A stretch of 64,000 bases of DNA from a virus, in IMG/VR virus record IMGVR_UViG_3300044815_000115, positions 1 to 64,000 of that record. The stretch is one strand, 5' to 3'. Of this stretch, positions 1 to 64,000 are shown in pieces. The stretch's first letter is position 1. Each line of letters begins with the position of its first letter. Both the position numbers and the translations under genes were made by a program. The notes below the pieces were generated by a model. The model saw nothing but the letters and a program-made list of their open reading frames with translations, did no database searches and was not told the DNA's origin.

Positions 1-131
1 CGCGCTTCGGCGTACAGCCACGACCAGGTCTGCGACAGCCGCTCGAGCGGGTTGGTCCGCTCGTCGATGCGCTGCTCATGCTTGGTCCGTCTCCGCCGGG
101 CGGCGGCGCGGGTGCCGGTTTCGCGTGCCAT
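1..131 (-). CDS. hypothetical protein, partial (runs off the window)
   Basis: ATG at 131 with GAGGAGGGAA RBS; MARETGTRAAARRRRTKHEQRIDERTNPLERLSQTWSWLYAEA... Confidence 0.6.
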   Translation of the reverse strand, partial: MARETGTRAAARRRRTKHEQRIDERTNPLERLSQTWSWLYAEA

Positions 132-173
132 GCGCGCGCTTCCCTCCTCGGGGGTAGTTGGTGTTTGTGCAGG

Positions 174-239
174 TCAGAGCAGGTATCCGGCGGCGAACGC
201 GACGCCGAACAGCAGGACCAGGGCGACGAGCCAGCGCAT
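174..239 (-). CDS. 21-aa hydrophobic micropeptide
   Basis: MRWLVALVLLFGVAFAAGYLL, starts 1 nt after the upstream stop. Confidence 0.4.
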   Translation of the reverse strand: MRWLVALVLLFGVAFAAGYLL

Positions 240-240
240 G

Positions 241-519
241 TCAGTCCTCGTCCTGGATGGTCAGTTGCCGCCACACGCACAGCAGGAAGATTGCGACCGA
301 GGTGAGGATCGCCGCGACGGCCACCTCGACACCGCCGTGCTGACGGTGCAGGCCGGCGAACGCGACCGGCAGCGTGACCAGCAGCAATACGGCGGATGCG
401 CGGACCGCGGTGAACTTCGGCGGGGGCATCGGCGGGGCGGGTACGGGCGGCGGGGTCTCCACGAACCGGCCCTCGATGAAGGCCGTGGTGGAGGTGGTGC
501 GGGTGTCGAGGGTGGTCAT
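241..519 (-). CDS. small membrane protein (2 TM)
   Basis: Two hydrophobic segments; lies in the minus-strand operon. Confidence 0.65.
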   Translation of the reverse strand: MTTLDTRTTSTTAFIEGRFVETPPPVPAPPMPPPKFTAVRASAVLLLVTLPVAFAGLHRQHGGVEVAVAAILTSVAIFLLCVWRQLTIQDED

Positions 520-522
520 CGG

Positions 523-702
523 TCAGTCCTCGAACTTCGAAAAGCCGGACACGATCAAGTTCGGGGTGCCGTAGTGCTCGCGTAGGTCCCTCATGACGAC
601 CTCGACGTCGTCCATGTCGCGGATCGGCTCTGGACGGCTGATCTCGGTCCCTCCGAACCGGCCGTGCTCCGTCGTCCAGGCGATCAGGTAGTGGTGGGTC
701 AT
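523..702 (-). CDS. hypothetical protein (59 aa)
   Basis: MTHHYLIAWTTEHGRFGGTEISRPEPIRDMDDVE...; GAGGAG RBS; fills the operon gap. Confidence 0.6.
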   Translation of the reverse strand: MTHHYLIAWTTEHGRFGGTEISRPEPIRDMDDVEVVMRDLREHYGTPNLIVSGFSKFED

Positions 703-769
703 GATTCGCTCTCCTCAGAGGTGGTCGGGTGGTAGCCGTTCACGGGCGTCGTGACGGGCAGAGTGGACT

Positions 770-1452
770 CGGTGGAGGCGGTCTTCACTGGTTCATCGCC
801 TTGCCTCCAGAGGGCCCCTCCGAGCGCAGTTGCGCCTGGGCCTCCGTGACCGCCTCCTGAAGACGGGGGGCTCTCGCCCAGCCCACTCCGAGCTCGTTCA
901 CGATGGCCTGCTGCGACCACTCTCGAACGTCGCCAGAGGGCAGGTTCTTCGCCGCGTTGGAGGGGGTCTCCAGCAGGCGCTGAACTGCCTCTTCGTCGGT
1001 GAAGCGGGGCTTGGTGGAGGCCCTGCCGGATGCGGTCTTGGAGGGGCCTCTGGTGCGGGCCTGGCGGCGGTCCTCCAGGTTGATGGTGGAGTCCTCCGCG
1101 TACTTCTGCTTGAGACTTCGGAGACCCTCCGCATACTCGGCGGAGGCGGCCTCGGCACGCTTCTCGGAGTCGACCTGGAGGGTTTCCAGCCGCCGCTCCA
1201 GGTCCGCGATGGAGGCGTGGAGGGTGGCGACCTCGGAGGTGTGGAGGGCCACCGTGGAGGTGAGTTCGGAGGTGAGATGCTCTACCCGATGGAGGTGCGC
1301 ATCCCGTTCGGAGGTGACCTCCGACAGTCGCGCGGCGGAGTCATCAAGCTTCGCCTGGAGGTCCCCCACCGCCTTCTCGGAGGCTGCCAGGAACCGGCCG
1401 GTGGTGGTCAGTTCAGAGGTGGCCCGATGAAGCTTCGAGGTGCGCTCCTCCA
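770..1452. repeat. dense dispersed GGAGG/CCTCC short-repeat field
   Basis: 16 YGGAGG on the + strand (773-1383) plus about 9 CCTCC; none seen in the remaining ~850 bp of the same gene. Confidence 0.75.
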
Positions 1453-2305
1453 AGGCGACGACAAGCTGCCGGACCCGGGCCACCGGGTTGACCCGCATCC
1501 ACCAGCCGGGGCTGTCCACGGACGTCGCCCACCGCTGCTGCAGGGCAGCGTTGTAGCCCGTCCACGCCGCCTTCGGGTCGGTGACGTAGTTGTCGATCGA
1601 CCAGCGGCGAGCCAGGTAGGCGCGCAGCGGGAACGAGCGGATCCGGTCGCCGGAGAATGTGGCACCGGCCGCGTCGACGACGCCTTCCTTGCGCAGCTGG
1701 ACGTGCTGCATGCGGCGGGTGTGCAGGCCCCACAGCCACGGGGACAGCAGGGACAGCAGCCCGAACGCGGATGCTGCGGCGTTGACACCGAGCTTGTTGT
1801 CGGGGCTGAAGTCGGCGAAGTGCGCGTAGTTGATCGACGCCACGGCGGCGGCGATCGCGTAAGAGGCGCGGCGGAGTTGTGCGGCGGTCTTGCCGGCCTT
1901 GTTCATCAGGGCGTCGTGGGCGTGCCAGCCGACGTACACGGAGATGGACTCGATGGCGGCGGCGATGACCGCGGCGAGGGCGAGCTTGCCGGGGGTGGGC
2001 CAGCCGGCGGGGGCGACCTTCTCGTAGAAGAAGGCGACCTGCCCGTAGATGGCGGCGCCGTTGACGAGTAGCAGCGGCACGTACATGAGCCGCTTGGCCA
2101 CGTCGGTTTTGGCCTTGGCGGGTCTGCGGGCGATCAGGTAGGTGGCGACCGCTCCGGCGGTGACGCCGAGGAGCACGAGGCCTACCGAGAGAAGGGTGTT
2201 GTGCCCGCCCGCCCACACGCCGTCCGCCCAGCCGCCATCGACCGGGACCGTGGGGGTTCCGGACACGGCGGGGCCGTCGTCGGGCTGCAGGGGGATCAGG
2301 GGCAT
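785..2305 (-). CDS. SpdB2/DUF2637-like membrane protein with coiled coil and C-terminal HTH (plasmid/AICE spread-protein architecture)
   Basis: About 5 TM helices, long heptad region, C-terminal WSQQAIVNELGVGWARAPRL HTH-like motif. Confidence 0.6.
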   Translation of the reverse strand: MPLIPLQPDDGPAVSGTPTVPVDGGWADGVWAGGHNTLLSVGLVLLGVTAGAVATYLIARRPAKAKTDVAKRLMYVPLLLVNGAAIYGQVAFFYEKVAPAGWPTPGKLALAAVIAAAIESISVYVGWHAHDALMNKAGKTAAQLRRASYAIAAAVASINYAHFADFSPDNKLGVNAAASAFGLLSLLSPWLWGLHTRRMQHVQLRKEGVVDAAGATFSGDRIRSFPLRAYLARRWSIDNYVTDPKAAWTGYNAALQQRWATSVDSPGWWMRVNPVARVRQLVVALEERTSKLHRATSELTTTGRFLAASEKAVGDLQAKLDDSAARLSEVTSERDAHLHRVEHLTSELTSTVALHTSEVATLHASIADLERRLETLQVDSEKRAEAASAEYAEGLRSLKQKYAEDSTINLEDRRQARTRGPSKTASGRASTKPRFTDEEAVQRLLETPSNAAKNLPSGDVREWSQQAIVNELGVGWARAPRLQEAVTEAQAQLRSEGPSGGKAMNQ

Positions 2306-2330
2306 TAGGCAACTCTAACACGGATATCGA

Positions 2331-2348
2331 GATATCTCTAGGGATTTC
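2331..2348. promoter_or_regulatory. candidate operator in divergent promoter (GATATCTC-TA-GGGATTTC)
   Basis: Imperfect inverted repeat resembling the 9569-9586 palindrome. Confidence 0.5.
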
Positions 2349-2365
2349 TCGCCCTCGGCTATAGG

Positions 2366-2656
2366 ATGAGAGTCATGACCATGACCTCCCATGACGCCGA
2401 AATCAGCCCCCAGCTGATAAATCGGCTACGCGCAGACCGGCTACCACCACCGGCCAGACGACGCGAGATCCGCAAAGCGGCCCGGGCCACGCTGCTCGAC
2501 GTGGCAACCGAGTTGGGTGTGACGCAGCTGTCGGTCTCGAACTGGGAACGGGGGCTACACGAGCCGCGCCGCCGCTACATCCAGCCGTACCGCCGGCTGC
2601 TCGAGGTGCTGGCGGAACTCGCCGCAGAAGAGGTCTCTCAGCAGGGCCGGAAATGA
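2366..2656 (+). CDS. XRE-family HTH regulator
   Basis: RREIRKAARATLLDVATELGVTQLSVSNWERGLHEP. Confidence 0.85.
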   Translation: MRVMTMTSHDAEISPQLINRLRADRLPPPARRREIRKAARATLLDVATELGVTQLSVSNWERGLHEPRRRYIQPYRRLLEVLAELAAEEVSQQGRK

Positions 2657-3105
2657 CGACGGCCGAGGTGCACGAACACCCCGGCCGCTCAGCCCGCCCA
2701 CGTAGTGCGAATACGCAGGAGAGAACCTTGACGGTAACTCAGGACGCGGGGTATGTCAGCCCTCCCCCCGACACCGAAGCCACCTACACCGCGGCCGAAC
2801 TGCTCGAGGTGGTCCTCGCCGCGTACGAGCGCGGGCTGAACGACGCGGCGAGCCAAGACGGCCGTGACCACTGGAACCGGCCCGAGCTGATCGCCGGCTT
2901 CCGGGAGCAACGCAAAGCCGCCGAGATTCGGGCCATGCGCGAACGGGCCGCATCCCGCTACCTGGTCCGCGGGCTCACCGACGGCTACGACTACAAAGGT
3001 GGTCCGGTGGACTTCGAGACGGGCATGCCGCTCGGATCCGCCTGCGCGTGGCTACGGCGCCAGCGCGCTCGTCCCGCGTACGAGTTGGCAGGCGGCGACC
3101 AGTGA
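2653..3105 (+). CDS. hypothetical protein
   Basis: ATGA/GTGA overlaps with both neighbours; true start may be ~2728. Confidence 0.6.
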   Translation: MTTAEVHEHPGRSARPRSANTQERTLTVTQDAGYVSPPPDTEATYTAAELLEVVLAAYERGLNDAASQDGRDHWNRPELIAGFREQRKAAEIRAMRERAASRYLVRGLTDGYDYKGGPVDFETGMPLGSACAWLRRQRARPAYELAGGDQ

Positions 3106-4580
3106 CCGACGAAGAGCCGCTCTGGGGTGACGAGCTCACCGACCCCAGCTTCGAACCACCCGACGACCCCTGGGCGGCGCCGGAAACCGTGGCCGCGAGA
3201 GCCCTCGACGCCGGCGAGAAGGCCGTGCCGCTGGCCAACCTGCCCGAAGAGTTCTGGGGTGCCCGCCAACTGTTCAAAGACGTCCGGCAGGCGGCACACG
3301 CCACGGTCAACTCCGCCGACGCGGTCCTCGGCAGCGTGCTCGCGCGCGCGTCAGGAATGGTCTCGCACGAGCTCCGGTTCGACTCCGGTCGCGGCCCGAA
3401 CGGGTCACTGAACCTGTTCGTCGCGATCGTCGCCCCCTCGGGCATCGGCAAGACGACCGCCGTGCAATGCGCCGACGACCTGGTCATGACGCCGCGGTAC
3501 CTGTCCTGCGGGGAGGGTCGCAGCGACATGGACCGGTTCCGCGACGGCGTCGGGCTGGGTACAGGCGAAGGGATCGCCGAGGCGTACATGGGGATGATCG
3601 AACGCCCCACCGGCGCCGTCCAGGCCCGGTCCACGAAGACCGCGAACGCCGGCGACCCGGTGATGAAGGCGGAACGCGGCCAGGTCCGCCACAACGCGTT
3701 CCTCTATCTCGACGAGGGTCAAACCCTTTCGAAGATGATGAAGGAACGGCAGGGCACGACCATCGGCGCGACGATCAGGACCGCCTGGACCGGTCAGGCC
3801 CTCGGTCAGGCGAACGCACAGGAGGCCACGACCCGGTTCGTGGGGCGGAACATGTACTCGCTGGGCATGGTGATCGGATACCAGCCCGCGGTCGCCCAGG
3901 ATCTGCTGTCCGACGGCGGCCCGGGCACACCGCAGCGGTTCCTGTGGCTGTCGGCGCTGGACCCGAACATCCCCGAGGATGGTCCGTTCATGCCGGCGCG
4001 GGTCGTTCTGCCGCTCGAGACCGTCGACGGGCTGGCGTTGTCCGGCGTGGTGAGCTTTCCGGAGGCATACAAAGCCGATCTTCGGCGGGCGCACCGGGCG
4101 AAGGTGATCGCTGAGGTTGCGGTCGACGAGTTGGATTCCCACGAGCCGCTGATGCTGTGCAAGCTTGCCGCCTTGTTCTGTGTGCTCGACGCGCGGATGG
4201 CCGTGTCGGGCGAGGACATCGAGTTGGCGAACCTGCTGTGGCGGGTGTCGTGCGCGACGCGGGACCGGCTGATGGAGTTCGGCCGGCAGGAGGCGCAACG
4301 GCGTAAGGCGGAAAAGTTGGCGACGAGGATCGCCGAGACTGAGGCGGTCAGTCTTGCAACGAGGGGCGTCGACCACACGATCGACCGGGTGGCTCGGCTG
4401 ATTTTCCGGCGGGTGCGGTCACATGAGGGGCCTGCACTGCGGTATCTGCTGCGCAAGAACATCGGCTCGGCCAACAAGCCCTATTTCGATGCCGCCCTTG
4501 CGCATGCGAAGGGTCAGCGGTGGGTGGCGACGGACGAGGACGACCGCGAGGTTCTGCTGGGGTCGGCGACCCCCCTGTGA
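3102..4580 (+). CDS. DUF3987/YfjI-like P-loop replication protein (putative helicase)
   Basis: LNLFVAIVAPSGIGKTT Walker A, FLYLDE Walker B, GTPQRFLW motif. Confidence 0.7.
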   Translation: MTDEEPLWGDELTDPSFEPPDDPWAAPETVAARALDAGEKAVPLANLPEEFWGARQLFKDVRQAAHATVNSADAVLGSVLARASGMVSHELRFDSGRGPNGSLNLFVAIVAPSGIGKTTAVQCADDLVMTPRYLSCGEGRSDMDRFRDGVGLGTGEGIAEAYMGMIERPTGAVQARSTKTANAGDPVMKAERGQVRHNAFLYLDEGQTLSKMMKERQGTTIGATIRTAWTGQALGQANAQEATTRFVGRNMYSLGMVIGYQPAVAQDLLSDGGPGTPQRFLWLSALDPNIPEDGPFMPARVVLPLETVDGLALSGVVSFPEAYKADLRRAHRAKVIAEVAVDELDSHEPLMLCKLAALFCVLDARMAVSGEDIELANLLWRVSCATRDRLMEFGRQEAQRRKAEKLATRIAETEAVSLATRGVDHTIDRVARLIFRRVRSHEGPALRYLLRKNIGSANKPYFDAALAHAKGQRWVATDEDDREVLLGSATPL

Positions 4581-4581
4581 T

Positions 4582-4866
4582 TGGGGGGCGAAGGGGGGCG
4601 ATCGCCCCCCATGGGGCTAACGAACAACACAAAACCGAGATTTTTTCGGGATCTTGCAATTGCCCAAAATCCGGTGCCTGAGCTGCATAGATAGATAAAT
4701 ATCAATATCAAAGAGGGGTGACTACGCGCGAGGGTGTCTGTGGGGTAGTGGGGGGGGGGGGGGCGGGGGGGGGGGCGGGCGGGGGGGGGGGGGGGGGCGG
4801 GGGGGGGGGGGGGGGGGGCGTGGGTGTCTGTGGGGTAGTGGGGGGCGATCGCCCCCCCGCCCCCCA
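4582..4866. other. candidate replication origin after the DUF3987 gene; central poly-G part probably misassembled
   Basis: GGGGGGCGATCGCCCCCC palindromes at ~4594 and ~4840 flank an AT-rich core; GGGTGTCTGTGGGGTAGTGGGGGG is duplicated around a poly-G run. Confidence 0.45.
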
Positions 4867-5123
4867 CGCAGGCCAACCGCCCCCCACCCTCGATGCGCCT
4901 TTGACCTTCGAATGACAGGAGATCCAGGATGCCGACCCCGTTCGGAGAACAGACTTCCGTCGACGAACTGTCCCTGATCCGACAGCCGGACTGTGATCAA
5001 CCCGATACGCTCAGTACTCGTGCCGTCAACGCTGCGGAGGCACCCATGCCAATCAGCGCACTCCTGACACGAACGACGGAACAGTGGGCTGCGCAACCGC
5101 GCCAACGGCAGTACGTTGCGGCG

Positions 5124-5588
5124 ATGACTACGAGCGCCAACTCCGTCATCGCAGCCATAGATGCTCGGCGTCCCGGCATGACCATCAACAAGCTGCAACT
5201 GCTGCTGTTCTTCGCCCAGGGCCACCACCTCGGCTGGCGCGGGCAAGCATTGTTCGACGAACCCATGTACGCCACCGAACGGGGCGTGGCCGTCGAGGAC
5301 GTCCCCGGCGAAGACACCCCGGCCCTGCAGGGGGAAGGCCCGCTGAACACCGTCGGATACGTGGTCGAACGCTACGCAGCCTTGTCACCGGCCGATTTGC
5401 GGACACTGATTCAGGCGTCCCAGCCGTGGCAGGCCACCACCAAGCCGGGCGCTGGCCCACGCATCGAATGGGCGCATCTACGCGACTGGTTCCGCCGCCC
5501 TGATGAGACTGACGACCCGGACGACGAGCGGCCCAACCGCGCCGAGATGGCCGAAGCCATGGGGTTCTGGCGATCGCTGAACAGCTGA
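5124..5588 (+). CDS. Panacea (DUF4065/SocA-like) antitoxin-domain protein
   Basis: MTINKLQLLLFFAQGHHL...LFDEPMYATERGVAV...PW motifs; TACGTT -10 just upstream suggests a leaderless start. Confidence 0.75.
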   Translation: MTTSANSVIAAIDARRPGMTINKLQLLLFFAQGHHLGWRGQALFDEPMYATERGVAVEDVPGEDTPALQGEGPLNTVGYVVERYAALSPADLRTLIQASQPWQATTKPGAGPRIEWAHLRDWFRRPDETDDPDDERPNRAEMAEAMGFWRSLNS

Positions 5589-5607
5589 CGACTTGCGAGG
5601 GGGATGC

Positions 5608-5988
5608 GTGGTTGACGCGTACGGCACCTTCGGCACGTGGAAGCTCGATGATTTCGAACCCGGACTCAACGACTGGTTCGACCGCGAGCATCCCCCGTCA
5701 GACTTGTTCGAGCAGGTCCAAGCGTGGTGGCCGCGCCTGGAGCACTCCAGTGAGCGAACCCACGCTCATCCGGCAACCGATGAGGCCACCGCCGACGGGG
5801 GCGGCGAGGACAACGTCTTCGTCATACTCGTGCCAGGCTGCTCCGTCCCGGACGAGTCCAAGGGGATGCTTCGTGCGTTGTGCATCTTCCAGGTCTTTGA
5901 GGTAGGCCACCGGGTGGTGTGCCGCGCATTCCACACCGTGCGGTCGACGGCGCCCGCCGAGGTGGACCGGGCGGACGGTATGGGTTAG
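5608..5988 (+). CDS. candidate toxin partner of Panacea (possibly RelE-like fold)
   Basis: Directly follows Panacea with a GAGGGGG RBS; helices followed by beta-strand-like C-terminus. Confidence 0.5.
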   Translation: MVDAYGTFGTWKLDDFEPGLNDWFDREHPPSDLFEQVQAWWPRLEHSSERTHAHPATDEATADGGGEDNVFVILVPGCSVPDESKGMLRALCIFQVFEVGHRVVCRAFHTVRSTAPAEVDRADGMG

Positions 5989-6013
5989 CCGGTAACGGCG
6001 CTACCCTGAGGGC

Positions 6014-6190
6014 ATGGAGCATGACACCGACGCGCAGAGCGACTCGGCCCCCGCAACGGCCGGCGTGGGCACCCCGCAGGGCCGTGAGCGCGCCCGTAGG
6101 CTCCTCGCCGACGGACGTGACCGGATGAGCCAGCAGGACTGGGCCGACCTGCGGGAGCGGTTCGGTGTCCGCGTGCGGCACGTGGCGTGA
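6014..6190 (+). CDS. short antitoxin-like peptide (58 aa)
   Basis: ...TPQGRERARRLLADGRDRMSQQDWADLRERFG; GTGA overlap with the PIN gene; TACCCT -10 just upstream. Confidence 0.55.
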   Translation: MEHDTDAQSDSAPATAGVGTPQGRERARRLLADGRDRMSQQDWADLRERFGVRVRHVA

Positions 6191-6582
6191 CCGATAGGCC
6201 TGTCACGCTCGTCCTGGACACCTCCGCGATCATCGCCTACACCCGGGCCGAAACCGCCATCCACGTCGGTGACGTGCTGGTCCAGGTGGTCGACGAGGAT
6301 GCGCTGGCTGTTCTGCCGGCGTCCTGCCTCGCCGAGGCACTGCCGTCGGTCGCCGACCCGGACATGCTGGATCTGCTGGTGGCGCATGAGGCGACCACAG
6401 TCCTCGCGGACGGCCCCGACATGTGGCGGGACCTCGCGGCGATGGTGGAGATCACCGGCCGTCCGGACTCGGCGTCCGCGGCACTCGCAGCGATCGACTT
6501 CACCGCGAGCATCCTCACCCGCGCCCCACTGTTGTACGCCGGGCTCCGCGACGGCCGGATGGTCATCCCGATCGGCGAATAG
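6187..6582 (+). CDS. PIN-domain (VapC-like) protein
   Basis: VTLVLDTSAIIAY, CLAEA and other PIN-like motifs. Confidence 0.7.
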   Translation: MTDRPVTLVLDTSAIIAYTRAETAIHVGDVLVQVVDEDALAVLPASCLAEALPSVADPDMLDLLVAHEATTVLADGPDMWRDLAAMVEITGRPDSASAALAAIDFTASILTRAPLLYAGLRDGRMVIPIGE

Positions 6583-6756
6583 TCGCCAGCCGCTCACCGA
6601 TGGTTGCCGTGGGCGCCCCGACCGGCTGAGATCACTGTCCTATGAGGCCTCTTCCGATCTTCGACGGTTGCCGATGGGATGGGGTGCGGTCGGCCTTCTC
6701 GGACCGGGGGCCGGCCACTAACCGGTCTGGTCCCGGTCTGCGTCTGGAGCCCTCTC

Positions 6757-7530
6757 GTGTCGTACGACCCGTATCCCCCGCAACCCGACCCGGACCGGCC
6801 GGTTCAGGAGTACGGGCATCCCGCACCGCAGGCGCCGCGTAGGCCGTGGTGGCCGTGGGCCGCCCTGGCTGCCGCGGTGCTGTTGCTCGCGAGCGGCACC
6901 TGGTACGCGTACGAGTATCGGATCAAGAAGGACTCGGGCATCGCCGCGTGCGAGGCGTTCCGCGACCAGGGCAAGGTTGCCGGCGCGTCCGCAGAAAGCC
7001 CGACCGGCGACAAGCTGACCGAGGCCGAGTACCGCAAGCTGCGGAAGGTGTTCGAGGACTCCCGCCACGACGACATCCGCGAAAAGGGCACCAAGCTGAT
7101 GGATGTCCTCTGGCAGGTGACCCAGTTGGGCGACAATCCCGGCCTGGAGGCACTGCCCTTCGTGGGTCAGATGATGGACGCGGTCTCGGATATGCAGACG
7201 GCGTGCGCGAACCACGGTGTCATCGTCGTGTTCGACATGGGCGGTGCGTCGCCGAGCGACTCACCCGACGTAAAGGCGAAATGCAGTGACGTGTTCCGCA
7301 GCGGCGAGCTCATTGACGAGGTGAAGGCGTCCGCCGGGTGTTCCGACGGCGACGGCGATCCTGGGGCTATCGGCGACTTCCCCTGCGCAGACGGCACCCA
7401 CCTGTTCTCTGCGACCGACGTTCCGGGCGTCACGAACGGCTGGGGCTGGGGCGGGCAGCAATACCGGGCGACGGGCAACCCGGCGGACGATCCGGCCTAC
7501 CAGAAGGCCATGGCGCGCTGCTATCCGTAG
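6757..7530 (+). CDS. membrane-anchored extracellular protein
   Basis: Pro-rich N-terminus, single TM (WWPWAALAAAVLLLASGTWY), Cys pairs in two domains. Confidence 0.7.
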   Translation: MSYDPYPPQPDPDRPVQEYGHPAPQAPRRPWWPWAALAAAVLLLASGTWYAYEYRIKKDSGIAACEAFRDQGKVAGASAESPTGDKLTEAEYRKLRKVFEDSRHDDIREKGTKLMDVLWQVTQLGDNPGLEALPFVGQMMDAVSDMQTACANHGVIVVFDMGGASPSDSPDVKAKCSDVFRSGELIDEVKASAGCSDGDGDPGAIGDFPCADGTHLFSATDVPGVTNGWGWGGQQYRATGNPADDPAYQKAMARCYP

Positions 7531-7537
7531 TCCGGAC

Positions 7538-7582
7538 AACGAAAGCACCCCCGGCCGGTCGGCTCGGGGGCGCTTCGTCGTT
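7538..7582. terminator. bidirectional terminator hairpin
   Basis: GAAAGCACCCCCG...CGGGGGCGCTTCG between convergent genes. Confidence 0.6.
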
Positions 7583-7590
7583 CAGTGGAT

Positions 7591-8142
7591 CTAGGTTGTC
7601 GCGTTGCCCTTCTCGCGGGCGGCACGGATGGCCAGGTCACGGAACCTGCGGGCCTCGGCAACCTCAGGCTCGTCGACCAGCAGTTCGACGCGCACACGGA
7701 AGCCCTTGTCGTCGAAGAACATCAGGACGAGCCGCTCGTCGTCGAGGAGCCACCAGTCCTGTTCGCCCGCGGCCGGCAACAGTCCCACCTCGTGCGCCCG
7801 GCGCCGCGTCAGGTAGTCGATCGTCTCCCCCGCTTCACGGTTCCAGCGGTCCATCCACCGCATCCACCGCTGGTAGTCGGTGATCGGTTCGTCGACGATC
7901 CGGACACGGCCGACCGTCTTGCCTTCCGACGTCTGCTGTGCGACCTGCCTCATCCACGCCCCGAGGTCCGGGTTGTCGGTGGGGGGCTGGGGGTGACCGG
8001 CGAGGAAGTCGTCGAACTGCTGGTGTTCGTAGCCGATGAAGTAGGCGCGCTGCTGCTCGAACCGCCACGCCGAGCGCGTGAAACCCTCGAACACCTCCCA
8101 GAACTCGGTGCCCGGGCCGCCGTCTGTGAGCGTGCGTCGCAT
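7591..8142 (-). CDS. DUF6879 family protein
   Basis: FTRSAWRFEQQRAY, RVRIVDEPITDYQRW, AGETIDYL and DWWLLDD motifs. Confidence 0.8.
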   Translation of the reverse strand: MRRTLTDGGPGTEFWEVFEGFTRSAWRFEQQRAYFIGYEHQQFDDFLAGHPQPPTDNPDLGAWMRQVAQQTSEGKTVGRVRIVDEPITDYQRWMRWMDRWNREAGETIDYLTRRRAHEVGLLPAAGEQDWWLLDDERLVLMFFDDKGFRVRVELLVDEPEVAEARRFRDLAIRAAREKGNATT

Positions 8143-8144
8143 GG

Positions 8145-9020
8145 CTACCCCTCCACCTCCTGCTGCCCTTTCCGCGCCTCTCGGGCGTGGTGGGCCATGG
8201 CCGCGTCGATCAGCTCGCGGGCCTCATCGCCCTCCTTGGCGTCCTGCCAGACGTCGGCCATCACCTCGTCGTATTTGATCCACTGTTCGGTGTTCTGCGC
8301 GTCGTCGTTGTAGTAGGTCTCCACGATGCCGACGTCGCCGTAGATCTCGAAACTGTTACGCACCGGGTCGTGGTACTTGCCGTAGACGGGCAAGATGCCG
8401 ATGCGCACGTTGGGAAGCTCGGTGGCGTCAAGGATCCGCTTGACCTGGGCGTGCATGATGGCCGCGGTTGCGGTGTTCCGCGTGAGGACCGTCTCGTCGA
8501 TGACGAATTGATACTGGTGCTTGCCGTCGTACATGAACCTCTGGCACTCGAGGCGCGCCTGGGCAGCGGCGTCGACGTCGTCCGCAGTCTTGTGCAGGTT
8601 CTTCGAGCCCACCATGATGGCGCGGGCGTAGTCGAACGTCTGCAGCAGGCGGGGAACGAATGACCGTTCGAGCATCCTGACGACCTCGGACTGTTCGATC
8701 AGCTCGTTGTAGTCGCGCTGCCGCTGCTCCTGACCCTGTTTGAGCCGGCGCTCGAAGCTGCTGTGGTTCTCGTCCGCCTCGGCGAGGATCGCGATGAGTT
8801 CCTCGGCGACGCTGCCGGCGGCGCCGGCTGCCGTCACCCAGGCGCGGATGTCTTCCTCGGTGGGTAGTTGCTGCCCGAGGCGTAGTTTCGAAACCTTCGA
8901 CGGCCGCATGCCGACCCGGGCTGCGAAGTCGACGCCGGCGGTTTTGCCTTGCAACTGCCGGAGTCGGGTGGCGAGGCCACCGGGCTCCAGTAGCCACTGC
9001 TGCTGCTTGAGATCCTGCAC
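8145..9020 (-). CDS. XRE HTH + DUF5753 transcriptional regulator
   Basis: N-terminal HTH (SKVSKLRLGQQLP), VPRLLQTFDYARA, FVIDETVL, LPNVRIGILP. Confidence 0.85.
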   Translation of the reverse strand: MQDLKQQQWLLEPGGLATRLRQLQGKTAGVDFAARVGMRPSKVSKLRLGQQLPTEEDIRAWVTAAGAAGSVAEELIAILAEADENHSSFERRLKQGQEQRQRDYNELIEQSEVVRMLERSFVPRLLQTFDYARAIMVGSKNLHKTADDVDAAAQARLECQRFMYDGKHQYQFVIDETVLTRNTATAAIMHAQVKRILDATELPNVRIGILPVYGKYHDPVRNSFEIYGDVGIVETYYNDDAQNTEQWIKYDEVMADVWQDAKEGDEARELIDAAMAHHAREARKGQQEVEG

Positions 9021-9196
9021 GCGTGCTCTCCTTCTGTTAGGCGGACTGCCAGGTCCCGCCGGGCACGCGCTTGTCGGATCGCTTCGGGTTCATGTGGTTG
9101 TCCAACCTTTCGGACCAAGGTCGGCGGTTCGGATATGACTGCGTCCGGGGCTCCTTGGTGGCTGCCCCGGACGTCTGTGTAGCGCTTGCTGTGGTC

Positions 9197-9418
9197 CTAG
9201 TTGCGGAGCCTGTCGAGGACGTTGTCCGGGACGAAGATGACGTCCTCGTCGGCGCCGAGGCCAGCGTTGTTGGCGTCGGAGACTGCCTGCAGCGCTGCCC
9301 GCTTCTCCGCGCCGACGATCTTGCCTTGCACGTAGTAGCCGCCGTCGCCCTTGATGAGGGCGGGGCATCCGTTGCCGCCGGAGCTGAGGTCTTTCCAGAG
9401 GAACTCGAGCTCGTCCAT
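9197..9418 (-). CDS. small protein of the family associated with DUF6879
   Basis: LWKDLSSGGNGCPAL...YYVQG...EDVIFVP. Confidence 0.75.
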   Translation of the reverse strand: MDELEFLWKDLSSGGNGCPALIKGDGGYYVQGKIVGAEKRAALQAVSDANNAGLGADEDVIFVPDNVLDRLRN

Positions 9419-9568
9419 GCCGCTGCCCTTCGGTAGGTGCGCGATTGCGAGAGATTCCTTAACCAGGGTCCCACTGGGACATGAGATCACACAACAGCCC
9501 CGGCCACTTGATCAGTGTGACCGGGGTGCCTGCGTGCCCCTCTGGAACCTGGCACTGTTCACTATAGC

Positions 9569-9615
9569 GAAATCCCTCGGGATTTCTTGACTAGAGCTTC
9601 CCTGTAGGTCACCGT
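9569..9615 (+). promoter_or_regulatory. operator GAAATCCC-TC-GGGATTTC abutting promoter TTGACT-N17-CACCGT
   Basis: Perfect 8-bp inverted repeat immediately before a canonical -35 element. Confidence 0.65.
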
Positions 9616-9703
9616 GGAGGTAGGCATTCAGCCGCCATCTCCCGGTCGGGGTTGGAGAGCACAAGCCCAGCCCCGACCGGACATCAAAGCCTCGGAGGCA
9701 TCC

Positions 9704-10009
9704 ATGGCCCTTCCGGCCACACCCTTGACCGACCTGCTGATGCGGGCCGCGTACCTGGGCAACCTGGTCCTCGACACGGAGTCCGGCCGCTACTACCGGC
9801 TCGACACCTGCGGCAGCCCCGACGACAGGCAGACCCTCGCCGACGGCGACGTCATCGGTGTCGGCTGCCCCTGCGGTAAGCGCCCCCAGTACGGCAACGC
9901 CGCCGACGGGATCGAGACGGAACACATCAACGACCTGATCGCCCGAGGCGACCTCGCGGCGGCCGGAACCGTCGGACCGGGCCTCATACGGATCGGGGGG
10001 ACCCGATGA
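9704..10009 (+). CDS. hypothetical protein
   Basis: GGAGG RBS; first gene of the + operon. Confidence 0.65.
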   Translation: MALPATPLTDLLMRAAYLGNLVLDTESGRYYRLDTCGSPDDRQTLADGDVIGVGCPCGKRPQYGNAADGIETEHINDLIARGDLAAAGTVGPGLIRIGGTR

Positions 10010-10314
10010 CCATCACCGCGAACCCGACCACCGCCACCTGCCCCACCTGGTGCCGGCGCATCCACGACGAAGGCCCGCTCGAGTCCGTCATCCACGAGTC
10101 CGACCGGGCGGAGGTTTTCGCCCTGCCACACCCGGGCGGCCCGTCGAAGCCCGTCCGTGTCTCCCTCGGCCAGGACGACGACGACCGGGTGTACGTGCTG
10201 CTCGGCGAGGCCGAACTGACCCCGGGCGACGCCGAACACCTCATCGCCGTGCTGACGACCTTGGTGAACCGGGCGTACGCGACCCTCGACAACCTGGCGG
10301 GGGTGACCCAGTGA
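10006..10314 (+). CDS. DUF6907-like protein
   Basis: CPTWC...H...H N-terminus; ATGA overlap. Confidence 0.6.
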   Translation: MTITANPTTATCPTWCRRIHDEGPLESVIHESDRAEVFALPHPGGPSKPVRVSLGQDDDDRVYVLLGEAELTPGDAEHLIAVLTTLVNRAYATLDNLAGVTQ

Positions 10315-10535
10315 GCGCCGGCATCGACCATCTGATCGTCAACGCCGCCGGTGACAACCTGGTCACCTACGACGGCTCCACCAAGTACGGTTTCCGCCTC
10401 GACGACCAGGTCGTCGACTTCGACCTGTCGCAGCGGCTGGACCAGATGGCCCACGATGGCCTGCTCGTCGTGGACCGCAGCGACAACGGGTCCTTCGTGA
10501 CGCCGACCCGCGCGGGTTGGGCGGCTGTCGTATGA
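10311..10535 (+). CDS. small wHTH-like hypothetical protein
   Basis: Overlapping start/stop; GLL...TPTRAG wing-like motif. Confidence 0.55.
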   Translation: MSAGIDHLIVNAAGDNLVTYDGSTKYGFRLDDQVVDFDLSQRLDQMAHDGLLVVDRSDNGSFVTPTRAGWAAVV

Positions 10536-10792
10536 GCCACAGCCCGGACACCGAGCAGCACATCACCGAGTGCATCGGCCCTCGCGTCGTCGGCACCCGC
10601 TGGAGGTCGCATTACTGGGGCGTCGAGGTGACCGTTCTGGCCGTCGACCGTGACCCGCCCGGCTGGGAGTTGTGGACGGTCACCGAGGCCACCGATGAGG
10701 AACTTGCCCGGAACGCGTCTCGCACGCATTGCACGCGGTGGGACTACGACCGGGATCAGGTCATCACCCAGCTGCAGGAGGCGACCCGGTGA
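10532..10792 (+). CDS. hypothetical protein
   Basis: ATGA overlap; RTHCTRWD motif. Confidence 0.65.
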   Translation: MSHSPDTEQHITECIGPRVVGTRWRSHYWGVEVTVLAVDRDPPGWELWTVTEATDEELARNASRTHCTRWDYDRDQVITQLQEATR

Positions 10793-11100
10793 GCCGCGCG
10801 AAGACGACAGCCCAGTGGCGCCGCGATGATCCGGTGTTCGCCGCGATGAGCGACGACGTCGTGCGGCTGCGGAACAACTGGCCCGGCACCCATTCTGTCG
10901 CGCACCGCGACGAGACCACCGGTGCGGTCACGTTCCACCTGCACGTCCGCGAACACGACCTCGGCAAGCTCCGGCAGATGCTCGGCAACATCCCGGTCAA
11001 CCCGATGCGCGATGCCAGGTCGGGTCTCACCACCTACCACTTCCGTGGCCGCAGGCCGGACATGGACCGCCTCCTGTCACGGCTGGGGGCGACCCGATGA
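10789..11100 (+). CDS. hypothetical protein
   Basis: GTGA overlap chain. Confidence 0.6.
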   Translation: MSRAKTTAQWRRDDPVFAAMSDDVVRLRNNWPGTHSVAHRDETTGAVTFHLHVREHDLGKLRQMLGNIPVNPMRDARSGLTTYHFRGRRPDMDRLLSRLGATR

Positions 11101-11327
11101 CCGCCCGCACCGACGCCATGGACCAGATCGTCCACCTTATCGAGGACGGCACCGGCTTGAGTGACACGGCCGGAACCCTCGCCAGCGCCCTGCAACACGA
11201 GGTCGCCGACGACGGCACCTCCGCCCCGTTCTGGTCGCACCTCGCCGACCTGCTGACCTTGCACACCGTATCGCTGCTGACGGCCGCCGAGACGGCCCGA
11301 CGGCTCGCTGACACCGCTGAGGAGTGA
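11097..11327 (+). CDS. hypothetical protein
   Basis: ATGA overlap chain. Confidence 0.6.
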   Translation: MTARTDAMDQIVHLIEDGTGLSDTAGTLASALQHEVADDGTSAPFWSHLADLLTLHTVSLLTAAETARRLADTAEE

Positions 11328-11524
11328 CTGCCATGAGTGCCCCCACCACCACCTACGCCTCCGGCGACTTCGACGACTTCCGCGCCTGGGAGGTCGAGTG
11401 CGCCGACCGGCCCGAAATGGACCCGGACGTGGACTGGCGGCTTCCGCCCCGCCATCACCGGCCGTCGCGGCAGGTGCAGAAGTACCGCGCCATCACCGAT
11501 TCGCTCACCGAGCGGGAGGCGTAG
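11324..11524 (+). CDS. hypothetical protein
   Basis: Overlap chain. Confidence 0.55.
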   Translation: MTAMSAPTTTYASGDFDDFRAWEVECADRPEMDPDVDWRLPPRHHRPSRQVQKYRAITDSLTEREA

Positions 11525-11526
11525 CC

Positions 11527-11886
11527 GTGCGCATCCTGTGGATCGTCTCGGACGTTCCCACCCCGGCCGGTGTCGTCTTCGACGAGGTTCGTACCGCCGA
11601 GTTCACGCCGTCCGCGCCCCAGCAGTGCCGGGCGTGCAGCGCCTCCGATGTCGGCCACCGCTGGCAGGTCACCGACGACGCGGTCACCGTCGCATGCTCC
11701 GAGCAGGGCAAGTACACCCCGCCCCGGCCCGGTGACCGCCTCGACGGCATGGAGTGGACGGGCCAGTCGTGGGCACCGATCTGCCCCGCCTGTGATGTTC
11801 CGATGACCGAGTACAACGCGTCGGCCGAGTTGTACTGCCTGGCGTGCAGGGTCAGCTACATCGCCCGGATGAGGGCCGAACGGTGA
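11527..11886 (+). CDS. Zn-finger-like hypothetical protein
   Basis: CxxC pairs (CRAC, CPAC, CLAC); GGAGG RBS. Confidence 0.55.
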   Translation: MRILWIVSDVPTPAGVVFDEVRTAEFTPSAPQQCRACSASDVGHRWQVTDDAVTVACSEQGKYTPPRPGDRLDGMEWTGQSWAPICPACDVPMTEYNASAELYCLACRVSYIARMRAER

Positions 11887-12059
11887 CCGCCCAGTGCTGG
11901 CTGCACCCCGAGGGTGAGGAACACGACGTGACCCTGCTGGTCGGGGTGCGCCGTGACGACGGCCAGGTCGAGCCAGCGGATCTGCGATGCGCACGGGCTT
12001 TCCCCGACGAGGACATGCTGCCCGCGACGGAGATCAACGTCGAGGTGGTCCGGTCATGA
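11883..12059 (+). CDS. hypothetical protein
   Basis: GTGA/ATGA overlaps. Confidence 0.5.
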   Translation: MTAQCWLHPEGEEHDVTLLVGVRRDDGQVEPADLRCARAFPDEDMLPATEINVEVVRS

Positions 12060-12289
12060 CCGCCACCTTGGACGTCGACCTGCACGTCGAGGCGCTGTTC
12101 GTTTCCGACGTGCAGCGCTCTCAGCACCCGACCGCTGAACTGGTCCGCGCCGTCGTCGCCTCGACCGAGGACCGCCTGGGCAAGACCGGCTGTGCGGGCC
12201 TGGTGGCGCAGGAGTTCGGCGACCACCCCGACTGTGCGTGCCACCGGATGGAGTGGGCGATCGCCGCTGTCCACGACGCGTTCGCCTGA
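12056..12289 (+). CDS. conserved actinobacterial hypothetical protein
   Basis: EALFVSDVQRS...GCAGLVAQEFGDHP...RMEWA motif. Confidence 0.7.
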   Translation: MTATLDVDLHVEALFVSDVQRSQHPTAELVRAVVASTEDRLGKTGCAGLVAQEFGDHPDCACHRMEWAIAAVHDAFA

Positions 12290-12376
12290 CCGGCCACCTT
12301 GGCCGCCAGCTCCCCTTCCCCGGTGCTGGCGACCGTGGTGGCCGGTCGGACCGTCTGATCGCTGAGAAAGGAACCC

Positions 12377-12589
12377 ATGTACACCGACGACAGGCCAAAG
12401 CCGGAGCACCTGAGCATTCCCATCAGTGCCCTCGCTGAGGCCCCGCCCAGCAATTCCGTACGGCAGACCGTCCTGGACACCGCCGAGCGCCACCCCGACT
12501 ACGACTACACCGAGGTACACGAACTGCTCGGTGAGATGGGCCGATCGGTCGAACTGAAGCACGTTATCGGCGCGATGACGGGCCTCTGA
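12377..12589 (+). CDS. hypothetical protein
   Basis: AAAGGA RBS; flanked by hairpins. Confidence 0.6.
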   Translation: MYTDDRPKPEHLSIPISALAEAPPSNSVRQTVLDTAERHPDYDYTEVHELLGEMGRSVELKHVIGAMTGL

Positions 12590-12663
12590 CCCACCGCCTT
12601 GCTCCACAGCCTGCCTGTGGGGTTTGGCGGCCCGTCAGACGACGGCCGAGACAAGGACGTGAC

Positions 12664-12924
12664 ATGAGCGAACTGACCATCACCCTGACCCGAGCCCTTT
12701 TCGAGCGGCTGCGCACCGGTCAGCACATCTGGTGGGACGACAACACCGGCCGTGAGGTACTGGTGCGCATGGAGGGCGGGGACCCGAATTACGTCTACAA
12801 CGGTGCGACTGTGGCGGCGCTGACGTCCGGGGATCTGGACTTGATCGAGTCGCCGGACGGCCTGATCGTCGCCGACGTGACCGGTACGACCGGCTGGCGG
12901 ATCCGCATGGAGGCGTCCCGGTGA
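12664..12924 (+). CDS. hypothetical protein
   Basis: AAGGA RBS. Confidence 0.6.
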   Translation: MSELTITLTRALFERLRTGQHIWWDDNTGREVLVRMEGGDPNYVYNGATVAALTSGDLDLIESPDGLIVADVTGTTGWRIRMEASR

Positions 12925-13106
12925 GCGGGGAGCAGATGTGCCCGGGTTGCATCGGTAGAGGGACCGGCACGCGGTGTTACATGTGCAGCCGGCCCATCCC
13001 GGTCTGGTTGCAGCGCAAGCCGAGCGATCCGTCTGAGGCGCCCGGCGTGGTGCTCGACGGCTGGGCGTTCGCCGTCACGCTGGAAGCCCTCAGGAGGGTG
13101 TCGTGA
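12921..13106 (+). CDS. Cys-rich microprotein
   Basis: CPGC...CYMC; overlap chain. Confidence 0.55.
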   Translation: MSGEQMCPGCIGRGTGTRCYMCSRPIPVWLQRKPSDPSEAPGVVLDGWAFAVTLEALRRVS

Positions 13107-13375
13107 CCGAACTGACGATCGAGGTCGAAGCGTTCTGGGGCGACAACGACACCCACAACGAGATGTGGATGGTCGGCCCCTACGTGACGGTCGAGGAGCG
13201 CGAGCGGGACCTGCTCAAGCTCAACAGCCTGCCGGGTAACGACGGCTCCGCGTTGTTCTTCTACTGCCACAAGCCGATGACGGCGGCCGACAATCATGTG
13301 ACCCCGGATCGGCTGTCGCGGGTGACCACGTTCGAAGAGCTGTTGGACGCGTTCGAGTACGGGCCTCCGCGGTGA
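13103..13375 (+). CDS. hypothetical protein
   Basis: Overlap chain, GGAGG RBS. Confidence 0.6.
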   Translation: MTELTIEVEAFWGDNDTHNEMWMVGPYVTVEERERDLLKLNSLPGNDGSALFFYCHKPMTAADNHVTPDRLSRVTTFEELLDAFEYGPPR

Positions 13376-13608
13376 CGGCCCCGATCGTCGCGCTCGCCGC
13401 GGACACCGTCCCGGTCCCGGGTGGCTGGCGTGTCCACCGCCCCGACGGCACCTCCCGCACGGTCCTGAAGCGGCCGTCGGGCGACGGCTGGGCCGTGTTC
13501 AACGGCACGTCGACGGACACGAGCCGGGAGCCTGCGCTGGGCTACCCCGGCAGCTGGCGGCAGAAGCCGGAGGCGGCGATCGAGTGGGCGCGGACGGCGA
13601 CGTCATGA
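13372..13608 (+). CDS. hypothetical protein
   Basis: Overlap chain. Confidence 0.55.
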   Translation: MTAPIVALAADTVPVPGGWRVHRPDGTSRTVLKRPSGDGWAVFNGTSTDTSREPALGYPGSWRQKPEAAIEWARTATS

Positions 13609-13868
13609 ACGTGCTTGAGCACCTGACCGAGATGTTCGAGGGCTCGGACGAGTGGAAGGAGCTTTGCGAGCTGCAGTACCTGCCCGCCGAGCTTGCCCCC
13701 GGCACCGAACGCGATGCGGTGTGCAACCGGCTGGCGGAGATTCTGGAGGCCCACGCGGACCGGATGGAACGGTCCGGGCTGGTGCGGTGGTTTGCGTCGT
13801 CGTTCACCCCGGACGGTTTGCGGGCCGACGCGGCGGTGTGGCGCGAGGGCAGGGATCCGCATGCCTGA
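13605..13868 (+). CDS. hypothetical protein
   Basis: ATGA overlap. Confidence 0.6.
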   Translation: MNVLEHLTEMFEGSDEWKELCELQYLPAELAPGTERDAVCNRLAEILEAHADRMERSGLVRWFASSFTPDGLRADAAVWREGRDPHA

Positions 13869-13904
13869 CAGCGACGAGGACTGGGCGCGTACGGAGGCGA
13901 CGTC

Positions 13905-14087
13905 GTGAGTGGCAGCGACTGGGTGGTGCTGGCCGCATTGCAGTGCCCCGCCGGCGGCTTGTGTGACTGCAAGCATCCCGGTGGGGAGTGGGCGTGCTCG
14001 CACTGTCGCTGCGACTGTTCGTGGCCGGATCAGTTCGAGACGGACTACGACCCGGATGCATGCGTGTGCTGTCACCGCATGCCGTGA
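13905..14087 (+). CDS. Cys-rich microprotein
   Basis: 10 Cys in 60 aa; GGAGG RBS. Confidence 0.55.
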   Translation: MSGSDWVVLAALQCPAGGLCDCKHPGGEWACSHCRCDCSWPDQFETDYDPDACVCCHRMP

Positions 14088-14168
14088 GATTTGAGTGCGG
14101 GGCCCGGACATCCACCCCTGAAGGTCGCGGGCCCCGCTTGATCGCAATCCCGATGAAGGAGGAATCGC

Positions 14169-14740
14169 ATGTCACAGAGTACGCAAGGTGAACAGCGGCA
14201 GGGCAACGGTCGAGACGAGAAGCCGACGACCGGCACGCAGCAGGACACGCAGCGCCGCGCCGGGCAGGCCGCGGGCAGGGATCGGCGGCGGATCAATGTC
14301 TGAGCCGAAGCGCAGGCAGTGGAAGCCCACGCCTGAGGAGGCTGCGGAGATCCTGGCCGGCATGTTGCACGAGGCGGCCGTGCAGGACGCGCACACGACG
14401 AGGAGGCACCACTGATGGCCAACGGCACCGAGTTGCAGCGCGGCACGTGGCGTCTGGAACGGGACGAGGACGGCCGTGAGGTTCAGGTCGAGGACCACTC
14501 CGGGCGTGACGGGCACGGGCCGATCAGTCCCAGGCCGCAGGAGCCGAAGCGGTGAGTTCCGTCGCCGACCTCATCGACTACTTCGCGTGGAACGAGCCGG
14601 GAGAGCTGGACCGGATGGAGCGGGATATCCGCGCCGAGGCCGACAACCCGGAGTGGTCGGAACCGGAACGCCACCGCAAGCAGGAGGCACGCCGTCGGAC
14701 GCTCGAGCGGATCGGTGAGGCGAGACGGCACGCGCGGTGA
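14169..14740 (+). other. operon of four microproteins (14169-14303, 14296-14415, 14415-14555, 14552-14740)
   Basis: Strong AAGGAGG RBS and overlapping starts/stops. Confidence 0.5.
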
Positions 14741-14752
14741 AGACGGACCCCG

Positions 14753-14989
14753 TTAGCTTCCGGCTGGCGGGGTTCTCTTCTTTGGCCGACCCCTCGGTGG
14801 CGTCTCGGCCGCAACGGCCGCCAGATATGCGGCCAGACCGTCCAGTCGGCGCGCCGGGTTGGCTCGGAATTCCATGAGCATCGCCTGCAGTAGTTGGTTC
14901 ATGTTGACCCCGTTCGCCTCGGCCGACTCCTTCGCAGCGTCGTAGAGCTCAGGCTCTGGGCGAAAGTTGCGGGTGGGCCAGCGGGTCAC
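14753..14989 (-). CDS. ribbon-helix-helix (Arc-like) regulator
   Basis: TRNFRPEPELYDAAKESAEANGVNMNQLLQAML; C-terminal RGRPKK. Confidence 0.65.
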   Translation of the reverse strand: MTRWPTRNFRPEPELYDAAKESAEANGVNMNQLLQAMLMEFRANPARRLDGLAAYLAAVAAETPPRGRPKKRTPPAGS

Positions 14990-15088
14990 TCGGTCAGCAT
15001 CCCATAACGTGCTTGCCATTTTCTATGCAGGCTGCGATAGTTGTAACAGATAATTGGAGCGCCATATCTGACCAGGAAGTTTCTGCGC

Positions 15089-15346
15089 ATGTCCCGCGAG
15101 ATAGCGATCCGCACCAGCAACCTGCAGCCGTCCGAGCTCGTCGACGGTGAGCTGATCGACGCGATGCCGTGGCACTCCCTGTGCGGCGAACCCCACCCGG
15201 TCGTCGACTCCTACGTCGAGTGCTGCTGCGGCGACACCCACAGCCTCGACCAGTTCGTGTGCTGCGGCTGCGGCCACCACCACGACATGGACCGCGGCTG
15301 CCTGCCTGCGGGCCCGTGCGGGTCATTCGTCTGCTGCATCAACTGA
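15089..15346 (+). CDS. Cys/His-rich microprotein
   Basis: CCCG, CCGCGHHH and CC motifs. Confidence 0.55.
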   Translation: MSREIAIRTSNLQPSELVDGELIDAMPWHSLCGEPHPVVDSYVECCCGDTHSLDQFVCCGCGHHHDMDRGCLPAGPCGSFVCCIN

Positions 15347-15362
15347 ACCCGAAAGGCATCTC

Positions 15363-15644
15363 ATGGATTTCTCTCCAGCCCTCGTTGACTCCTGCTTCGA
15401 CGGCTCCCGCATGTGGTGGACCTACGAGTTCCCCAACGGGCACTCCGCCGCGGTCTCGCTGGACCCGGAGTTCCCGTTCCGGTTCGAGGTCGAGTCCAGT
15501 GACCCGGAAGACGTCAAGGCCAACCCGGTCCGCACCACGACCGGTGCCGGCACCGTCGCCAACCTGACCACCGAGCAGGTGGAGGCGAAGCTGGCCAAAC
15601 TCGCCGGGCTCGAGCGGGTCGAGTACGGCCAGGTGACGCTGTGA
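15363..15644 (+). CDS. phage hypothetical protein
   Basis: YEFPNGHSAAV...LTTEQVEAKLAKL pattern; AAAGG RBS. Confidence 0.65.
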   Translation: MDFSPALVDSCFDGSRMWWTYEFPNGHSAAVSLDPEFPFRFEVESSDPEDVKANPVRTTTGAGTVANLTTEQVEAKLAKLAGLERVEYGQVTL

Positions 15645-15826
15645 TGGACGTGTCCTCGTTCCACATCGACGACTACCGGGGCGACGCCCTGGACCGGCGC
15701 ATCCAGGAGGTCCTCGAGTTCGAACTGAACCTTGAGGACGACGGCGAGATGTTGATGCCGTTGAAGCGGCACGAGATCGGCTCGCTGTGGACGTCGATTC
15801 GCCGCCTGGTCGAGGAGTCGGCGTGA
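15641..15826 (+). CDS. hypothetical protein
   Basis: Overlap chain. Confidence 0.55.
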   Translation: MMDVSSFHIDDYRGDALDRRIQEVLEFELNLEDDGEMLMPLKRHEIGSLWTSIRRLVEESA

Positions 15827-16059
15827 TGTTCGACCGCGCCGTGTTCGTGCAGGGTGCATTCCAACTCCGTGAGTTCGCCGACGGGTATGCCGCGCTCGGG
15901 CTGGACGCCGAGTCTGCCGCCGCGTGGGCGAACCGTGGTTTCCTGCCCGGCGAGGCCGAGATTTGGCTGGCCGAAGACCACACCCCGCAGCGTGCCTCGT
16001 ACTGGGCGAACAAGTACACCGTCTCACCCGCCGAAGCCCGAGAAAGGGATGGCCGATGA
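15826..16059 (+). CDS. hypothetical protein
   Basis: Repeated A..W...G..P.EA units. Confidence 0.6.
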   Translation: MFDRAVFVQGAFQLREFADGYAALGLDAESAAAWANRGFLPGEAEIWLAEDHTPQRASYWANKYTVSPAEARERDGR

Positions 16060-16292
16060 CCACCGGCTACCTGACCTGCTTCAAGGGCCGCCTACTCGAC
16101 GGGTCCACGTTGGTCGTCGAGGGCGCCGAATACCCGATCCCTACCCGGACCGCCGACGGCAGTGTCCAGGCCGGTGACCGTGTCCGCGCGGCTGCGACCG
16201 AGGCCGGCTACCGCATCCCGTGCGCGTTCCTCGACGCCATCTCCGACGTCGACGACCACGGCGGCTACACACTCGAGCTGGTGCGGCTGTGA
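16056..16292 (+). CDS. hypothetical protein
   Basis: ATGA overlap. Confidence 0.55.
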   Translation: MTTGYLTCFKGRLLDGSTLVVEGAEYPIPTRTADGSVQAGDRVRAAATEAGYRIPCAFLDAISDVDDHGGYTLELVRL

Positions 16293-16375
16293 CCGCCTTC
16301 GACGACATCCACCGCGCCGCCGCCGTTGTGATGACCTCCGCAGTCCTCTTCCCCTCTTCCTGAAGGAGCCCGACC

Positions 16376-16579
16376 ATGACCACCTCTGACGTCACGCACA
16401 TCCGCACCCGTAAGCGCACCCGCACCCAGTCCGAGCCCACCCCGGAGTCGTCCGACCCTCGCGTGACGGAGATCGACGCAGCGTTGGCGTCGGGCCGCTA
16501 CCTGGAGTGGGCCGACCTGCTCACCGAGGAACGGTCACGGCTGCTGACCGAGCCTGCCCGCAAGATCCTGGCAGCGTGA
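16376..16579 (+). CDS. hypothetical protein
   Basis: AAGGAG RBS. Confidence 0.55.
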   Translation: MTTSDVTHIRTRKRTRTQSEPTPESSDPRVTEIDAALASGRYLEWADLLTEERSRLLTEPARKILAA

Positions 16580-16580
16580 A

Positions 16581-16820
16581 ATGACCACCTACGAGCCGGT
16601 CGAGACCCGCGCCTGGTCCACTCGCGAACTCGCCGCCCTCATCGGCGAGATTGTCAGCGTCAGCTTCCGGCCGGACGGCGGTAAGCCGCTACCTGCAGCC
16701 CGTGTCGCCGACGCCGGCATCGGCCGCTTCGGTCAGGCCTGGATCGAGTTTGAGGGCGGTGGTTCAGCGGCTTGGGACCGCAACCAGATCAGCGTGACCA
16801 TCACGGTGGAGGGGGACTGA
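16581..16820 (+). CDS. hypothetical protein
   Basis: Operon packing. Confidence 0.55.
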   Translation: MTTYEPVETRAWSTRELAALIGEIVSVSFRPDGGKPLPAARVADAGIGRFGQAWIEFEGGGSAAWDRNQISVTITVEGD

Positions 16821-17047
16821 TGGTCTACAGTCCACCGCTCTGGGGCATTTGGTCTAGTGACCGGGCCGCCATGCTCGAAACCGGCATCGAGGATCTGGAA
16901 GATGCCAAGGAACGTGTCTGGAAGTACTTCGACGCCGGAGACGACTCGGTGATGGTTGTCGGCGTATGCCCTCAGCACCCGCAGGGGAAACTCAAGAGCG
17001 GGCGATGCAGGATCTGCCGCCCGTGGCGCACGGATGAGGTGGCCTGA
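16820..17047 (+). CDS. hypothetical protein (C-terminal CPxH...CxxC)
   Basis: TGATG overlap. Confidence 0.55.
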   Translation: MVYSPPLWGIWSSDRAAMLETGIEDLEDAKERVWKYFDAGDDSVMVVGVCPQHPQGKLKSGRCRICRPWRTDEVA

Positions 17048-17244
17048 TGCCCCGCACCAAGTGGCGCACCGTGTCCTGCCTCAACGACAGCCTCCGCTCC
17101 CACGGCTCCCAGTTGGGCGCGTACGGCTGGATCAGCGGCCAGCGTGCGGGCGCCCGCTTCCGGGTCCAGTACGACAAGGGCCGGGGCTGGCAGGACGACG
17201 CGAAGGTTGTGTCAAACGGCGACGGCACCACGGAGGAGGAGTGA
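17047..17244 (+). CDS. hypothetical protein
   Basis: TGATG overlap. Confidence 0.55.
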   Translation: MPRTKWRTVSCLNDSLRSHGSQLGAYGWISGQRAGARFRVQYDKGRGWQDDAKVVSNGDGTTEEE

Positions 17245-17246
17245 CG

Positions 17247-17534
17247 ATGCCTGACATCAAGCTGACCGGCGCCCGACTCGACGTCCTGAAGGGTGTCGCC
17301 GCGGGCGAGGTAAGTCACCACCGCAACTGGGGCCGCGACCCGGATGAGGACATCTGGCGCCCAGGCGGGTACGGCCGAAAGAAGGTCAACGGTGCTGTGG
17401 AATTCCTCCGGACCGTGCACCTGATCCAACTCGGCCCCGCGTCCGGCCCGTCGATGTACTCGGCGCAGCCATGGGTGCTGACGGCCAACGGCGAGCAGTG
17501 GCTTGCCCGCGCCGAGCAGGAGTCCAACCGCTGA
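17247..17534 (+). CDS. wHTH-like hypothetical protein
   Basis: LTGARLDVLKGVAAGEV...VLTANGEQWL. Confidence 0.6.
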   Translation: MPDIKLTGARLDVLKGVAAGEVSHHRNWGRDPDEDIWRPGGYGRKKVNGAVEFLRTVHLIQLGPASGPSMYSAQPWVLTANGEQWLARAEQESNR

Positions 17535-17704
17535 TGTGCCACCCGCCCTGCGTCAACCCGTTCGCGCACATCCAGGCCGACATGGTCAACCTGCCCTGCG
17601 GCTGCCAGGACGTCGTCTACGCCTGCGGCTGCATCTGCCGTGAACACGCACACCTGCAATGCGACGGCCGGCCCGTCGCCGAACTTGAGGAGTCCGCCAA
17701 GTGA
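17534..17704 (+). CDS. Cys-rich microprotein
   Basis: 8 Cys in 56 aa. Confidence 0.5.
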   Translation: MCHPPCVNPFAHIQADMVNLPCGCQDVVYACGCICREHAHLQCDGRPVAELEESAK

Positions 17705-17979
17705 TCGACAACCCGCTCATCGCCGAACAGCACCAAACCTGCTACGGCTGCCCCGACCAGTGGGAAGGCCGGCTACTCTCCGGCGAGTTTTTCTACTTCC
17801 GGTACCGGTCCGGCTGGGCGTCGCTCGCCGTCGGTCATGACGCCGACGCAGTGTCCGGGCGCCAGGACGTCGGCATGGGCCACGGTGACGGGCTGCAGGG
17901 CATCTTCGAGTCCGCCGAGGCCCGGACCGCCGTATTCAACAAGCTGCTGTTCGAGCTGCTCGCCAAGGAGAGCCGATGA
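17701..17979 (+). CDS. phage hypothetical protein
   Basis: QTCYGCPDQWEG...FYFRYRSG motif. Confidence 0.7.
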   Translation: MIDNPLIAEQHQTCYGCPDQWEGRLLSGEFFYFRYRSGWASLAVGHDADAVSGRQDVGMGHGDGLQGIFESAEARTAVFNKLLFELLAKESR

Positions 17980-18181
17980 CCGTCCTTCGGGCGGCGGACC
18001 TGCCGGTCGGGACCATCGTCGCCACGGAAACTATGGCCTGGATCAAGTCTTCCAAGGCCGAGCACGACCTGGAGGGTGGCTCGGTACTGGAGACGAGACG
18101 TCAACCTACGACTGGGAGCCGCAGGAAGCCCTCGACGCCGGCGCCCAGGTGCTGCGGGTCGGCAACGGGAGTAGGCAGTGA
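17976..18181 (+). pseudogene. frameshifted paralog of 20271-20462
   Basis: N-part AADLPVGTIVA; a frame change near 18075 restores W.GT...GAQVLRVG. Confidence 0.55.
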
Positions 18182-18339
18182 GTGACGAAACCCCGATCAA
18201 GGTCGTCGGCATGGGCCCATTCCCGCTGCCCGGCGAGAAGAAACGCTGGAAGCGGGCCGAGAGGGAAGCCCGCCGGCTGCTCGACCTCGCTGAAGCCGCT
18301 GAGCAACGCACGACCGAAACCGGCACCGACGAGAGCTGA
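18178..18339 (+). CDS. hypothetical microprotein (53 aa)
   Basis: GTGA overlap with the corrected upstream frame. Confidence 0.5.
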   Translation: MSDETPIKVVGMGPFPLPGEKKRWKRAEREARRLLDLAEAAEQRTTETGTDES

Positions 18340-18345
18340 TCCATC

Positions 18346-18380
18346 GGCCCCGCCTCCACTCGGAGCGCGGGGCTTCGTCG
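18346..18380 (+). terminator. intrinsic terminator
   Basis: GGCCCCGC...GCGGGGCTTCGTCG hairpin. Confidence 0.55.
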
Positions 18381-18452
18381 TGTCCGAGAAACAACAGCCG
18401 TTTAGTTCCGACCAGCGAGAATGCCCCCACGACCCACGGGTACCGCCACGAG

Positions 18453-18671
18453 GTGGAGACGGTAGAGGGCGCTCTCCAGACACCCGACGGATCCTGGCGT
18501 GTCGAGATTGTGAAGCGCGGCCGGACCCGCTGGTACCGGATCGTCCACGGCGACGACGTCATCGACTGGCTGTCGATCGCCGCGGTGGAGCGGATCCTCG
18601 GCGAGGCGGGCGTGAGCATGGCCCAGCTGACCGTGTCGGACGCCGGCGAGAGCGGGCGCGGGGCGGCCTGA
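18453..18671 (+). CDS. hypothetical protein
   Basis: TPDGSWRVEIVKRGRTRWYRIVHGD. Confidence 0.65.
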   Translation: METVEGALQTPDGSWRVEIVKRGRTRWYRIVHGDDVIDWLSIAAVERILGEAGVSMAQLTVSDAGESGRGAA

Positions 18672-18687
18672 ACCGTACGCTGGGCGA

Positions 18688-19011
18688 ATGACCGACCTCC
18701 CCGACCGCAAGGCGATCGTCTGCAACTACGCCGAGGCAACGAAGGTCGCCAAGCCGGGCACGAAGGCGTACATCGTGCCGCAACTCGGCGGGAACCTGCC
18801 TGAGCGGGTCCGGGTTCGGTTCCAGTCCCGCGGCGGCCGGTGGGTCGAGAAGTGGGAGGCGTTGGCCCGGCTCACCAACTTCCGGCTGACAACGATTCCG
18901 CCCGAGCATCCGATGTACGAAGCGCATTGGGTGTCGATCGACGTCGGATGGGCCGACGAGATGCTGCGGCGGGTTGTCGTCTCCAATGCTGAGGTCACTG
19001 CAGCGCGATAG
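18688..19011 (+). CDS. hypothetical protein
   Basis: SRGGRWVEKWE...LTNFR...IPPEHP. Confidence 0.7.
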   Translation: MTDLPDRKAIVCNYAEATKVAKPGTKAYIVPQLGGNLPERVRVRFQSRGGRWVEKWEALARLTNFRLTTIPPEHPMYEAHWVSIDVGWADEMLRRVVVSNAEVTAAR

Positions 19012-19059
19012 CCACTCTGATGCGTTCTGGGCGACCATCGCGCTCGGAATCCGGCACCC

Positions 19060-19254
19060 CTAGGCGGCTTGCTCCGCCGCTCGATTGCGGGCCAGTTTCT
19101 CCGCATGCCGGCGCTTCAATCCCGCGTCGCGACGGCGTTTGAACGTCCGCCTGATCTCGGTGAGGGTGCTGGTGCGCTGGGCGTCTGCGCTGGTCCGGGC
19201 TGCGGCACGTTCGGCGATCATCGCTGCGATAGCGTCCGGCACGTCGGCGTCCAT
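19060..19254 (-). CDS. basic hypothetical protein
   Basis: RRRDAGLKRRHAEKL. Confidence 0.55.
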   Translation of the reverse strand: MDADVPDAIAAMIAERAAARTSADAQRTSTLTEIRRTFKRRRDAGLKRRHAEKLARNRAAEQAA

Positions 19255-19300
19255 GAATGTGAGTGTGCGCTATCGAATAGCGCAATGTACAGCCAAATAG

Positions 19301-19342
19301 AGCGGGAGCGGGCCGCACCGTGATCGGTGCGGCCCTCTCGCT
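19301..19342. terminator. terminator hairpin
   Basis: GGGCCGCACCG-TGAT-CGGTGCGGCCC. Confidence 0.65.
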
Positions 19343-19459
19343 AACGCTTGCCTGGTGCGAACTAATCGGAAAGTTCAGTCGTCGGGCGGCCGGACCCAGG
19401 GCATTGAGCCCGATCAGCGGGTGCCTGATGCATCGGTGCGGGCTCACCCGGACCGGCGC

Positions 19460-20029
19460 CTACTCGCGCGCCGCACTCGCTGCATTTGCTCCGTGGAGGC
19501 ACGTCTTCACCCCCTCCGGGATCACATAGTCGGGGTACGGATCGGTTGCCGGGTCGGTGGCTCCAGAGCCGGAGGTGACCCGCAGGTAGAAGCTTGAACC
19601 GTCGGCGCATTTCAGCTCGACACCGCAGGCGTCCGGGAGGCCGAGGTCGGGGAACGCGACGGTACGCCAGCCCTTGAACTGTGCGGGCCGGGCAACGTCG
19701 AGCAGGCGCAGCAGGAACCGGATAGCGTGCGGGTTGCGCACCCGCAGCGACGCGACCGCCGGGGGAAGTTCGGCCGGCACCGCCTTGCCCGCAGGCGCGG
19801 CCCAGATGTACGCCTCGCTGCCGGACTGGTAGCGGATGGCGACACCCGCCGGTGACTGCCCGCCCGGTTTCAGGTCCCGCCCGTAGCGTCTGACCTGCAC
19901 AATGTCCGGGTGTTCGGCCGTATTGAACAGCCGCTCCACCACGTCCAAGACCTGCGCCGACTCCATCTGTGCCCCCAACTCGCGTGCCCGCTCAGGGCCG
20001 GAGTCTAGTAGCCGGAGGGTGGCCGTCAC
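19460..20029 (-). CDS. hypothetical protein
   Basis: GTG start overlapping the upstream stop; good coding pattern. Confidence 0.65.
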   Translation of the reverse strand: MTATLRLLDSGPERARELGAQMESAQVLDVVERLFNTAEHPDIVQVRRYGRDLKPGGQSPAGVAIRYQSGSEAYIWAAPAGKAVPAELPPAVASLRVRNPHAIRFLLRLLDVARPAQFKGWRTVAFPDLGLPDACGVELKCADGSSFYLRVTSGSGATDPATDPYPDYVIPEGVKTCLHGANAASAARE

Positions 20030-20274
20030 GCCTCCGCCTTGACGCGGCGATCCACGAACACCCCCACGTACGCGATCGGCCCGAGCTCGGTCAACTCCGC
20101 CCACGTCAGGTCTGAGCCGTCCTCGTCGTCCCCGAGCCGGGACACGAGGCGCCAGTTGCGTTCCGGCTGCTCCTCGGCCTCGGCGTAGGCGTCGTCGCGG
20201 CGGTACAGCCGGATGTCGTCCAGAGTGTCGACGGCCACACGTCCGCCGTTGGCGGGCTCGTCGGTGGTGGTCAC
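20026..20274 (-). CDS. hypothetical protein
   Basis: Overlap chain; LTWAELTELGPI. Confidence 0.6.
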   Translation of the reverse strand: MTTTDEPANGGRVAVDTLDDIRLYRRDDAYAEAEEQPERNWRLVSRLGDDEDGSDLTWAELTELGPIAYVGVFVDRRVKAEA

Positions 20275-20462
20275 GCCATCCCCTCCCGCAGCACAACGAA
20301 CCCGTCAGCGAACAGCAGGCCGTCAACGTCCTCGTCGGTGTAGCGCCTCTTGTCGGTGCCGTGCCAGACGAACCCGATACCGGGTATCACGCGCACGATC
20401 GCGATGTGGGAGTTGGCGACCACGCTGCCCTGTGGCAGGTCGGCGGCCTTCGTGGCGGTCAC
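20271..20462 (-). CDS. hypothetical protein
   Basis: AADLPQGSVVA; paralog of the 17976 gene. Confidence 0.6.
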   Translation of the reverse strand: MTATKAADLPQGSVVANSHIAIVRVIPGIGFVWHGTDKRRYTDEDVDGLLFADGFVVLREGMA

Positions 20463-20638
20463 AACTCCACCCCCATGTCGCGGGCGATCTGGCGTACGTC
20501 GTCGGCCGTGAATTCGTGCCGGATCTGCACGGCGGCTAGGACCCGCCGCATCGCTTCGGCCGCACCCCTCGCGAACTCGACGTTCATGTCGTGCTGATAG
20601 GCGTAGTCAAGGCCGGAGCCTTCAACGTTCGAGGCCAT
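20459..20638 (-). CDS. hypothetical protein (59 aa)
   Basis: AAGGAG RBS; overlap with the next gene. Confidence 0.55.
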   Translation of the reverse strand: MASNVEGSGLDYAYQHDMNVEFARGAAEAMRRVLAAVQIRHEFTADDVRQIARDMGVEL

Positions 20639-20641
20639 TGT

Positions 20642-20922
20642 GTTCTCCTTCGCGGGTTGGTCAGTTGGTGGTGGTCGAAAACCGGGGGTCGGAGGTCAGC
20701 GCCCACGTCCTGCCGCCGGACCTGGCCTCACCCACCTCCCGTGCCTCCCCGTAGGAGGCGAGACGCTTCAGGGAGGCACGGACCCGGGCGGCACTCAGGT
20801 CGAGCTGTACGGCGATCTCAGCGACCGTCTCCAGTGCTTCGTCCTTGCTTGCCAGCCGGGCGAGATGGTCGATGACCTCACGGTCGATGTCGTCGGTGCT
20901 CACGGTTCTCCTTCGCGGGTTG
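20642..20922. repeat. 18-bp direct repeat GTTCTCCTTCGCGGGTTG (20642-20659, 20905-20922) flanking one gene
   Basis: Identical copies, each followed by GGTCAGTT-like sequence. Confidence 0.8.
20661..20903 (-). CDS. winged-HTH DNA-binding protein
   Basis: TVAEIAVQLDLSAARVRASLKRL...GGRTWAL. Confidence 0.7.
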   Translation of the reverse strand: MSTDDIDREVIDHLARLASKDEALETVAEIAVQLDLSAARVRASLKRLASYGEAREVGEARSGGRTWALTSDPRFSTTTN

Positions 20923-20991
20923 ATGGTCAGTTTGCGCGGGGCCGTTGCGGGTCGCAGGTGAGATGCCCACAGAGGGCGGTGCGCCGGTCGG

Positions 20992-21204
20992 TCATCGCGC
21001 GTCCGGCTTGGTGGCGAGGATGACGAACCCGGCGCTCCGGCGGTCCAACTTGCGGACCTCCCAGTCGTGGCGGTCGAGGATGTCCTGCATGCGGTCGTCG
21101 ATGACACCCCCGCCGTCGTCGAGAAGGGTGACGAGGACATCGTCTCCACCGCGGCCGTCGGCGACCATTCGGTTGAGCAGGTCGGCGAGCTCCTGGACGT
21201 TCAC
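20992..21204 (-). CDS. hypothetical protein
   Basis: MNVQELADLL; overlap chain. Confidence 0.55.
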   Translation of the reverse strand: MNVQELADLLNRMVADGRGGDDVLVTLLDDGGGVIDDRMQDILDRHDWEVRKLDRRSAGFVILATKPDAR

Positions 21205-21410
21205 GGCCGGGCCTCCGTCGCGCAGTCGAGGACGTCGCCGCCGTCGACCAGCTGCCACACGTGGATGTGCAGCAGCCTGTTGCAGCGCCCGCAGCGAGGT
21301 CCGGTGTAGGGGTCGGCCGAGTGGTAGCCGAACACGGTGTCGGTGGCCCCGTGGCGTGCGACGAGCACTGCCGGGCCGGGGGCCTGGGTGAGGTCGGCGA
21401 GGAGTTTCAC
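21201..21410 (-). CDS. hypothetical protein
   Basis: Overlap chain; CGRC. Confidence 0.55.
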   Translation of the reverse strand: MKLLADLTQAPGPAVLVARHGATDTVFGYHSADPYTGPRCGRCNRLLHIHVWQLVDGGDVLDCATEARP

Positions 21411-21685
21411 GACAGGAACCCCTGCATCTTCAGCAGCGGCGTCTGCAGGGCGTGGCCGACCGCGCAGATGCCGTCCGCCACGTCCTGGCCGACGCCGAAG
21501 TTGCCGGGGTTCTGGGACAGGTCGTGCAGGTCCACCTGCTCGATCAGGTCGAGCAGGGCGGTGACCGCAGCGGCATCGAGGCCGACGATAGCCCGTCCGG
21601 TGTCACGGTCGGTGCCAACGGCGACGAACATGCCGGCGTCCTGGGCGTGCGGGTCGGGCTGGACATTGGCGAGGCCTGTGCTCAT
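21407..21685 (-). CDS. hypothetical protein
   Basis: AAGGAG RBS. Confidence 0.6.
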   Translation of the reverse strand: MSTGLANVQPDPHAQDAGMFVAVGTDRDTGRAIVGLDAAAVTALLDLIEQVDLHDLSQNPGNFGVGQDVADGICAVGHALQTPLLKMQGFLS

Positions 21686-21758
21686 GCGTTTCTCCTTACG
21701 GGTCGTGGGGTGGGCCGCCGCTGCACGCTCGAGCGGAGCGGCGGCCCGGGAGGAAGGT

Positions 21759-21983
21759 CTAGAACTGCTGCTCCATGCGCAGGCAGATCAGCCGGTCACG
21801 GGAGCGGTCGAGGATGCGGTAGGCCGCCGCCCGGCCCGACTCGCGCATGGATTCCAGCGCCTGCGCCCTGAATGCTTCCGGGTCAAGCGGGGTGCCTGTC
21901 TCCTGCGACCACTTGAGGGTGCTGATCAGGAGTTCAACCTCCATCAGCAGGTCGGCGCCGGACTTCGGCTCAGGACGGCTCAC
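21759..21983 (-). CDS. hypothetical protein
   Basis: Overlap chain. Confidence 0.55.
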   Translation of the reverse strand: MSRPEPKSGADLLMEVELLISTLKWSQETGTPLDPEAFRAQALESMRESGRAAAYRILDRSRDRLICLRMEQQF

Positions 21984-22273
21984 GCCTCTTCCTCGGGCAG
22001 GTCGCCGGTCAGGGTTCCGAAGCAGTGACCGCGCCGGTCCTCGACGACCAGCAGCAGCACGTCAAGGCCGTTCGTGCCGACCTGCTCAACATGGCCATCG
22101 CGGCTGGACCAGCCGGTGAACCGGACAACCGGTTCGGTGCGGCCGTCTTCGTGTTCGAACGTTTCGTGGTGGACGATCTCCACTTCGAGGCGGCTGCGGT
22201 AGCCATCCCACGGGAACGCGATGACCTGGCCGGTGCGGACCATGCGGGCGGGGGTCTCGTAGACGCCGGTCAC
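21980..22273 (-). CDS. hypothetical protein
   Basis: Overlap chain. Confidence 0.6.
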   Translation of the reverse strand: MTGVYETPARMVRTGQVIAFPWDGYRSRLEVEIVHHETFEHEDGRTEPVVRFTGWSSRDGHVEQVGTNGLDVLLLVVEDRRGHCFGTLTGDLPEEEA

Positions 22274-22914
22274 GCCGCCACCCGCTTGCTGCCCTTGACG
22301 GTGAGGACAGCCCCGGTGATGGCCCTGGTACTGCCGCGCCGCCCGTACGTGAGGGTGACGAGTCCGCGCCTCTCCAGGGCGATCAGCTGGACGCTGGTGG
22401 CGTCCTTCGAGCGGGGGATGTAGCCGTTGCCGTTCGCGGCCTCGGCGATGATGCGGTCCATTGCGCTGGAGGTGATCGCGGCGCGGGTCTGGCCGGCGAC
22501 CTGGGTGCGGAGGTTGGCCCGCCAGTTCGGGTCGGCGTCGGCCATGATGGCGTCCCGGTCGGCGGCCAGCTGGTTGCGGGCGGCGGTTTCGGCCTTGACG
22601 TAGGCGGCGCCGTCGGTGTTCAGGTCCGCCCGGACCTGCTCGGGGGTGCGGCCGGTAGCGGCGTTGTGCGCCTCTTCGAGGGCCTGCACTTCCCAGACGA
22701 TCTGGTGGATGCGCTTACCCTGCTCGGCGGCCCGGGCGACGTGCAGGTAGTACGCCTTGGCCTGCTCGCGGTCGGCGAAGGTCTTGGTGAGCTCGTCGAT
22801 GCGCTGCACGCCGTCGGAGACGTAGAAGTGGATACCGGTCTCGACGAGGGCGGTGGTGATGAGCAGCGCGCCGTGCGGGTGGGTCACGGGCTGGTCGACA
22901 GTCGCTTTCTGCAC
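22270..22914 (-). CDS. hypothetical protein with C-terminal wHTH-like motif
   Basis: GGAGG RBS; LIALERRGLV...LTVKG. Confidence 0.65.
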   Translation of the reverse strand: MQKATVDQPVTHPHGALLITTALVETGIHFYVSDGVQRIDELTKTFADREQAKAYYLHVARAAEQGKRIHQIVWEVQALEEAHNAATGRTPEQVRADLNTDGAAYVKAETAARNQLAADRDAIMADADPNWRANLRTQVAGQTRAAITSSAMDRIIAEAANGNGYIPRSKDATSVQLIALERRGLVTLTYGRRGSTRAITGAVLTVKGSKRVAA

Positions 22915-22987
22915 TTCGGGGTACCTCCCGATCGGGGCTCCGGTCTGCGTTGGCGCGCTTCCCGATGCCGCGTTTCCTATGCCAACG

Positions 22988-23016
22988 ACACTAGTCCTCT
23001 CGACCTTGCATGTCAA
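22988..23016 (-). promoter_or_regulatory. sigma70/HrdB-type promoter TTGACA-N17-TAGTGT with flanking operators
   Basis: Consensus -35; inverted pair CCTATGCCA/TGGCATAGG and palindrome CCGAGGCA-TTAT-TGCCTCGG nearby. Confidence 0.7.
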
Positions 23017-23094
23017 GGATCCATGGCATAGGATCGTAGGCAGACGATCCGAGGCATTATTGCCTCGGCCTAGGACAACTCAGATCATGGGGAG

Positions 23095-23358
23095 GTGAGC
23101 AAACTGAACGAGATCATCGATGCGTGGAATGCCATCGACGAAGCCGAGCGTCACTACCGCGAGATTCTGCGGAAATACCTGGCCAGCGGCGATGTCCAGC
23201 AGGTCGACGTGGCCCGCGAACTCGGACGCACCCGAGAGATGATCCGCCGCGACGCCATGACTGAGGAGCAACGCGAGGAGATCCGCAAGGCGGACGCCGA
23301 GCGTAAGCGCCAACTGCGTGGATCCAAGTCAACGGGGGTGGAGACACCCCGAAACTAG
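23095..23358 (+). CDS. small helix+HTH regulator
   Basis: VQQVDVARELGRTREMIRR. Confidence 0.7.
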   Translation: MSKLNEIIDAWNAIDEAERHYREILRKYLASGDVQQVDVARELGRTREMIRRDAMTEEQREEIRKADAERKRQLRGSKSTGVETPRN

Positions 23359-23485
23359 TCGGGGCCGGAGGCGCGCCAACGCCTGAACCCGGCCCCTACG
23401 GAGAGGCACCTCCGCGTGCAGCACTGTAACTACATCCGCGCGTCGTACATCAGTGCGATCTTGCCGGATTCGCGGTGAGCGCCTG

Positions 23486-24574
23486 ATGGGATACAGGCTG
23501 CGCCGAGAGGTACGTGACGCCCTGCCGCCGGGGCTGCTCACCGCCGGCGAACGTCTCCTCGTGCTGGAGTTGGCAGACATCTGCGGCGACGACACCCGTG
23601 AGGGTTGGCCCGGAATTGCCAAACTGGCCACCCTCACCGACATGTCGGGCCGAAGTATCCAGCAGACGCTGAACCGGGTCGGCAAGAAGTGGATCGAGCT
23701 CCGCGTTCCGCTTGGCAGGAACGACGACGGCAAGGTCTATTACGCCCATGCAGGGAGGCGCACCGTGTACCGGTTCCCCGTCCTGAAGCCCTCGGGTGGT
23801 GCGATGGATGAGTGCCCAAGTGGTGCGACAGATGAGCGTCCACCTTCCGAGAGTGGTGCGACAGATCGGTCCGAGTGGTGCGATGGATCGGTAGAAGAGG
23901 TGCGACAGATGAGTGACCCTTCTCCTCAAGGAACCTCTCAAAAATTCAACCACTCATCTCTCTCTGTGGCCGACGTCGAAGCGCCGGGCTCGACTGTGGT
24001 TAACGAGGCAGATCGAGAGAGAGATGAGTCGGCTTCACAAAGAAGCAAAACCCATCAACTGCTCCTCGAAGCGGGTTGCCCCGACGATGACCTCGACGAC
24101 GTAGAAGACGAACTCAAACGCCGCTTCGAAGTCCGCTCCCCCGCCTGGTTCCGCACCGTCCACGGCAACGGCGAACTGGCCGCCCTCGTCGGTGAGGTTC
24201 TTGAAGCCCTCAACGGTACGACCGCAACAGCGCCGTCCCGGAAGGCGTTCATGGAGACCCTCGTGGGTGAACCCGAGTGCGGTCACGGCATCGAGGGCGG
24301 CAACATCGCATGGGACCACGACGGCTGGATGCTCTGCTCCACCTGCCGCCGGCTGGCCGGGTGGACCGAGGTCAACAACCAAGGGCGCACCGACGGACAG
24401 GACCCTCGCCGTAAGCGGTCCGTCAGCGTGTTGCGCGCAGAGCAGGCCCTCGCGGTCGCCGCCGAGCTGGATGCGCTGTACCCGCGTGAGATTCGCTCAC
24501 CGGCCGATCAGCGCGTCGCTGACGGTGCCGTGTTGTACGAGAAGTACCGACGACTCGAAGGAGAACCCGCATGA
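23486..24574 (+). CDS. replication initiator (HTH_36/lambda O-like) with internal iterons
   Basis: ERLLVLELAD...GWPGIAKLATLTDMSGRSIQQTL; repeat-encoded linker; C-terminal loader-type motif. Confidence 0.7.
   Translation: MGYRLRREVRDALPPGLLTAGERLLVLELADICGDDTREGWPGIAKLATLTDMSGRSIQQTLNRVGKKWIELRVPLGRNDDGKVYYAHAGRRTVYRFPVLKPSGGAMDECPSGATDERPPSESGATDRSEWCDGSVEEVRQMSDPSPQGTSQKFNHSSLSVADVEAPGSTVVNEADRERDESASQRSKTHQLLLEAGCPDDDLDDVEDELKRRFEVRSPAWFRTVHGNGELAALVGEVLEALNGTTATAPSRKAFMETLVGEPECGHGIEGGNIAWDHDGWMLCSTCRRLAGWTEVNNQGRTDGQDPRRKRSVSVLRAEQALAVAAELDALYPREIRSPADQRVADGAVLYEKYRRLEGEPA
23796..23915 (+). repeat. iteron array, 5 x GGTGCGAYRGAT (candidate ori)
   Basis: Copies near 23798, 23822, 23855, 23877 and 23899, followed by a relatively AT-rich stretch. 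Confidence 0.75.
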
Positions 24575-24819
24575 CCACCTGGACCCCGCCCGAGACCGTC
24601 CACCTGTTCAGCAACGACTGCGGCAACGTCGTGGACGGGCTGCTGCGCCCAGACAGCCGCGCCGACGCCCTCGCGTTCGTCGGCACCCTCGAAGACGACG
24701 GATTGCTGCGCGTAATCGCCTGCCAGGTCGCCTACGAGCAGCACCGACCCAAACCTGAGGTGGTCGATGGCGACACGTACCGCGCGTTGATCCGTGAATG
24801 GACGGCGGTGACGGCGTGA
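24571..24819 (+). CDS. hypothetical protein
   Basis: AAGGAG RBS; overlap. Confidence 0.6.
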   Translation: MTTWTPPETVHLFSNDCGNVVDGLLRPDSRADALAFVGTLEDDGLLRVIACQVAYEQHRPKPEVVDGDTYRALIREWTAVTA

Positions 24820-25199
24820 GCAGCCGCGAGTGTGAGAACCATGAAGCCTTCCAGCGCATGGCGCGGGGCGCGATCCTCCGTCGTGCTATGGAGCCCGGCG
24901 GTGTCGACGCCTGGGCACGGATCGACCGGAAGGTCCCGGGTGCCGAGGCGGGGTGGGTGATCGTGCCTCAGGACCACGGCGGCCACTCGCCCGGTGCGAT
25001 GCCCGTCACCGACGACACGGTGATCCGGGCCATTGGGTGGCTGCAGGGCGGCACCACCCTGGAGGACCTGAACTGTGACAGCGAGTTCATCGACCAGGTG
25101 GACGCCGCGCTCGGCCACGGCAGCATCTTCGACTTCGAACCGGCTGTGGCTGCGGGCATTGTGCAGATCGGCCTGTTCGGGTCGATCTGGTATCCGTAA
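24816..25199 (+). CDS. phage hypothetical protein
   Basis: C-terminal IVQIGLFGSIWY motif. Confidence 0.65.
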   Translation: MSSRECENHEAFQRMARGAILRRAMEPGGVDAWARIDRKVPGAEAGWVIVPQDHGGHSPGAMPVTDDTVIRAIGWLQGGTTLEDLNCDSEFIDQVDAALGHGSIFDFEPAVAAGIVQIGLFGSIWYP

Positions 25200-25221
25200 A
25201 CACTTTCCGAAGGAGAACGAC

Positions 25222-25455
25222 ATGACCGACACCACCGCTCCCATGCCCCCAGCCTGGTCCGACCTGATCGAAGCCTTGACCCTGCTCGCCAGGCACTACA
25301 CGGACCCGATCAGCCCGTTCAACTGCGAGCACGACGAGTTGACCGTGCTGGCCGACCCGTCCGCGTTCACCGACGAAGAGCGGGCCCGTCTCGACGATCT
25401 CGGCTTCCACGTGGGCGACGAGTCGTTCTATTCGTTCCGCTTCGGCAGCGCCTGA
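25222..25455 (+). CDS. phage hypothetical protein
   Basis: PFNCEHDEL...RLDDLGF...SFRFGSA. Confidence 0.7.
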   Translation: MTDTTAPMPPAWSDLIEALTLLARHYTDPISPFNCEHDELTVLADPSAFTDEERARLDDLGFHVGDESFYSFRFGSA

Positions 25456-25470
25456 CCCCGAGGACAGGTC

Positions 25471-25752
25471 ATGACTACCACCGACGACCTCGACTACTTC
25501 ACAACCCCTGGCCATGACCGCGACATCGCCTACGCGATCTATGCCCAGTCCCGGAACCGCAAATGCTCCCCGATCAACGACGTCCAAATCCGGCACCTGC
25601 TGCGGATCGGCTACATGGCAGGCCGGGCTGTCACCGCCGCAGACGACGCGTTCGAGCGCACCGACGCGAGGATGGGTCGCTGGGTGATGCTCTATGTCGG
25701 TGCGGCGGCGGGTGCCGCGTTCACCGGCCTGGTGACCTGGATCTTCGGCTGA
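25471..25752 (+). CDS. small membrane protein
   Basis: C-terminal TM segment. Confidence 0.55.
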   Translation: MTTTDDLDYFTTPGHDRDIAYAIYAQSRNRKCSPINDVQIRHLLRIGYMAGRAVTAADDAFERTDARMGRWVMLYVGAAAGAAFTGLVTWIFG

Positions 25753-25767
25753 CCTGAAGGGAACGAC

Positions 25768-25929
25768 ATGACCGCCACGACCGACTCCGAGCCGTTCACC
25801 TGCCCCGACTGCGACTTCACCGCCCCGCTCGCCGGTGGTCTGATCAGCTTCCATGAGCCGGACTGCCCGAACGTCTGCGAGGACGACGGGGAGCCGGACG
25901 AGGACGACTTCGACCCCGACACGTACTGA
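25768..25929 (+). CDS. Zn-ribbon microprotein
   Basis: CPDC...HEPDCP. Confidence 0.5.
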   Translation: MTATTDSEPFTCPDCDFTAPLAGGLISFHEPDCPNVCEDDGEPDEDDFDPDTY

Positions 25930-25940
25930 GGAGAACCCCC

Positions 25941-26294
25941 TTGACCACCACCCGTAACCCCGGCCTGCCGATCTGCCAGCACATTGCCCTCGGCACCCAA
26001 CTCCAGCAGGTCCGCGCACAGCTGATGGACGCGCTCACCGCCGTCCAGGCCGGCTACCCGAAGACTTCCAAGGCGGTGCGGCAGGCGCAGAAAGCCCTCC
26101 GCGAGCTCGACGGGCTGCGCAGCGAGCTCGACAGCGTGTCGGCGGGAGAGAACCCCGGAGACGGCGACTGGTCGACGACCGCGTATTACGGGGCGGATCG
26201 TGAGGCGTGGGAGCGGGAGACCCTGCCAGTTCTGCGCCGGCATCAGGCGAGCAACCCGGCATGTTGCACCGGCAAGGCGGAGGCGCCCCGATGA
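25941..26294 (+). CDS. hypothetical protein
   Basis: GAGGAG RBS; helical. Confidence 0.6.
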   Translation: MTTTRNPGLPICQHIALGTQLQQVRAQLMDALTAVQAGYPKTSKAVRQAQKALRELDGLRSELDSVSAGENPGDGDWSTTAYYGADREAWERETLPVLRRHQASNPACCTGKAEAPR

Positions 26295-26671
26295 CCACCG
26301 GCAAACCGTCGATGCGCGCCGAACTAGTCGCGATGCTGGAGTTGTCCGACCTGCTCGACGACTGGGCCATCCCCGACACCGAAAGCCGAGGAGATTCGAT
26401 AACCGAGACAGGAGATCCGATGACCGGCGCTATCCATCATCGAACCGCCCGCAAGGTCGCGCCGGGCGTCTGGGACGTCGCCCGCCCACTGCGGGACACG
26501 TCGCCGTGGCGCCGATGGAAGCAGGAACGTGCCTGCCGGAAGTCCACGGGCCACTGCTGGCATCCGGAAGCGCTCATCGACTGGTTCTGCTGCCTTTGCG
26601 CCGCCGAGACCGACGGCATGCCCCCGCAGGACTGTGTCCACTGCCGCGCGGCCGGGTCGGTGTCCTCGTGA
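26291..26671 (+). CDS. hypothetical protein, Cys-rich C-terminus
   Basis: GHCWH...WFCCLC. Confidence 0.6.
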   Translation: MTTGKPSMRAELVAMLELSDLLDDWAIPDTESRGDSITETGDPMTGAIHHRTARKVAPGVWDVARPLRDTSPWRRWKQERACRKSTGHCWHPEALIDWFCCLCAAETDGMPPQDCVHCRAAGSVSS

Positions 26672-26901
26672 AGTCCTGGCTCGCCCACCACCTGCGCCGG
26701 ATCGCCGACCGGATCGATGACGCGGGCGCCCCGAGGCGCACCAACCTGTCGTTCACGTTCGAGAACAAGCGCGGCATCGTGGTCCGGGAGAACGGTCCCG
26801 GCTGCCCGCTCTGGTACTACGGGGAGGCCGACTACCGGTGTCGACTGGGTGGACGCGATAGCCCGGTTCGGCCGATGACCATCACAGAGGAGATCCACTG
26901 A
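26668..26901 (+). CDS. actinophage hypothetical protein
   Basis: LRRIADRID..GAP...SFTFE...GCPLWY. Confidence 0.6.
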   Translation: MKSWLAHHLRRIADRIDDAGAPRRTNLSFTFENKRGIVVRENGPGCPLWYYGEADYRCRLGGRDSPVRPMTITEEIH

Positions 26902-27125
26902 TGAGCGCTGACTTTTCGAAGGTCGCCCAGCACCTCGCCGACAACCTCGTGGAACACGCCAAGCGGGACGGGCTGAGCCCGGTCATGACTGCGGTGTTCC
27001 TGTCCCGTGGTGGTCATGCTCCGGGGACGGTGTGCCCGTCTGAGCCGACACGGGAGCCGATCCATGCGATGGGCTGCGACCTGATGGTCGACGGCGAGTG
27101 CTGCACCTGCGGGGCGACCCGATGA
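26901..27125 (+). CDS. hypothetical protein
   Basis: Overlap chain. Confidence 0.5.
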   Translation: MSADFSKVAQHLADNLVEHAKRDGLSPVMTAVFLSRGGHAPGTVCPSEPTREPIHAMGCDLMVDGECCTCGATR

Positions 27126-27316
27126 CCAGCCCCGAACCGATCACGGAGCACGCGATCCTGATGTCCGGTGGTTCGATGCAGGCCCGGCCGAACGGAGGCC
27201 ACATCGAACGCGTCTACCCTCTCGCCCAGTGGGTTCCGGACAACCAGCGTTTCGGCGGGAAGGTGTACCGGCGGACGGTGATCGTCGTCGAGGACTGGTG
27301 GGAGGTGGAGCGGTGA
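27122..27316 (+). CDS. hypothetical protein
   Basis: GGKVYRRTVIVVEDW. Confidence 0.55.
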   Translation: MTSPEPITEHAILMSGGSMQARPNGGHIERVYPLAQWVPDNQRFGGKVYRRTVIVVEDWWEVER

Positions 27317-27726
27317 TCGCGTGGAACCGTTTCGACCACACGGCGCCGACCGTAACCGGCCCGGCCGACACCACCGGCGAGTCGCCCTACTGGGTGGTGG
27401 AGGACCGCCGCCCCGCCCGGTCGACGATCGCCTACTTCACCGACTCGGGGTGGATGCTGGCGGACGGCTCCGACGATGCCAGCATCTCGTGGTGGGCTGA
27501 GATCGAATACCCGGCACCGCCTGCCGAGGAGAACGCCGGCTACCGCAGAACCCCGACGGACGACGCGAGGGGGGCAGCCGCTGACGTGGCCGGAGCGGTC
27601 GCGAACCTCATCCGGGCCACCGACCCCACCGATCCGCGCTACGACGCGTTCAGGGAGGCGTACGGCCTGGCGCTGGAGGCTGCCGGGCTCGTGCCGGAGG
27701 AGACGCGGCCGAGGATGAGAGGCTGA
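27313..27726 (+). CDS. hypothetical protein
   Basis: GTGA overlap. Confidence 0.55.
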   Translation: MIAWNRFDHTAPTVTGPADTTGESPYWVVEDRRPARSTIAYFTDSGWMLADGSDDASISWWAEIEYPAPPAEENAGYRRTPTDDARGAAADVAGAVANLIRATDPTDPRYDAFREAYGLALEAAGLVPEETRPRMRG

Positions 27727-27789
27727 GCGCATGAGGTTCATCGCAGCTGCGTGGGATGACATCGTCCGTGGCCTCTGGGCCGGCGTGGA

Positions 27790-28143
27790 TTGGCTGATGT
27801 ACGGATGACCGGCATGGACGAGTTGCGCAACGCTGGCGTCACCGGAGCCGAGTTCGCCGCGACGGTCAAGCGCAATGCCCAGGCTCTCGCCGAGCTGTGG
27901 AACTTCGCTGGGGCAGCAACCGGGCGCACCGAACCGCCGATGATCACCCACAAGGGCGGCATCCCGTGGCATGAGGCCCCAATGCCACGCCGCTGGCACC
28001 GCTGCTGGGCGCAGACCGAGGGCAGTGTGGACGGGGCCGTCTGGACGGCCCGCTGCGCCTGTGGGGCCACCCGGCGCTTCCCCAGTCTGCTCACCTCCTC
28101 GGGCCCGTGGATCGAGCGCAACTCCCGGCGGCGAGCGAAGTGA
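27790..28143 (+). CDS. hypothetical protein
   Basis: IPWHEAPMPRRWHRCWAQT...RCACGA...WIERNSR. Confidence 0.65.
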   Translation: MADVRMTGMDELRNAGVTGAEFAATVKRNAQALAELWNFAGAATGRTEPPMITHKGGIPWHEAPMPRRWHRCWAQTEGSVDGAVWTARCACGATRRFPSLLTSSGPWIERNSRRRAK

Positions 28144-28637
28144 CCGGCATGGACGATCTGGTGACCTGGCTGCGCGCCCGGCTGGACGCACGCGAGCGGG
28201 AGCTGGACGAGGACGCGCGGGTGGCGAGTGCTGCCCTGCTGTCTCCAAGCGCGTCCCTCGCGGCCCAGCTCGGCATGAGCCTGTGGGAGCCGCGCGACAT
28301 CGGCGGCCCGGAGATGCCCTCGGTCTGCGAAGGCACGGCCATCGTGGCCAGTAAGCTGGCCGACGAACACGCCGCGCACATCGCCCGCTGGGATCCGGCC
28401 CACGTGCTGCGCAAGGTCGCCACCGAGCGGGCCGAGGTGGATGCCCAGCGGCGGATCCTGGAGCGGCCCGGCCCGGTCTGCGATTGCTCCGAGTCGGATC
28501 CCCCGATGGATCCAGAGACCAGGTGGACAACGCCGCTGCCACATCACTTCGACTGCGCCAGCTACGAGACGGCGAAGCTGCTCGCCCTGCCGTGCGCCGA
28601 CCGGGCTGGCTACCGCGAGGATTGGCGACCGGAGTGA
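28140..28637 (+). CDS. DUF6221 family protein
   Basis: DDLVTWLRARLD, HIARWDPAHVL, LLALP.ADR.GYREDWRP. Confidence 0.8.
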   Translation: MTGMDDLVTWLRARLDARERELDEDARVASAALLSPSASLAAQLGMSLWEPRDIGGPEMPSVCEGTAIVASKLADEHAAHIARWDPAHVLRKVATERAEVDAQRRILERPGPVCDCSESDPPMDPETRWTTPLPHHFDCASYETAKLLALPCADRAGYREDWRPE

Positions 28638-28888
28638 TCAATCCCGAGGACTTCGAACCGGAACTGGACGACCTGCCCCGCTCGCAGCTGCGGGAGGGCT
28701 CGCTCGGGGACATGCCGGGCGACGTCGCTGACGTCCTGGACGACTGGCTGCACGAGCAGCACGGGGTCACATCCAGCCACCACGGGGTCGGCTCGTTCCT
28801 GGAAGGGTTGGCCGACGCCGGATACCGGGTCACGAAGATCGACCCTGGACCGTCGTTCGAGGAGCTGCTACCGGCGCCGACCGAATGA
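28634..28888 (+). CDS. hypothetical protein
   Basis: Overlap chain. Confidence 0.55.
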   Translation: MINPEDFEPELDDLPRSQLREGSLGDMPGDVADVLDDWLHEQHGVTSSHHGVGSFLEGLADAGYRVTKIDPGPSFEELLPAPTE

Positions 28889-29295
28889 GCGATGTGCCCG
28901 ATCAGTCGCACCGGGACAATGGCCTGATGTCCCTCCACCGTGTCGCCCTCGTCGCTGTCGCCCTTGTGATGCTGGCCGGCTGTTCCAAGCCGAACCGGGC
29001 CGCCGACTTCGAGGAGCCCGCCGTGCAGCCTGTCGTCACGGCGTCGCAGGTGGACCTTCCGTCTGCGGTCCCGTCAGTCGCGCCGACGACTGCCCCGACC
29101 GCGGCGACACCCAAGCCGAAGCCGAAGGCGACGACGAAGCCCGCCCCGAAGGCGACGACGGACGAGCCCGAGGTGGCCTACTACGCGAACTGCTCGGAGG
29201 TGCGGGCTGCGGGTGCCGACCCGATCCGTGTCGGCGATCCGGGTTATTCCCGCAAGCTGGACCGTGACGGTGACGGCGTGGCCTGCGAGTCCTGA
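28885..29295 (+). CDS. Excalibur calcium-binding domain lipoprotein
   Basis: LAGC lipobox; YYANCSEVRAAGADPIRVGDPGYSRKLDRDGDGVACE. Confidence 0.9.
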   Translation: MSDVPDQSHRDNGLMSLHRVALVAVALVMLAGCSKPNRAADFEEPAVQPVVTASQVDLPSAVPSVAPTTAPTAATPKPKPKATTKPAPKATTDEPEVAYYANCSEVRAAGADPIRVGDPGYSRKLDRDGDGVACES

Positions 29296-29375
29296 CCCTT
29301 CGCCCGATGTATCGCCGCTGATGGTTTGCGAGTCGCACCTAGACTTCATCACCCGACCCCGCGAATGGATGGCCC

Positions 29376-30005
29376 ATGCCCGAGTCTCGAAGAATGTGGC
29401 GGTGGCTCACCGTCGGCGCTGTCCTCGCCACCACCACGGCCGTCGCCGTCGGTGTCGCGTCCGCAGCGACCACTCAGGCCACTCCGTCGGTGCGCTTCAC
29501 GAAGATCTACTACAACTCGCCGGGTACCGACACCCGGTCTAACGCCAGCCTCAACGGCGAGTGGGTGCGCCTCACGAACATGACCGCGAAGGCGATCGCG
29601 TTGAAGGGCTGGAAGGTCCGTGACGTTGCCGGGCACACCTACACGTTCGGCAGCTACACGCTCCCGGCTCGTGCGAATGTGTATGTCCACACCGGTAAGG
29701 GCACGAACGGCAGGCCGGACAGTCAGCACCGGTATTGGCAGTCGGGCAACTACATCTGGAACAACACCGGGGACGCGGCCACGTTGCGTGACAGCAAGGG
29801 TGCCGTGGTCCATTCGTGCAAGTGGGGCAAGACGGGTTCGGTGACCTATTGCGGGTCGACCCCGACGAGCACCCCGACGTCGAAGCCGACGACCAGGCCG
29901 ACGATGACCACTCCGCCGACGACGAAACCGACGACTGTCCCACCGTCGTCTACACCACCGACCGGCGCTACACCACCTTCGTCTACACCGCCACCGATCG
30001 GCTAG
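29376..30005 (+). CDS. secreted lamin-tail-domain protein
   Basis: Signal peptide; YNSPGTD...LNGEWVRL...YTF...VHTGKG...WNNTGD; PT-rich tail. Confidence 0.85.
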   Translation: MPESRRMWRWLTVGAVLATTTAVAVGVASAATTQATPSVRFTKIYYNSPGTDTRSNASLNGEWVRLTNMTAKAIALKGWKVRDVAGHTYTFGSYTLPARANVYVHTGKGTNGRPDSQHRYWQSGNYIWNNTGDAATLRDSKGAVVHSCKWGKTGSVTYCGSTPTSTPTSKPTTRPTMTTPPTTKPTTVPPSSTPPTGATPPSSTPPPIG

Positions 30006-30121
30006 TCGGTCTTCCCGGCGGCGTCGTGGCTACGGCTGCGGCGCCGCTTTCTTGTCGCCGGGCGGCTCGTAGTCCTTCCGACGGGGCATCTTCGCACCGG
30101 GTCGCTTGAGGAACGCAGCGA

Positions 30122-30325
30122 TCATCCGCGCCGGTGTCGGGCCGGGTGACCTTCCCGCCACGCCTTGATCTCTTCCGGCTCCCACAGTGGCGTGCGCCCA
30201 ACGTGTTTGGGCTGCGGAAACCCGGGCGACTTGGCCGCCATCCGGTAGACCGACGCACGCTTCACTCCTAGGTGGTCGGCTACTTCTTGCGCGGTCCACA
30301 GGCCGCCGATAGTCATACTCAGCAT
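30122..30325 (-). CDS. AlpA-like HTH regulator
   Basis: WTAQEVADHLGVKRASVY...FPQP...GRTPLWEPEEIKAW. Confidence 0.8.
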   Translation of the reverse strand: MLSMTIGGLWTAQEVADHLGVKRASVYRMAAKSPGFPQPKHVGRTPLWEPEEIKAWREGHPARHRRG

Positions 30326-30376
30326 GATAAGCTAGTCCTAGTCAATCGGACTAAGATCAGCAGGCAGGGAGACCGC

Positions 30377-30577
30377 GTGAGCAAGTTCAAGATCGGCGAC
30401 ATGGTGCAGATGCCCGGCGTTCCGTTCGTCGTCGAAGTCCTCGAGATCGGCGTCTGCGAGGACTACGAGAAGGGCTCGCAGTTCTGCAACAACGAGGAGA
30501 CATTCCGGTTCAAGGACCCCGGTGGTCAAGGTGACGACTGGGCGCACGCCGACGAGTTCGAGAAGGTGGCCGCGTGA
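30377..30577 (+). CDS. hypothetical protein
   Basis: KFKIGDMV start; divergent from the AlpA-like gene. Confidence 0.6.
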   Translation: MSKFKIGDMVQMPGVPFVVEVLEIGVCEDYEKGSQFCNNEETFRFKDPGGQGDDWAHADEFEKVAA

Positions 30578-30786
30578 ACGACATCGAGAAGTACGCCGTC
30601 ACCCTGGTCGGCGCTGGTGCCCTGAGTTACGCCGAGGACGACATCGACGAGGAAGGCGAGTTCGACGCCGAGGACGACTGGCGCACGGCCCGCACGCTCG
30701 GCCTGAAGATGGCGACAGCCGTCCGCGACAACCCGGAGGCGTTCCTCGCCTGGTACGTCTCGATCGTGCCGGCGGATGCGTCATGA
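30574..30786 (+). CDS. hypothetical protein
   Basis: Overlap chain. Confidence 0.6.
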   Translation: MNDIEKYAVTLVGAGALSYAEDDIDEEGEFDAEDDWRTARTLGLKMATAVRDNPEAFLAWYVSIVPADAS

Positions 30787-30968
30787 GCGACCTGGACTAC
30801 CAGCAGCTGCACGACGACCTGATCGAAGAACTGCAGCGCAACATCCCCCAGGACTGGGAAGCCTCCGAGGGTTCGGCCGAATCGATCGTCGTCGACTACG
30901 TGCGGGAGATCGAACGGCGACTGATCGCGCTCGGTGGCTCACTCGAGCGTTGGCCAGGTGAGAGCTGA
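30783..30968 (+). CDS. hypothetical protein
   Basis: Overlap chain. Confidence 0.55.
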   Translation: MSDLDYQQLHDDLIEELQRNIPQDWEASEGSAESIVVDYVREIERRLIALGGSLERWPGES

Positions 30969-31366
30969 TGAGCTACGACATCAACGTCTCGGGCGAGATC
31001 CGCATCGACCCGCCGATCCTCGCCGAGGAAGCCCACGCCGCTGGTTTCAGCGGACCCGGCGCGTTCGGTGACAAGGATGTGGCCATCCGCCAGTTGGACG
31101 AGCCCGTGGCCGGCATTCCTGGGGCCTACCGGCGTCTCGTTACCGCGATCGTTCCGGCCATGGCCACCTATACCGCCTATCACCTCGTCGAGCACATCCA
31201 GGAAATCCTGGACCGCTGGGGCGAGGGCCGCACCTTCACCGGACGCTTCGACTGCTCCGACCCGGACACGGGCGGGCTGTGGCGGGTCGAGGTCCACGAC
31301 GGGCGGGCGGTCGAGGTCAAGCCCCGGATCGTCTGGCCCGACGGCAGTGAGGAGGCCGCACAGTGA
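30968..31366 (+). CDS. DUF6205-like protein
   Basis: MSY...GEIRIDPP...WRV...EVKPRIVWPD. Confidence 0.6.
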   Translation: MSYDINVSGEIRIDPPILAEEAHAAGFSGPGAFGDKDVAIRQLDEPVAGIPGAYRRLVTAIVPAMATYTAYHLVEHIQEILDRWGEGRTFTGRFDCSDPDTGGLWRVEVHDGRAVEVKPRIVWPDGSEEAAQ

Positions 31367-31557
31367 TCACCACCATCCCCCGCGACCAGATCCTCGAGGT
31401 GATGGAGCGGTACAACGACTGCTGGGACCTGCGCGAGGACCCGCCGGCCGTTGTGGTCCGCCACCTCGCCATGACGTTGGCGACGGGAGCGGCTGAGGAG
31501 CGGGCCGAAGCTGTCGACCTCCATGAGCTCGTCGACCGGATCGAGGCGTCACAGTGA
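31363..31557 (+). CDS. hypothetical protein
   Basis: Overlap chain. Confidence 0.5.
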   Translation: MITTIPRDQILEVMERYNDCWDLREDPPAVVVRHLAMTLATGAAEERAEAVDLHELVDRIEASQ

Positions 31558-32000
31558 ACCCGGCAATCTCGGAGGCAGACACGCTCGCCGAGCGTGCCCA
31601 CTTCGGCCAGGTCGACAAGGCCGGCAATCCGTACATCGACCACCCGAGGGCCGTGGCGAAGATCCTCGCCGACAAGGGGCTAGGCGACAACGCGGTCATG
31701 GCCGGACTACTCCACGACGTTGTCGAGGACACCGACGTCACCCTCGATGACCTGCGTGAGGCCGGCTACCCGGAAGAGGTCGTGCGAGCTGTCGACTCAG
31801 TGACAAGGCGGGCAGACGAGACGTACATGGATCTGATCCGACGGGCCGCCGCTGACCCGCTTGGACGGCTGGTGAAGCTGGCTGACAACGAGAACAACAG
31901 TGACCCGGCACGACTGGCCCTGCTCGACGAGGAGCAGCGGGCGTGGTTTACCAGGAAGTACGCCAAGGCCCGGGTTGCGCTGCTCGGGGAGGCCTCGTGA
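31554..32000 (+). CDS. HD-domain hydrolase (RelA/SpoT hydrolase-like)
   Basis: AHFGQVDKAGNPYIDHP, LLHDVVEDT, VKLAD. Confidence 0.85.
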   Translation: MNPAISEADTLAERAHFGQVDKAGNPYIDHPRAVAKILADKGLGDNAVMAGLLHDVVEDTDVTLDDLREAGYPEEVVRAVDSVTRRADETYMDLIRRAAADPLGRLVKLADNENNSDPARLALLDEEQRAWFTRKYAKARVALLGEAS

Positions 32001-32185
32001 ACCCCTACGAGGAGCGCACCGAACGGCAGTGGTTTCTGCGGGACAAGCGTGACGCCCTGCACCGCTGTGACGACGAGCAGGACGCGGTCCTGCAGCTCGA
32101 CGAGTACACCCGACAGTGCGGTGAGGGCGGGGTTGTGTTCTACCGCGACGTCACCACGGGGGCGTTGACCGAGGTCGGGCGGTGA
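31997..32185 (+). CDS. hypothetical protein
   Basis: Overlap chain. Confidence 0.5.
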   Translation: MNPYEERTERQWFLRDKRDALHRCDDEQDAVLQLDEYTRQCGEGGVVFYRDVTTGALTEVGR

Positions 32186-32448
32186 GCGACGTTGGCGAGT
32201 CTCAGCGCCTCATCGACGCTCTGCTCGACGCAGGTTGGACGGTAGTCGGCGAGCGCAGTGGCATCTACAAGCGGCTCGGCTTGCGCGACGGACGGAAGGG
32301 TTGCTCGCTTGTCGTGCCCCTCGACCCGACCGCGCCCGATCATGGGGAGCTGTTGGCCGCCGTGTTTGCCACGCTCGAAACCGCCATGCGCGACGGGCAG
32401 TCTGCCCGTCAGGTACTGCACCGGATGAAGCCGGAGCTCTACCCGTAA
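32182..32448 (+). CDS. hypothetical protein
   Basis: LLDAGW...LVVPLDPTAPD. Confidence 0.6.
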   Translation: MSDVGESQRLIDALLDAGWTVVGERSGIYKRLGLRDGRKGCSLVVPLDPTAPDHGELLAAVFATLETAMRDGQSARQVLHRMKPELYP

Positions 32449-32845
32449 CCACCCCTCGTGGACCTGCCGGCCCGTGCCCGACCGTCCCGCCCGCATTGCC
32501 GCTAGTCGTGTCGGCGGATGCCCGGATGGTCCTCGGTGGATCTGTGAATCGGTGACAGCCGACCACTCCAAGATCGACGCTGCGATGTGGTGCCGTCGCC
32601 CACCGCGACAGTAGAACTGCACGTTTCCGCTGGTGTGGACATTGAAAAGTGAGGTTGGAAAGTTTCCGCCCCATTCGTCGATCAACCGCTAAGCGATCTA
32701 GAACGGCTGGATGGATAATGCATGCCGGACGGTTGGACACGCTCGTGAAGCGTTCAGCCGGAAGAATGAAATGTGCCCGTAACCTGCGCCACACTAGTGC
32801 GGTTGCTCGATTGAACTCGATCACACGAGAGACCTGGGGGGATCC

Positions 32846-33427
32846 GTGTACGACGACATAGGCGGGACCACCCGCGACAATCTGACCGCCGGCAAACCAC
32901 TCCCGGCGGAGCAGGTCACCGGTGAGCCCGACGACGAACCAGACGACAAACCCGGCAAGAAACCCGGCATCCCCGACCTGGAAAAGCTGAACCGCCGCTA
33001 CGGGCTGATCCTCATGATCGGCGGGCTCGCCGTCGTCTTCCTCACCGTCACCGGCATCCTCCTCTTCGAAGAGAACCTCCGGGGGAGCCGGCCGCCGTTC
33101 GTGACCATGTCCGTGATCATCGCGTTTTTGAGCATGGGCGTCACCGGCATCGCGGTCGGCCTGCAGGAGATCTTGCAGCGGTACGGCCGGCACCTCACGC
33201 GTAAGGTGCTGGCGAAGCAGGCGGAGCAGGCCCGCCGCCTGCACGATGCGATGTCGGAGCAGGCCGAGCAGGTCCGCCTCCTGCGTGAGTTGACTACCGC
33301 GATGGACCTGTTCAGGGAGCGGCTGGCGGCGATCGAGCTGGCGATCGCGAAGGTGCCCGACTACGGCGCCGGTGTGATCGACGGCATGCAGATCCGGCAG
33401 TCCGCGGGGCAGCAGGACGGCGGCTAG
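32846..33427 (+). CDS. membrane protein with coiled coil
   Basis: Two TM segments followed by a heptad region. Confidence 0.65.
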   Translation: MYDDIGGTTRDNLTAGKPLPAEQVTGEPDDEPDDKPGKKPGIPDLEKLNRRYGLILMIGGLAVVFLTVTGILLFEENLRGSRPPFVTMSVIIAFLSMGVTGIAVGLQEILQRYGRHLTRKVLAKQAEQARRLHDAMSEQAEQVRLLRELTTAMDLFRERLAAIELAIAKVPDYGAGVIDGMQIRQSAGQQDGG

Positions 33428-33513
33428 GCGGCGTTCCGCTTTTGCTGAGGTGGGGCGGACGTCCGCCTGTCCGCCCCGCAAGACGTCCGGACGGGCGTCC
33501 CTAGTGTTCTTCC

Positions 33514-33927
33514 GTGATCACTCCCCAACCGGGCGGCGCCCCCGTCTACGCCCGGTTGGCTGACCTGCTGAGACGTGACATCCTGAGCGGTCGCCTGCGG
33601 CCCGGGCAGGCGATTCCGTCGGAGGTGACCCTGCAGCAGGAGTTCGGGCTGGGGCGGCACACCGTCAGGCGGGCGGTGGCGGTTCTACGCGCTGAGGGCC
33701 TTGTTGTCGTAGCCAAGGGTCATGGTGTGCTGGTGAGAGAGCGCGCTGAAATGCAGGATCTTGTTCCCGTCGCGGGGTCGACGGTGACCGCCCGGATGCC
33801 CACGGTTGAGGAACGCGCCGAGCATGGCGTCGACGAGGGCGTGCCGGTGTTCTCGGTGATCGGCCCGGACGGTGCCGCCCGGATTTTCCCGGGGGACCGG
33901 TGGCAGTTGCGGTGGCCGAGCCTCTGA
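33514..33927 (+). CDS. GntR-family regulator (KorA/KorSA-like position)
   Basis: PVYARLADLLRRDILSG...PSEVTLQQEFGLGRHTVRRA; TAGTGT -10 and GGACGTCC-type palindromes at 33455-33500. Confidence 0.85.
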   Translation: MITPQPGGAPVYARLADLLRRDILSGRLRPGQAIPSEVTLQQEFGLGRHTVRRAVAVLRAEGLVVVAKGHGVLVRERAEMQDLVPVAGSTVTARMPTVEERAEHGVDEGVPVFSVIGPDGAARIFPGDRWQLRWPSL

Positions 33928-33980
33928 GCGCTTGCTCGAGACCCTGTCCGGCTGGACCCGGAGCCCCCGCCTGGCCGTCC

Positions 33981-34230
33981 GGTGACCCCGTGGTGCCCCC
34001 AAAGCTTTTAGCTGATCGATCAGCGCCTATATGGGAACGCGGTTCTTGCAGTTCAGGAATGGTGGGGCGGGCGGGACTCGAACCCGCGACCGAGGGATTA
34101 TGAGTCCCCTTTTGGTCGAATAGGCTGACCTGCCGATTAGGCCGTTTCGCCTGCTAGACCACCATCCCCAGGCGATGACTGGCGATGACTGAGGGACGTT
34201 TGACGACTTCTGGTGCCCCCGTGACCCCAG
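33981..34230. other. attP site (arm-type sites, tRNA core, Xis-type repeats)
   Basis: GGTGACCCCG/TGGTGCCCCC at 33981-34000 and TGGTGCCCCC/GTGACCCCAG at 34211-34230; GGCGATGACT x2 at 34171-34190. Confidence 0.7.
34060..34110 (-). tRNA. 3' half of a CAT-anticodon tRNA (Ile2 or Met) serving as att core; not a complete gene
   Basis: Reverse complement AGGGGACTCATAATCCCTCGGTCGCGGGTTCGAGTCCCGCCCGCCCCACCA; no D-arm or 5' acceptor strand upstream. Confidence 0.85.
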
Positions 34231-34252
34231 AATTGCGCTAGCCTCTGCCGTC

Positions 34253-35635
34253 ATGGCGACCGTTGAGGAACGGGGTAACTCCACCAGGGTCAATTGGCGA
34301 CTCGGCGGCACCCGTGACGGTGCCCGGCAGTCTTGCACATTCCAGGGAACGTCCGTGGCGCGCGCAAAATTGGCGAACGCGGCGAAGGCCGTGATCGAGT
34401 CGCGGAACCACAACATGACCCGCGCCGAGTGTTACGCGGCGGTACTCGGGCAGGAGCCGGTCGCCACCGACTCGATCGTGCCGACGGTGAAGATGTGGGT
34501 CGGTCAGTACCTCGAGATGCGGGCTCGGGCCCGTGACGTGCAGCCCGACACCATCGAGCGGTACCGGCAGATCCTTCAGACGCGGGTGGTGCCCCGGCTC
34601 GGGCACCTGCGCCTCGACGAGATCACCGAGGACGACATCAAGGACTGGGTGGCGTGGATGTCCAGCCGTCGTGTGACGAAGGGCAGCCGGAACCGGGTCG
34701 CGACGGATCGTCTCCTTGCGGGGCAGACGGTGCGGCGGGCGCATTCGATCCTGCACACCTGCCTGGGTGCGGCGGTGCCGAGGTGGATCCCCCGGAATCC
34801 GGCGGCGCGGCCGGCGGGGGCACGCAAACATACTGCGGGCCTGCCGAAGGTTGAGGCGTTCGAGGGGATGTTCCTGACGCCTGCCGAGGTGCGCATGGTG
34901 CTGGACCGGTGCGGTGAGGCGATCCGGGACCTGGTGTACACGGATCTGCGCACCGGCATGCGGCTGGGTGAGATCGTCGCGTTGCAAGCCAAGCACGTCG
35001 CGCGGGGGCCCAACGGTGTCGTGGTGAAGGTGCGCCGGGCGTTGAAGGATGACGGGTCGATCGGGCCGCCGAAGTCGGCGAAGTCGATCCGTGACCTGCC
35101 GGTGAGCAACACGGTGGGGCGGATGCTGTTGGGGCGGGTCGCGGGGAGACGGCCGACGGATCTGGTGTTTCCGTCGCCGCGGGGCAAGGTGTGGGATGAG
35201 AATAATCTGCGGGAGCGGCATTGGCTGCCTGCGGTTGCCGCCGCCCAGCGGTGTGTGGAGCATCCGCCTGCGGAGCCGCCGAAGCCGAGGCGGGGGCCGA
35301 GGCGCAAGTTACGCAACGACGAGGTGTCGACGTGTCCATGTGAGACCCGGTTGACGCGGCGGCCGAGGTTGCACGATCTTCGCCACACGCATGCTTCGAT
35401 GCTGATTCATGCCGGGTTCACGCCGAAGAAGGTGCAGGGGCGGATGGGTCACGCCAGCTACCTCGTGACGATGAACATTTACGGTCACCTGTGGGACCTG
35501 GGTGATGAGGGCGAGCTGGACGCGGTGGAGCGGCTGCTGTCGGGCGATGTGTCTAGTCCTCACCGCGGGCGAGCTGGATCAGCCGAACGGCGTGTGCGAC
35601 GCGTTGCCGTTCGGCGTCGCGTTTCTGGTCGATGA
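34253..35635 (+). CDS. int: tyrosine recombinase/integrase
   Basis: TGMRLGEI, PKS, LHDLRHTH, MGH and IYGH catalytic motifs; adjacent to att. Confidence 0.95.
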   Translation: MATVEERGNSTRVNWRLGGTRDGARQSCTFQGTSVARAKLANAAKAVIESRNHNMTRAECYAAVLGQEPVATDSIVPTVKMWVGQYLEMRARARDVQPDTIERYRQILQTRVVPRLGHLRLDEITEDDIKDWVAWMSSRRVTKGSRNRVATDRLLAGQTVRRAHSILHTCLGAAVPRWIPRNPAARPAGARKHTAGLPKVEAFEGMFLTPAEVRMVLDRCGEAIRDLVYTDLRTGMRLGEIVALQAKHVARGPNGVVVKVRRALKDDGSIGPPKSAKSIRDLPVSNTVGRMLLGRVAGRRPTDLVFPSPRGKVWDENNLRERHWLPAVAAAQRCVEHPPAEPPKPRRGPRRKLRNDEVSTCPCETRLTRRPRLHDLRHTHASMLIHAGFTPKKVQGRMGHASYLVTMNIYGHLWDLGDEGELDAVERLLSGDVSSPHRGRAGSAERRVRRVAVRRRVSGR

Positions 35636-36002
35636 GGATTTCGACGATGAGGCGTTTCCGGTCGTCGGGGAGGTCGCTAAGCATGACCCGCCGTAGTGCC
35701 TCGTCCGGGTCGGCCGCGTTGTCGGCCGTCGTGGTCGCACCGTTGGCGGCGTCGGGGCGCATGGGGTTGAGGGTCGGTTCTCCCCCTGCGACGATGTCGT
35801 CGACGCTGCCTGCGGCCCAGCCGAGGGCGTTTTCGAGGGCGGCGATGGTGTTGGGCTCGTATTTTTCCCGGCGTCCGGTTTCGAGGTCGCCGAGGGTTCG
35901 CAAGCTGATGCCGAGGGCGTCGGCGAAGGGCTGCCGGGTTTTGTAGCGGAGTTGGACGCGGCGGGAGACGACGTACTTGCCGAGGCGTTCCCATGGCGTC
36001 AT
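35553..36002 (-). CDS. immunity repressor (XRE HTH)
   Basis: RLGKYVVSRR...FADALGISLRTLGDLETG...ALENALGW. Confidence 0.85.
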   Translation of the reverse strand: MTPWERLGKYVVSRRVQLRYKTRQPFADALGISLRTLGDLETGRREKYEPNTIAALENALGWAAGSVDDIVAGGEPTLNPMRPDAANGATTTADNAADPDEALRRVMLSDLPDDRKRLIVEILIDQKRDAERQRVAHAVRLIQLARGED

Positions 36003-36014
36003 GCGCTCATTGTG

Positions 36015-36200
36015 GTGGCAACTAGTGGCAACAGGAAGCCACGAAACGGCAGTTGACATTATTGTCACTCCCCCAGGCCGTACCGGATCTACTGATGCTA
36101 GTCGATGGATTGTCGCGCGCCGACTCATCCGAATGTACGGGATCGCCTGAGATTGCCTGTCATTGCTTGACCGACTGCCACAGGTTGCCTATGGTTGCCT
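36015..36200. promoter_or_regulatory. immunity region; rightward promoter TTGACC-N17-TATGGT (36167-36195) and GTTGCC/GGCAAC operator repeats
   Basis: Consensus spacing; leaderless cro ATG 6 nt downstream. Confidence 0.7.
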
Positions 36201-36201
36201 C

Positions 36202-45051: not shown

Positions 45052-46113
45052 ATGACACTGCGCACCCGTAAGCCCAGCGGCAAAATGGCCCCACCCGTGA
45101 TCCTCCTCGAAGGAGGCGAGGGCGCCGGCAAGAGCTGGGCGGCAGCTGCCCTGTCCGCTTCGGACAAGGTCGGGCGTACCTTCTGGCTGCAGGTCGGCAC
45201 CGAAGTGACCGCCGACGAATACGGCGCCATCCCCGGTGTCCGCTACGAGATCGTCGAGCACGACGGGTCCTGGCGGCAGATCTTCGGTGCGGTCACCGAC
45301 GCCAAGGTCGAGGCCGAGCAGGAACGCAAGCGCGGAGCCAAGCCGGCCGTCCTGGTCATCGACACCGTCGGTGCCCTTTGGGAGATGCTCTCCGACTGGG
45401 CATACAACCGCGCCAAGGGGTCCAAGAAGAACCAGGCCAAGCTGGCCGAGGATCCGAACGCCGAAATCGACGTCACCACCAACTTCTGGAACGACGCGAC
45501 CGGCCGCTGGCGCAAGCTCATGACCACGGCACTCACCTTCCCCGGCATCGTCGTTCTGCTGTCCCGGGGACGGGAGACGGTTCTCATGCAGAACGGCCAG
45601 CCCGTCATGGGCAAGACGGACTACAAGGTCGAGGGTCAGAAAGGCCTCACCTTCGACGTCCCGGTGTGGTTGCGGATGACGCGGGACATGGGCCCGCACA
45701 CCTGCCGGATCATGAAGCTCCGCTCGGTGCACAACGCGATCGATCCCCCGGTGCCCGGCACAGCTCAGCCCCGCAACCCGGGCAAGGTGCTGCCGGACTT
45801 CACCCTCGAGCGGCTGATCTTCGAGTACATCAAGTTCACCCCGGAGGGCTCCGAGGAGCGGGTGCTGGTGCCGATGAAGCCCGGCTCGGACGCCCCCCTG
45901 TCGGAGGCTGCCTCGATCCTCGAGTTGGCGGTGACGTCGGCCGAGGACGTCGAGAAGCAGTTGCGGGCCGCGTACGGCCGGATCAAGCCCGCATTGGACA
46001 ACAACGACATCAGCGTCCTCGAGGCGGACTACCTGAATTCGCTGGTGGCACGCCGCAAGGAAGCGATGTCCGCCAAGCCCGCCAAGGCTGAGCCTGTCGA
46101 GGCGGCTGCCTGA
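45052..46113 (+). CDS. AAA ATPase, Sak4-like single-strand annealing recombinase
   Basis: LLEGGEGAGKS Walker A, VLVIDT Walker B. Confidence 0.75.
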   Translation: MTLRTRKPSGKMAPPVILLEGGEGAGKSWAAAALSASDKVGRTFWLQVGTEVTADEYGAIPGVRYEIVEHDGSWRQIFGAVTDAKVEAEQERKRGAKPAVLVIDTVGALWEMLSDWAYNRAKGSKKNQAKLAEDPNAEIDVTTNFWNDATGRWRKLMTTALTFPGIVVLLSRGRETVLMQNGQPVMGKTDYKVEGQKGLTFDVPVWLRMTRDMGPHTCRIMKLRSVHNAIDPPVPGTAQPRNPGKVLPDFTLERLIFEYIKFTPEGSEERVLVPMKPGSDAPLSEAASILELAVTSAEDVEKQLRAAYGRIKPALDNNDISVLEADYLNSLVARRKEAMSAKPAKAEPVEAAA

Positions 46114-46592
46114 TGGGCGACATGAAGGCCGGCGGCCGTACCGCGATGGCGGCGAAGCTGATCGCCGACGTGGTGACCGCCGAGCACAAGCCCGCCAAGG
46201 CGGGCCTGCTCGCGGACATGCTCGATGGTGGTGTGGAGCGGGTCGGGGTCACCGACGATGACGGGGCGAAGCTGGGCGCGGTCTCGTTGACTGTGCGCGG
46301 TCCGGCGCCCCAGGTGGTCGACGACCGGGCGTTCCTCGCGTGGGTGTTGAAGCGCTACCCAGACGAGATCGTTCAGGCGGTCCGCGCGTCGTTCACGGAG
46401 AAGCTACTGGCCGGCGCGAAAGCGGTCGGTGAGCCGATCGACCCGGCGACCGGTGAGCTGATCGACGGCGTGGACATGGTGGCGGGTGAGCCGTATCTGA
46501 CGGTGCGCCCGACCGCTGAGGCGAAGGAGCGGATGCGGGAGACGATCCTCGCGTCCGGCCTGCTTCAGCTCACCTCGGGTGACGCGGCATGA
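46113..46592 (+). CDS. recombination-associated hypothetical protein
   Basis: VVDDRAFLAWV...DPATGELIDGV...YLTVR. Confidence 0.7.
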   Translation: MGDMKAGGRTAMAAKLIADVVTAEHKPAKAGLLADMLDGGVERVGVTDDDGAKLGAVSLTVRGPAPQVVDDRAFLAWVLKRYPDEIVQAVRASFTEKLLAGAKAVGEPIDPATGELIDGVDMVAGEPYLTVRPTAEAKERMRETILASGLLQLTSGDAA

Positions 46593-46975
46593 CTGACGTC
46601 GAAGTCACCTCGGTAGCCCAGCCCACCGAGGCTCAGACCCCGGTTACGGCCGAGGATGCCATCGACTTCTGCATCAGGCAGTTGCGCCGGGCGCCGGACA
46701 TCATCAAGGAACGTTTCAAGGCGTACAACGCGTTGAAACACGCCCTAGACATCAAGATGGCGCAGGTCGCCGACGCGACCGAGGGCACTGAACTGGCGAA
46801 GAAGCGTGCGGCGACCATCGCCTGCATCAGCGAGCGGCAGGCGATGGACAGCGCGCACGAGGCGTACAAGTACGCGCAGGCGCGCGCCCGTGCACTGGAA
46901 AAGGAACTGTCGGGGCTGCAGTCGGTCAACAAGTCGGTCACGAACTCGTACAACACGAGCGGGTGGCGGTCGTGA
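46589..46975 (+). CDS. coiled-coil hypothetical protein
   Basis: Helical; LSGLQSVNKSV. Confidence 0.65.
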   Translation: MTDVEVTSVAQPTEAQTPVTAEDAIDFCIRQLRRAPDIIKERFKAYNALKHALDIKMAQVADATEGTELAKKRAATIACISERQAMDSAHEAYKYAQARARALEKELSGLQSVNKSVTNSYNTSGWRS

Positions 46976-47514
46976 AGCGCGGCGGCGAGCTCAAGCGCGC
47001 CAAGCCGCTCGAACGGAAGTCGGCGCTTACCGCATCGCCGCTCGCACGCTCGTCGCTGCACGCCAATCAGGCGAACCAGCGTCACCAGCCGAAAGCGCAG
47101 CGCCGCAACACGGGCCCGTCCGGCAAGGTCGTCGCCCAGATCGCCCAGCGTGACGAGTGGTCCTGTTTCCGCTGCGGCGGTTCGTGTCACGGTCGGCGCG
47201 GCGTCGACTGGTCTGTTCAGCATCGCCGGGCCCGGGGGATGGGCGGGACGAGACGGCCGGACGCGAACGAGCCGCAGAACCTGATCCTGCTCTGCGGGTC
47301 CGCGACGTCGCCTGGCGGCTGTCACCTGCGCGTCGAGCAACGCCACGCCTCCGACGCTTCCGCCGGGTGGGGGATCAAGCAGTCCGAGAACCCGCTGCAG
47401 GTGCCTGTTCTGCACTGGCAGTACGGCCTGGTCTTCCTCTGGGCTGACGGCGGCTTCGGCTCCCGGCCCGCAACGACTTCCAATCCGACCGCCGAGGAGG
47501 CGACCTTTTCATGA
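46972..47514 (+). CDS. HNH endonuclease-like protein
   Basis: CFRC...QHRRARGMGG...NLILLCGS...GCH. Confidence 0.8.
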   Translation: MKRGGELKRAKPLERKSALTASPLARSSLHANQANQRHQPKAQRRNTGPSGKVVAQIAQRDEWSCFRCGGSCHGRRGVDWSVQHRRARGMGGTRRPDANEPQNLILLCGSATSPGGCHLRVEQRHASDASAGWGIKQSENPLQVPVLHWQYGLVFLWADGGFGSRPATTSNPTAEEATFS

Positions 47515-48149
47515 TCCTTGTCCCTACCGGTGAACTCACCGGCGTCCTCGGCGACGTCATCCCGTTCGCCTGCCCCGACGACGACCTGCCCACCCTCAAC
47601 TGTGTCCGCATCGAATGGGACGGCGCAATGCTGCACACGCTGGCCACCGACAGGTTTCGGATCGCCTGGTCGATGTGGCACCCCGACGACCAGCCCGACC
47701 TCGACTCGCAGGACGACCTGTTCACCACGTGGGGCGGAGCCGACGACCCATGGCAGGCCACGATCTGCCTGGACGACGCCAAGGAACTCGTGAAGGTGTT
47801 CAAGCTGCCCAGCAAGGAGCAGCGGGTTCCGCTGGCACTCGACCTCGACCGGCAGCAGGTCACCGTCCGCCGCGACCGGGACACCGGCTACACGGCGCTG
47901 CGCCTGGACATCCCGGACCAGCAGGCGGAGTTCCCCGACGTGCGGACGCTGCTGTCGGACAGCGACCGGATCGAACCGGTCACTGGTCTGATGTTCAACG
48001 CCAAGTACCTCGCCGACTTCAGCAAGGTCCGCCCGCGGTCGCCGCTGCAGATGTCGTTCACCGGGTCGACAGGGATCGCGCACGTGTCGATCGGTAAGCG
48101 GTTCACCGGAGCGATCATGCCGGTGCGCGAGGGCGAGACAGCGTCATGA
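47511..48149 (+). CDS. DNA polymerase III beta-clamp-like protein (truncated)
   Basis: LATDRFRI, FPDVRTL, FNAKYLAD, IMPVR. Confidence 0.7.
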   Translation: MILVPTGELTGVLGDVIPFACPDDDLPTLNCVRIEWDGAMLHTLATDRFRIAWSMWHPDDQPDLDSQDDLFTTWGGADDPWQATICLDDAKELVKVFKLPSKEQRVPLALDLDRQQVTVRRDRDTGYTALRLDIPDQQAEFPDVRTLLSDSDRIEPVTGLMFNAKYLADFSKVRPRSPLQMSFTGSTGIAHVSIGKRFTGAIMPVREGETAS

Positions 48150-48604
48150 TCCGCGCAATCACGATCCGGCAACCCTTCGCGAGCAGTATTTCCGTCGGCG
48201 CGAAGACGGTCGAGAACCGCGGGCGGCGCGTCTCCTGGCGCGGCGAGCTCGCCATCCACGCCGGTCTGACAGTTGACGCCTGGGCGTACGGGGACGAGCG
48301 GGTACAGGAGGCGCTCGGCGAGACCCTGCCCGCCCTTGCCCTGCCCACCGGAGCGGTGATCGCTGTCGCCGAACTGGTCGACTGCCATCCGGCGGAACAG
48401 CCGGCGGGCAGACTCGACCCGACGTGCTGCCAGCCGTGGGGCGAGAAGCGCCACGGCGGCGGTCCCGCCTTCCACCTCATCCTCGCGAACATCTGGGCGT
48501 TGGACGTCCCGGTGCCGTGCCGTGGCTCGCTGCCGATCGGCTGGACGGTGCCGGCTGAGGTCGAGGAGCAGGTTCGGGCGCAGCTCGCTGGGGTGACCCG
48601 ATGA
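48146..48604 (+). CDS. ASCH domain protein
   Basis: AITIRQPFA...GAKTVENR...LAIHAG. Confidence 0.85.
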   Translation: MIRAITIRQPFASSISVGAKTVENRGRRVSWRGELAIHAGLTVDAWAYGDERVQEALGETLPALALPTGAVIAVAELVDCHPAEQPAGRLDPTCCQPWGEKRHGGGPAFHLILANIWALDVPVPCRGSLPIGWTVPAEVEEQVRAQLAGVTR

Positions 48605-48858
48605 TGGGCTTCCTCAAGGACCGACGGGCCGCGCGCCGTGCAACCGACGAGCGCAAGGTGCTGGCCGCGATCGCCATGCTGCGCCCGTCGCAGGCGTCCG
48701 GCTATCCGATCTCCCGGCTGGCGCACATGGGTGTCGGGAAGGTGTACGCGGTGCTGGCCCGGCTGGAGCGGTCAGGGCAGGTCGTCTCGGACTGGGCTGA
48801 CGGGCCGTACCCGCGGCGGCGGCTGTACCGGGCGACTCGGGCCGGGGTGCGGTCGTGA
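48601..48858 (+). CDS. PadR-like wHTH protein
   Basis: GYPI...GKVYAVLARLE..G.V.S.W...PRRRLY. Confidence 0.8.
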   Translation: MMGFLKDRRAARRATDERKVLAAIAMLRPSQASGYPISRLAHMGVGKVYAVLARLERSGQVVSDWADGPYPRRRLYRATRAGVRS

Positions 48859-49217
48859 CCGCGCCAACCATGTCCGAGGACGACCTCCTCTGCGCCGTCC
48901 TGGACCTCGCGAAGACGCTCGGGATCCGCTCGGCGCATTTCCGGCCGGCGCAATCGCAGACCGGGCGGTGGCTGACCGCAGTCCAGGGTGACGGGAAGGG
49001 CTACCCGGATTTGACGCTGGTCGGTAAGGGCGGCGTCCTGTTCCGGGAGTTGAAGTCCGCGAAGGGTGCGCACTACCCGGAGCAGAAGGCGTGGCTGGCG
49101 GCGCTGACCGAAGCGGGTGCTGACGCCGACAGTTGGCGCCCAGCCGACCTGCATTCGGGGCGTATCGAGGCGGAGCTCCGCGCGGTGCGCAAGACGCGAA
49201 TGCGGTGCCCGCAGTGA
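48855..49217 (+). CDS. VRR-NUC domain nuclease
   Basis: GYPDL...FRELKS..G...EQKAW...WRP. Confidence 0.85.
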   Translation: MTAPTMSEDDLLCAVLDLAKTLGIRSAHFRPAQSQTGRWLTAVQGDGKGYPDLTLVGKGGVLFRELKSAKGAHYPEQKAWLAALTEAGADADSWRPADLHSGRIEAELRAVRKTRMRCPQ

Positions 49218-49374
49218 CCGCCGTCGTCATCCCGCTGCGCAGGTCCGCCGGCCCCTGCAACTCAGGCACTATCCCGGATGGTTTCAGCCCACCGTGCGGG
49301 GACCTGGTGACACGCCCCTACGTGTGCGGACCTCGATGCGACCGGCACCGTCCCGTCAACCGGCGGGAGGCGTC

Positions 49375-50190
49375 GTGAACACCGCCCCAATCGACCGTTC
49401 CGGCTGTCCCGCCAGACGCCACGGCGAGTACTGGATGGTCCACAAGGACGGCTGCCGCTGCCCCGACGCGGTCTTCGCCTACTTCCGGTACAACAAGGCG
49501 AAGAAGCGCGGAGAGCGCCGTGTCGTCGACGCGACAGCGGCCCGACGCATCACCCAGGGGCTCGCCTTCCACGGCTTCCACGTCGACCTCATCGCCGAGA
49601 TGGCGGGTGTCAGCGCCCGGACTGTGGCCGGTTTACAGTCCGGTTCGAAACCGACCCTGTGGCGCAGCAAGGACGAGGCCCTGCGACAACTCGCCCGGAG
49701 CATCCGCCTCGACCAGCCACGCAGCGGATGGGATGCGAATCGTGCCCGCTCGGCCGCCCGCCGCAACGGCTGGGTGCCCCTCGCGGCGTGGGATGACGAG
49801 ACCATCGGTAACCCCACTGTTGGACCGGAACTGGGCGGCCGGGGTGAGGACATCGTCGACGAGGTTGCTGTCGCTCTCGCCGTCAAAGGCGAAAGGTTGC
49901 GCCTGACCGATTCGGAGCAGGTTGAGGCGCTGCGCCTGGGCGTGAGGCAGGGCGAGCCCCTGTCGGAGGTTTCGAGTCGGCTCGGCATCAACTACTCGGG
50001 CGCCCGGCGGCTTGTGGCCGGCGGTTCGACGCCACGCCGGAGCAAGCAGGCTCGTGTTGAAGCCGAGGTGGTTCGTGTCGGCGCCACCCACGACGACCGT
50101 GCTATCGCCGCCCTGGTGGGCGTGCATTTCACGACCGTTGCCCGCGCCCGCCAGCGTCTCGCTGAGCGGCAACAACAACTTGCGTCCTGA
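49375..50190 (+). CDS. multi-HTH DNA-binding protein
   Basis: GCRCP N-terminus; GW.PLAAWDD; VDEVAV. Confidence 0.7.
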   Translation: MNTAPIDRSGCPARRHGEYWMVHKDGCRCPDAVFAYFRYNKAKKRGERRVVDATAARRITQGLAFHGFHVDLIAEMAGVSARTVAGLQSGSKPTLWRSKDEALRQLARSIRLDQPRSGWDANRARSAARRNGWVPLAAWDDETIGNPTVGPELGGRGEDIVDEVAVALAVKGERLRLTDSEQVEALRLGVRQGEPLSEVSSRLGINYSGARRLVAGGSTPRRSKQARVEAEVVRVGATHDDRAIAALVGVHFTTVARARQRLAERQQQLAS

Positions 50191-50206
50191 AATCGATCGG
50201 AGTCCC

Positions 50207-50416
50207 ATGTCCCACACCCACATGATCGAGACGACTGGCGGCCTGCCCACGTCGGCCCTGCTACGCGACGCCTTGGAGCAGTTGAGACGGTTCCGCGACT
50301 TCACCGAATGGTGCGCCCGACTCGACCAGCCGGACCCGCAGCCGTCCGAGGAGCAGGCACGGTTGAGGCTTGAGATCCGGCACGTCGCCGAGACGGCGCG
50401 GGCGGTGCTGTCATGA
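50207..50416 (+). CDS. hypothetical protein
   Basis: GGAG RBS. Confidence 0.5.
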   Translation: MSHTHMIETTGGLPTSALLRDALEQLRRFRDFTEWCARLDQPDPQPSEEQARLRLEIRHVAETARAVLS

Positions 50417-50721
50417 CCGTCACCTACATGCCCACGCAGACCGCCGCTTTCCTCGCCGCGGGCTGTTTCCAGCACCTGTGGGATCAGGTGCAGGACGAGC
50501 AGTCGCAGGGCTGCTGCCCCGAATGCTGCGCCCCGTGCAGCGGGTTGCGGGCACTGTTCGAGCTCGGCCAGCTGGACGACCTGTACGCCGCGTATGTGGA
50601 GATCGTCGGCGGGGAGCACGGGATCTGGGATGCGGCTGCCGGGCGGGTGCGCCGTGACTGGCTGATCCCCGCCTGGTCGGTGGTCCTCGGCTGCCACGGC
50701 GAGCGCGGGGAGACGCCGTGA
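50413..50721 (+). CDS. hypothetical protein
   Basis: GCCPECCAPC. Confidence 0.6.
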   Translation: MTVTYMPTQTAAFLAAGCFQHLWDQVQDEQSQGCCPECCAPCSGLRALFELGQLDDLYAAYVEIVGGEHGIWDAAAGRVRRDWLIPAWSVVLGCHGERGETP

Positions 50722-50921
50722 GGAGCGCGGACACCTACAGCGGGCGAGCGTGCAACTGCTTCGAGGCTGTCATCGAAGATGGGGCGGCCGAGTTGTCTGC
50801 CCAAGTCGATGCCGTGACTACCGACGAGTTGTTCGACCTGCAGTGGCACGCCGAGCGTCTCGCCAAGGTGGCGCGCGCTGAGTGGCTGAACCGGGTCAGG
50901 CGACCGGCGGGTGAGTCGTGA
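50718..50921 (+). CDS. hypothetical protein
   Basis: Overlap chain. Confidence 0.5.
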   Translation: MRSADTYSGRACNCFEAVIEDGAAELSAQVDAVTTDELFDLQWHAERLAKVARAEWLNRVRRPAGES

Positions 50922-51163
50922 CCGCGCCCGTCGTGCCGCTGCTCACCGTCACCCAGCTTCGCGTCGTCGAGGTGATCCGCGCCTACGCCGTCGAGCACGG
51001 TTTCGCGCCGTCGGTCCGGGAGATCGCCGAGCTGTCCGGCCTGTCGTCGTCGTCGTGCTGGTACCAGATCAATCAACTCGCGCGTAAGGGCTGGATCCGC
51101 CGCCACCCGCACCGGCCGCGGGCTCTGGTCGTCCTCAACCCGGCGGACGGGAGCGACTCCTGA
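50918..51163 (+). CDS. stand-alone LexA DNA-binding domain protein
   Basis: LT..Q..V...I...GFAPSVREIA...GLSS...L.RKGWIRR.PHRPRAL; no peptidase domain. Confidence 0.8.
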   Translation: MTAPVVPLLTVTQLRVVEVIRAYAVEHGFAPSVREIAELSGLSSSSCWYQINQLARKGWIRRHPHRPRALVVLNPADGSDS

Positions 51164-51218
51164 TGATCCGCACGCTGGAGGAGATCAGGGCTGAACGGCC
51201 GCCGCTCGGGTGGTTGCT

Positions 51219-51428
51219 GTGACGAACTACCCGACGACCCGGTTGGCGCGCGGCTCGGCCCGGCGTGAAGTCCTGGACCGCTACCTGGAACGTGCCGTCC
51301 GGGACGCACATCGGGACACCCGGACTATCGCGTGCGCGGAGGACCGCCATGTCGGCCAGTTGGGCGGGTGTGCGGTGGACGGCACCCGATGCCTGTGCGG
51401 CTGCCACGACCCGGCGGTGACGTCGTGA
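51219..51428 (+). CDS. hypothetical protein
   Basis: CLCGCHD. Confidence 0.5.
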   Translation: MTNYPTTRLARGSARREVLDRYLERAVRDAHRDTRTIACAEDRHVGQLGGCAVDGTRCLCGCHDPAVTS

Positions 51429-51793
51429 TGAACGGCTACGAGTACGGCTACGCCCGGGGTGAGGACACCGTGTGGTGCATCCGTAAGGACGGTGTGAAGG
51501 CGCGGATGTTGTGCGGCCGGGAGGTCGGGTTCGTGCCCGTCATCCAACCGGAGCATCCGAAAAGTGTGCACCGGGACTGCATTGAGGCCATGTACGGGGC
51601 TGTGCAGAGGGCCGTGGACCGGCCGTCGTCGCAGGTCGGCTATGCGGTGTGCCCTGCGTGTGCGGGTGAGGCCGCCGTGTTCCAGGGTCGGCTGCAGGCC
51701 CACGGTGAGTGGAGGGTCGGCCCGGACGGTGGGCGGTATCAGTCCGAGGTGCCGTGTGTTGGCGTGAATTTGCCTGCCCGGAGGAAGCGGTGA
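51428..51793 (+). CDS. Zn-binding hypothetical protein
   Basis: LCG...CPAC...H...C. Confidence 0.6.
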   Translation: MNGYEYGYARGEDTVWCIRKDGVKARMLCGREVGFVPVIQPEHPKSVHRDCIEAMYGAVQRAVDRPSSQVGYAVCPACAGEAAVFQGRLQAHGEWRVGPDGGRYQSEVPCVGVNLPARRKR

Positions 51794-51819
51794 GGGCGGC
51801 GGGTGCGGAGGGCTGTCGG

Positions 51820-52065
51820 CTACTCGGTCTGCGCCGCTTCGGCCTTTTCGGCTTCAGAGACCAGTGTGCCGACGTACTCGCGGGTGTACCCGGCCCTGCG
51901 GCCGACCTCAGACTTCGACATTCCGGATCTGACTGCCGCAACACAGGCGGCGTGCAGAGTCTCGCGCTGGACGTCGAGCTGCTTCTGGATACGGCTGAAC
52001 GTACGAGCAGCTTCATCGAGGGCGAGTGCCTCGTCGGACTTGGTGAGACGGCGAGGACCGGGCAT
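51820..52065 (-). CDS. small helix+HTH regulator
   Basis: AAVRSGMSKSEVGRRAGYTREYV. Confidence 0.75.
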   Translation of the reverse strand: MPGPRRLTKSDEALALDEAARTFSRIQKQLDVQRETLHAACVAAVRSGMSKSEVGRRAGYTREYVGTLVSEAEKAEAAQTE

Positions 52066-52208
52066 GTGCGGGATTGTCGCACAAGCGTGATCGCGAAGCA
52101 GGGTAGCGGACTCTGTTCTCGTTTGTCCTTGGGCTTGAAAGTGTGAAGTCACTCCGCAATACTAGTTCGCGTACCTAGTCCGCGTTAACCCGCCTTGGAG
52201 GACGCCGC

Positions 52209-52406
52209 ATGAGCTACCAGCGACCCGAACTCGGCCCTTACACCCGCAAGTCCGACGGCGCCGACGTTCTCGTCCTCGGCTCCACCGGCAGCGAGTGGAA
52301 CGACAGCGTCCTCTGCTCGCGCACGACTGAGGACGGCAAACGCACTTGGCATGTCCGGCTGGAGAACTTCTGGAAGAAGTACGAGCCGAAGGGCGATGCC
52401 ACGTGA
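52209..52406 (+). CDS. hypothetical protein
   Basis: GGAGG RBS after a TTGAAA-N17-AATACT promoter-like sequence. Confidence 0.6.
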   Translation: MSYQRPELGPYTRKSDGADVLVLGSTGSEWNDSVLCSRTTEDGKRTWHVRLENFWKKYEPKGDAT

Positions 52407-52861
52407 CCGCCGTTCCCGTCGAGATCGCCTCCGACTTCCTCGATGTCGCCTCCGTCGTAACCGGCGGCTCCTCCCTGCCGCTGACCGGCTGGCAGCGCAC
52501 CGCCGCCATCCAGGCCATGCACGCCCTCGACTACCGCATCGAACGCATCCAGCAGGCGTTGCAGATCGAACGGCGCTGGTATCTGGCAAGGGTGGCCCGC
52601 GAAGAGGCGGGCATCGACTTGTACGCGGGCGACGACCAGCCCGACCTGCTCGCCGTCGAATGGGTTCGTGCCGGCGCCCGGCTGCGGCTTCGGGGTGCCG
52701 ACCGGGACGCGGCGATTGTCGCGTTGGCGGCTGACGGCAAATCCGCGCCCGAGATCGCCCGGCGGATCGGCATCTCGTCCACCGAGGTTTCGAAGGCCGC
52801 CCAACGGCTGGGTGTGGCCACGAACGCGGGCAAAAACAACCGCACCCTCATCGCCGCCTGA
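52403..52861 (+). CDS. HTH DNA-binding protein
   Basis: GKSAPEIARRIGISSTEV. Confidence 0.7.
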   Translation: MTAVPVEIASDFLDVASVVTGGSSLPLTGWQRTAAIQAMHALDYRIERIQQALQIERRWYLARVAREEAGIDLYAGDDQPDLLAVEWVRAGARLRLRGADRDAAIVALAADGKSAPEIARRIGISSTEVSKAAQRLGVATNAGKNNRTLIAA

Positions 52862-52876
52862 CCCCCTGGAGGAACC

Positions 52877-53467
52877 GTGACCGACACAAGGACCACCGAC
52901 CCCTGCTACTACTGCAACGACGCAGGCTGCGCCAGCTGCGACGCCACACTCGACACCACGCCCGGCGGCATCGTCCGTCTCGCCGCGGACAGGATCGGCG
53001 AGAGCGGCTACACCGACACCAGCATCTACGCGCTCACCGCCGACCTGCTCCAGGTCATCGGTGACGACATGGCCGACTCCGGCGCCAAAGAGCAGGAGTA
53101 CCCGAACCATGCCGCGTTCGCCCGCTGGCAGGTCGTCGACGAGTACGGCAAGGGATGGATCAACCATCCCGGCTGGGATGAGGCACTGAAGCTGGCCCGC
53201 GCGATCCTCGGCCAGTCGGAACCGAACCGGGCCGACCATGTCGTTGACTCGCAGGCCGTCGTGGATCACTGGAACGAACAGCACCCGGTCGGCACCTCGG
53301 TTCGCTACTGGACCGGCGACCGGCAGGGCGACGGGAAGGTCAGCCGGACCCGCTCGCGCGCCGATCTGCTGGGTGGCCACACCGCCGTCGTCTGGGTCGA
53401 GGGGCACGGTGCCTGCATCGCCCTGTCGCACATCCGCGTGCTCACCGAAGCGGAGGCGGCCCGATGA
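52877..53467 (+). CDS. phage hypothetical protein
   Basis: WNEQHPVGTSV...TRSRA.LLGGHTAVVWV...IALSHI. Confidence 0.7.
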   Translation: MTDTRTTDPCYYCNDAGCASCDATLDTTPGGIVRLAADRIGESGYTDTSIYALTADLLQVIGDDMADSGAKEQEYPNHAAFARWQVVDEYGKGWINHPGWDEALKLARAILGQSEPNRADHVVDSQAVVDHWNEQHPVGTSVRYWTGDRQGDGKVSRTRSRADLLGGHTAVVWVEGHGACIALSHIRVLTEAEAAR

Positions 53468-53823
53468 CCGATCAACTCGTCCGGGTGAGCTCGTACGGCC
53501 AGCCGGTCTTCCAGGGTCTCACCGGCCCGCTATGGCGCCATGCATGCGGGCATCTCACCTCCGTGGACCTGCTCGCCGATGGCGACGCCCAGCTTCAGCC
53601 CTGGCAGCGCCCGTGCGAGGGCTGTGGTGTTCGTGACGGCTGGATTCCTTACGGCAACTGTGACGGCTGGCTCCCGCTGCTCACCTACACCGGGCCGCTG
53701 TGTGACCAGTGCCAGGGCAACGGCTGGGTGCCCATTGCAGGAAAAGTGAACAGCGCTCCGTACGGATTCGTGACGGTCACAGAGTGCACAGCGTGCGAGG
53801 CGTCTGGGATGGACACCCGATGA
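53464..53823 (+). CDS. Zn-finger hypothetical protein
   Basis: CxxCxGxG repeats. Confidence 0.6.
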   Translation: MTDQLVRVSSYGQPVFQGLTGPLWRHACGHLTSVDLLADGDAQLQPWQRPCEGCGVRDGWIPYGNCDGWLPLLTYTGPLCDQCQGNGWVPIAGKVNSAPYGFVTVTECTACEASGMDTR

Positions 53824-54131
53824 CCACCTACGTAACCAAGGTTCAGTCGAACGGCAAGCTGAAGCGCGGCCCGTGCGTGTCGGTCCCGAACCGGGAGTGG
53901 AGCGAGCCGATCCCGGACGAGCTGCTGACCCTGATCGACGCGGCCCAACTCGTGGTCGACGACAACGACCACGCGTACACCGTCTACGACTGGGGGAAGG
54001 CGGTTGGCTTTGCTCGGCTCGACGCCGAGGGTGAGTGGCTTGTCTGGCAGGTCGGCGCAGAAGCCCGGCGGGTGCCGACCCGCGACGGCGCGCTGACGGC
54101 CCTCGTCGCTGAGGCGGTGAGCGTCCGATGA
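53820..54131 (+). CDS. hypothetical protein
   Basis: Overlap chain. Confidence 0.55.
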   Translation: MTTYVTKVQSNGKLKRGPCVSVPNREWSEPIPDELLTLIDAAQLVVDDNDHAYTVYDWGKAVGFARLDAEGEWLVWQVGAEARRVPTRDGALTALVAEAVSVR

Positions 54132-54451
54132 GTGACGACAACGTCATGATGGGAATCTGCGGCTCCGACGGCTTGTGCTCGCTGTGTGCCGCCGAGGACC
54201 GCACCGGCAGCGACGGATGCGGCTCGTACTTCCGGGCCGGCACCGCCCGTCCTGGGCTGTCCATCACCACGATTGAGATCACCCACCCGCAGGGGTTCGG
54301 GGATCACGAATTCGAGTACGACGCGGGCAACGACCTGTTCAAGTGCACGCACTGCGGCGGCTACGAAATCGCGTTGCGCAATCCCGAGACCGGCGAGATC
54401 CCGCAGTGTCCCGGACCTGAGCGCACGAACGGCGGCGTGGACCATGCCTGA
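54128..54451 (+). CDS. Cys-rich hypothetical protein
   Basis: Overlap chain. Confidence 0.55.
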   Translation: MSDDNVMMGICGSDGLCSLCAAEDRTGSDGCGSYFRAGTARPGLSITTIEITHPQGFGDHEFEYDAGNDLFKCTHCGGYEIALRNPETGEIPQCPGPERTNGGVDHA

Positions 54452-54707
54452 CCTGACGATGATCTACATCACCGCCGACCCGCAGGACGGCGCTGCGGAG
54501 CTCCGGTGCACGGACCACCCGGAGTGGTGGGCCGACGCCGACGGCACCGACTTGCCGTCGGCGGTCCGGACCGCGAGGGGCCATTTCCGCGACGAACACC
54601 GGGCGCACGTGACCGACTGCATGTGCAGCGGCACACAGGTGATTGATCAGCGGTGCATCCCGGACGTCGCGGTCACCGTGCCCAACCCGTCGGGCGGTAC
54701 GTCGTGA
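54444..54707 (+). CDS. hypothetical protein
   Basis: Operon packing. Confidence 0.5.
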   Translation: MPDLTMIYITADPQDGAAELRCTDHPEWWADADGTDLPSAVRTARGHFRDEHRAHVTDCMCSGTQVIDQRCIPDVAVTVPNPSGGTS

Positions 54708-55000
54708 TCTTCAGCGAAGCGCATGGGCCGGACTTTGACCTGATCGTCTGCGGCACGCCAGGGCCGAAGTCGGCCCACCGATTCCCGGACAAGTACGTCA
54801 GCTGCGAGCACGGCCCGGAGGGCGCGGACGATGGCACTACCGACTCCGATCCGTTCCGATGCGTCTGCCCGGTCGATCCGTACGCGGGCCGCGTCACCCG
54901 GGCCGCCGCCGATTGCCCGGCACACCAGGCCCGATACGCCGCTCAGCAGTTCGCGAGCGATAACGCTTCCTCGCAGGCCGAGGGTGGTGGAGACCGGTGA
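54704..55000 (+). CDS. Cys-rich hypothetical protein
   Basis: CVCP...DCPAH. Confidence 0.5.
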   Translation: MIFSEAHGPDFDLIVCGTPGPKSAHRFPDKYVSCEHGPEGADDGTTDSDPFRCVCPVDPYAGRVTRAAADCPAHQARYAAQQFASDNASSQAEGGGDR

Positions 55001-55344
55001 TCCACGACGAATCGTCGCCGGACGGCGCCCTCGACGCCCTGCTCGACGCGCCCATCCGGTTCTGGCAGTGCCCCGTTGAAGGCCATCGCTACCGGACCGA
55101 CCGCGACGGCTTTCCCCTCGCAACCGTCGAATGGGACGGCGGCGTCGCAGGCTGCCTCTTCCGCGGCTGCGGACGCATCTCAACCGACCCCGTCCCCCGC
55201 GGCGAATGCTGGTGCGACGGCGATACCCCCGACGGCGAGGAATGCGCAGGCGAATGCTGCGGGATCGGGCAGTGCTCGTGCACCCCGGACCAGGCAGCGA
55301 CCGACGCCGGCTCAGGCCTCTCCGGCGGTGACAGCGATGCCTGA
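54997..55344 (+). CDS. Cys-rich hypothetical protein
   Basis: CWC...C..ECCG.GQCSC. Confidence 0.55.
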   Translation: MIHDESSPDGALDALLDAPIRFWQCPVEGHRYRTDRDGFPLATVEWDGGVAGCLFRGCGRISTDPVPRGECWCDGDTPDGEECAGECCGIGQCSCTPDQAATDAGSGLSGGDSDA

Positions 55345-55666
55345 GCCCATGGACATCCGCGCCGTTCAGGCCGCGCTGTGGAAGAACAAGGTCGCGAAGG
55401 GTTTCAACCTGACCGACGTGCCACTCGAGTTCTGCCTTCTGCAGGGTGAGGTCGCCGAGGCGTTCGTTGCGTGGCGCAAGAGCCTGCCGGACCTTGACGA
55501 GGAGTTGGCCGACGTCGTCCTGTACGTGGCCGCGCTCGCCGAGATGACCGACATCGACCTTCAGGACGCCGTGGAGCGGAAGTTGGCGAAGAACGCCGGG
55601 CGCACGTATGTCACCGGGGCGAACGGCTACATGGTGCGCGTTGGCTCGGGCGGTGAAGGCCGGTGA
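55337..55666 (+). CDS. MazG-like nucleotide pyrophosphohydrolase
   Basis: LLQGEVAEAF...EELADV...IDL...K...NAGR. Confidence 0.85.
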   Translation: MPEPMDIRAVQAALWKNKVAKGFNLTDVPLEFCLLQGEVAEAFVAWRKSLPDLDEELADVVLYVAALAEMTDIDLQDAVERKLAKNAGRTYVTGANGYMVRVGSGGEGR

Positions 55667-55932
55667 CCTGCCTGCGCATCAAGGGTCCGGGGGGAACCCC
55701 CATCATGCTCTGCTCCGAGATCGAGAAGACGCATCCCGACCCGGACTGCCCGAACGCGGACCAGCACACACCCCACCCGGCGGGTTACATCCAGCACTCG
55801 GACTGGGCCGAATCGATGCTCACGACCCACCGCCAGCAGCGATGCGAGGGCTGCGGGAACTGGAACATCTGGACGCCCAAGGGCCACTCCGGCGCCAATA
55901 CCGGTTCAAGCCCCTCTGGCGGCCCCTCATGA
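55663..55932 (+). CDS. hypothetical protein
   Basis: HTP.P.GY...WAE...THRQ.RC..CG.W.IW. Confidence 0.65.
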   Translation: MTCLRIKGPGGTPIMLCSEIEKTHPDPDCPNADQHTPHPAGYIQHSDWAESMLTTHRQQRCEGCGNWNIWTPKGHSGANTGSSPSGGPS

Positions 55933-55954
55933 CCGCCGCCGAGAAGGAGATGCC

Positions 55955-56140
55955 GTGAGCGTCTACATCGAGGTCGAGCTCCGCTGCGACGGCGTCGAAG
56001 GCGACCCGTTCGGTTGCACCGCGCAGGTCTTCGCGGGCACCGGCACTCGGGCACGCGCGGACGCCCGCTCGGCTGGCTGGAAAGTTAACGCGCCTGGCGG
56101 CAAGGACTACTGCCCTGACCACCGCGGGGACGCCCGATGA
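55955..56140 (+). CDS. Zn-binding microprotein
   Basis: CDG...AR..GW...DYCPDH. Confidence 0.6.
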   Translation: MSVYIEVELRCDGVEGDPFGCTAQVFAGTGTRARADARSAGWKVNAPGGKDYCPDHRGDAR

Positions 56141-56709
56141 CCGCCACCGAACCGCTGCACACCATCCACGGCGTCGACCTGTACGACGACGGCCTCGGCG
56201 GGCTGAAGGCGTACCGCGGGCACCAGTTCGTCGGGGCCGCCTTCCCGAGCGTCGTCCCTGAGCCGGCCGGTTCCTGGTTCGGCCGCCGTCGGGGTGAGAC
56301 GGCCCGACGTTTCGGCACCCGGCATGCGGCACTCGCCTACCTGGTGGGTCCACGCCGTGTCCGGGTCCTCGGCGACCTGTACCACGGCCGGATCCCTGAC
56401 GGTGCCGTCTACGTCGGCCGTGCCGCCCCAGGTCTGCCACCAAGCCCGTACGCCAACCCGCACAAGGTCGGGAAGCCGTGCCGTCTGTGCCGTGTCGAGC
56501 ATGACCGGGTGGGCGCGGTGGACGCGTACCGCCGGGCACTCATGCAGCAACCCGAGTTGCTCGCCGCCGCACACCGGGACCTGGCAGGGCGTGACCTGGC
56601 CTGCTGGTGCCGACTCGACGAAGGACCGTGCCACGCCGACGCACTGCTTGCCCTGGTCAACCCCGACGTTCATGCACCCGAGCACGACATGACCAAGGGG
56701 ACGCGATGA
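56137..56709 (+). CDS. DUF4326 domain protein
   Basis: AVYVGR...PSPYANP...LAGRDLACWC...PCHADAL. Confidence 0.85.
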   Translation: MTATEPLHTIHGVDLYDDGLGGLKAYRGHQFVGAAFPSVVPEPAGSWFGRRRGETARRFGTRHAALAYLVGPRRVRVLGDLYHGRIPDGAVYVGRAAPGLPPSPYANPHKVGKPCRLCRVEHDRVGAVDAYRRALMQQPELLAAAHRDLAGRDLACWCRLDEGPCHADALLALVNPDVHAPEHDMTKGTR

Positions 56710-57041
56710 GCGAGCCGACCGTCGAGAGTTTGCAGGCGGAGATCGCCGAACTACGTGCTGAGCATGAGCGCGACGACATCAAGATTAACCGCTACTTCGA
56801 CCGGCTCACCCAACGGCGCGGCGCGGTCGAGGCGGAGCTCCGCGAGGCGACCGGCGAGATCACCGAACTGCGGGTCCAACTCGACTCGGCGCGGCGCCGT
56901 GTGCAGGAACTCGCCGACATGACGAATGCCTATTCGGACGACCTGGAGTCGGAACGGGCCCGGTCCGCGCAGCTTGTCCGGGTGATCGAGGAGCTGGGTC
57001 GGAAGCTGCTGTCCGCCGACTTGACTGAGGAGAAGCGATGA
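56706..57041 (+). CDS. coiled-coil protein
   Basis: Heptad pattern. Confidence 0.6.
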   Translation: MSEPTVESLQAEIAELRAEHERDDIKINRYFDRLTQRRGAVEAELREATGEITELRVQLDSARRRVQELADMTNAYSDDLESERARSAQLVRVIEELGRKLLSADLTEEKR

Positions 57042-57229
57042 GCGACATGTGGATCGAGTTGGCCAAGCGAATCACTGCCTCTGAGCGTGCCTACCGGAAC
57101 CTGGCCGAACAGGACTGGCGAGACGGCGACGTCATTCGGGCGGTCCGCTATCGGGGCATGGCTGAAGGGCTGGCGATGGCCTGTGAGCACCAACGCAACC
57201 TGGCAGCCGAGTCGAGGGGAGAGCAGTGA
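57038..57229 (+). CDS. hypothetical protein
   Basis: Overlap chain. Confidence 0.55.
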   Translation: MSDMWIELAKRITASERAYRNLAEQDWRDGDVIRAVRYRGMAEGLAMACEHQRNLAAESRGEQ

Positions 57230-57462
57230 GCGACCCGATGGCGACCTTCGTGGTCGAGTACCCCTGCGACCGGCGGTGTCAGGTCGAACTGGACCTGTCC
57301 GACATTCACCTGCGGTTCACCCACGGGCAGATGCTGCGGACAGCCGAGGACGCGCACCTGGAGGCGCATGAGGCGGATGCGGTCAAGGTGTTCAGCCCGC
57401 GGCCTGAAGTGGTCGTGCGGGCCGGCGTGCTGGACTCCGTCTTGACGGGCGGTCCGCGATGA
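57226..57462 (+). CDS. hypothetical protein
   Basis: Overlap chain. Confidence 0.55.
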   Translation: MSDPMATFVVEYPCDRRCQVELDLSDIHLRFTHGQMLRTAEDAHLEAHEADAVKVFSPRPEVVVRAGVLDSVLTGGPR

Positions 57463-57647
57463 ACCCGGCGCCCACGTCCGCCGGTTTCGTGCTGGTCCTG
57501 AAGTACTTCGACGGCAGCGGGATCCTCGGCATCTGGGGGCCGTACGCGACCGAGCAGGACGCGGAGGCCGGCAAGGAAGCGCTGCGGAAGTGGCCGATCG
57601 AAGAGGCTGACTGGTCGATCGAGCCGCTATTCACGCCGCTCGCCTGA
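57459..57647 (+). CDS. hypothetical protein
   Basis: GPYATEQDAE. Confidence 0.55.
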   Translation: MNPAPTSAGFVLVLKYFDGSGILGIWGPYATEQDAEAGKEALRKWPIEEADWSIEPLFTPLA

Positions 57648-57692
57648 CGCACCTTGCACCGTCCCGCACCGCCTACATCCACAGCGAGGAGA

Positions 57693-57731
57693 AGCCCGTG
57701 ACTGTCGACGAGAGCCGAGGGGTCACGGGCT
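57693..57731. terminator. hairpin between convergent genes
   Basis: AGCCCGTGAC...GTCACGGGCT. Confidence 0.5.
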
Positions 57732-57739
57732 GCTTCGGG

Positions 57740-57931
57740 TCAGTCCTTGCGGGGTGGGCGCTCGGGGAGCTTGGCGCCGGGCTCCCGGAGGTACCAGGCG
57801 ACGAGGGCGCGGATGACCTCCGAGCGACCGCGGTCGCCGACGAGTAGGCCTAGCCGATCCCAGAGATCACCAGAAAGCGCGATCTGGCGGCGGGGTGTGA
57901 TCCGCCGCTTGTTCGGGTTCTCCTCGGCCAT
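57740..57931 (-). CDS. ribbon-helix-helix regulator
   Basis: RQIALSGDLWDRLG...RSEVIRALVAWYLREPGAKLPERP. Confidence 0.75.
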   Translation of the reverse strand: MAEENPNKRRITPRRQIALSGDLWDRLGLLVGDRGRSEVIRALVAWYLREPGAKLPERPPRKD

Positions 57932-57947
57932 CCCCTAAAGGTACGGC

Positions 57948-58029
57948 GTGTCGGTACACGATTCGCCGCACTCTGTCTTGCGTGTACGTACACGAAGCGG
58001 TAGCCTCAGGATTGCTCGTGTAGGTACAC
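57948..58029 (+). promoter_or_regulatory. promoter TTGCGT-N17-TAGCCT with three GTGTNNGTACAC operators
   Basis: Copies at 57948, 57982 (perfect palindrome, overlapping the -35) and 58018. Confidence 0.75.
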
Positions 58030-58067
58030 AGATCCTGCGTTTCACCAGCCTAGAAGGGATCCAGCAC

Positions 58068-58256
58068 ATGCCCCACAAGACGCTCTACGTGTCACCAAAA
58101 GACGAGTCGCTCTGGGCAGCAGCACAGCGTGTCGCAGACAAGGCAGGGACCAGCGTTTCCCAGATCGTGACGCAGGCACTGAAGAACGACCTGCCACGTG
58201 TCGTTGCGGAACTTGATCAGCCCAAAACTGACGAGTGGGCTGATCTGGCCGCATGA
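58068..58256 (+). CDS. ribbon-helix-helix protein
   Basis: KTLYVSPKDESLWAAA...GTSVSQIVTQAL. Confidence 0.7.
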   Translation: MPHKTLYVSPKDESLWAAAQRVADKAGTSVSQIVTQALKNDLPRVVAELDQPKTDEWADLAA

Positions 58257-58864
58257 CCGCCCCGTCGATTCTCTTTCCGAAATACATCGAGCCGTTCGCC
58301 GAGCCACGCTGGTGGAAGCGCGACATTGCATCTCCGTTGCCGAACGGACCCGTGCCGCCAGGACTTCACGTGCGCTGCGCGACCCACGTGAAGTACGCGC
58401 TGAGTTGCCGTCAGTTCGATCGGTTGCTCGCCCGCTCGGGCGGATGTTGCGAGGCGTGTGGGATGCCGGCCGCCGAGAACCGGTTCGGCACCCTATGCAT
58501 CGACCATGAGCACGACCTCGGCGATTGGGCCGTTCGCGGACTTCTCTGCACTCCATGCAACGCGGCGCTACACCCTGGCGCTGCTACCCAGCCAAGATTC
58601 CGAGCGTATGTCCGGCGCTCGTTCTACCTGACGCTTCTCGCCGAGGCGGCCGTCACGGAGCTCAAGCCAGACGAACCTCCGCTGGGCACCGTCATGCTTG
58701 ATCAGGGTGGACGCCCCTGGCGCCATGAGCCGGATTGCCTTCCCGGTTTGCGCTGGTATCCACGCCACCGCCACTACCCGCAGTCGCCCCGGAGCTGGGG
58801 CTGGCTTCTTAAGCGCGTCGGGCCGCTCTACCTCCGTCCGCATATCACCGTCGACGCGGCCTGA
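58253..58864 (+). CDS. endonuclease VII domain protein
   Basis: CEACG...LCIDHEH...VRGLLCTPCN. Confidence 0.85.
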   Translation: MTAPSILFPKYIEPFAEPRWWKRDIASPLPNGPVPPGLHVRCATHVKYALSCRQFDRLLARSGGCCEACGMPAAENRFGTLCIDHEHDLGDWAVRGLLCTPCNAALHPGAATQPRFRAYVRRSFYLTLLAEAAVTELKPDEPPLGTVMLDQGGRPWRHEPDCLPGLRWYPRHRHYPQSPRSWGWLLKRVGPLYLRPHITVDAA

Positions 58865-58898
58865 TCAACCCCCACGACATGGAGCAGGAGGCTTCCGC

Positions 58899-59111
58899 AT
58901 GCCAAGGAAAGACGGCCGGCCGGATCTGACGTACCGCGCGCCGATTCTGAGCGTCGATCTGGGCCCGTTCGGCTGGGAGATCTGGCCGTGCCACGAGTGC
59001 CTGCCCTGGCATGTGGAGTTCGTCCTCGACGACGGAAACTACTACGCCCGCGAGTGGCACGCGGCCGAGTGCCCGGTCCTAGTCGAACTTCTCAACCAGG
59101 GCCAGGCCTGA
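58899..59111 (+). CDS. hypothetical protein
   Basis: PCHECLPWH...REWH..ECP. Confidence 0.6.
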   Translation: MPRKDGRPDLTYRAPILSVDLGPFGWEIWPCHECLPWHVEFVLDDGNYYAREWHAAECPVLVELLNQGQA

Positions 59112-60262
59112 TGTCCCGCAACTACGCCCAGTTCACCACCGCCATCTGGCGCCCGGGTGACGACTTCGGCAACCTCACCCGCAACGGCCAATGGGTTTAC
59201 TTCATGCTGTCCACCCAGCCTGATATCAGCGCGGCCGGCACCTTGTCGCTCAACGTCCGGCGCTGGTCCGGCCGGTGCGCAGACGGGTCAAAGCAGGACG
59301 TGATCGACGGCCTCCAGGAGTTGAGCACCCATCGGTTCGTCTTCTACGACTACGACACCGAGGAGGTACTGCTGCGGGGCTTCATCAAGGCTGATGGCGG
59401 CTACGGCAACCGCAAGCGGAAGCCAGTGATCGAGCGCGCTGTCCGGGATGTGGAGTCGCCAACGCTGCGGAAGGTGCTCGCGGAGGAGCTGGCGAAGGTC
59501 GGCCTACCGGCGGAATGGGCATCGGATAGCCCATCGGACGTTCATCGCATGGCCTATCCGCTTGACGGTGACGAACCGCCGGAGGCAACGGGACGGGGGC
59601 AATCAGATTCAACGTTTCCGCAGGTCGATAGCCTATCCGATACCCTATCGGGTACGGCATCCGATAGCACATGCCGTTCTGACGGGGTTGTGGTTACTCA
59701 AGCTCTAGTAGTAGATCCCCAACCCTCAACCCGCAATCCTCAACCCGTTCCGCCCCCGGCGGACAGCGCTTCCGCGCCGTCGGAGCAAGTGGCGTTCGAG
59801 GGGATGCCCGAGGTGCCTGTCGTCGCAGAGACCGAGGAGCAGACCAGCTGGCGGCTGGCGCGGGCCTGGGAGAAACGACGACAGGACGCCCGGAAGCCGA
59901 TCATCGCTCGCGGCAGCAAGAAGAAGCCCGACCAAGTCCTCATGCCGTTGAAGAACCTCATCCGCGGTGCCCTGATTGCGAAGTACACCGAGGGCGAGGT
60001 GAACGCAGCCCTTGAGGCGTGCAACGAGGGGATTCCGACGGGCAACAGGTTCGACAAGGTCATTGCGGATCTCCGAGATGCCGCTGCGGCAGAAGACCCA
60101 AACAACCAAGGGCGCGCCGGTTCATCGCTCGCCCGCAGGCCGATGCCGGACCAAGTACGTCGTTCAACATCAGCGCTGCGCGCCGAGCAGGCGCTCTCTG
60201 TCGCTGACGAACTTGATCGTGAATACGGACACGGGCTCTATGCCCAGGAAGGAACCCAATGA
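59111..60262 (+). CDS. replication initiator protein
   Basis: IW...DF..LT...QW.YF.L.TQP.IS.AG...TEEVLLRGFIK.DG; internal iterons; upstream of loader and DnaB. Confidence 0.8.
   Translation: MSRNYAQFTTAIWRPGDDFGNLTRNGQWVYFMLSTQPDISAAGTLSLNVRRWSGRCADGSKQDVIDGLQELSTHRFVFYDYDTEEVLLRGFIKADGGYGNRKRKPVIERAVRDVESPTLRKVLAEELAKVGLPAEWASDSPSDVHRMAYPLDGDEPPEATGRGQSDSTFPQVDSLSDTLSGTASDSTCRSDGVVVTQALVVDPQPSTRNPQPVPPPADSASAPSEQVAFEGMPEVPVVAETEEQTSWRLARAWEKRRQDARKPIIARGSKKKPDQVLMPLKNLIRGALIAKYTEGEVNAALEACNEGIPTGNRFDKVIADLRDAAAAEDPNNQGRAGSSLARRPMPDQVRRSTSALRAEQALSVADELDREYGHGLYAQEGTQ
59513..59674 (+). repeat. degenerate 12-bp tandem iterons (GATASCYWATCS-like), candidate ori
   Basis: Two clusters of ~4 units: 59513-59559 and 59627-59674. 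Confidence 0.65.
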
Positions 60263-60705
60263 CACCCGGAGAGGCGGCCAGGCTGCTCGCGGCCTGCGCC
60301 ATGTACGACTTCCGAACGGTCGAGAAGGCCGACGGGATCGCATGGCATCACGTGATCGGCGATCTCGACTTCGACGATGCGATGGAGTCGGTGCGCCAGC
60401 ACTACCAGAACTCGACGGACCGCATGATGCCCGCCCACGTCCGCCAGGGCGTGAAGGCGATCCGGGCCGAACGGCGTCGACAGGAACCGTCGGAGGCGAC
60501 TGCGCTGCCGTCACCGTTCGAGCAGGACATGAACCGGCAGGTCCGTATGGAGGCTGGCGCGGCCAGTGTCCGGGAGGTGCTGGCAAGGATCACCTCCCAC
60601 CTGGACCAGAAGTCCCCGGCGCCGGTGTCGGCGATGGAGCAGCTGCGGGCGATCACTCCAGGACCGGACTGGGCCGGCGACGAGCAGGACGGGGATCAGC
60701 GATGA
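60259..60705 (+). CDS. putative helicase loader/inhibitor-type protein
   Basis: MTPGEAARLLA...D.R...AW...L.F.DA...V..HY...MPAHV; located between initiator and DnaB. Confidence 0.65.
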   Translation: MTPGEAARLLAACAMYDFRTVEKADGIAWHHVIGDLDFDDAMESVRQHYQNSTDRMMPAHVRQGVKAIRAERRRQEPSEATALPSPFEQDMNRQVRMEAGAASVREVLARITSHLDQKSPAPVSAMEQLRAITPGPDWAGDEQDGDQR

Positions 60706-62045
60706 CCGAGGGCAGGTCCGACCGGATGCCGCCGCAGGACGTCGAGGCGGAGCAGGCGACGCTGGGCGGGATGCTGCTGTCGAAGGACACCATCGACGCC
60801 GTGTCGGAGATCCTGGCTCCGGGAGACTTCTACCGGCCGATCCACAAGACGGTGTTCGACGCGATCGTCGGGTTGCACGCGAAGGGCGAGCCGGCCGATT
60901 CCCGCACCGTCACCGGGGCACTGTTCGACTCCGGTGACCTGGTGCGGGTCGGTGGTGCCCCGTACCTGCACACCCTGACGGAGTGCGTCCCGACCGCGGC
61001 GAGCGCCCCGTACTACGCGCGGATCGTCGCCGACCGGGCCGTGTCCCGGCGTCTGGTCGAGGCGGGCATCCGTATCACCCAGTTGGGTTACGGCTCCGCT
61101 GCCGGTGACGGGGTTGAGTTGTCCGATGTCGTCGACCTGGCGCAGCAGGCCGTGTACGACATCACCGTCGACCGTGGCGCGAGCGAATACTCGCGGCTCG
61201 ACGAGATGCTGCAGCCCACCCTCGACGACATCGAGGCCGCCGCCGGCAAGGACGGCCGGATGTCGGGGGTGCCGACCGGTTTCATCGACATGGACCGGCT
61301 CCTCAACGGCCTACAGCCAGGTCAGGTCATCGTCGTTGCTGGACGGCCAGGGCTCGGCAAGTCGACGGTGGGTTTGGACGTCGTCCGGCATGCGGCGATC
61401 CGGGCGGATATGGCGTCGGCGTTCTTCACCTTGGAGATGAGCAAGGTGGAGGTGGTCACGCGCCTACTGTCGGCCGAGGCCCGCGTGCCGATGCATGTCC
61501 TGCGCTCGGGGCAACTTTCCGACGACGACTGGGCACGACTGGCCCGACGCATGGGGGAGATCTCCGAAGCGCCGATCTTCGTCGACGACACCCCGAGCAT
61601 GGGTTTGGCGGACATCCGTGCCAAGGCGCGGCAGTTGAAGAAGCGCCACAACCTGCGGCTGCTGGTCGTCGACTATCTGCAGCTGATGACCTCGCCGAAG
61701 CGGACGGAGAGCCGGCAGCAGGAGGTTTCGGACCTGTCGCGGAGTCTGAAGCTGCTGGCGAAGGAGATCGAGTGTCCGATCATCGCGGTGAGCCAGTTGA
61801 ACCGGGGCCCGGAGAATCGTCAGGACAAGCGTCCGCAACTGTCCGACCTGCGCGAGTCGGGTTCGATCGAGCAGGACGCTGACGTGGTGATCCTGCTGCA
61901 CCGCGACGACTACTACGACAAGGAGTCGGCCCGCGCAGGCGAGGCGGATTTCATCGTGGCTAAACACCGCAATGGCCCGACGGACACGGTCACGGTCGCC
62001 GCCCAACTGCACTTCTCACGCTTCGTCGATATGGCGATCGCATGA
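60702..62045 (+). CDS. dnaB: replicative DNA helicase
   Basis: PPQDVEAEQ, GRPGLGKS, VDYLQL, SQLNR, LRESGSIEQDAD, AKHRNGPT. Confidence 0.97.
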   Translation: MTEGRSDRMPPQDVEAEQATLGGMLLSKDTIDAVSEILAPGDFYRPIHKTVFDAIVGLHAKGEPADSRTVTGALFDSGDLVRVGGAPYLHTLTECVPTAASAPYYARIVADRAVSRRLVEAGIRITQLGYGSAAGDGVELSDVVDLAQQAVYDITVDRGASEYSRLDEMLQPTLDDIEAAAGKDGRMSGVPTGFIDMDRLLNGLQPGQVIVVAGRPGLGKSTVGLDVVRHAAIRADMASAFFTLEMSKVEVVTRLLSAEARVPMHVLRSGQLSDDDWARLARRMGEISEAPIFVDDTPSMGLADIRAKARQLKKRHNLRLLVVDYLQLMTSPKRTESRQQEVSDLSRSLKLLAKEIECPIIAVSQLNRGPENRQDKRPQLSDLRESGSIEQDADVVILLHRDDYYDKESARAGEADFIVAKHRNGPTDTVTVAAQLHFSRFVDMAIA

Positions 62046-62050
62046 CGTAC

Positions 62051-62085
62051 CGGGGACCTGAACGATCTCAGCGCTCAGGTCCCCG
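62051..62085 (+). terminator. hairpin after dnaB
   Basis: CGGGGACCTGA...TCAGGTCCCCG. Confidence 0.6.
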
Positions 62086-62138
62086 CACCCCTGGTTCTAC
62101 CGCACCGCTCGCACGAACCCAAGCCAATCGACCAAGGA

Positions 62139-62429
62139 GTGATCATGCTTCATGAACTGAAGACCTGGCCCGGCTACTTCGAGCGGATCGCTGACGGCAC
62201 GAAGACGTTCGAGATCCGCCGTAACGACCGTGGCTTCCAGACGGGCGACACGCTGCAATTGCGCGAGTACAACCCGGCGGGCGACCACGACGAGTGCGCC
62301 GACGACCAGTGCTCGACGAAGCGATACACCGGTCAGGAGGCGTTCCGCAAGGTCGGCTTCGTTGCCGCTGGCACCCTGTTCGGCCTGGAACTCGGCGAGT
62401 ACGTCGTCATGTCGCTGGTGCGCTCATGA
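62139..62429 (+). CDS. DUF3850/ASCH-like protein
   Basis: HELKTWPGYF...GTKTFEIRRNDRGFQTGD. Confidence 0.85.
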   Translation: MIMLHELKTWPGYFERIADGTKTFEIRRNDRGFQTGDTLQLREYNPAGDHDECADDQCSTKRYTGQEAFRKVGFVAAGTLFGLELGEYVVMSLVRS

Positions 62430-62854
62430 CTACAGATGAGGCGATCTGCACGTTGAGCCACGCCGAGCACTTCGCCACCTGGCAATCGTGGCGCGACGAC
62501 TGCGACGGGTGCGGCTTCGGGATGCAAGACCCCGACCAGTGCGACCGCGGGCATCCCGACGACGGGGTCACGTTCTGTGGCGTCTGCGGTTGGGACGTCG
62601 TCTACAACGCGCTGAAGGTCGGCGAGCTGTCGGCGATCTGTGACAAGGCGGAGGCGTCCGGGGTGAGCACCGACGGCTGGTCCATCGCCGAGACGATCCG
62701 CGCGTTCCCGCTCACCGACGAGGAGCGGGTGAAGGTCCGCCGGGATCAGGAGGCGGCGCAAGCCCGTGCTCGCGCGAACTGGACGCCGGAGCAGTGGGCG
62801 TCGTTCCGGGCGAACTGCGAGCGGGCCGACCGCTACTGGGAGGCGATGGCGTAA
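62426..62854 (+). CDS. hypothetical protein
   Basis: ATGA overlap; Cys motifs. Confidence 0.6.
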   Translation: MTTDEAICTLSHAEHFATWQSWRDDCDGCGFGMQDPDQCDRGHPDDGVTFCGVCGWDVVYNALKVGELSAICDKAEASGVSTDGWSIAETIRAFPLTDEERVKVRRDQEAAQARARANWTPEQWASFRANCERADRYWEAMA

Positions 62855-62929
62855 CCATGCTGACCTGCGACGGACCGGCGGATACGACCCGCCCCCAGCC
62901 TGCCGAACCAGTCCAGAAAGATTAATCCC

Positions 62930-63124
62930 TTGCTCGCCTGTCACGCCTGGCTCCGCACCGACTGGCTGGTCCGTGCCGGCTTCACCCTCGAGACCACCGC
63001 GGACGGCGGCCGCTGGGCTGTGCGTGACGGGCGCCGATTCGATCTCGACCCGGGGTGCGCGTGCGGGCAGGACGTCTGCCCGCCGCACCCGATCACCTAT
63101 CTGAGCCTCAAGGAGGCGGCATGA
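62930..63124 (+). CDS. hypothetical protein
   Basis: Overlaps the next start. Confidence 0.4.
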   Translation: MLACHAWLRTDWLVRAGFTLETTADGGRWAVRDGRRFDLDPGCACGQDVCPPHPITYLSLKEAA

Positions 63125-63543
63125 CCGACACGACACCATCGCTGGCGTTACTGCGTCGCCAGGTCGCTGCCCTGCTGTCGGAGATCGACACCGCGACACT
63201 GCCCCGCCCCGACAAGCTGAACGGCCGCGCCACGAAGAAGCCCGGCTGCGAGTGGAAGCCGCGCAAGGGCTGGTCGGTGTTCACGATCGAGAACGGCGAC
63301 AGTGCCGGCATGGTGTACCTCGACCACGAGTGCGACGACATCGACTACCGCTGGGGCGAGCCGGGCGACTGGGAGTCCCTGCGCATCGAGGACGCCCGCG
63401 CGATTGGCCTTGCGTTCCTGGCTGCCGCCGCGCGGGCTGAGGAGTTGTTCGTCGGCGTGACCCGCCTACCAGAGCGGCAGCCAGTCGACGGCGAGCAGGA
63501 CGGCGAGGCTGCGCAGGTGCGCGAGTTCAGGAGCCGCAGATGA
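63121..63543 (+). CDS. hypothetical protein
   Basis: AAGGAGG RBS. Confidence 0.6.
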   Translation: MTDTTPSLALLRRQVAALLSEIDTATLPRPDKLNGRATKKPGCEWKPRKGWSVFTIENGDSAGMVYLDHECDDIDYRWGEPGDWESLRIEDARAIGLAFLAAAARAEELFVGVTRLPERQPVDGEQDGEAAQVREFRSRR

Positions 63544-64000
63544 CCACGGAGCACACCTTCACGGCCCTGCGCGCCCACGAGCGCACCACCGCAGCCCTGA
63601 TGGCCGACCCGCAGATCGTCGGGGATCTTCTCCTCGTCGGGCTGTGGCTGTCCCGCGCCGTCCACCTGCAGGAGCCCGCGCCGGGTGAAGGCGGCTGGTC
63701 GATGCGGGACATGGCCGCCGACCTGTTCCCGCCGTGCACCCCGCTTCCGGTGGGGTCGTTCAACGGCGTCCCCGACCGACCCGACCCGGACCTGAACCTG
63801 CGGCGGATCCGAGAGGTCGTCAAGAACGACGTCCGCCGGTACGACCCGTGGGCCGACCTGCCCGCTGGTAGACCCAAGACCACCCCGTGCGCCGGCCCGG
63901 CCGCACGCAAGCCGGTGTGCGGGAAGCCCGCGTACACGTGGTCAATGGTCACCGACCCCGCCACGGGACGGCGGCGGATGCTCGGTGCGTGCCGTAGACA
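63540..64000 (+). CDS. hypothetical protein, partial (runs off the window)
   Basis: ATGA overlap; open frame to the window end. Confidence 0.6.
   Translation, partial: MTTEHTFTALRAHERTTAALMADPQIVGDLLLVGLWLSRAVHLQEPAPGEGGWSMRDMAADLFPPCTPLPVGSFNGVPDRPDPDLNLRRIREVVKNDVRRYDPWADLPAGRPKTTPCAGPAARKPVCGKPAYTWSMVTDPATGRRRMLGACRR

Follow-up and report, generated by a model that had tools for sequence, protein, structure and literature searches.

An Intragenic Array of YGGAGG Boxes in a Membrane-Protein Gene of a Tailed Temperate Phage, a Candidate DNA–Membrane Tether

Results

The window analyzed in this work comprises the first 64 kb of a 103,319-bp virus record deposited in IMG/VR (G000). Close to its beginning, a leftward gene encodes a 506-amino acid protein, and the 3′ half of this gene carries an array of short YGGAGG boxes. 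Table 1 lists the coordinates of the gene, the parts of its product, the boxes, and the neighboring features. A divergent control region separates the array gene from a gene coding for an Xre-type helix-turn-helix (HTH) protein, a DUF3987 primase/helicase-type gene lies on the same divergent side, and two small ORFs follow downstream in the leftward transcription unit. These two ORFs were not found beside homologs of the array gene. The sequence TAGAGT is located 6 nt upstream of the ATG of the array gene and there is no Shine-Dalgarno sequence at this location; because of this arrangement, the mRNA is probably leaderless.

A reading of the locus made before any database search (the sequence-only reading) had compared the gene with Spd proteins of Streptomyces plasmids. 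Comparison with PHROGs identified a terminase large subunit (1.6e-33), a portal protein (1.7e-113), a protease/major head protein, and a 1264-amino acid tape measure protein in the record, which also includes a tyrosine integrase gene. Therefore, by its structural genes as well as by its integrase, the element carrying the array gene, a soil actinophage, is a tailed temperate phage and not a plasmid of the Streptomyces type. The terminase gene, at 69.9 kb, is far from the array. Relatives of the record come from soil metagenomes and from genomes of Actinoplanes and Micromonospora, with L023–L025 being Actinoplanes prophages. Terminal repeats were seen in the relative G002, which also encodes a large serine recombinase, and L004 is a complete phage of 112.6 kb with terminal repeats.

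Table 1. Features of the array gene, its product, and its surroundings (window positions unless stated otherwise).
Feature	Coordinates	Strand	Remarks
Two small ORFs, 59 and 92 aa	241–702	−	92-aa product hydrophobic; downstream, same leftward transcription unit as array gene
Array gene, 506-aa product	785–2305	−	GC3 0.89
Multi-pass membrane domain, aa 37–285	1451–2197	−	Predicted helices 37–59, 76–97, 104–135, 139–163, 176–207
Continuous helix, coiled-coil type, aa 274–413	1067–1486	−	pLDDT >90
Disordered basic Ser/Thr-rich linker, aa 414–436	998–1066	−	pLDDT <50
Three-helix C-terminal domain, aa 437–495	821–997	−	Putative HTH/winged helix, "type I" variant
Array of 25 YGGAGG boxes	773–1452	Both	16 GGAGG on + (CCTCC in mRNA), 9 opposite
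GGAGG, n = 16	774, 959, 1016, 1040, 1142, 1177, 1211, 1219, 1235, 1243, 1256, 1268, 1291, 1310, 1357, 1379	+	
CCTCC, n = 9	804, 817, 841, 853, 1072, 1093, 1126, 1318, 1447	+	
Palindrome GGAGG-N3-CCTCC	1310–1322		Codons SEVTSE; also conserved at the equivalent position of the two type I relatives
Promoter-like site	1110–1137	Antisense	
Divergent control region	2306–2365		Between array gene and Xre-type HTH gene
Xre-type HTH gene	2366–2656	+	HTH_3 match; transcribed divergently from array gene
DUF3987 primase/helicase-type gene	3048–4580		Beside array gene, divergent side
Tyrosine integrase gene	34253–35635 of record		

An exact recount of the boxes agreed with the sequence-only reading, and neither GGAGG nor CCTCC occurs in the remaining 853 bp of the gene (1453–2305). 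On the plus strand, C or T precedes all 16 copies of GGAGG, and A or G follows eight of the nine copies of CCTCC. While the mean density of the motif in the window is 1.5 per 500 bp, the bin 1000–1500 holds 19 copies, the maximum of the window; in the complete 103-kb record, the best 700-bp bin has 24 copies and the runner-up five. CCTCC was also ranked first in an unbiased k-mer ranking of the gene. The claim that the boxes occur in different codon phases and continue past the stop codon held as well: the motif was seen in phases 1 and 2 (TS, AS, PS; LH, LQ), its opposite orientation in phase 2 (xE[GADV]), and one copy lies 10 nt beyond the stop codon. A comparison of the flanks of the motif gave no consensus beyond YGGAGG, and no regular spacing or helical phasing was detected among the boxes. 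The array of the window gene has no tandem structure and a few words of 9–12 nt recur in the gene. A box of 5–6 bp is short for specific recognition by one domain, which counts against its binding by the product of the same gene. The spacing GGAGG-N3-CCTCC of the palindrome shown in Table 1 occurs five times across the three type I genes described below. When viral contigs were scanned for this conserved palindrome, chance matches and the G002 contig were returned, and a query with the type I C-terminus returned only G002.

A full-length structure model of the protein, built on 20 homologs, shows four parts: a membrane domain, with five hydrophobic helices spanning amino acids 37–207, a long helix, a disordered basic linker, and a three-helix C-terminal domain. 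This predicted architecture agrees with the combination of membrane, coiled-coil, and small helical C-terminal regions that had been proposed from the sequence. The membrane domain is the conserved part of the family (67–90% identity among homologs), and the motif is absent from its coding stretch. The long helix is poorly conserved (15–45% identity), and its DNA carries the densest part of the array; weak SMC-type coiled-coil matches were found in NCBIfam and Pfam, all of them below threshold. About 20 full-length homologs share 46–63% identity with the 506-amino acid protein, which searches of Pfam, PHROGs, and NCBIfam placed in no family.

By Atlas feature score, the clusters nearest to the N-terminal domain are DUF2637 (0.87–0.90) and SpdB_N (0.84), a similarity that we take as a lead. 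However, tblastn searches with the protein, its membrane domain, and the relative P0022 as queries found no relative on any of 72,556 plasmids or on any cultured phage in the collections. The Pfam DUF2637 HMM (PF10935) gave no match at E values up to 10, whether the protein was submitted to hmmscan or the window record and G002 were searched in all six frames. The C-terminal domain constitutes a family of its own, with 58 cluster representatives, and it is located at or near the C-terminus in all of them except the two weakest matches. Among 54 proteins having this same domain, 19 have a DUF2637 match, and the domain sits behind it.

The model of the C-terminal domain has a modest pLDDT of 65. 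FtsK gamma was the top match, a weak one (E 0.07), when the C-terminal profile was compared with PDB sequences, and of the Foldseek matches it had the highest probability (0.5), with 54 columns superposed at an rmsd of 2.3 and 28% identity. Comparison of the domain with FtsK gamma by hhalign resulted in an E value of 0.017 and a probability of 2.7%; with a deeper profile, these values were 9.5e-4 and 22%, and the alignment covered the helix-turn-helix core. The Pfam FtsK_gamma HMM (PF09397) did not match the domain at E values up to 10, a wide structural search (VIA) returned generic winged-helix proteins with Z scores of at most 5, and the comparison of the full-length profile with PDB was swamped by coiled-coil matches. 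The weakness of the fold assignment by pLDDT (65), VIA (Z ≤ 5), and hhalign (2.7–22%) was counted, together with the irregular spacing of the boxes, against binding of the array by the gene's own product.

Synonymous-codon shuffling had been set by the sequence-only reading as the test of the enrichment, and the enrichment survived it. Shuffling inside the gene produced an expectation of 9.8 CCTCC and 3.8 GGAGG on the coding strand, where 15 and 9, respectively, were observed (P ~2e-4). In a second control, the protein was held fixed and its codons were resampled from the other 139 genes of the phage, which lowered the expected number of CCTCC to 3.8 and gave 4.1 for GGAGG (P < 1/3000 for CCTCC). 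In a test that specified no motif, the top canonical 5-mer had 24 copies versus a maximum of 21 for any 5-mer in 500 synonymous shuffles, while the same test applied to the membrane-domain half returned only the generic CGCCG. The bias is visible at the dipeptides that permit the motif. The window gene writes [TAPS]S as NCC-TCC in 10 of 15 cases versus 35 of 357 (9.8%) in the other phage genes, xL[HQRP] as C-CTC-C in 5 of 10 versus 14 of 340 (4%), and xE[GAVDE] as G-GAG-G in 8 of 12 versus 87 of 467 (19%). Across the three type I genes, these three spellings are used at frequencies of 67–82%, 50–86%, and 47–70%, respectively, and where a dipeptide permits the motif, the codon bias towards it is 4- to 12-fold. 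The enrichment extends to both orientations, at a ratio of about 2:1, as the number of cheap reading frames predicts. These results showed that the boxes in the 3′ half of the gene are kept by selection at the nucleotide level, beyond the protein sequence and codon usage. We consider it likely that selection maintains the array as an element acting, in one way or another, at the DNA level.

The DNA of homologs was examined in three type I genes (those of the window, L004, and L058) and five type II genes (L002, L003, L024, L059, and L060); for P0002, P0003, P0004, and P0020, the motif capacity was computed from the amino acids. The L004 and L058 proteins are 53–55% identical to the window protein overall and 27–30% identical in their coiled-coil segments. 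Nonetheless, the same half of each gene is enriched in the motif, with 16 CCTCC (3.5 expected) and 10 GGAGG (5.7 expected) in L004, and 16 CCTCC (3.7 expected) and 8 GGAGG (3.4 expected) in L058, and type I genes have about 24–29 copies each. The same 5-mer is the top k-mer in the three genes, whose linkers are ~28% identical. When the motif positions were aligned, 46 of 60 proved to be private to a single gene, and 5 were shared by all of the three genes. With the coiled coils being 27–30% identical, this distribution argues that the type I genes keep the number of copies while the positions turn over, a pattern that, as judged from the alignment, descent alone cannot explain at this divergence.

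As the sequence-only reading had anticipated, homologs carry repeat fields of their own, and the enriched k-mer (GGAGG, TCACCG, and others) changes with the type of C-terminal domain. The type II genes lack GGAGG, and an unbiased search found in the same half a TCACCG/CGGTGA array, with 14 + 4 copies of the two words in L024, 16 + 5 in L059, and 9 + 4 in L060, versus an expectation of 2.3–3.9 + 0.6–0.8. This excess was also significant under own-gene shuffling. The GGAGG and TCACCG classes coincide with two variants of the C-terminal domain. The membrane domains of P0003 and P0004 are 88–90% identical to that of the window protein, yet these proteins have a type II C-terminus, and their serine-poor coiled coil has almost no GGAGG capacity. 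Because a window-like membrane domain is found with a type II C-terminus, the 3′ module, consisting of the array and the C-terminal domain, is exchanged as a unit.

More distant relatives have the membrane domain alone in common, and their C-termini are of other HTH types. Many of these genes are rich in a short word that is specific to the clade; it fills the tail, which codes for the linker, and spares the head. Such TGAGCC- and CCGAC-type arrays use several frames and both orientations. The word TGAGCC(G) is found in seven genes with an HTH_23-like helix, and the variants TGAGTCG, TGCCCGC, TGCGCAG, and TGGGTCG are found where this helix differs. The "GWSYDR"-type relatives contain 22–44 copies of CCGAC/CGACA in all three frames and on both strands, resulting in odd peptides, and some of these copies are short tandem (ACCG)n runs. 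Nothing comparable to the arrays was found in the membrane-domain halves of the relatives. The canonical Pfam DUF2637 genes of 60 Micromonosporaceae genomes have mostly short tails and no array; because most of these genes lack it, the array is a trait of this subfamily that is not universal in the DUF2637 superfamily. The data thus show selection at the nucleotide level, a copy number conserved despite turnover of positions, and a motif that co-varies with the domain type. The co-variation was found in a sample of three type I and five type II genes, and physical linkage confounds it, since motif and domain lie within the same 700 bp.

Gene neighborhoods are largely not conserved. The window record and G002 have one divergent neighbor, of 150 amino acids, in common, and the flanks of L058 have no neighbor in common. 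An Xre-type gene adjoins the type I gene of the window as well as the type II genes L059 and L060, and the 150-amino acid neighbor is located beside both L004 and L002; therefore, no neighbor tracks the motif. A neighboring translocase had been suggested as a possible reader of the array, a suggestion that was dropped because no FtsK/TraB-type translocase was found in the phage: the FtsK_SpoIIIE model (PF01580) had no match in the window record, and in G002 only an 18-bit P-loop match, below the cut-off. The ParA-type model AAA_31 (PF13614), the sole ParA model searched, was not found in either record. Since the neighborhoods are not conserved, the recurrent neighbors accompany both motif types, and neither an FtsK/TraB motor nor a ParA was found, the simplest candidate reader of the array is the gene's own product.

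Discussion

The product of the array gene probably binds to sites within the gene itself, because the boxes are written by codon choice and the motifs of the relatives change with the C-terminal domain. With middling confidence, we propose that these candidate sites form a cis-acting array through which the phage DNA is tethered to the membrane, similar to TraB-clt/SpdB, where both the binder and the function are what we infer. The 3′ half of the gene would be coding sequence and cis-acting DNA element at once. Its ~25 boxes, in either orientation, would be kept by selection on the double-stranded DNA and would most likely be read by the gene's own three-helix (HTH/winged-helix-like) C-terminal domain. 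The N-terminal multi-pass domain would hold the protein in the membrane, and the 140-residue helix would extend and oligomerize it. With many copies of the protein occupying the array, the phage genome would thereby be fastened to the cytoplasmic membrane. Since the protein and the sites share one ORF, mosaic phages would pass them on together as a single module. The system would likely serve to position phage DNA in a mycelial host or to spread it there, similar to Spd/TraB-clt, or to support a membrane-attached replication similar to that involving phi29 p16.7.

Other explanations of the array were weighed. The cis-acting site could be read by another protein, of the phage or of the host, in which case the poorly constrained linker region would serve as permissive storage and the link with the C-terminal type would reflect co-inheritance of adjacent DNA. 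Selection is seen on the nucleotides while the binder is what we infer, motif and domain are physically linked, the assignment of the C-terminal domain is weak, and the divergent 150-amino acid neighbor is common to the window and G002. However, the neighborhoods are otherwise non-syntenic, no neighbor tracks the motif, and with at least four domain types, each with its own motif, four unlinked co-evolving partners would be needed, which makes a separate reader unlikely. It is somewhat harder still to accept that the array is a functionless by-product of cryptic simplicity (slippage or duplication) in a fast-evolving low-complexity linker with local codon bias. Such an origin would fit the array region being the least conserved part of the protein, the (ACCG)n tandem runs of some "GWSYDR" relatives, and the recurring 9–12-nt words of the window gene. 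It would not lead one to expect two orientations and several frames, a window gene devoid of tandem structure, the same top 5-mer mostly at different positions in three genes with such divergent linkers, or a codon bias of the strength measured at permissive dipeptides. Besides, the membrane-domain halves and 1.49 Mb of other, unrelated loci have nothing comparable, the peak density in these loci being 14 per 700 nt.

Instead of a tether, the array could also be a replication origin with intragenic iterons like those of lambda O, a site of packaging, or a roadblock used in autoregulation. The DUF3987 gene adjoins the array gene in the window, and self-binding would permit autoregulation of the small downstream genes, but the primase gene is absent beside the homologs, the array has a GC content of 0.676 with no AT-rich unwinding stretch, and the terminase gene is distant. 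An origin or pac site is unlikely because there is no synteny with replication or packaging genes, and we consider this group of functions improbable. A signal at the RNA level, the alternative included in the sequence-only reading, is very improbable. The 15–16 CCUCC of the mRNA (the anti-Shine-Dalgarno core), or the 16 strong Shine-Dalgarno sites of an antisense RNA, would titrate ribosomes or Shine-Dalgarno sequences, or build structure with GGAGG. The motif matches the core of the 16S rRNA 3′ end, UCACCUCC is present three times in the mRNA, a promoter-like site is found on the antisense strand, and folding compared with shuffles gives z values of −3.4 for the mRNA and −5.2 for the antisense RNA (5′ half, −2.0). 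This alternative is weakened because the arrays located in the same place in the relatives (TCACCG, TGAGCC, CCGAC) are unrelated to Shine-Dalgarno or anti-Shine-Dalgarno sequences. In addition, the orientation ratio is the one expected from the coding cost and not the 1:1 that pairing needs, extra folding energy is automatic when a word and its complement co-occur, and an Rfam search of the region gave no match. Chi-like sites, restriction or methylation targets, and Rho-utilization sites were set aside; a single orientation, depletion, or an RNA poor in G would be expected of them, and nothing of this kind was seen.

For the preferred reading, a tether formed by the gene's product on its own gene, the closest known system by analogy is TraB/TraA-clt of Streptomyces conjugative plasmids. 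TraB and TraA read repeated 5–9-bp clt motifs through a C-terminal winged HTH, and the clt of pWTY27 extends into traA (PMC3583192, PMC4447253). Both systems include a membrane-associated protein, a C-terminal winged helix (putative in our case), and short, clustered, element-specific motifs at or in the 3′ end of the protein's own gene, here 25 boxes in 680 bp with a putative reader. Unlike in TraB/TraA-clt, no FtsK-type ATPase motor was found, either in the protein or elsewhere in the phage, the element is a tailed phage, and the 13–44 copies are all inside the ORF in both orientations, versus 3–9 mostly direct and largely intergenic clt repeats. Four traits thus set this case apart from TraB-clt/Spd, namely the lack of a motor, its occurrence in a tailed phage, the far higher copy number, and an array that lies completely within the ORF and uses both orientations. 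SpdB2 is an oligomeric multi-pass membrane spread protein with a DNA-binding part and has homologs on some actinophages; it has been reported to bind dsDNA non-specifically, and its coiled coil is N-terminal (PMC4447253). The Pfam families of this group are DUF2637, SpdB_N (PF27080), and HTH_SpdB_C (PF27079). The product of the array gene resembles SpdB/SpdB2 in being a multi-pass membrane protein of an actinomycete mobile element with a putative DNA-binding part, but the Pfam DUF2637 HMM misses it, and tblastn found no plasmid relative. We know of no report, including the literature searched, of an intragenic motif array in Spd genes.

Other known systems share individual traits, some of them putative, with the array gene. 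FtsK gamma is a winged helix that reads the 8-bp KOPS. In FtsK gamma-KOPS and SpoIIIE-SRS, a small winged helix reads a short G-rich motif, and FtsK gamma is the top profile match of the C-terminal domain, over the helix-turn-helix core. However, the similarity is weak (E 0.07; hhalign ≤22%), and KOPS are dispersed and polar along the chromosome, not clustered in one gene. The phi29 protein p16.7, of ~130 amino acids, has a single TM helix followed by a coiled coil and, at the C-terminus, a dimeric domain that binds DNA irrespective of its sequence; the protein serves to attach phage DNA to the membrane during replication. The N-terminal membrane anchor, the coiled coil, and the C-terminal DNA-binding domain (putative here) are alike, but p16.7 has no site array. 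Type Ib partition centromeres (ParG-parH, pB171 ParB-parC) are arrays of 4–6-bp boxes in both orientations, bound cooperatively, with regular spacing and mostly non-coding. The lambda initiator O has its sites at ori, four iterons of ~19 bp each, inside its own gene. The array gene has in common with the former the short boxes in both orientations and with the latter the location of the sites; unlike the type Ib centromeres, its array is irregularly spaced and coding, and no ParA-type ATPase was found in the window record or G002.

More tentatively, and at a lower confidence than the tether itself, these genes may represent a new class, a one-gene self-contained DNA–membrane tether of actinomycete phages and integrated elements. 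The ORF would encode a membrane-anchored, predicted sequence-specific binder plus, in the same stretch of DNA, its own multi-copy site, or "centromere", the linker peptide would be largely a by-product of the DNA code, and the domain/motif pair would diversify and recombine as a unit. If the product binds its own gene, this would be a compact case of overlapping protein and DNA codes, in which the sequence of a 200-residue segment is shaped by the need to spell 25 binding sites. The domain–motif pairs (GGAGG, TCACCG, TGAGCC, CCGAC) would then be natural orthogonal DNA-tethering parts, and in genome annotation such arrays could flag cis-acting sites hidden in coding sequence. If the proposal is correct, the system would be a motor-less counterpart of TraB-clt/Spd for phages of mycelial actinomycetes and would be relevant to the positioning, maintenance, or spread of phage or prophage DNA between the compartments of hyphae.

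Neighbourhood of the array gene

The features located around the array gene, which encodes a predicted membrane/coiled-coil protein, are listed in the table. Of the divergently arranged neighbours, only the 150-aa protein is conserved beside the array gene in both complete phages; it shares 51% identity with its counterpart in G002, the contig of a complete 112.6-kb phage. An N-terminal fragment of the same protein also adjoins L002, a homologue of type II (genes with TCACCG/CGGTGA repeats).

A palindrome, GAGATATCTC, is located in the divergent region that separates the array gene from the Xre-type gene. Since TAGAGT is found there 6 nt 5′ of the ATG and there is no Shine-Dalgarno sequence, the mRNA is suggested to be leaderless. 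The sigma-70-like promoter match falls within the YGGAGG array.

Features of the window and of the record ends
Feature	Position	Strand	Remark
Open reading frames running off the record ends	window 1-131; record 102045-103316	-; -	
Sigma-70-like promoter match, TTGAGA-16-CATACT	window 1110-1137	+	antisense to array gene; consensus match only
Palindrome	window 2320-2348		divergent promoter region
150-aa protein gene	window 2653-3105	+	counterpart at G002 64797-65195
Repeat/G-tract region	window 4585-4860		directly 3′ of primase/helicase-type gene

The repeat/G-tract region is a candidate origin, attachment site or G-quadruplex element. Its G tract, about 70 nt long, is bounded by direct repeats of GGGTGTCTGTGGGGTAGTGGGG; an AT-rich segment occupies 4640-4715, and GGGGGCGATCGCCCCC palindromes are located at 4593-4610 and 4843-4858. 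CheckV rates the record as 94% complete; its ends cut through genes, because open reading frames leave both of them and are out of frame across a simple circular junction.

Repeats in the homologous genes

In the type II genes L059, L060, L024 and L002, reverse-orientation copies (CGGTGA) are bunched at the 3′ end, in the portion encoding an acidic C-terminal tail of variable length. These copies are spelled GGT-GAx (GD/GE) with a spacing of 12 nt, and the DNA motif appears to dictate the tail peptide. In L061 and L069, relatives' loci on metagenome contigs, short tandem (ACCG)n runs within the linker encode TDRP-type peptides; this intragenic tetranucleotide repeat could also be a frameshift-prone, phase-variable tract.
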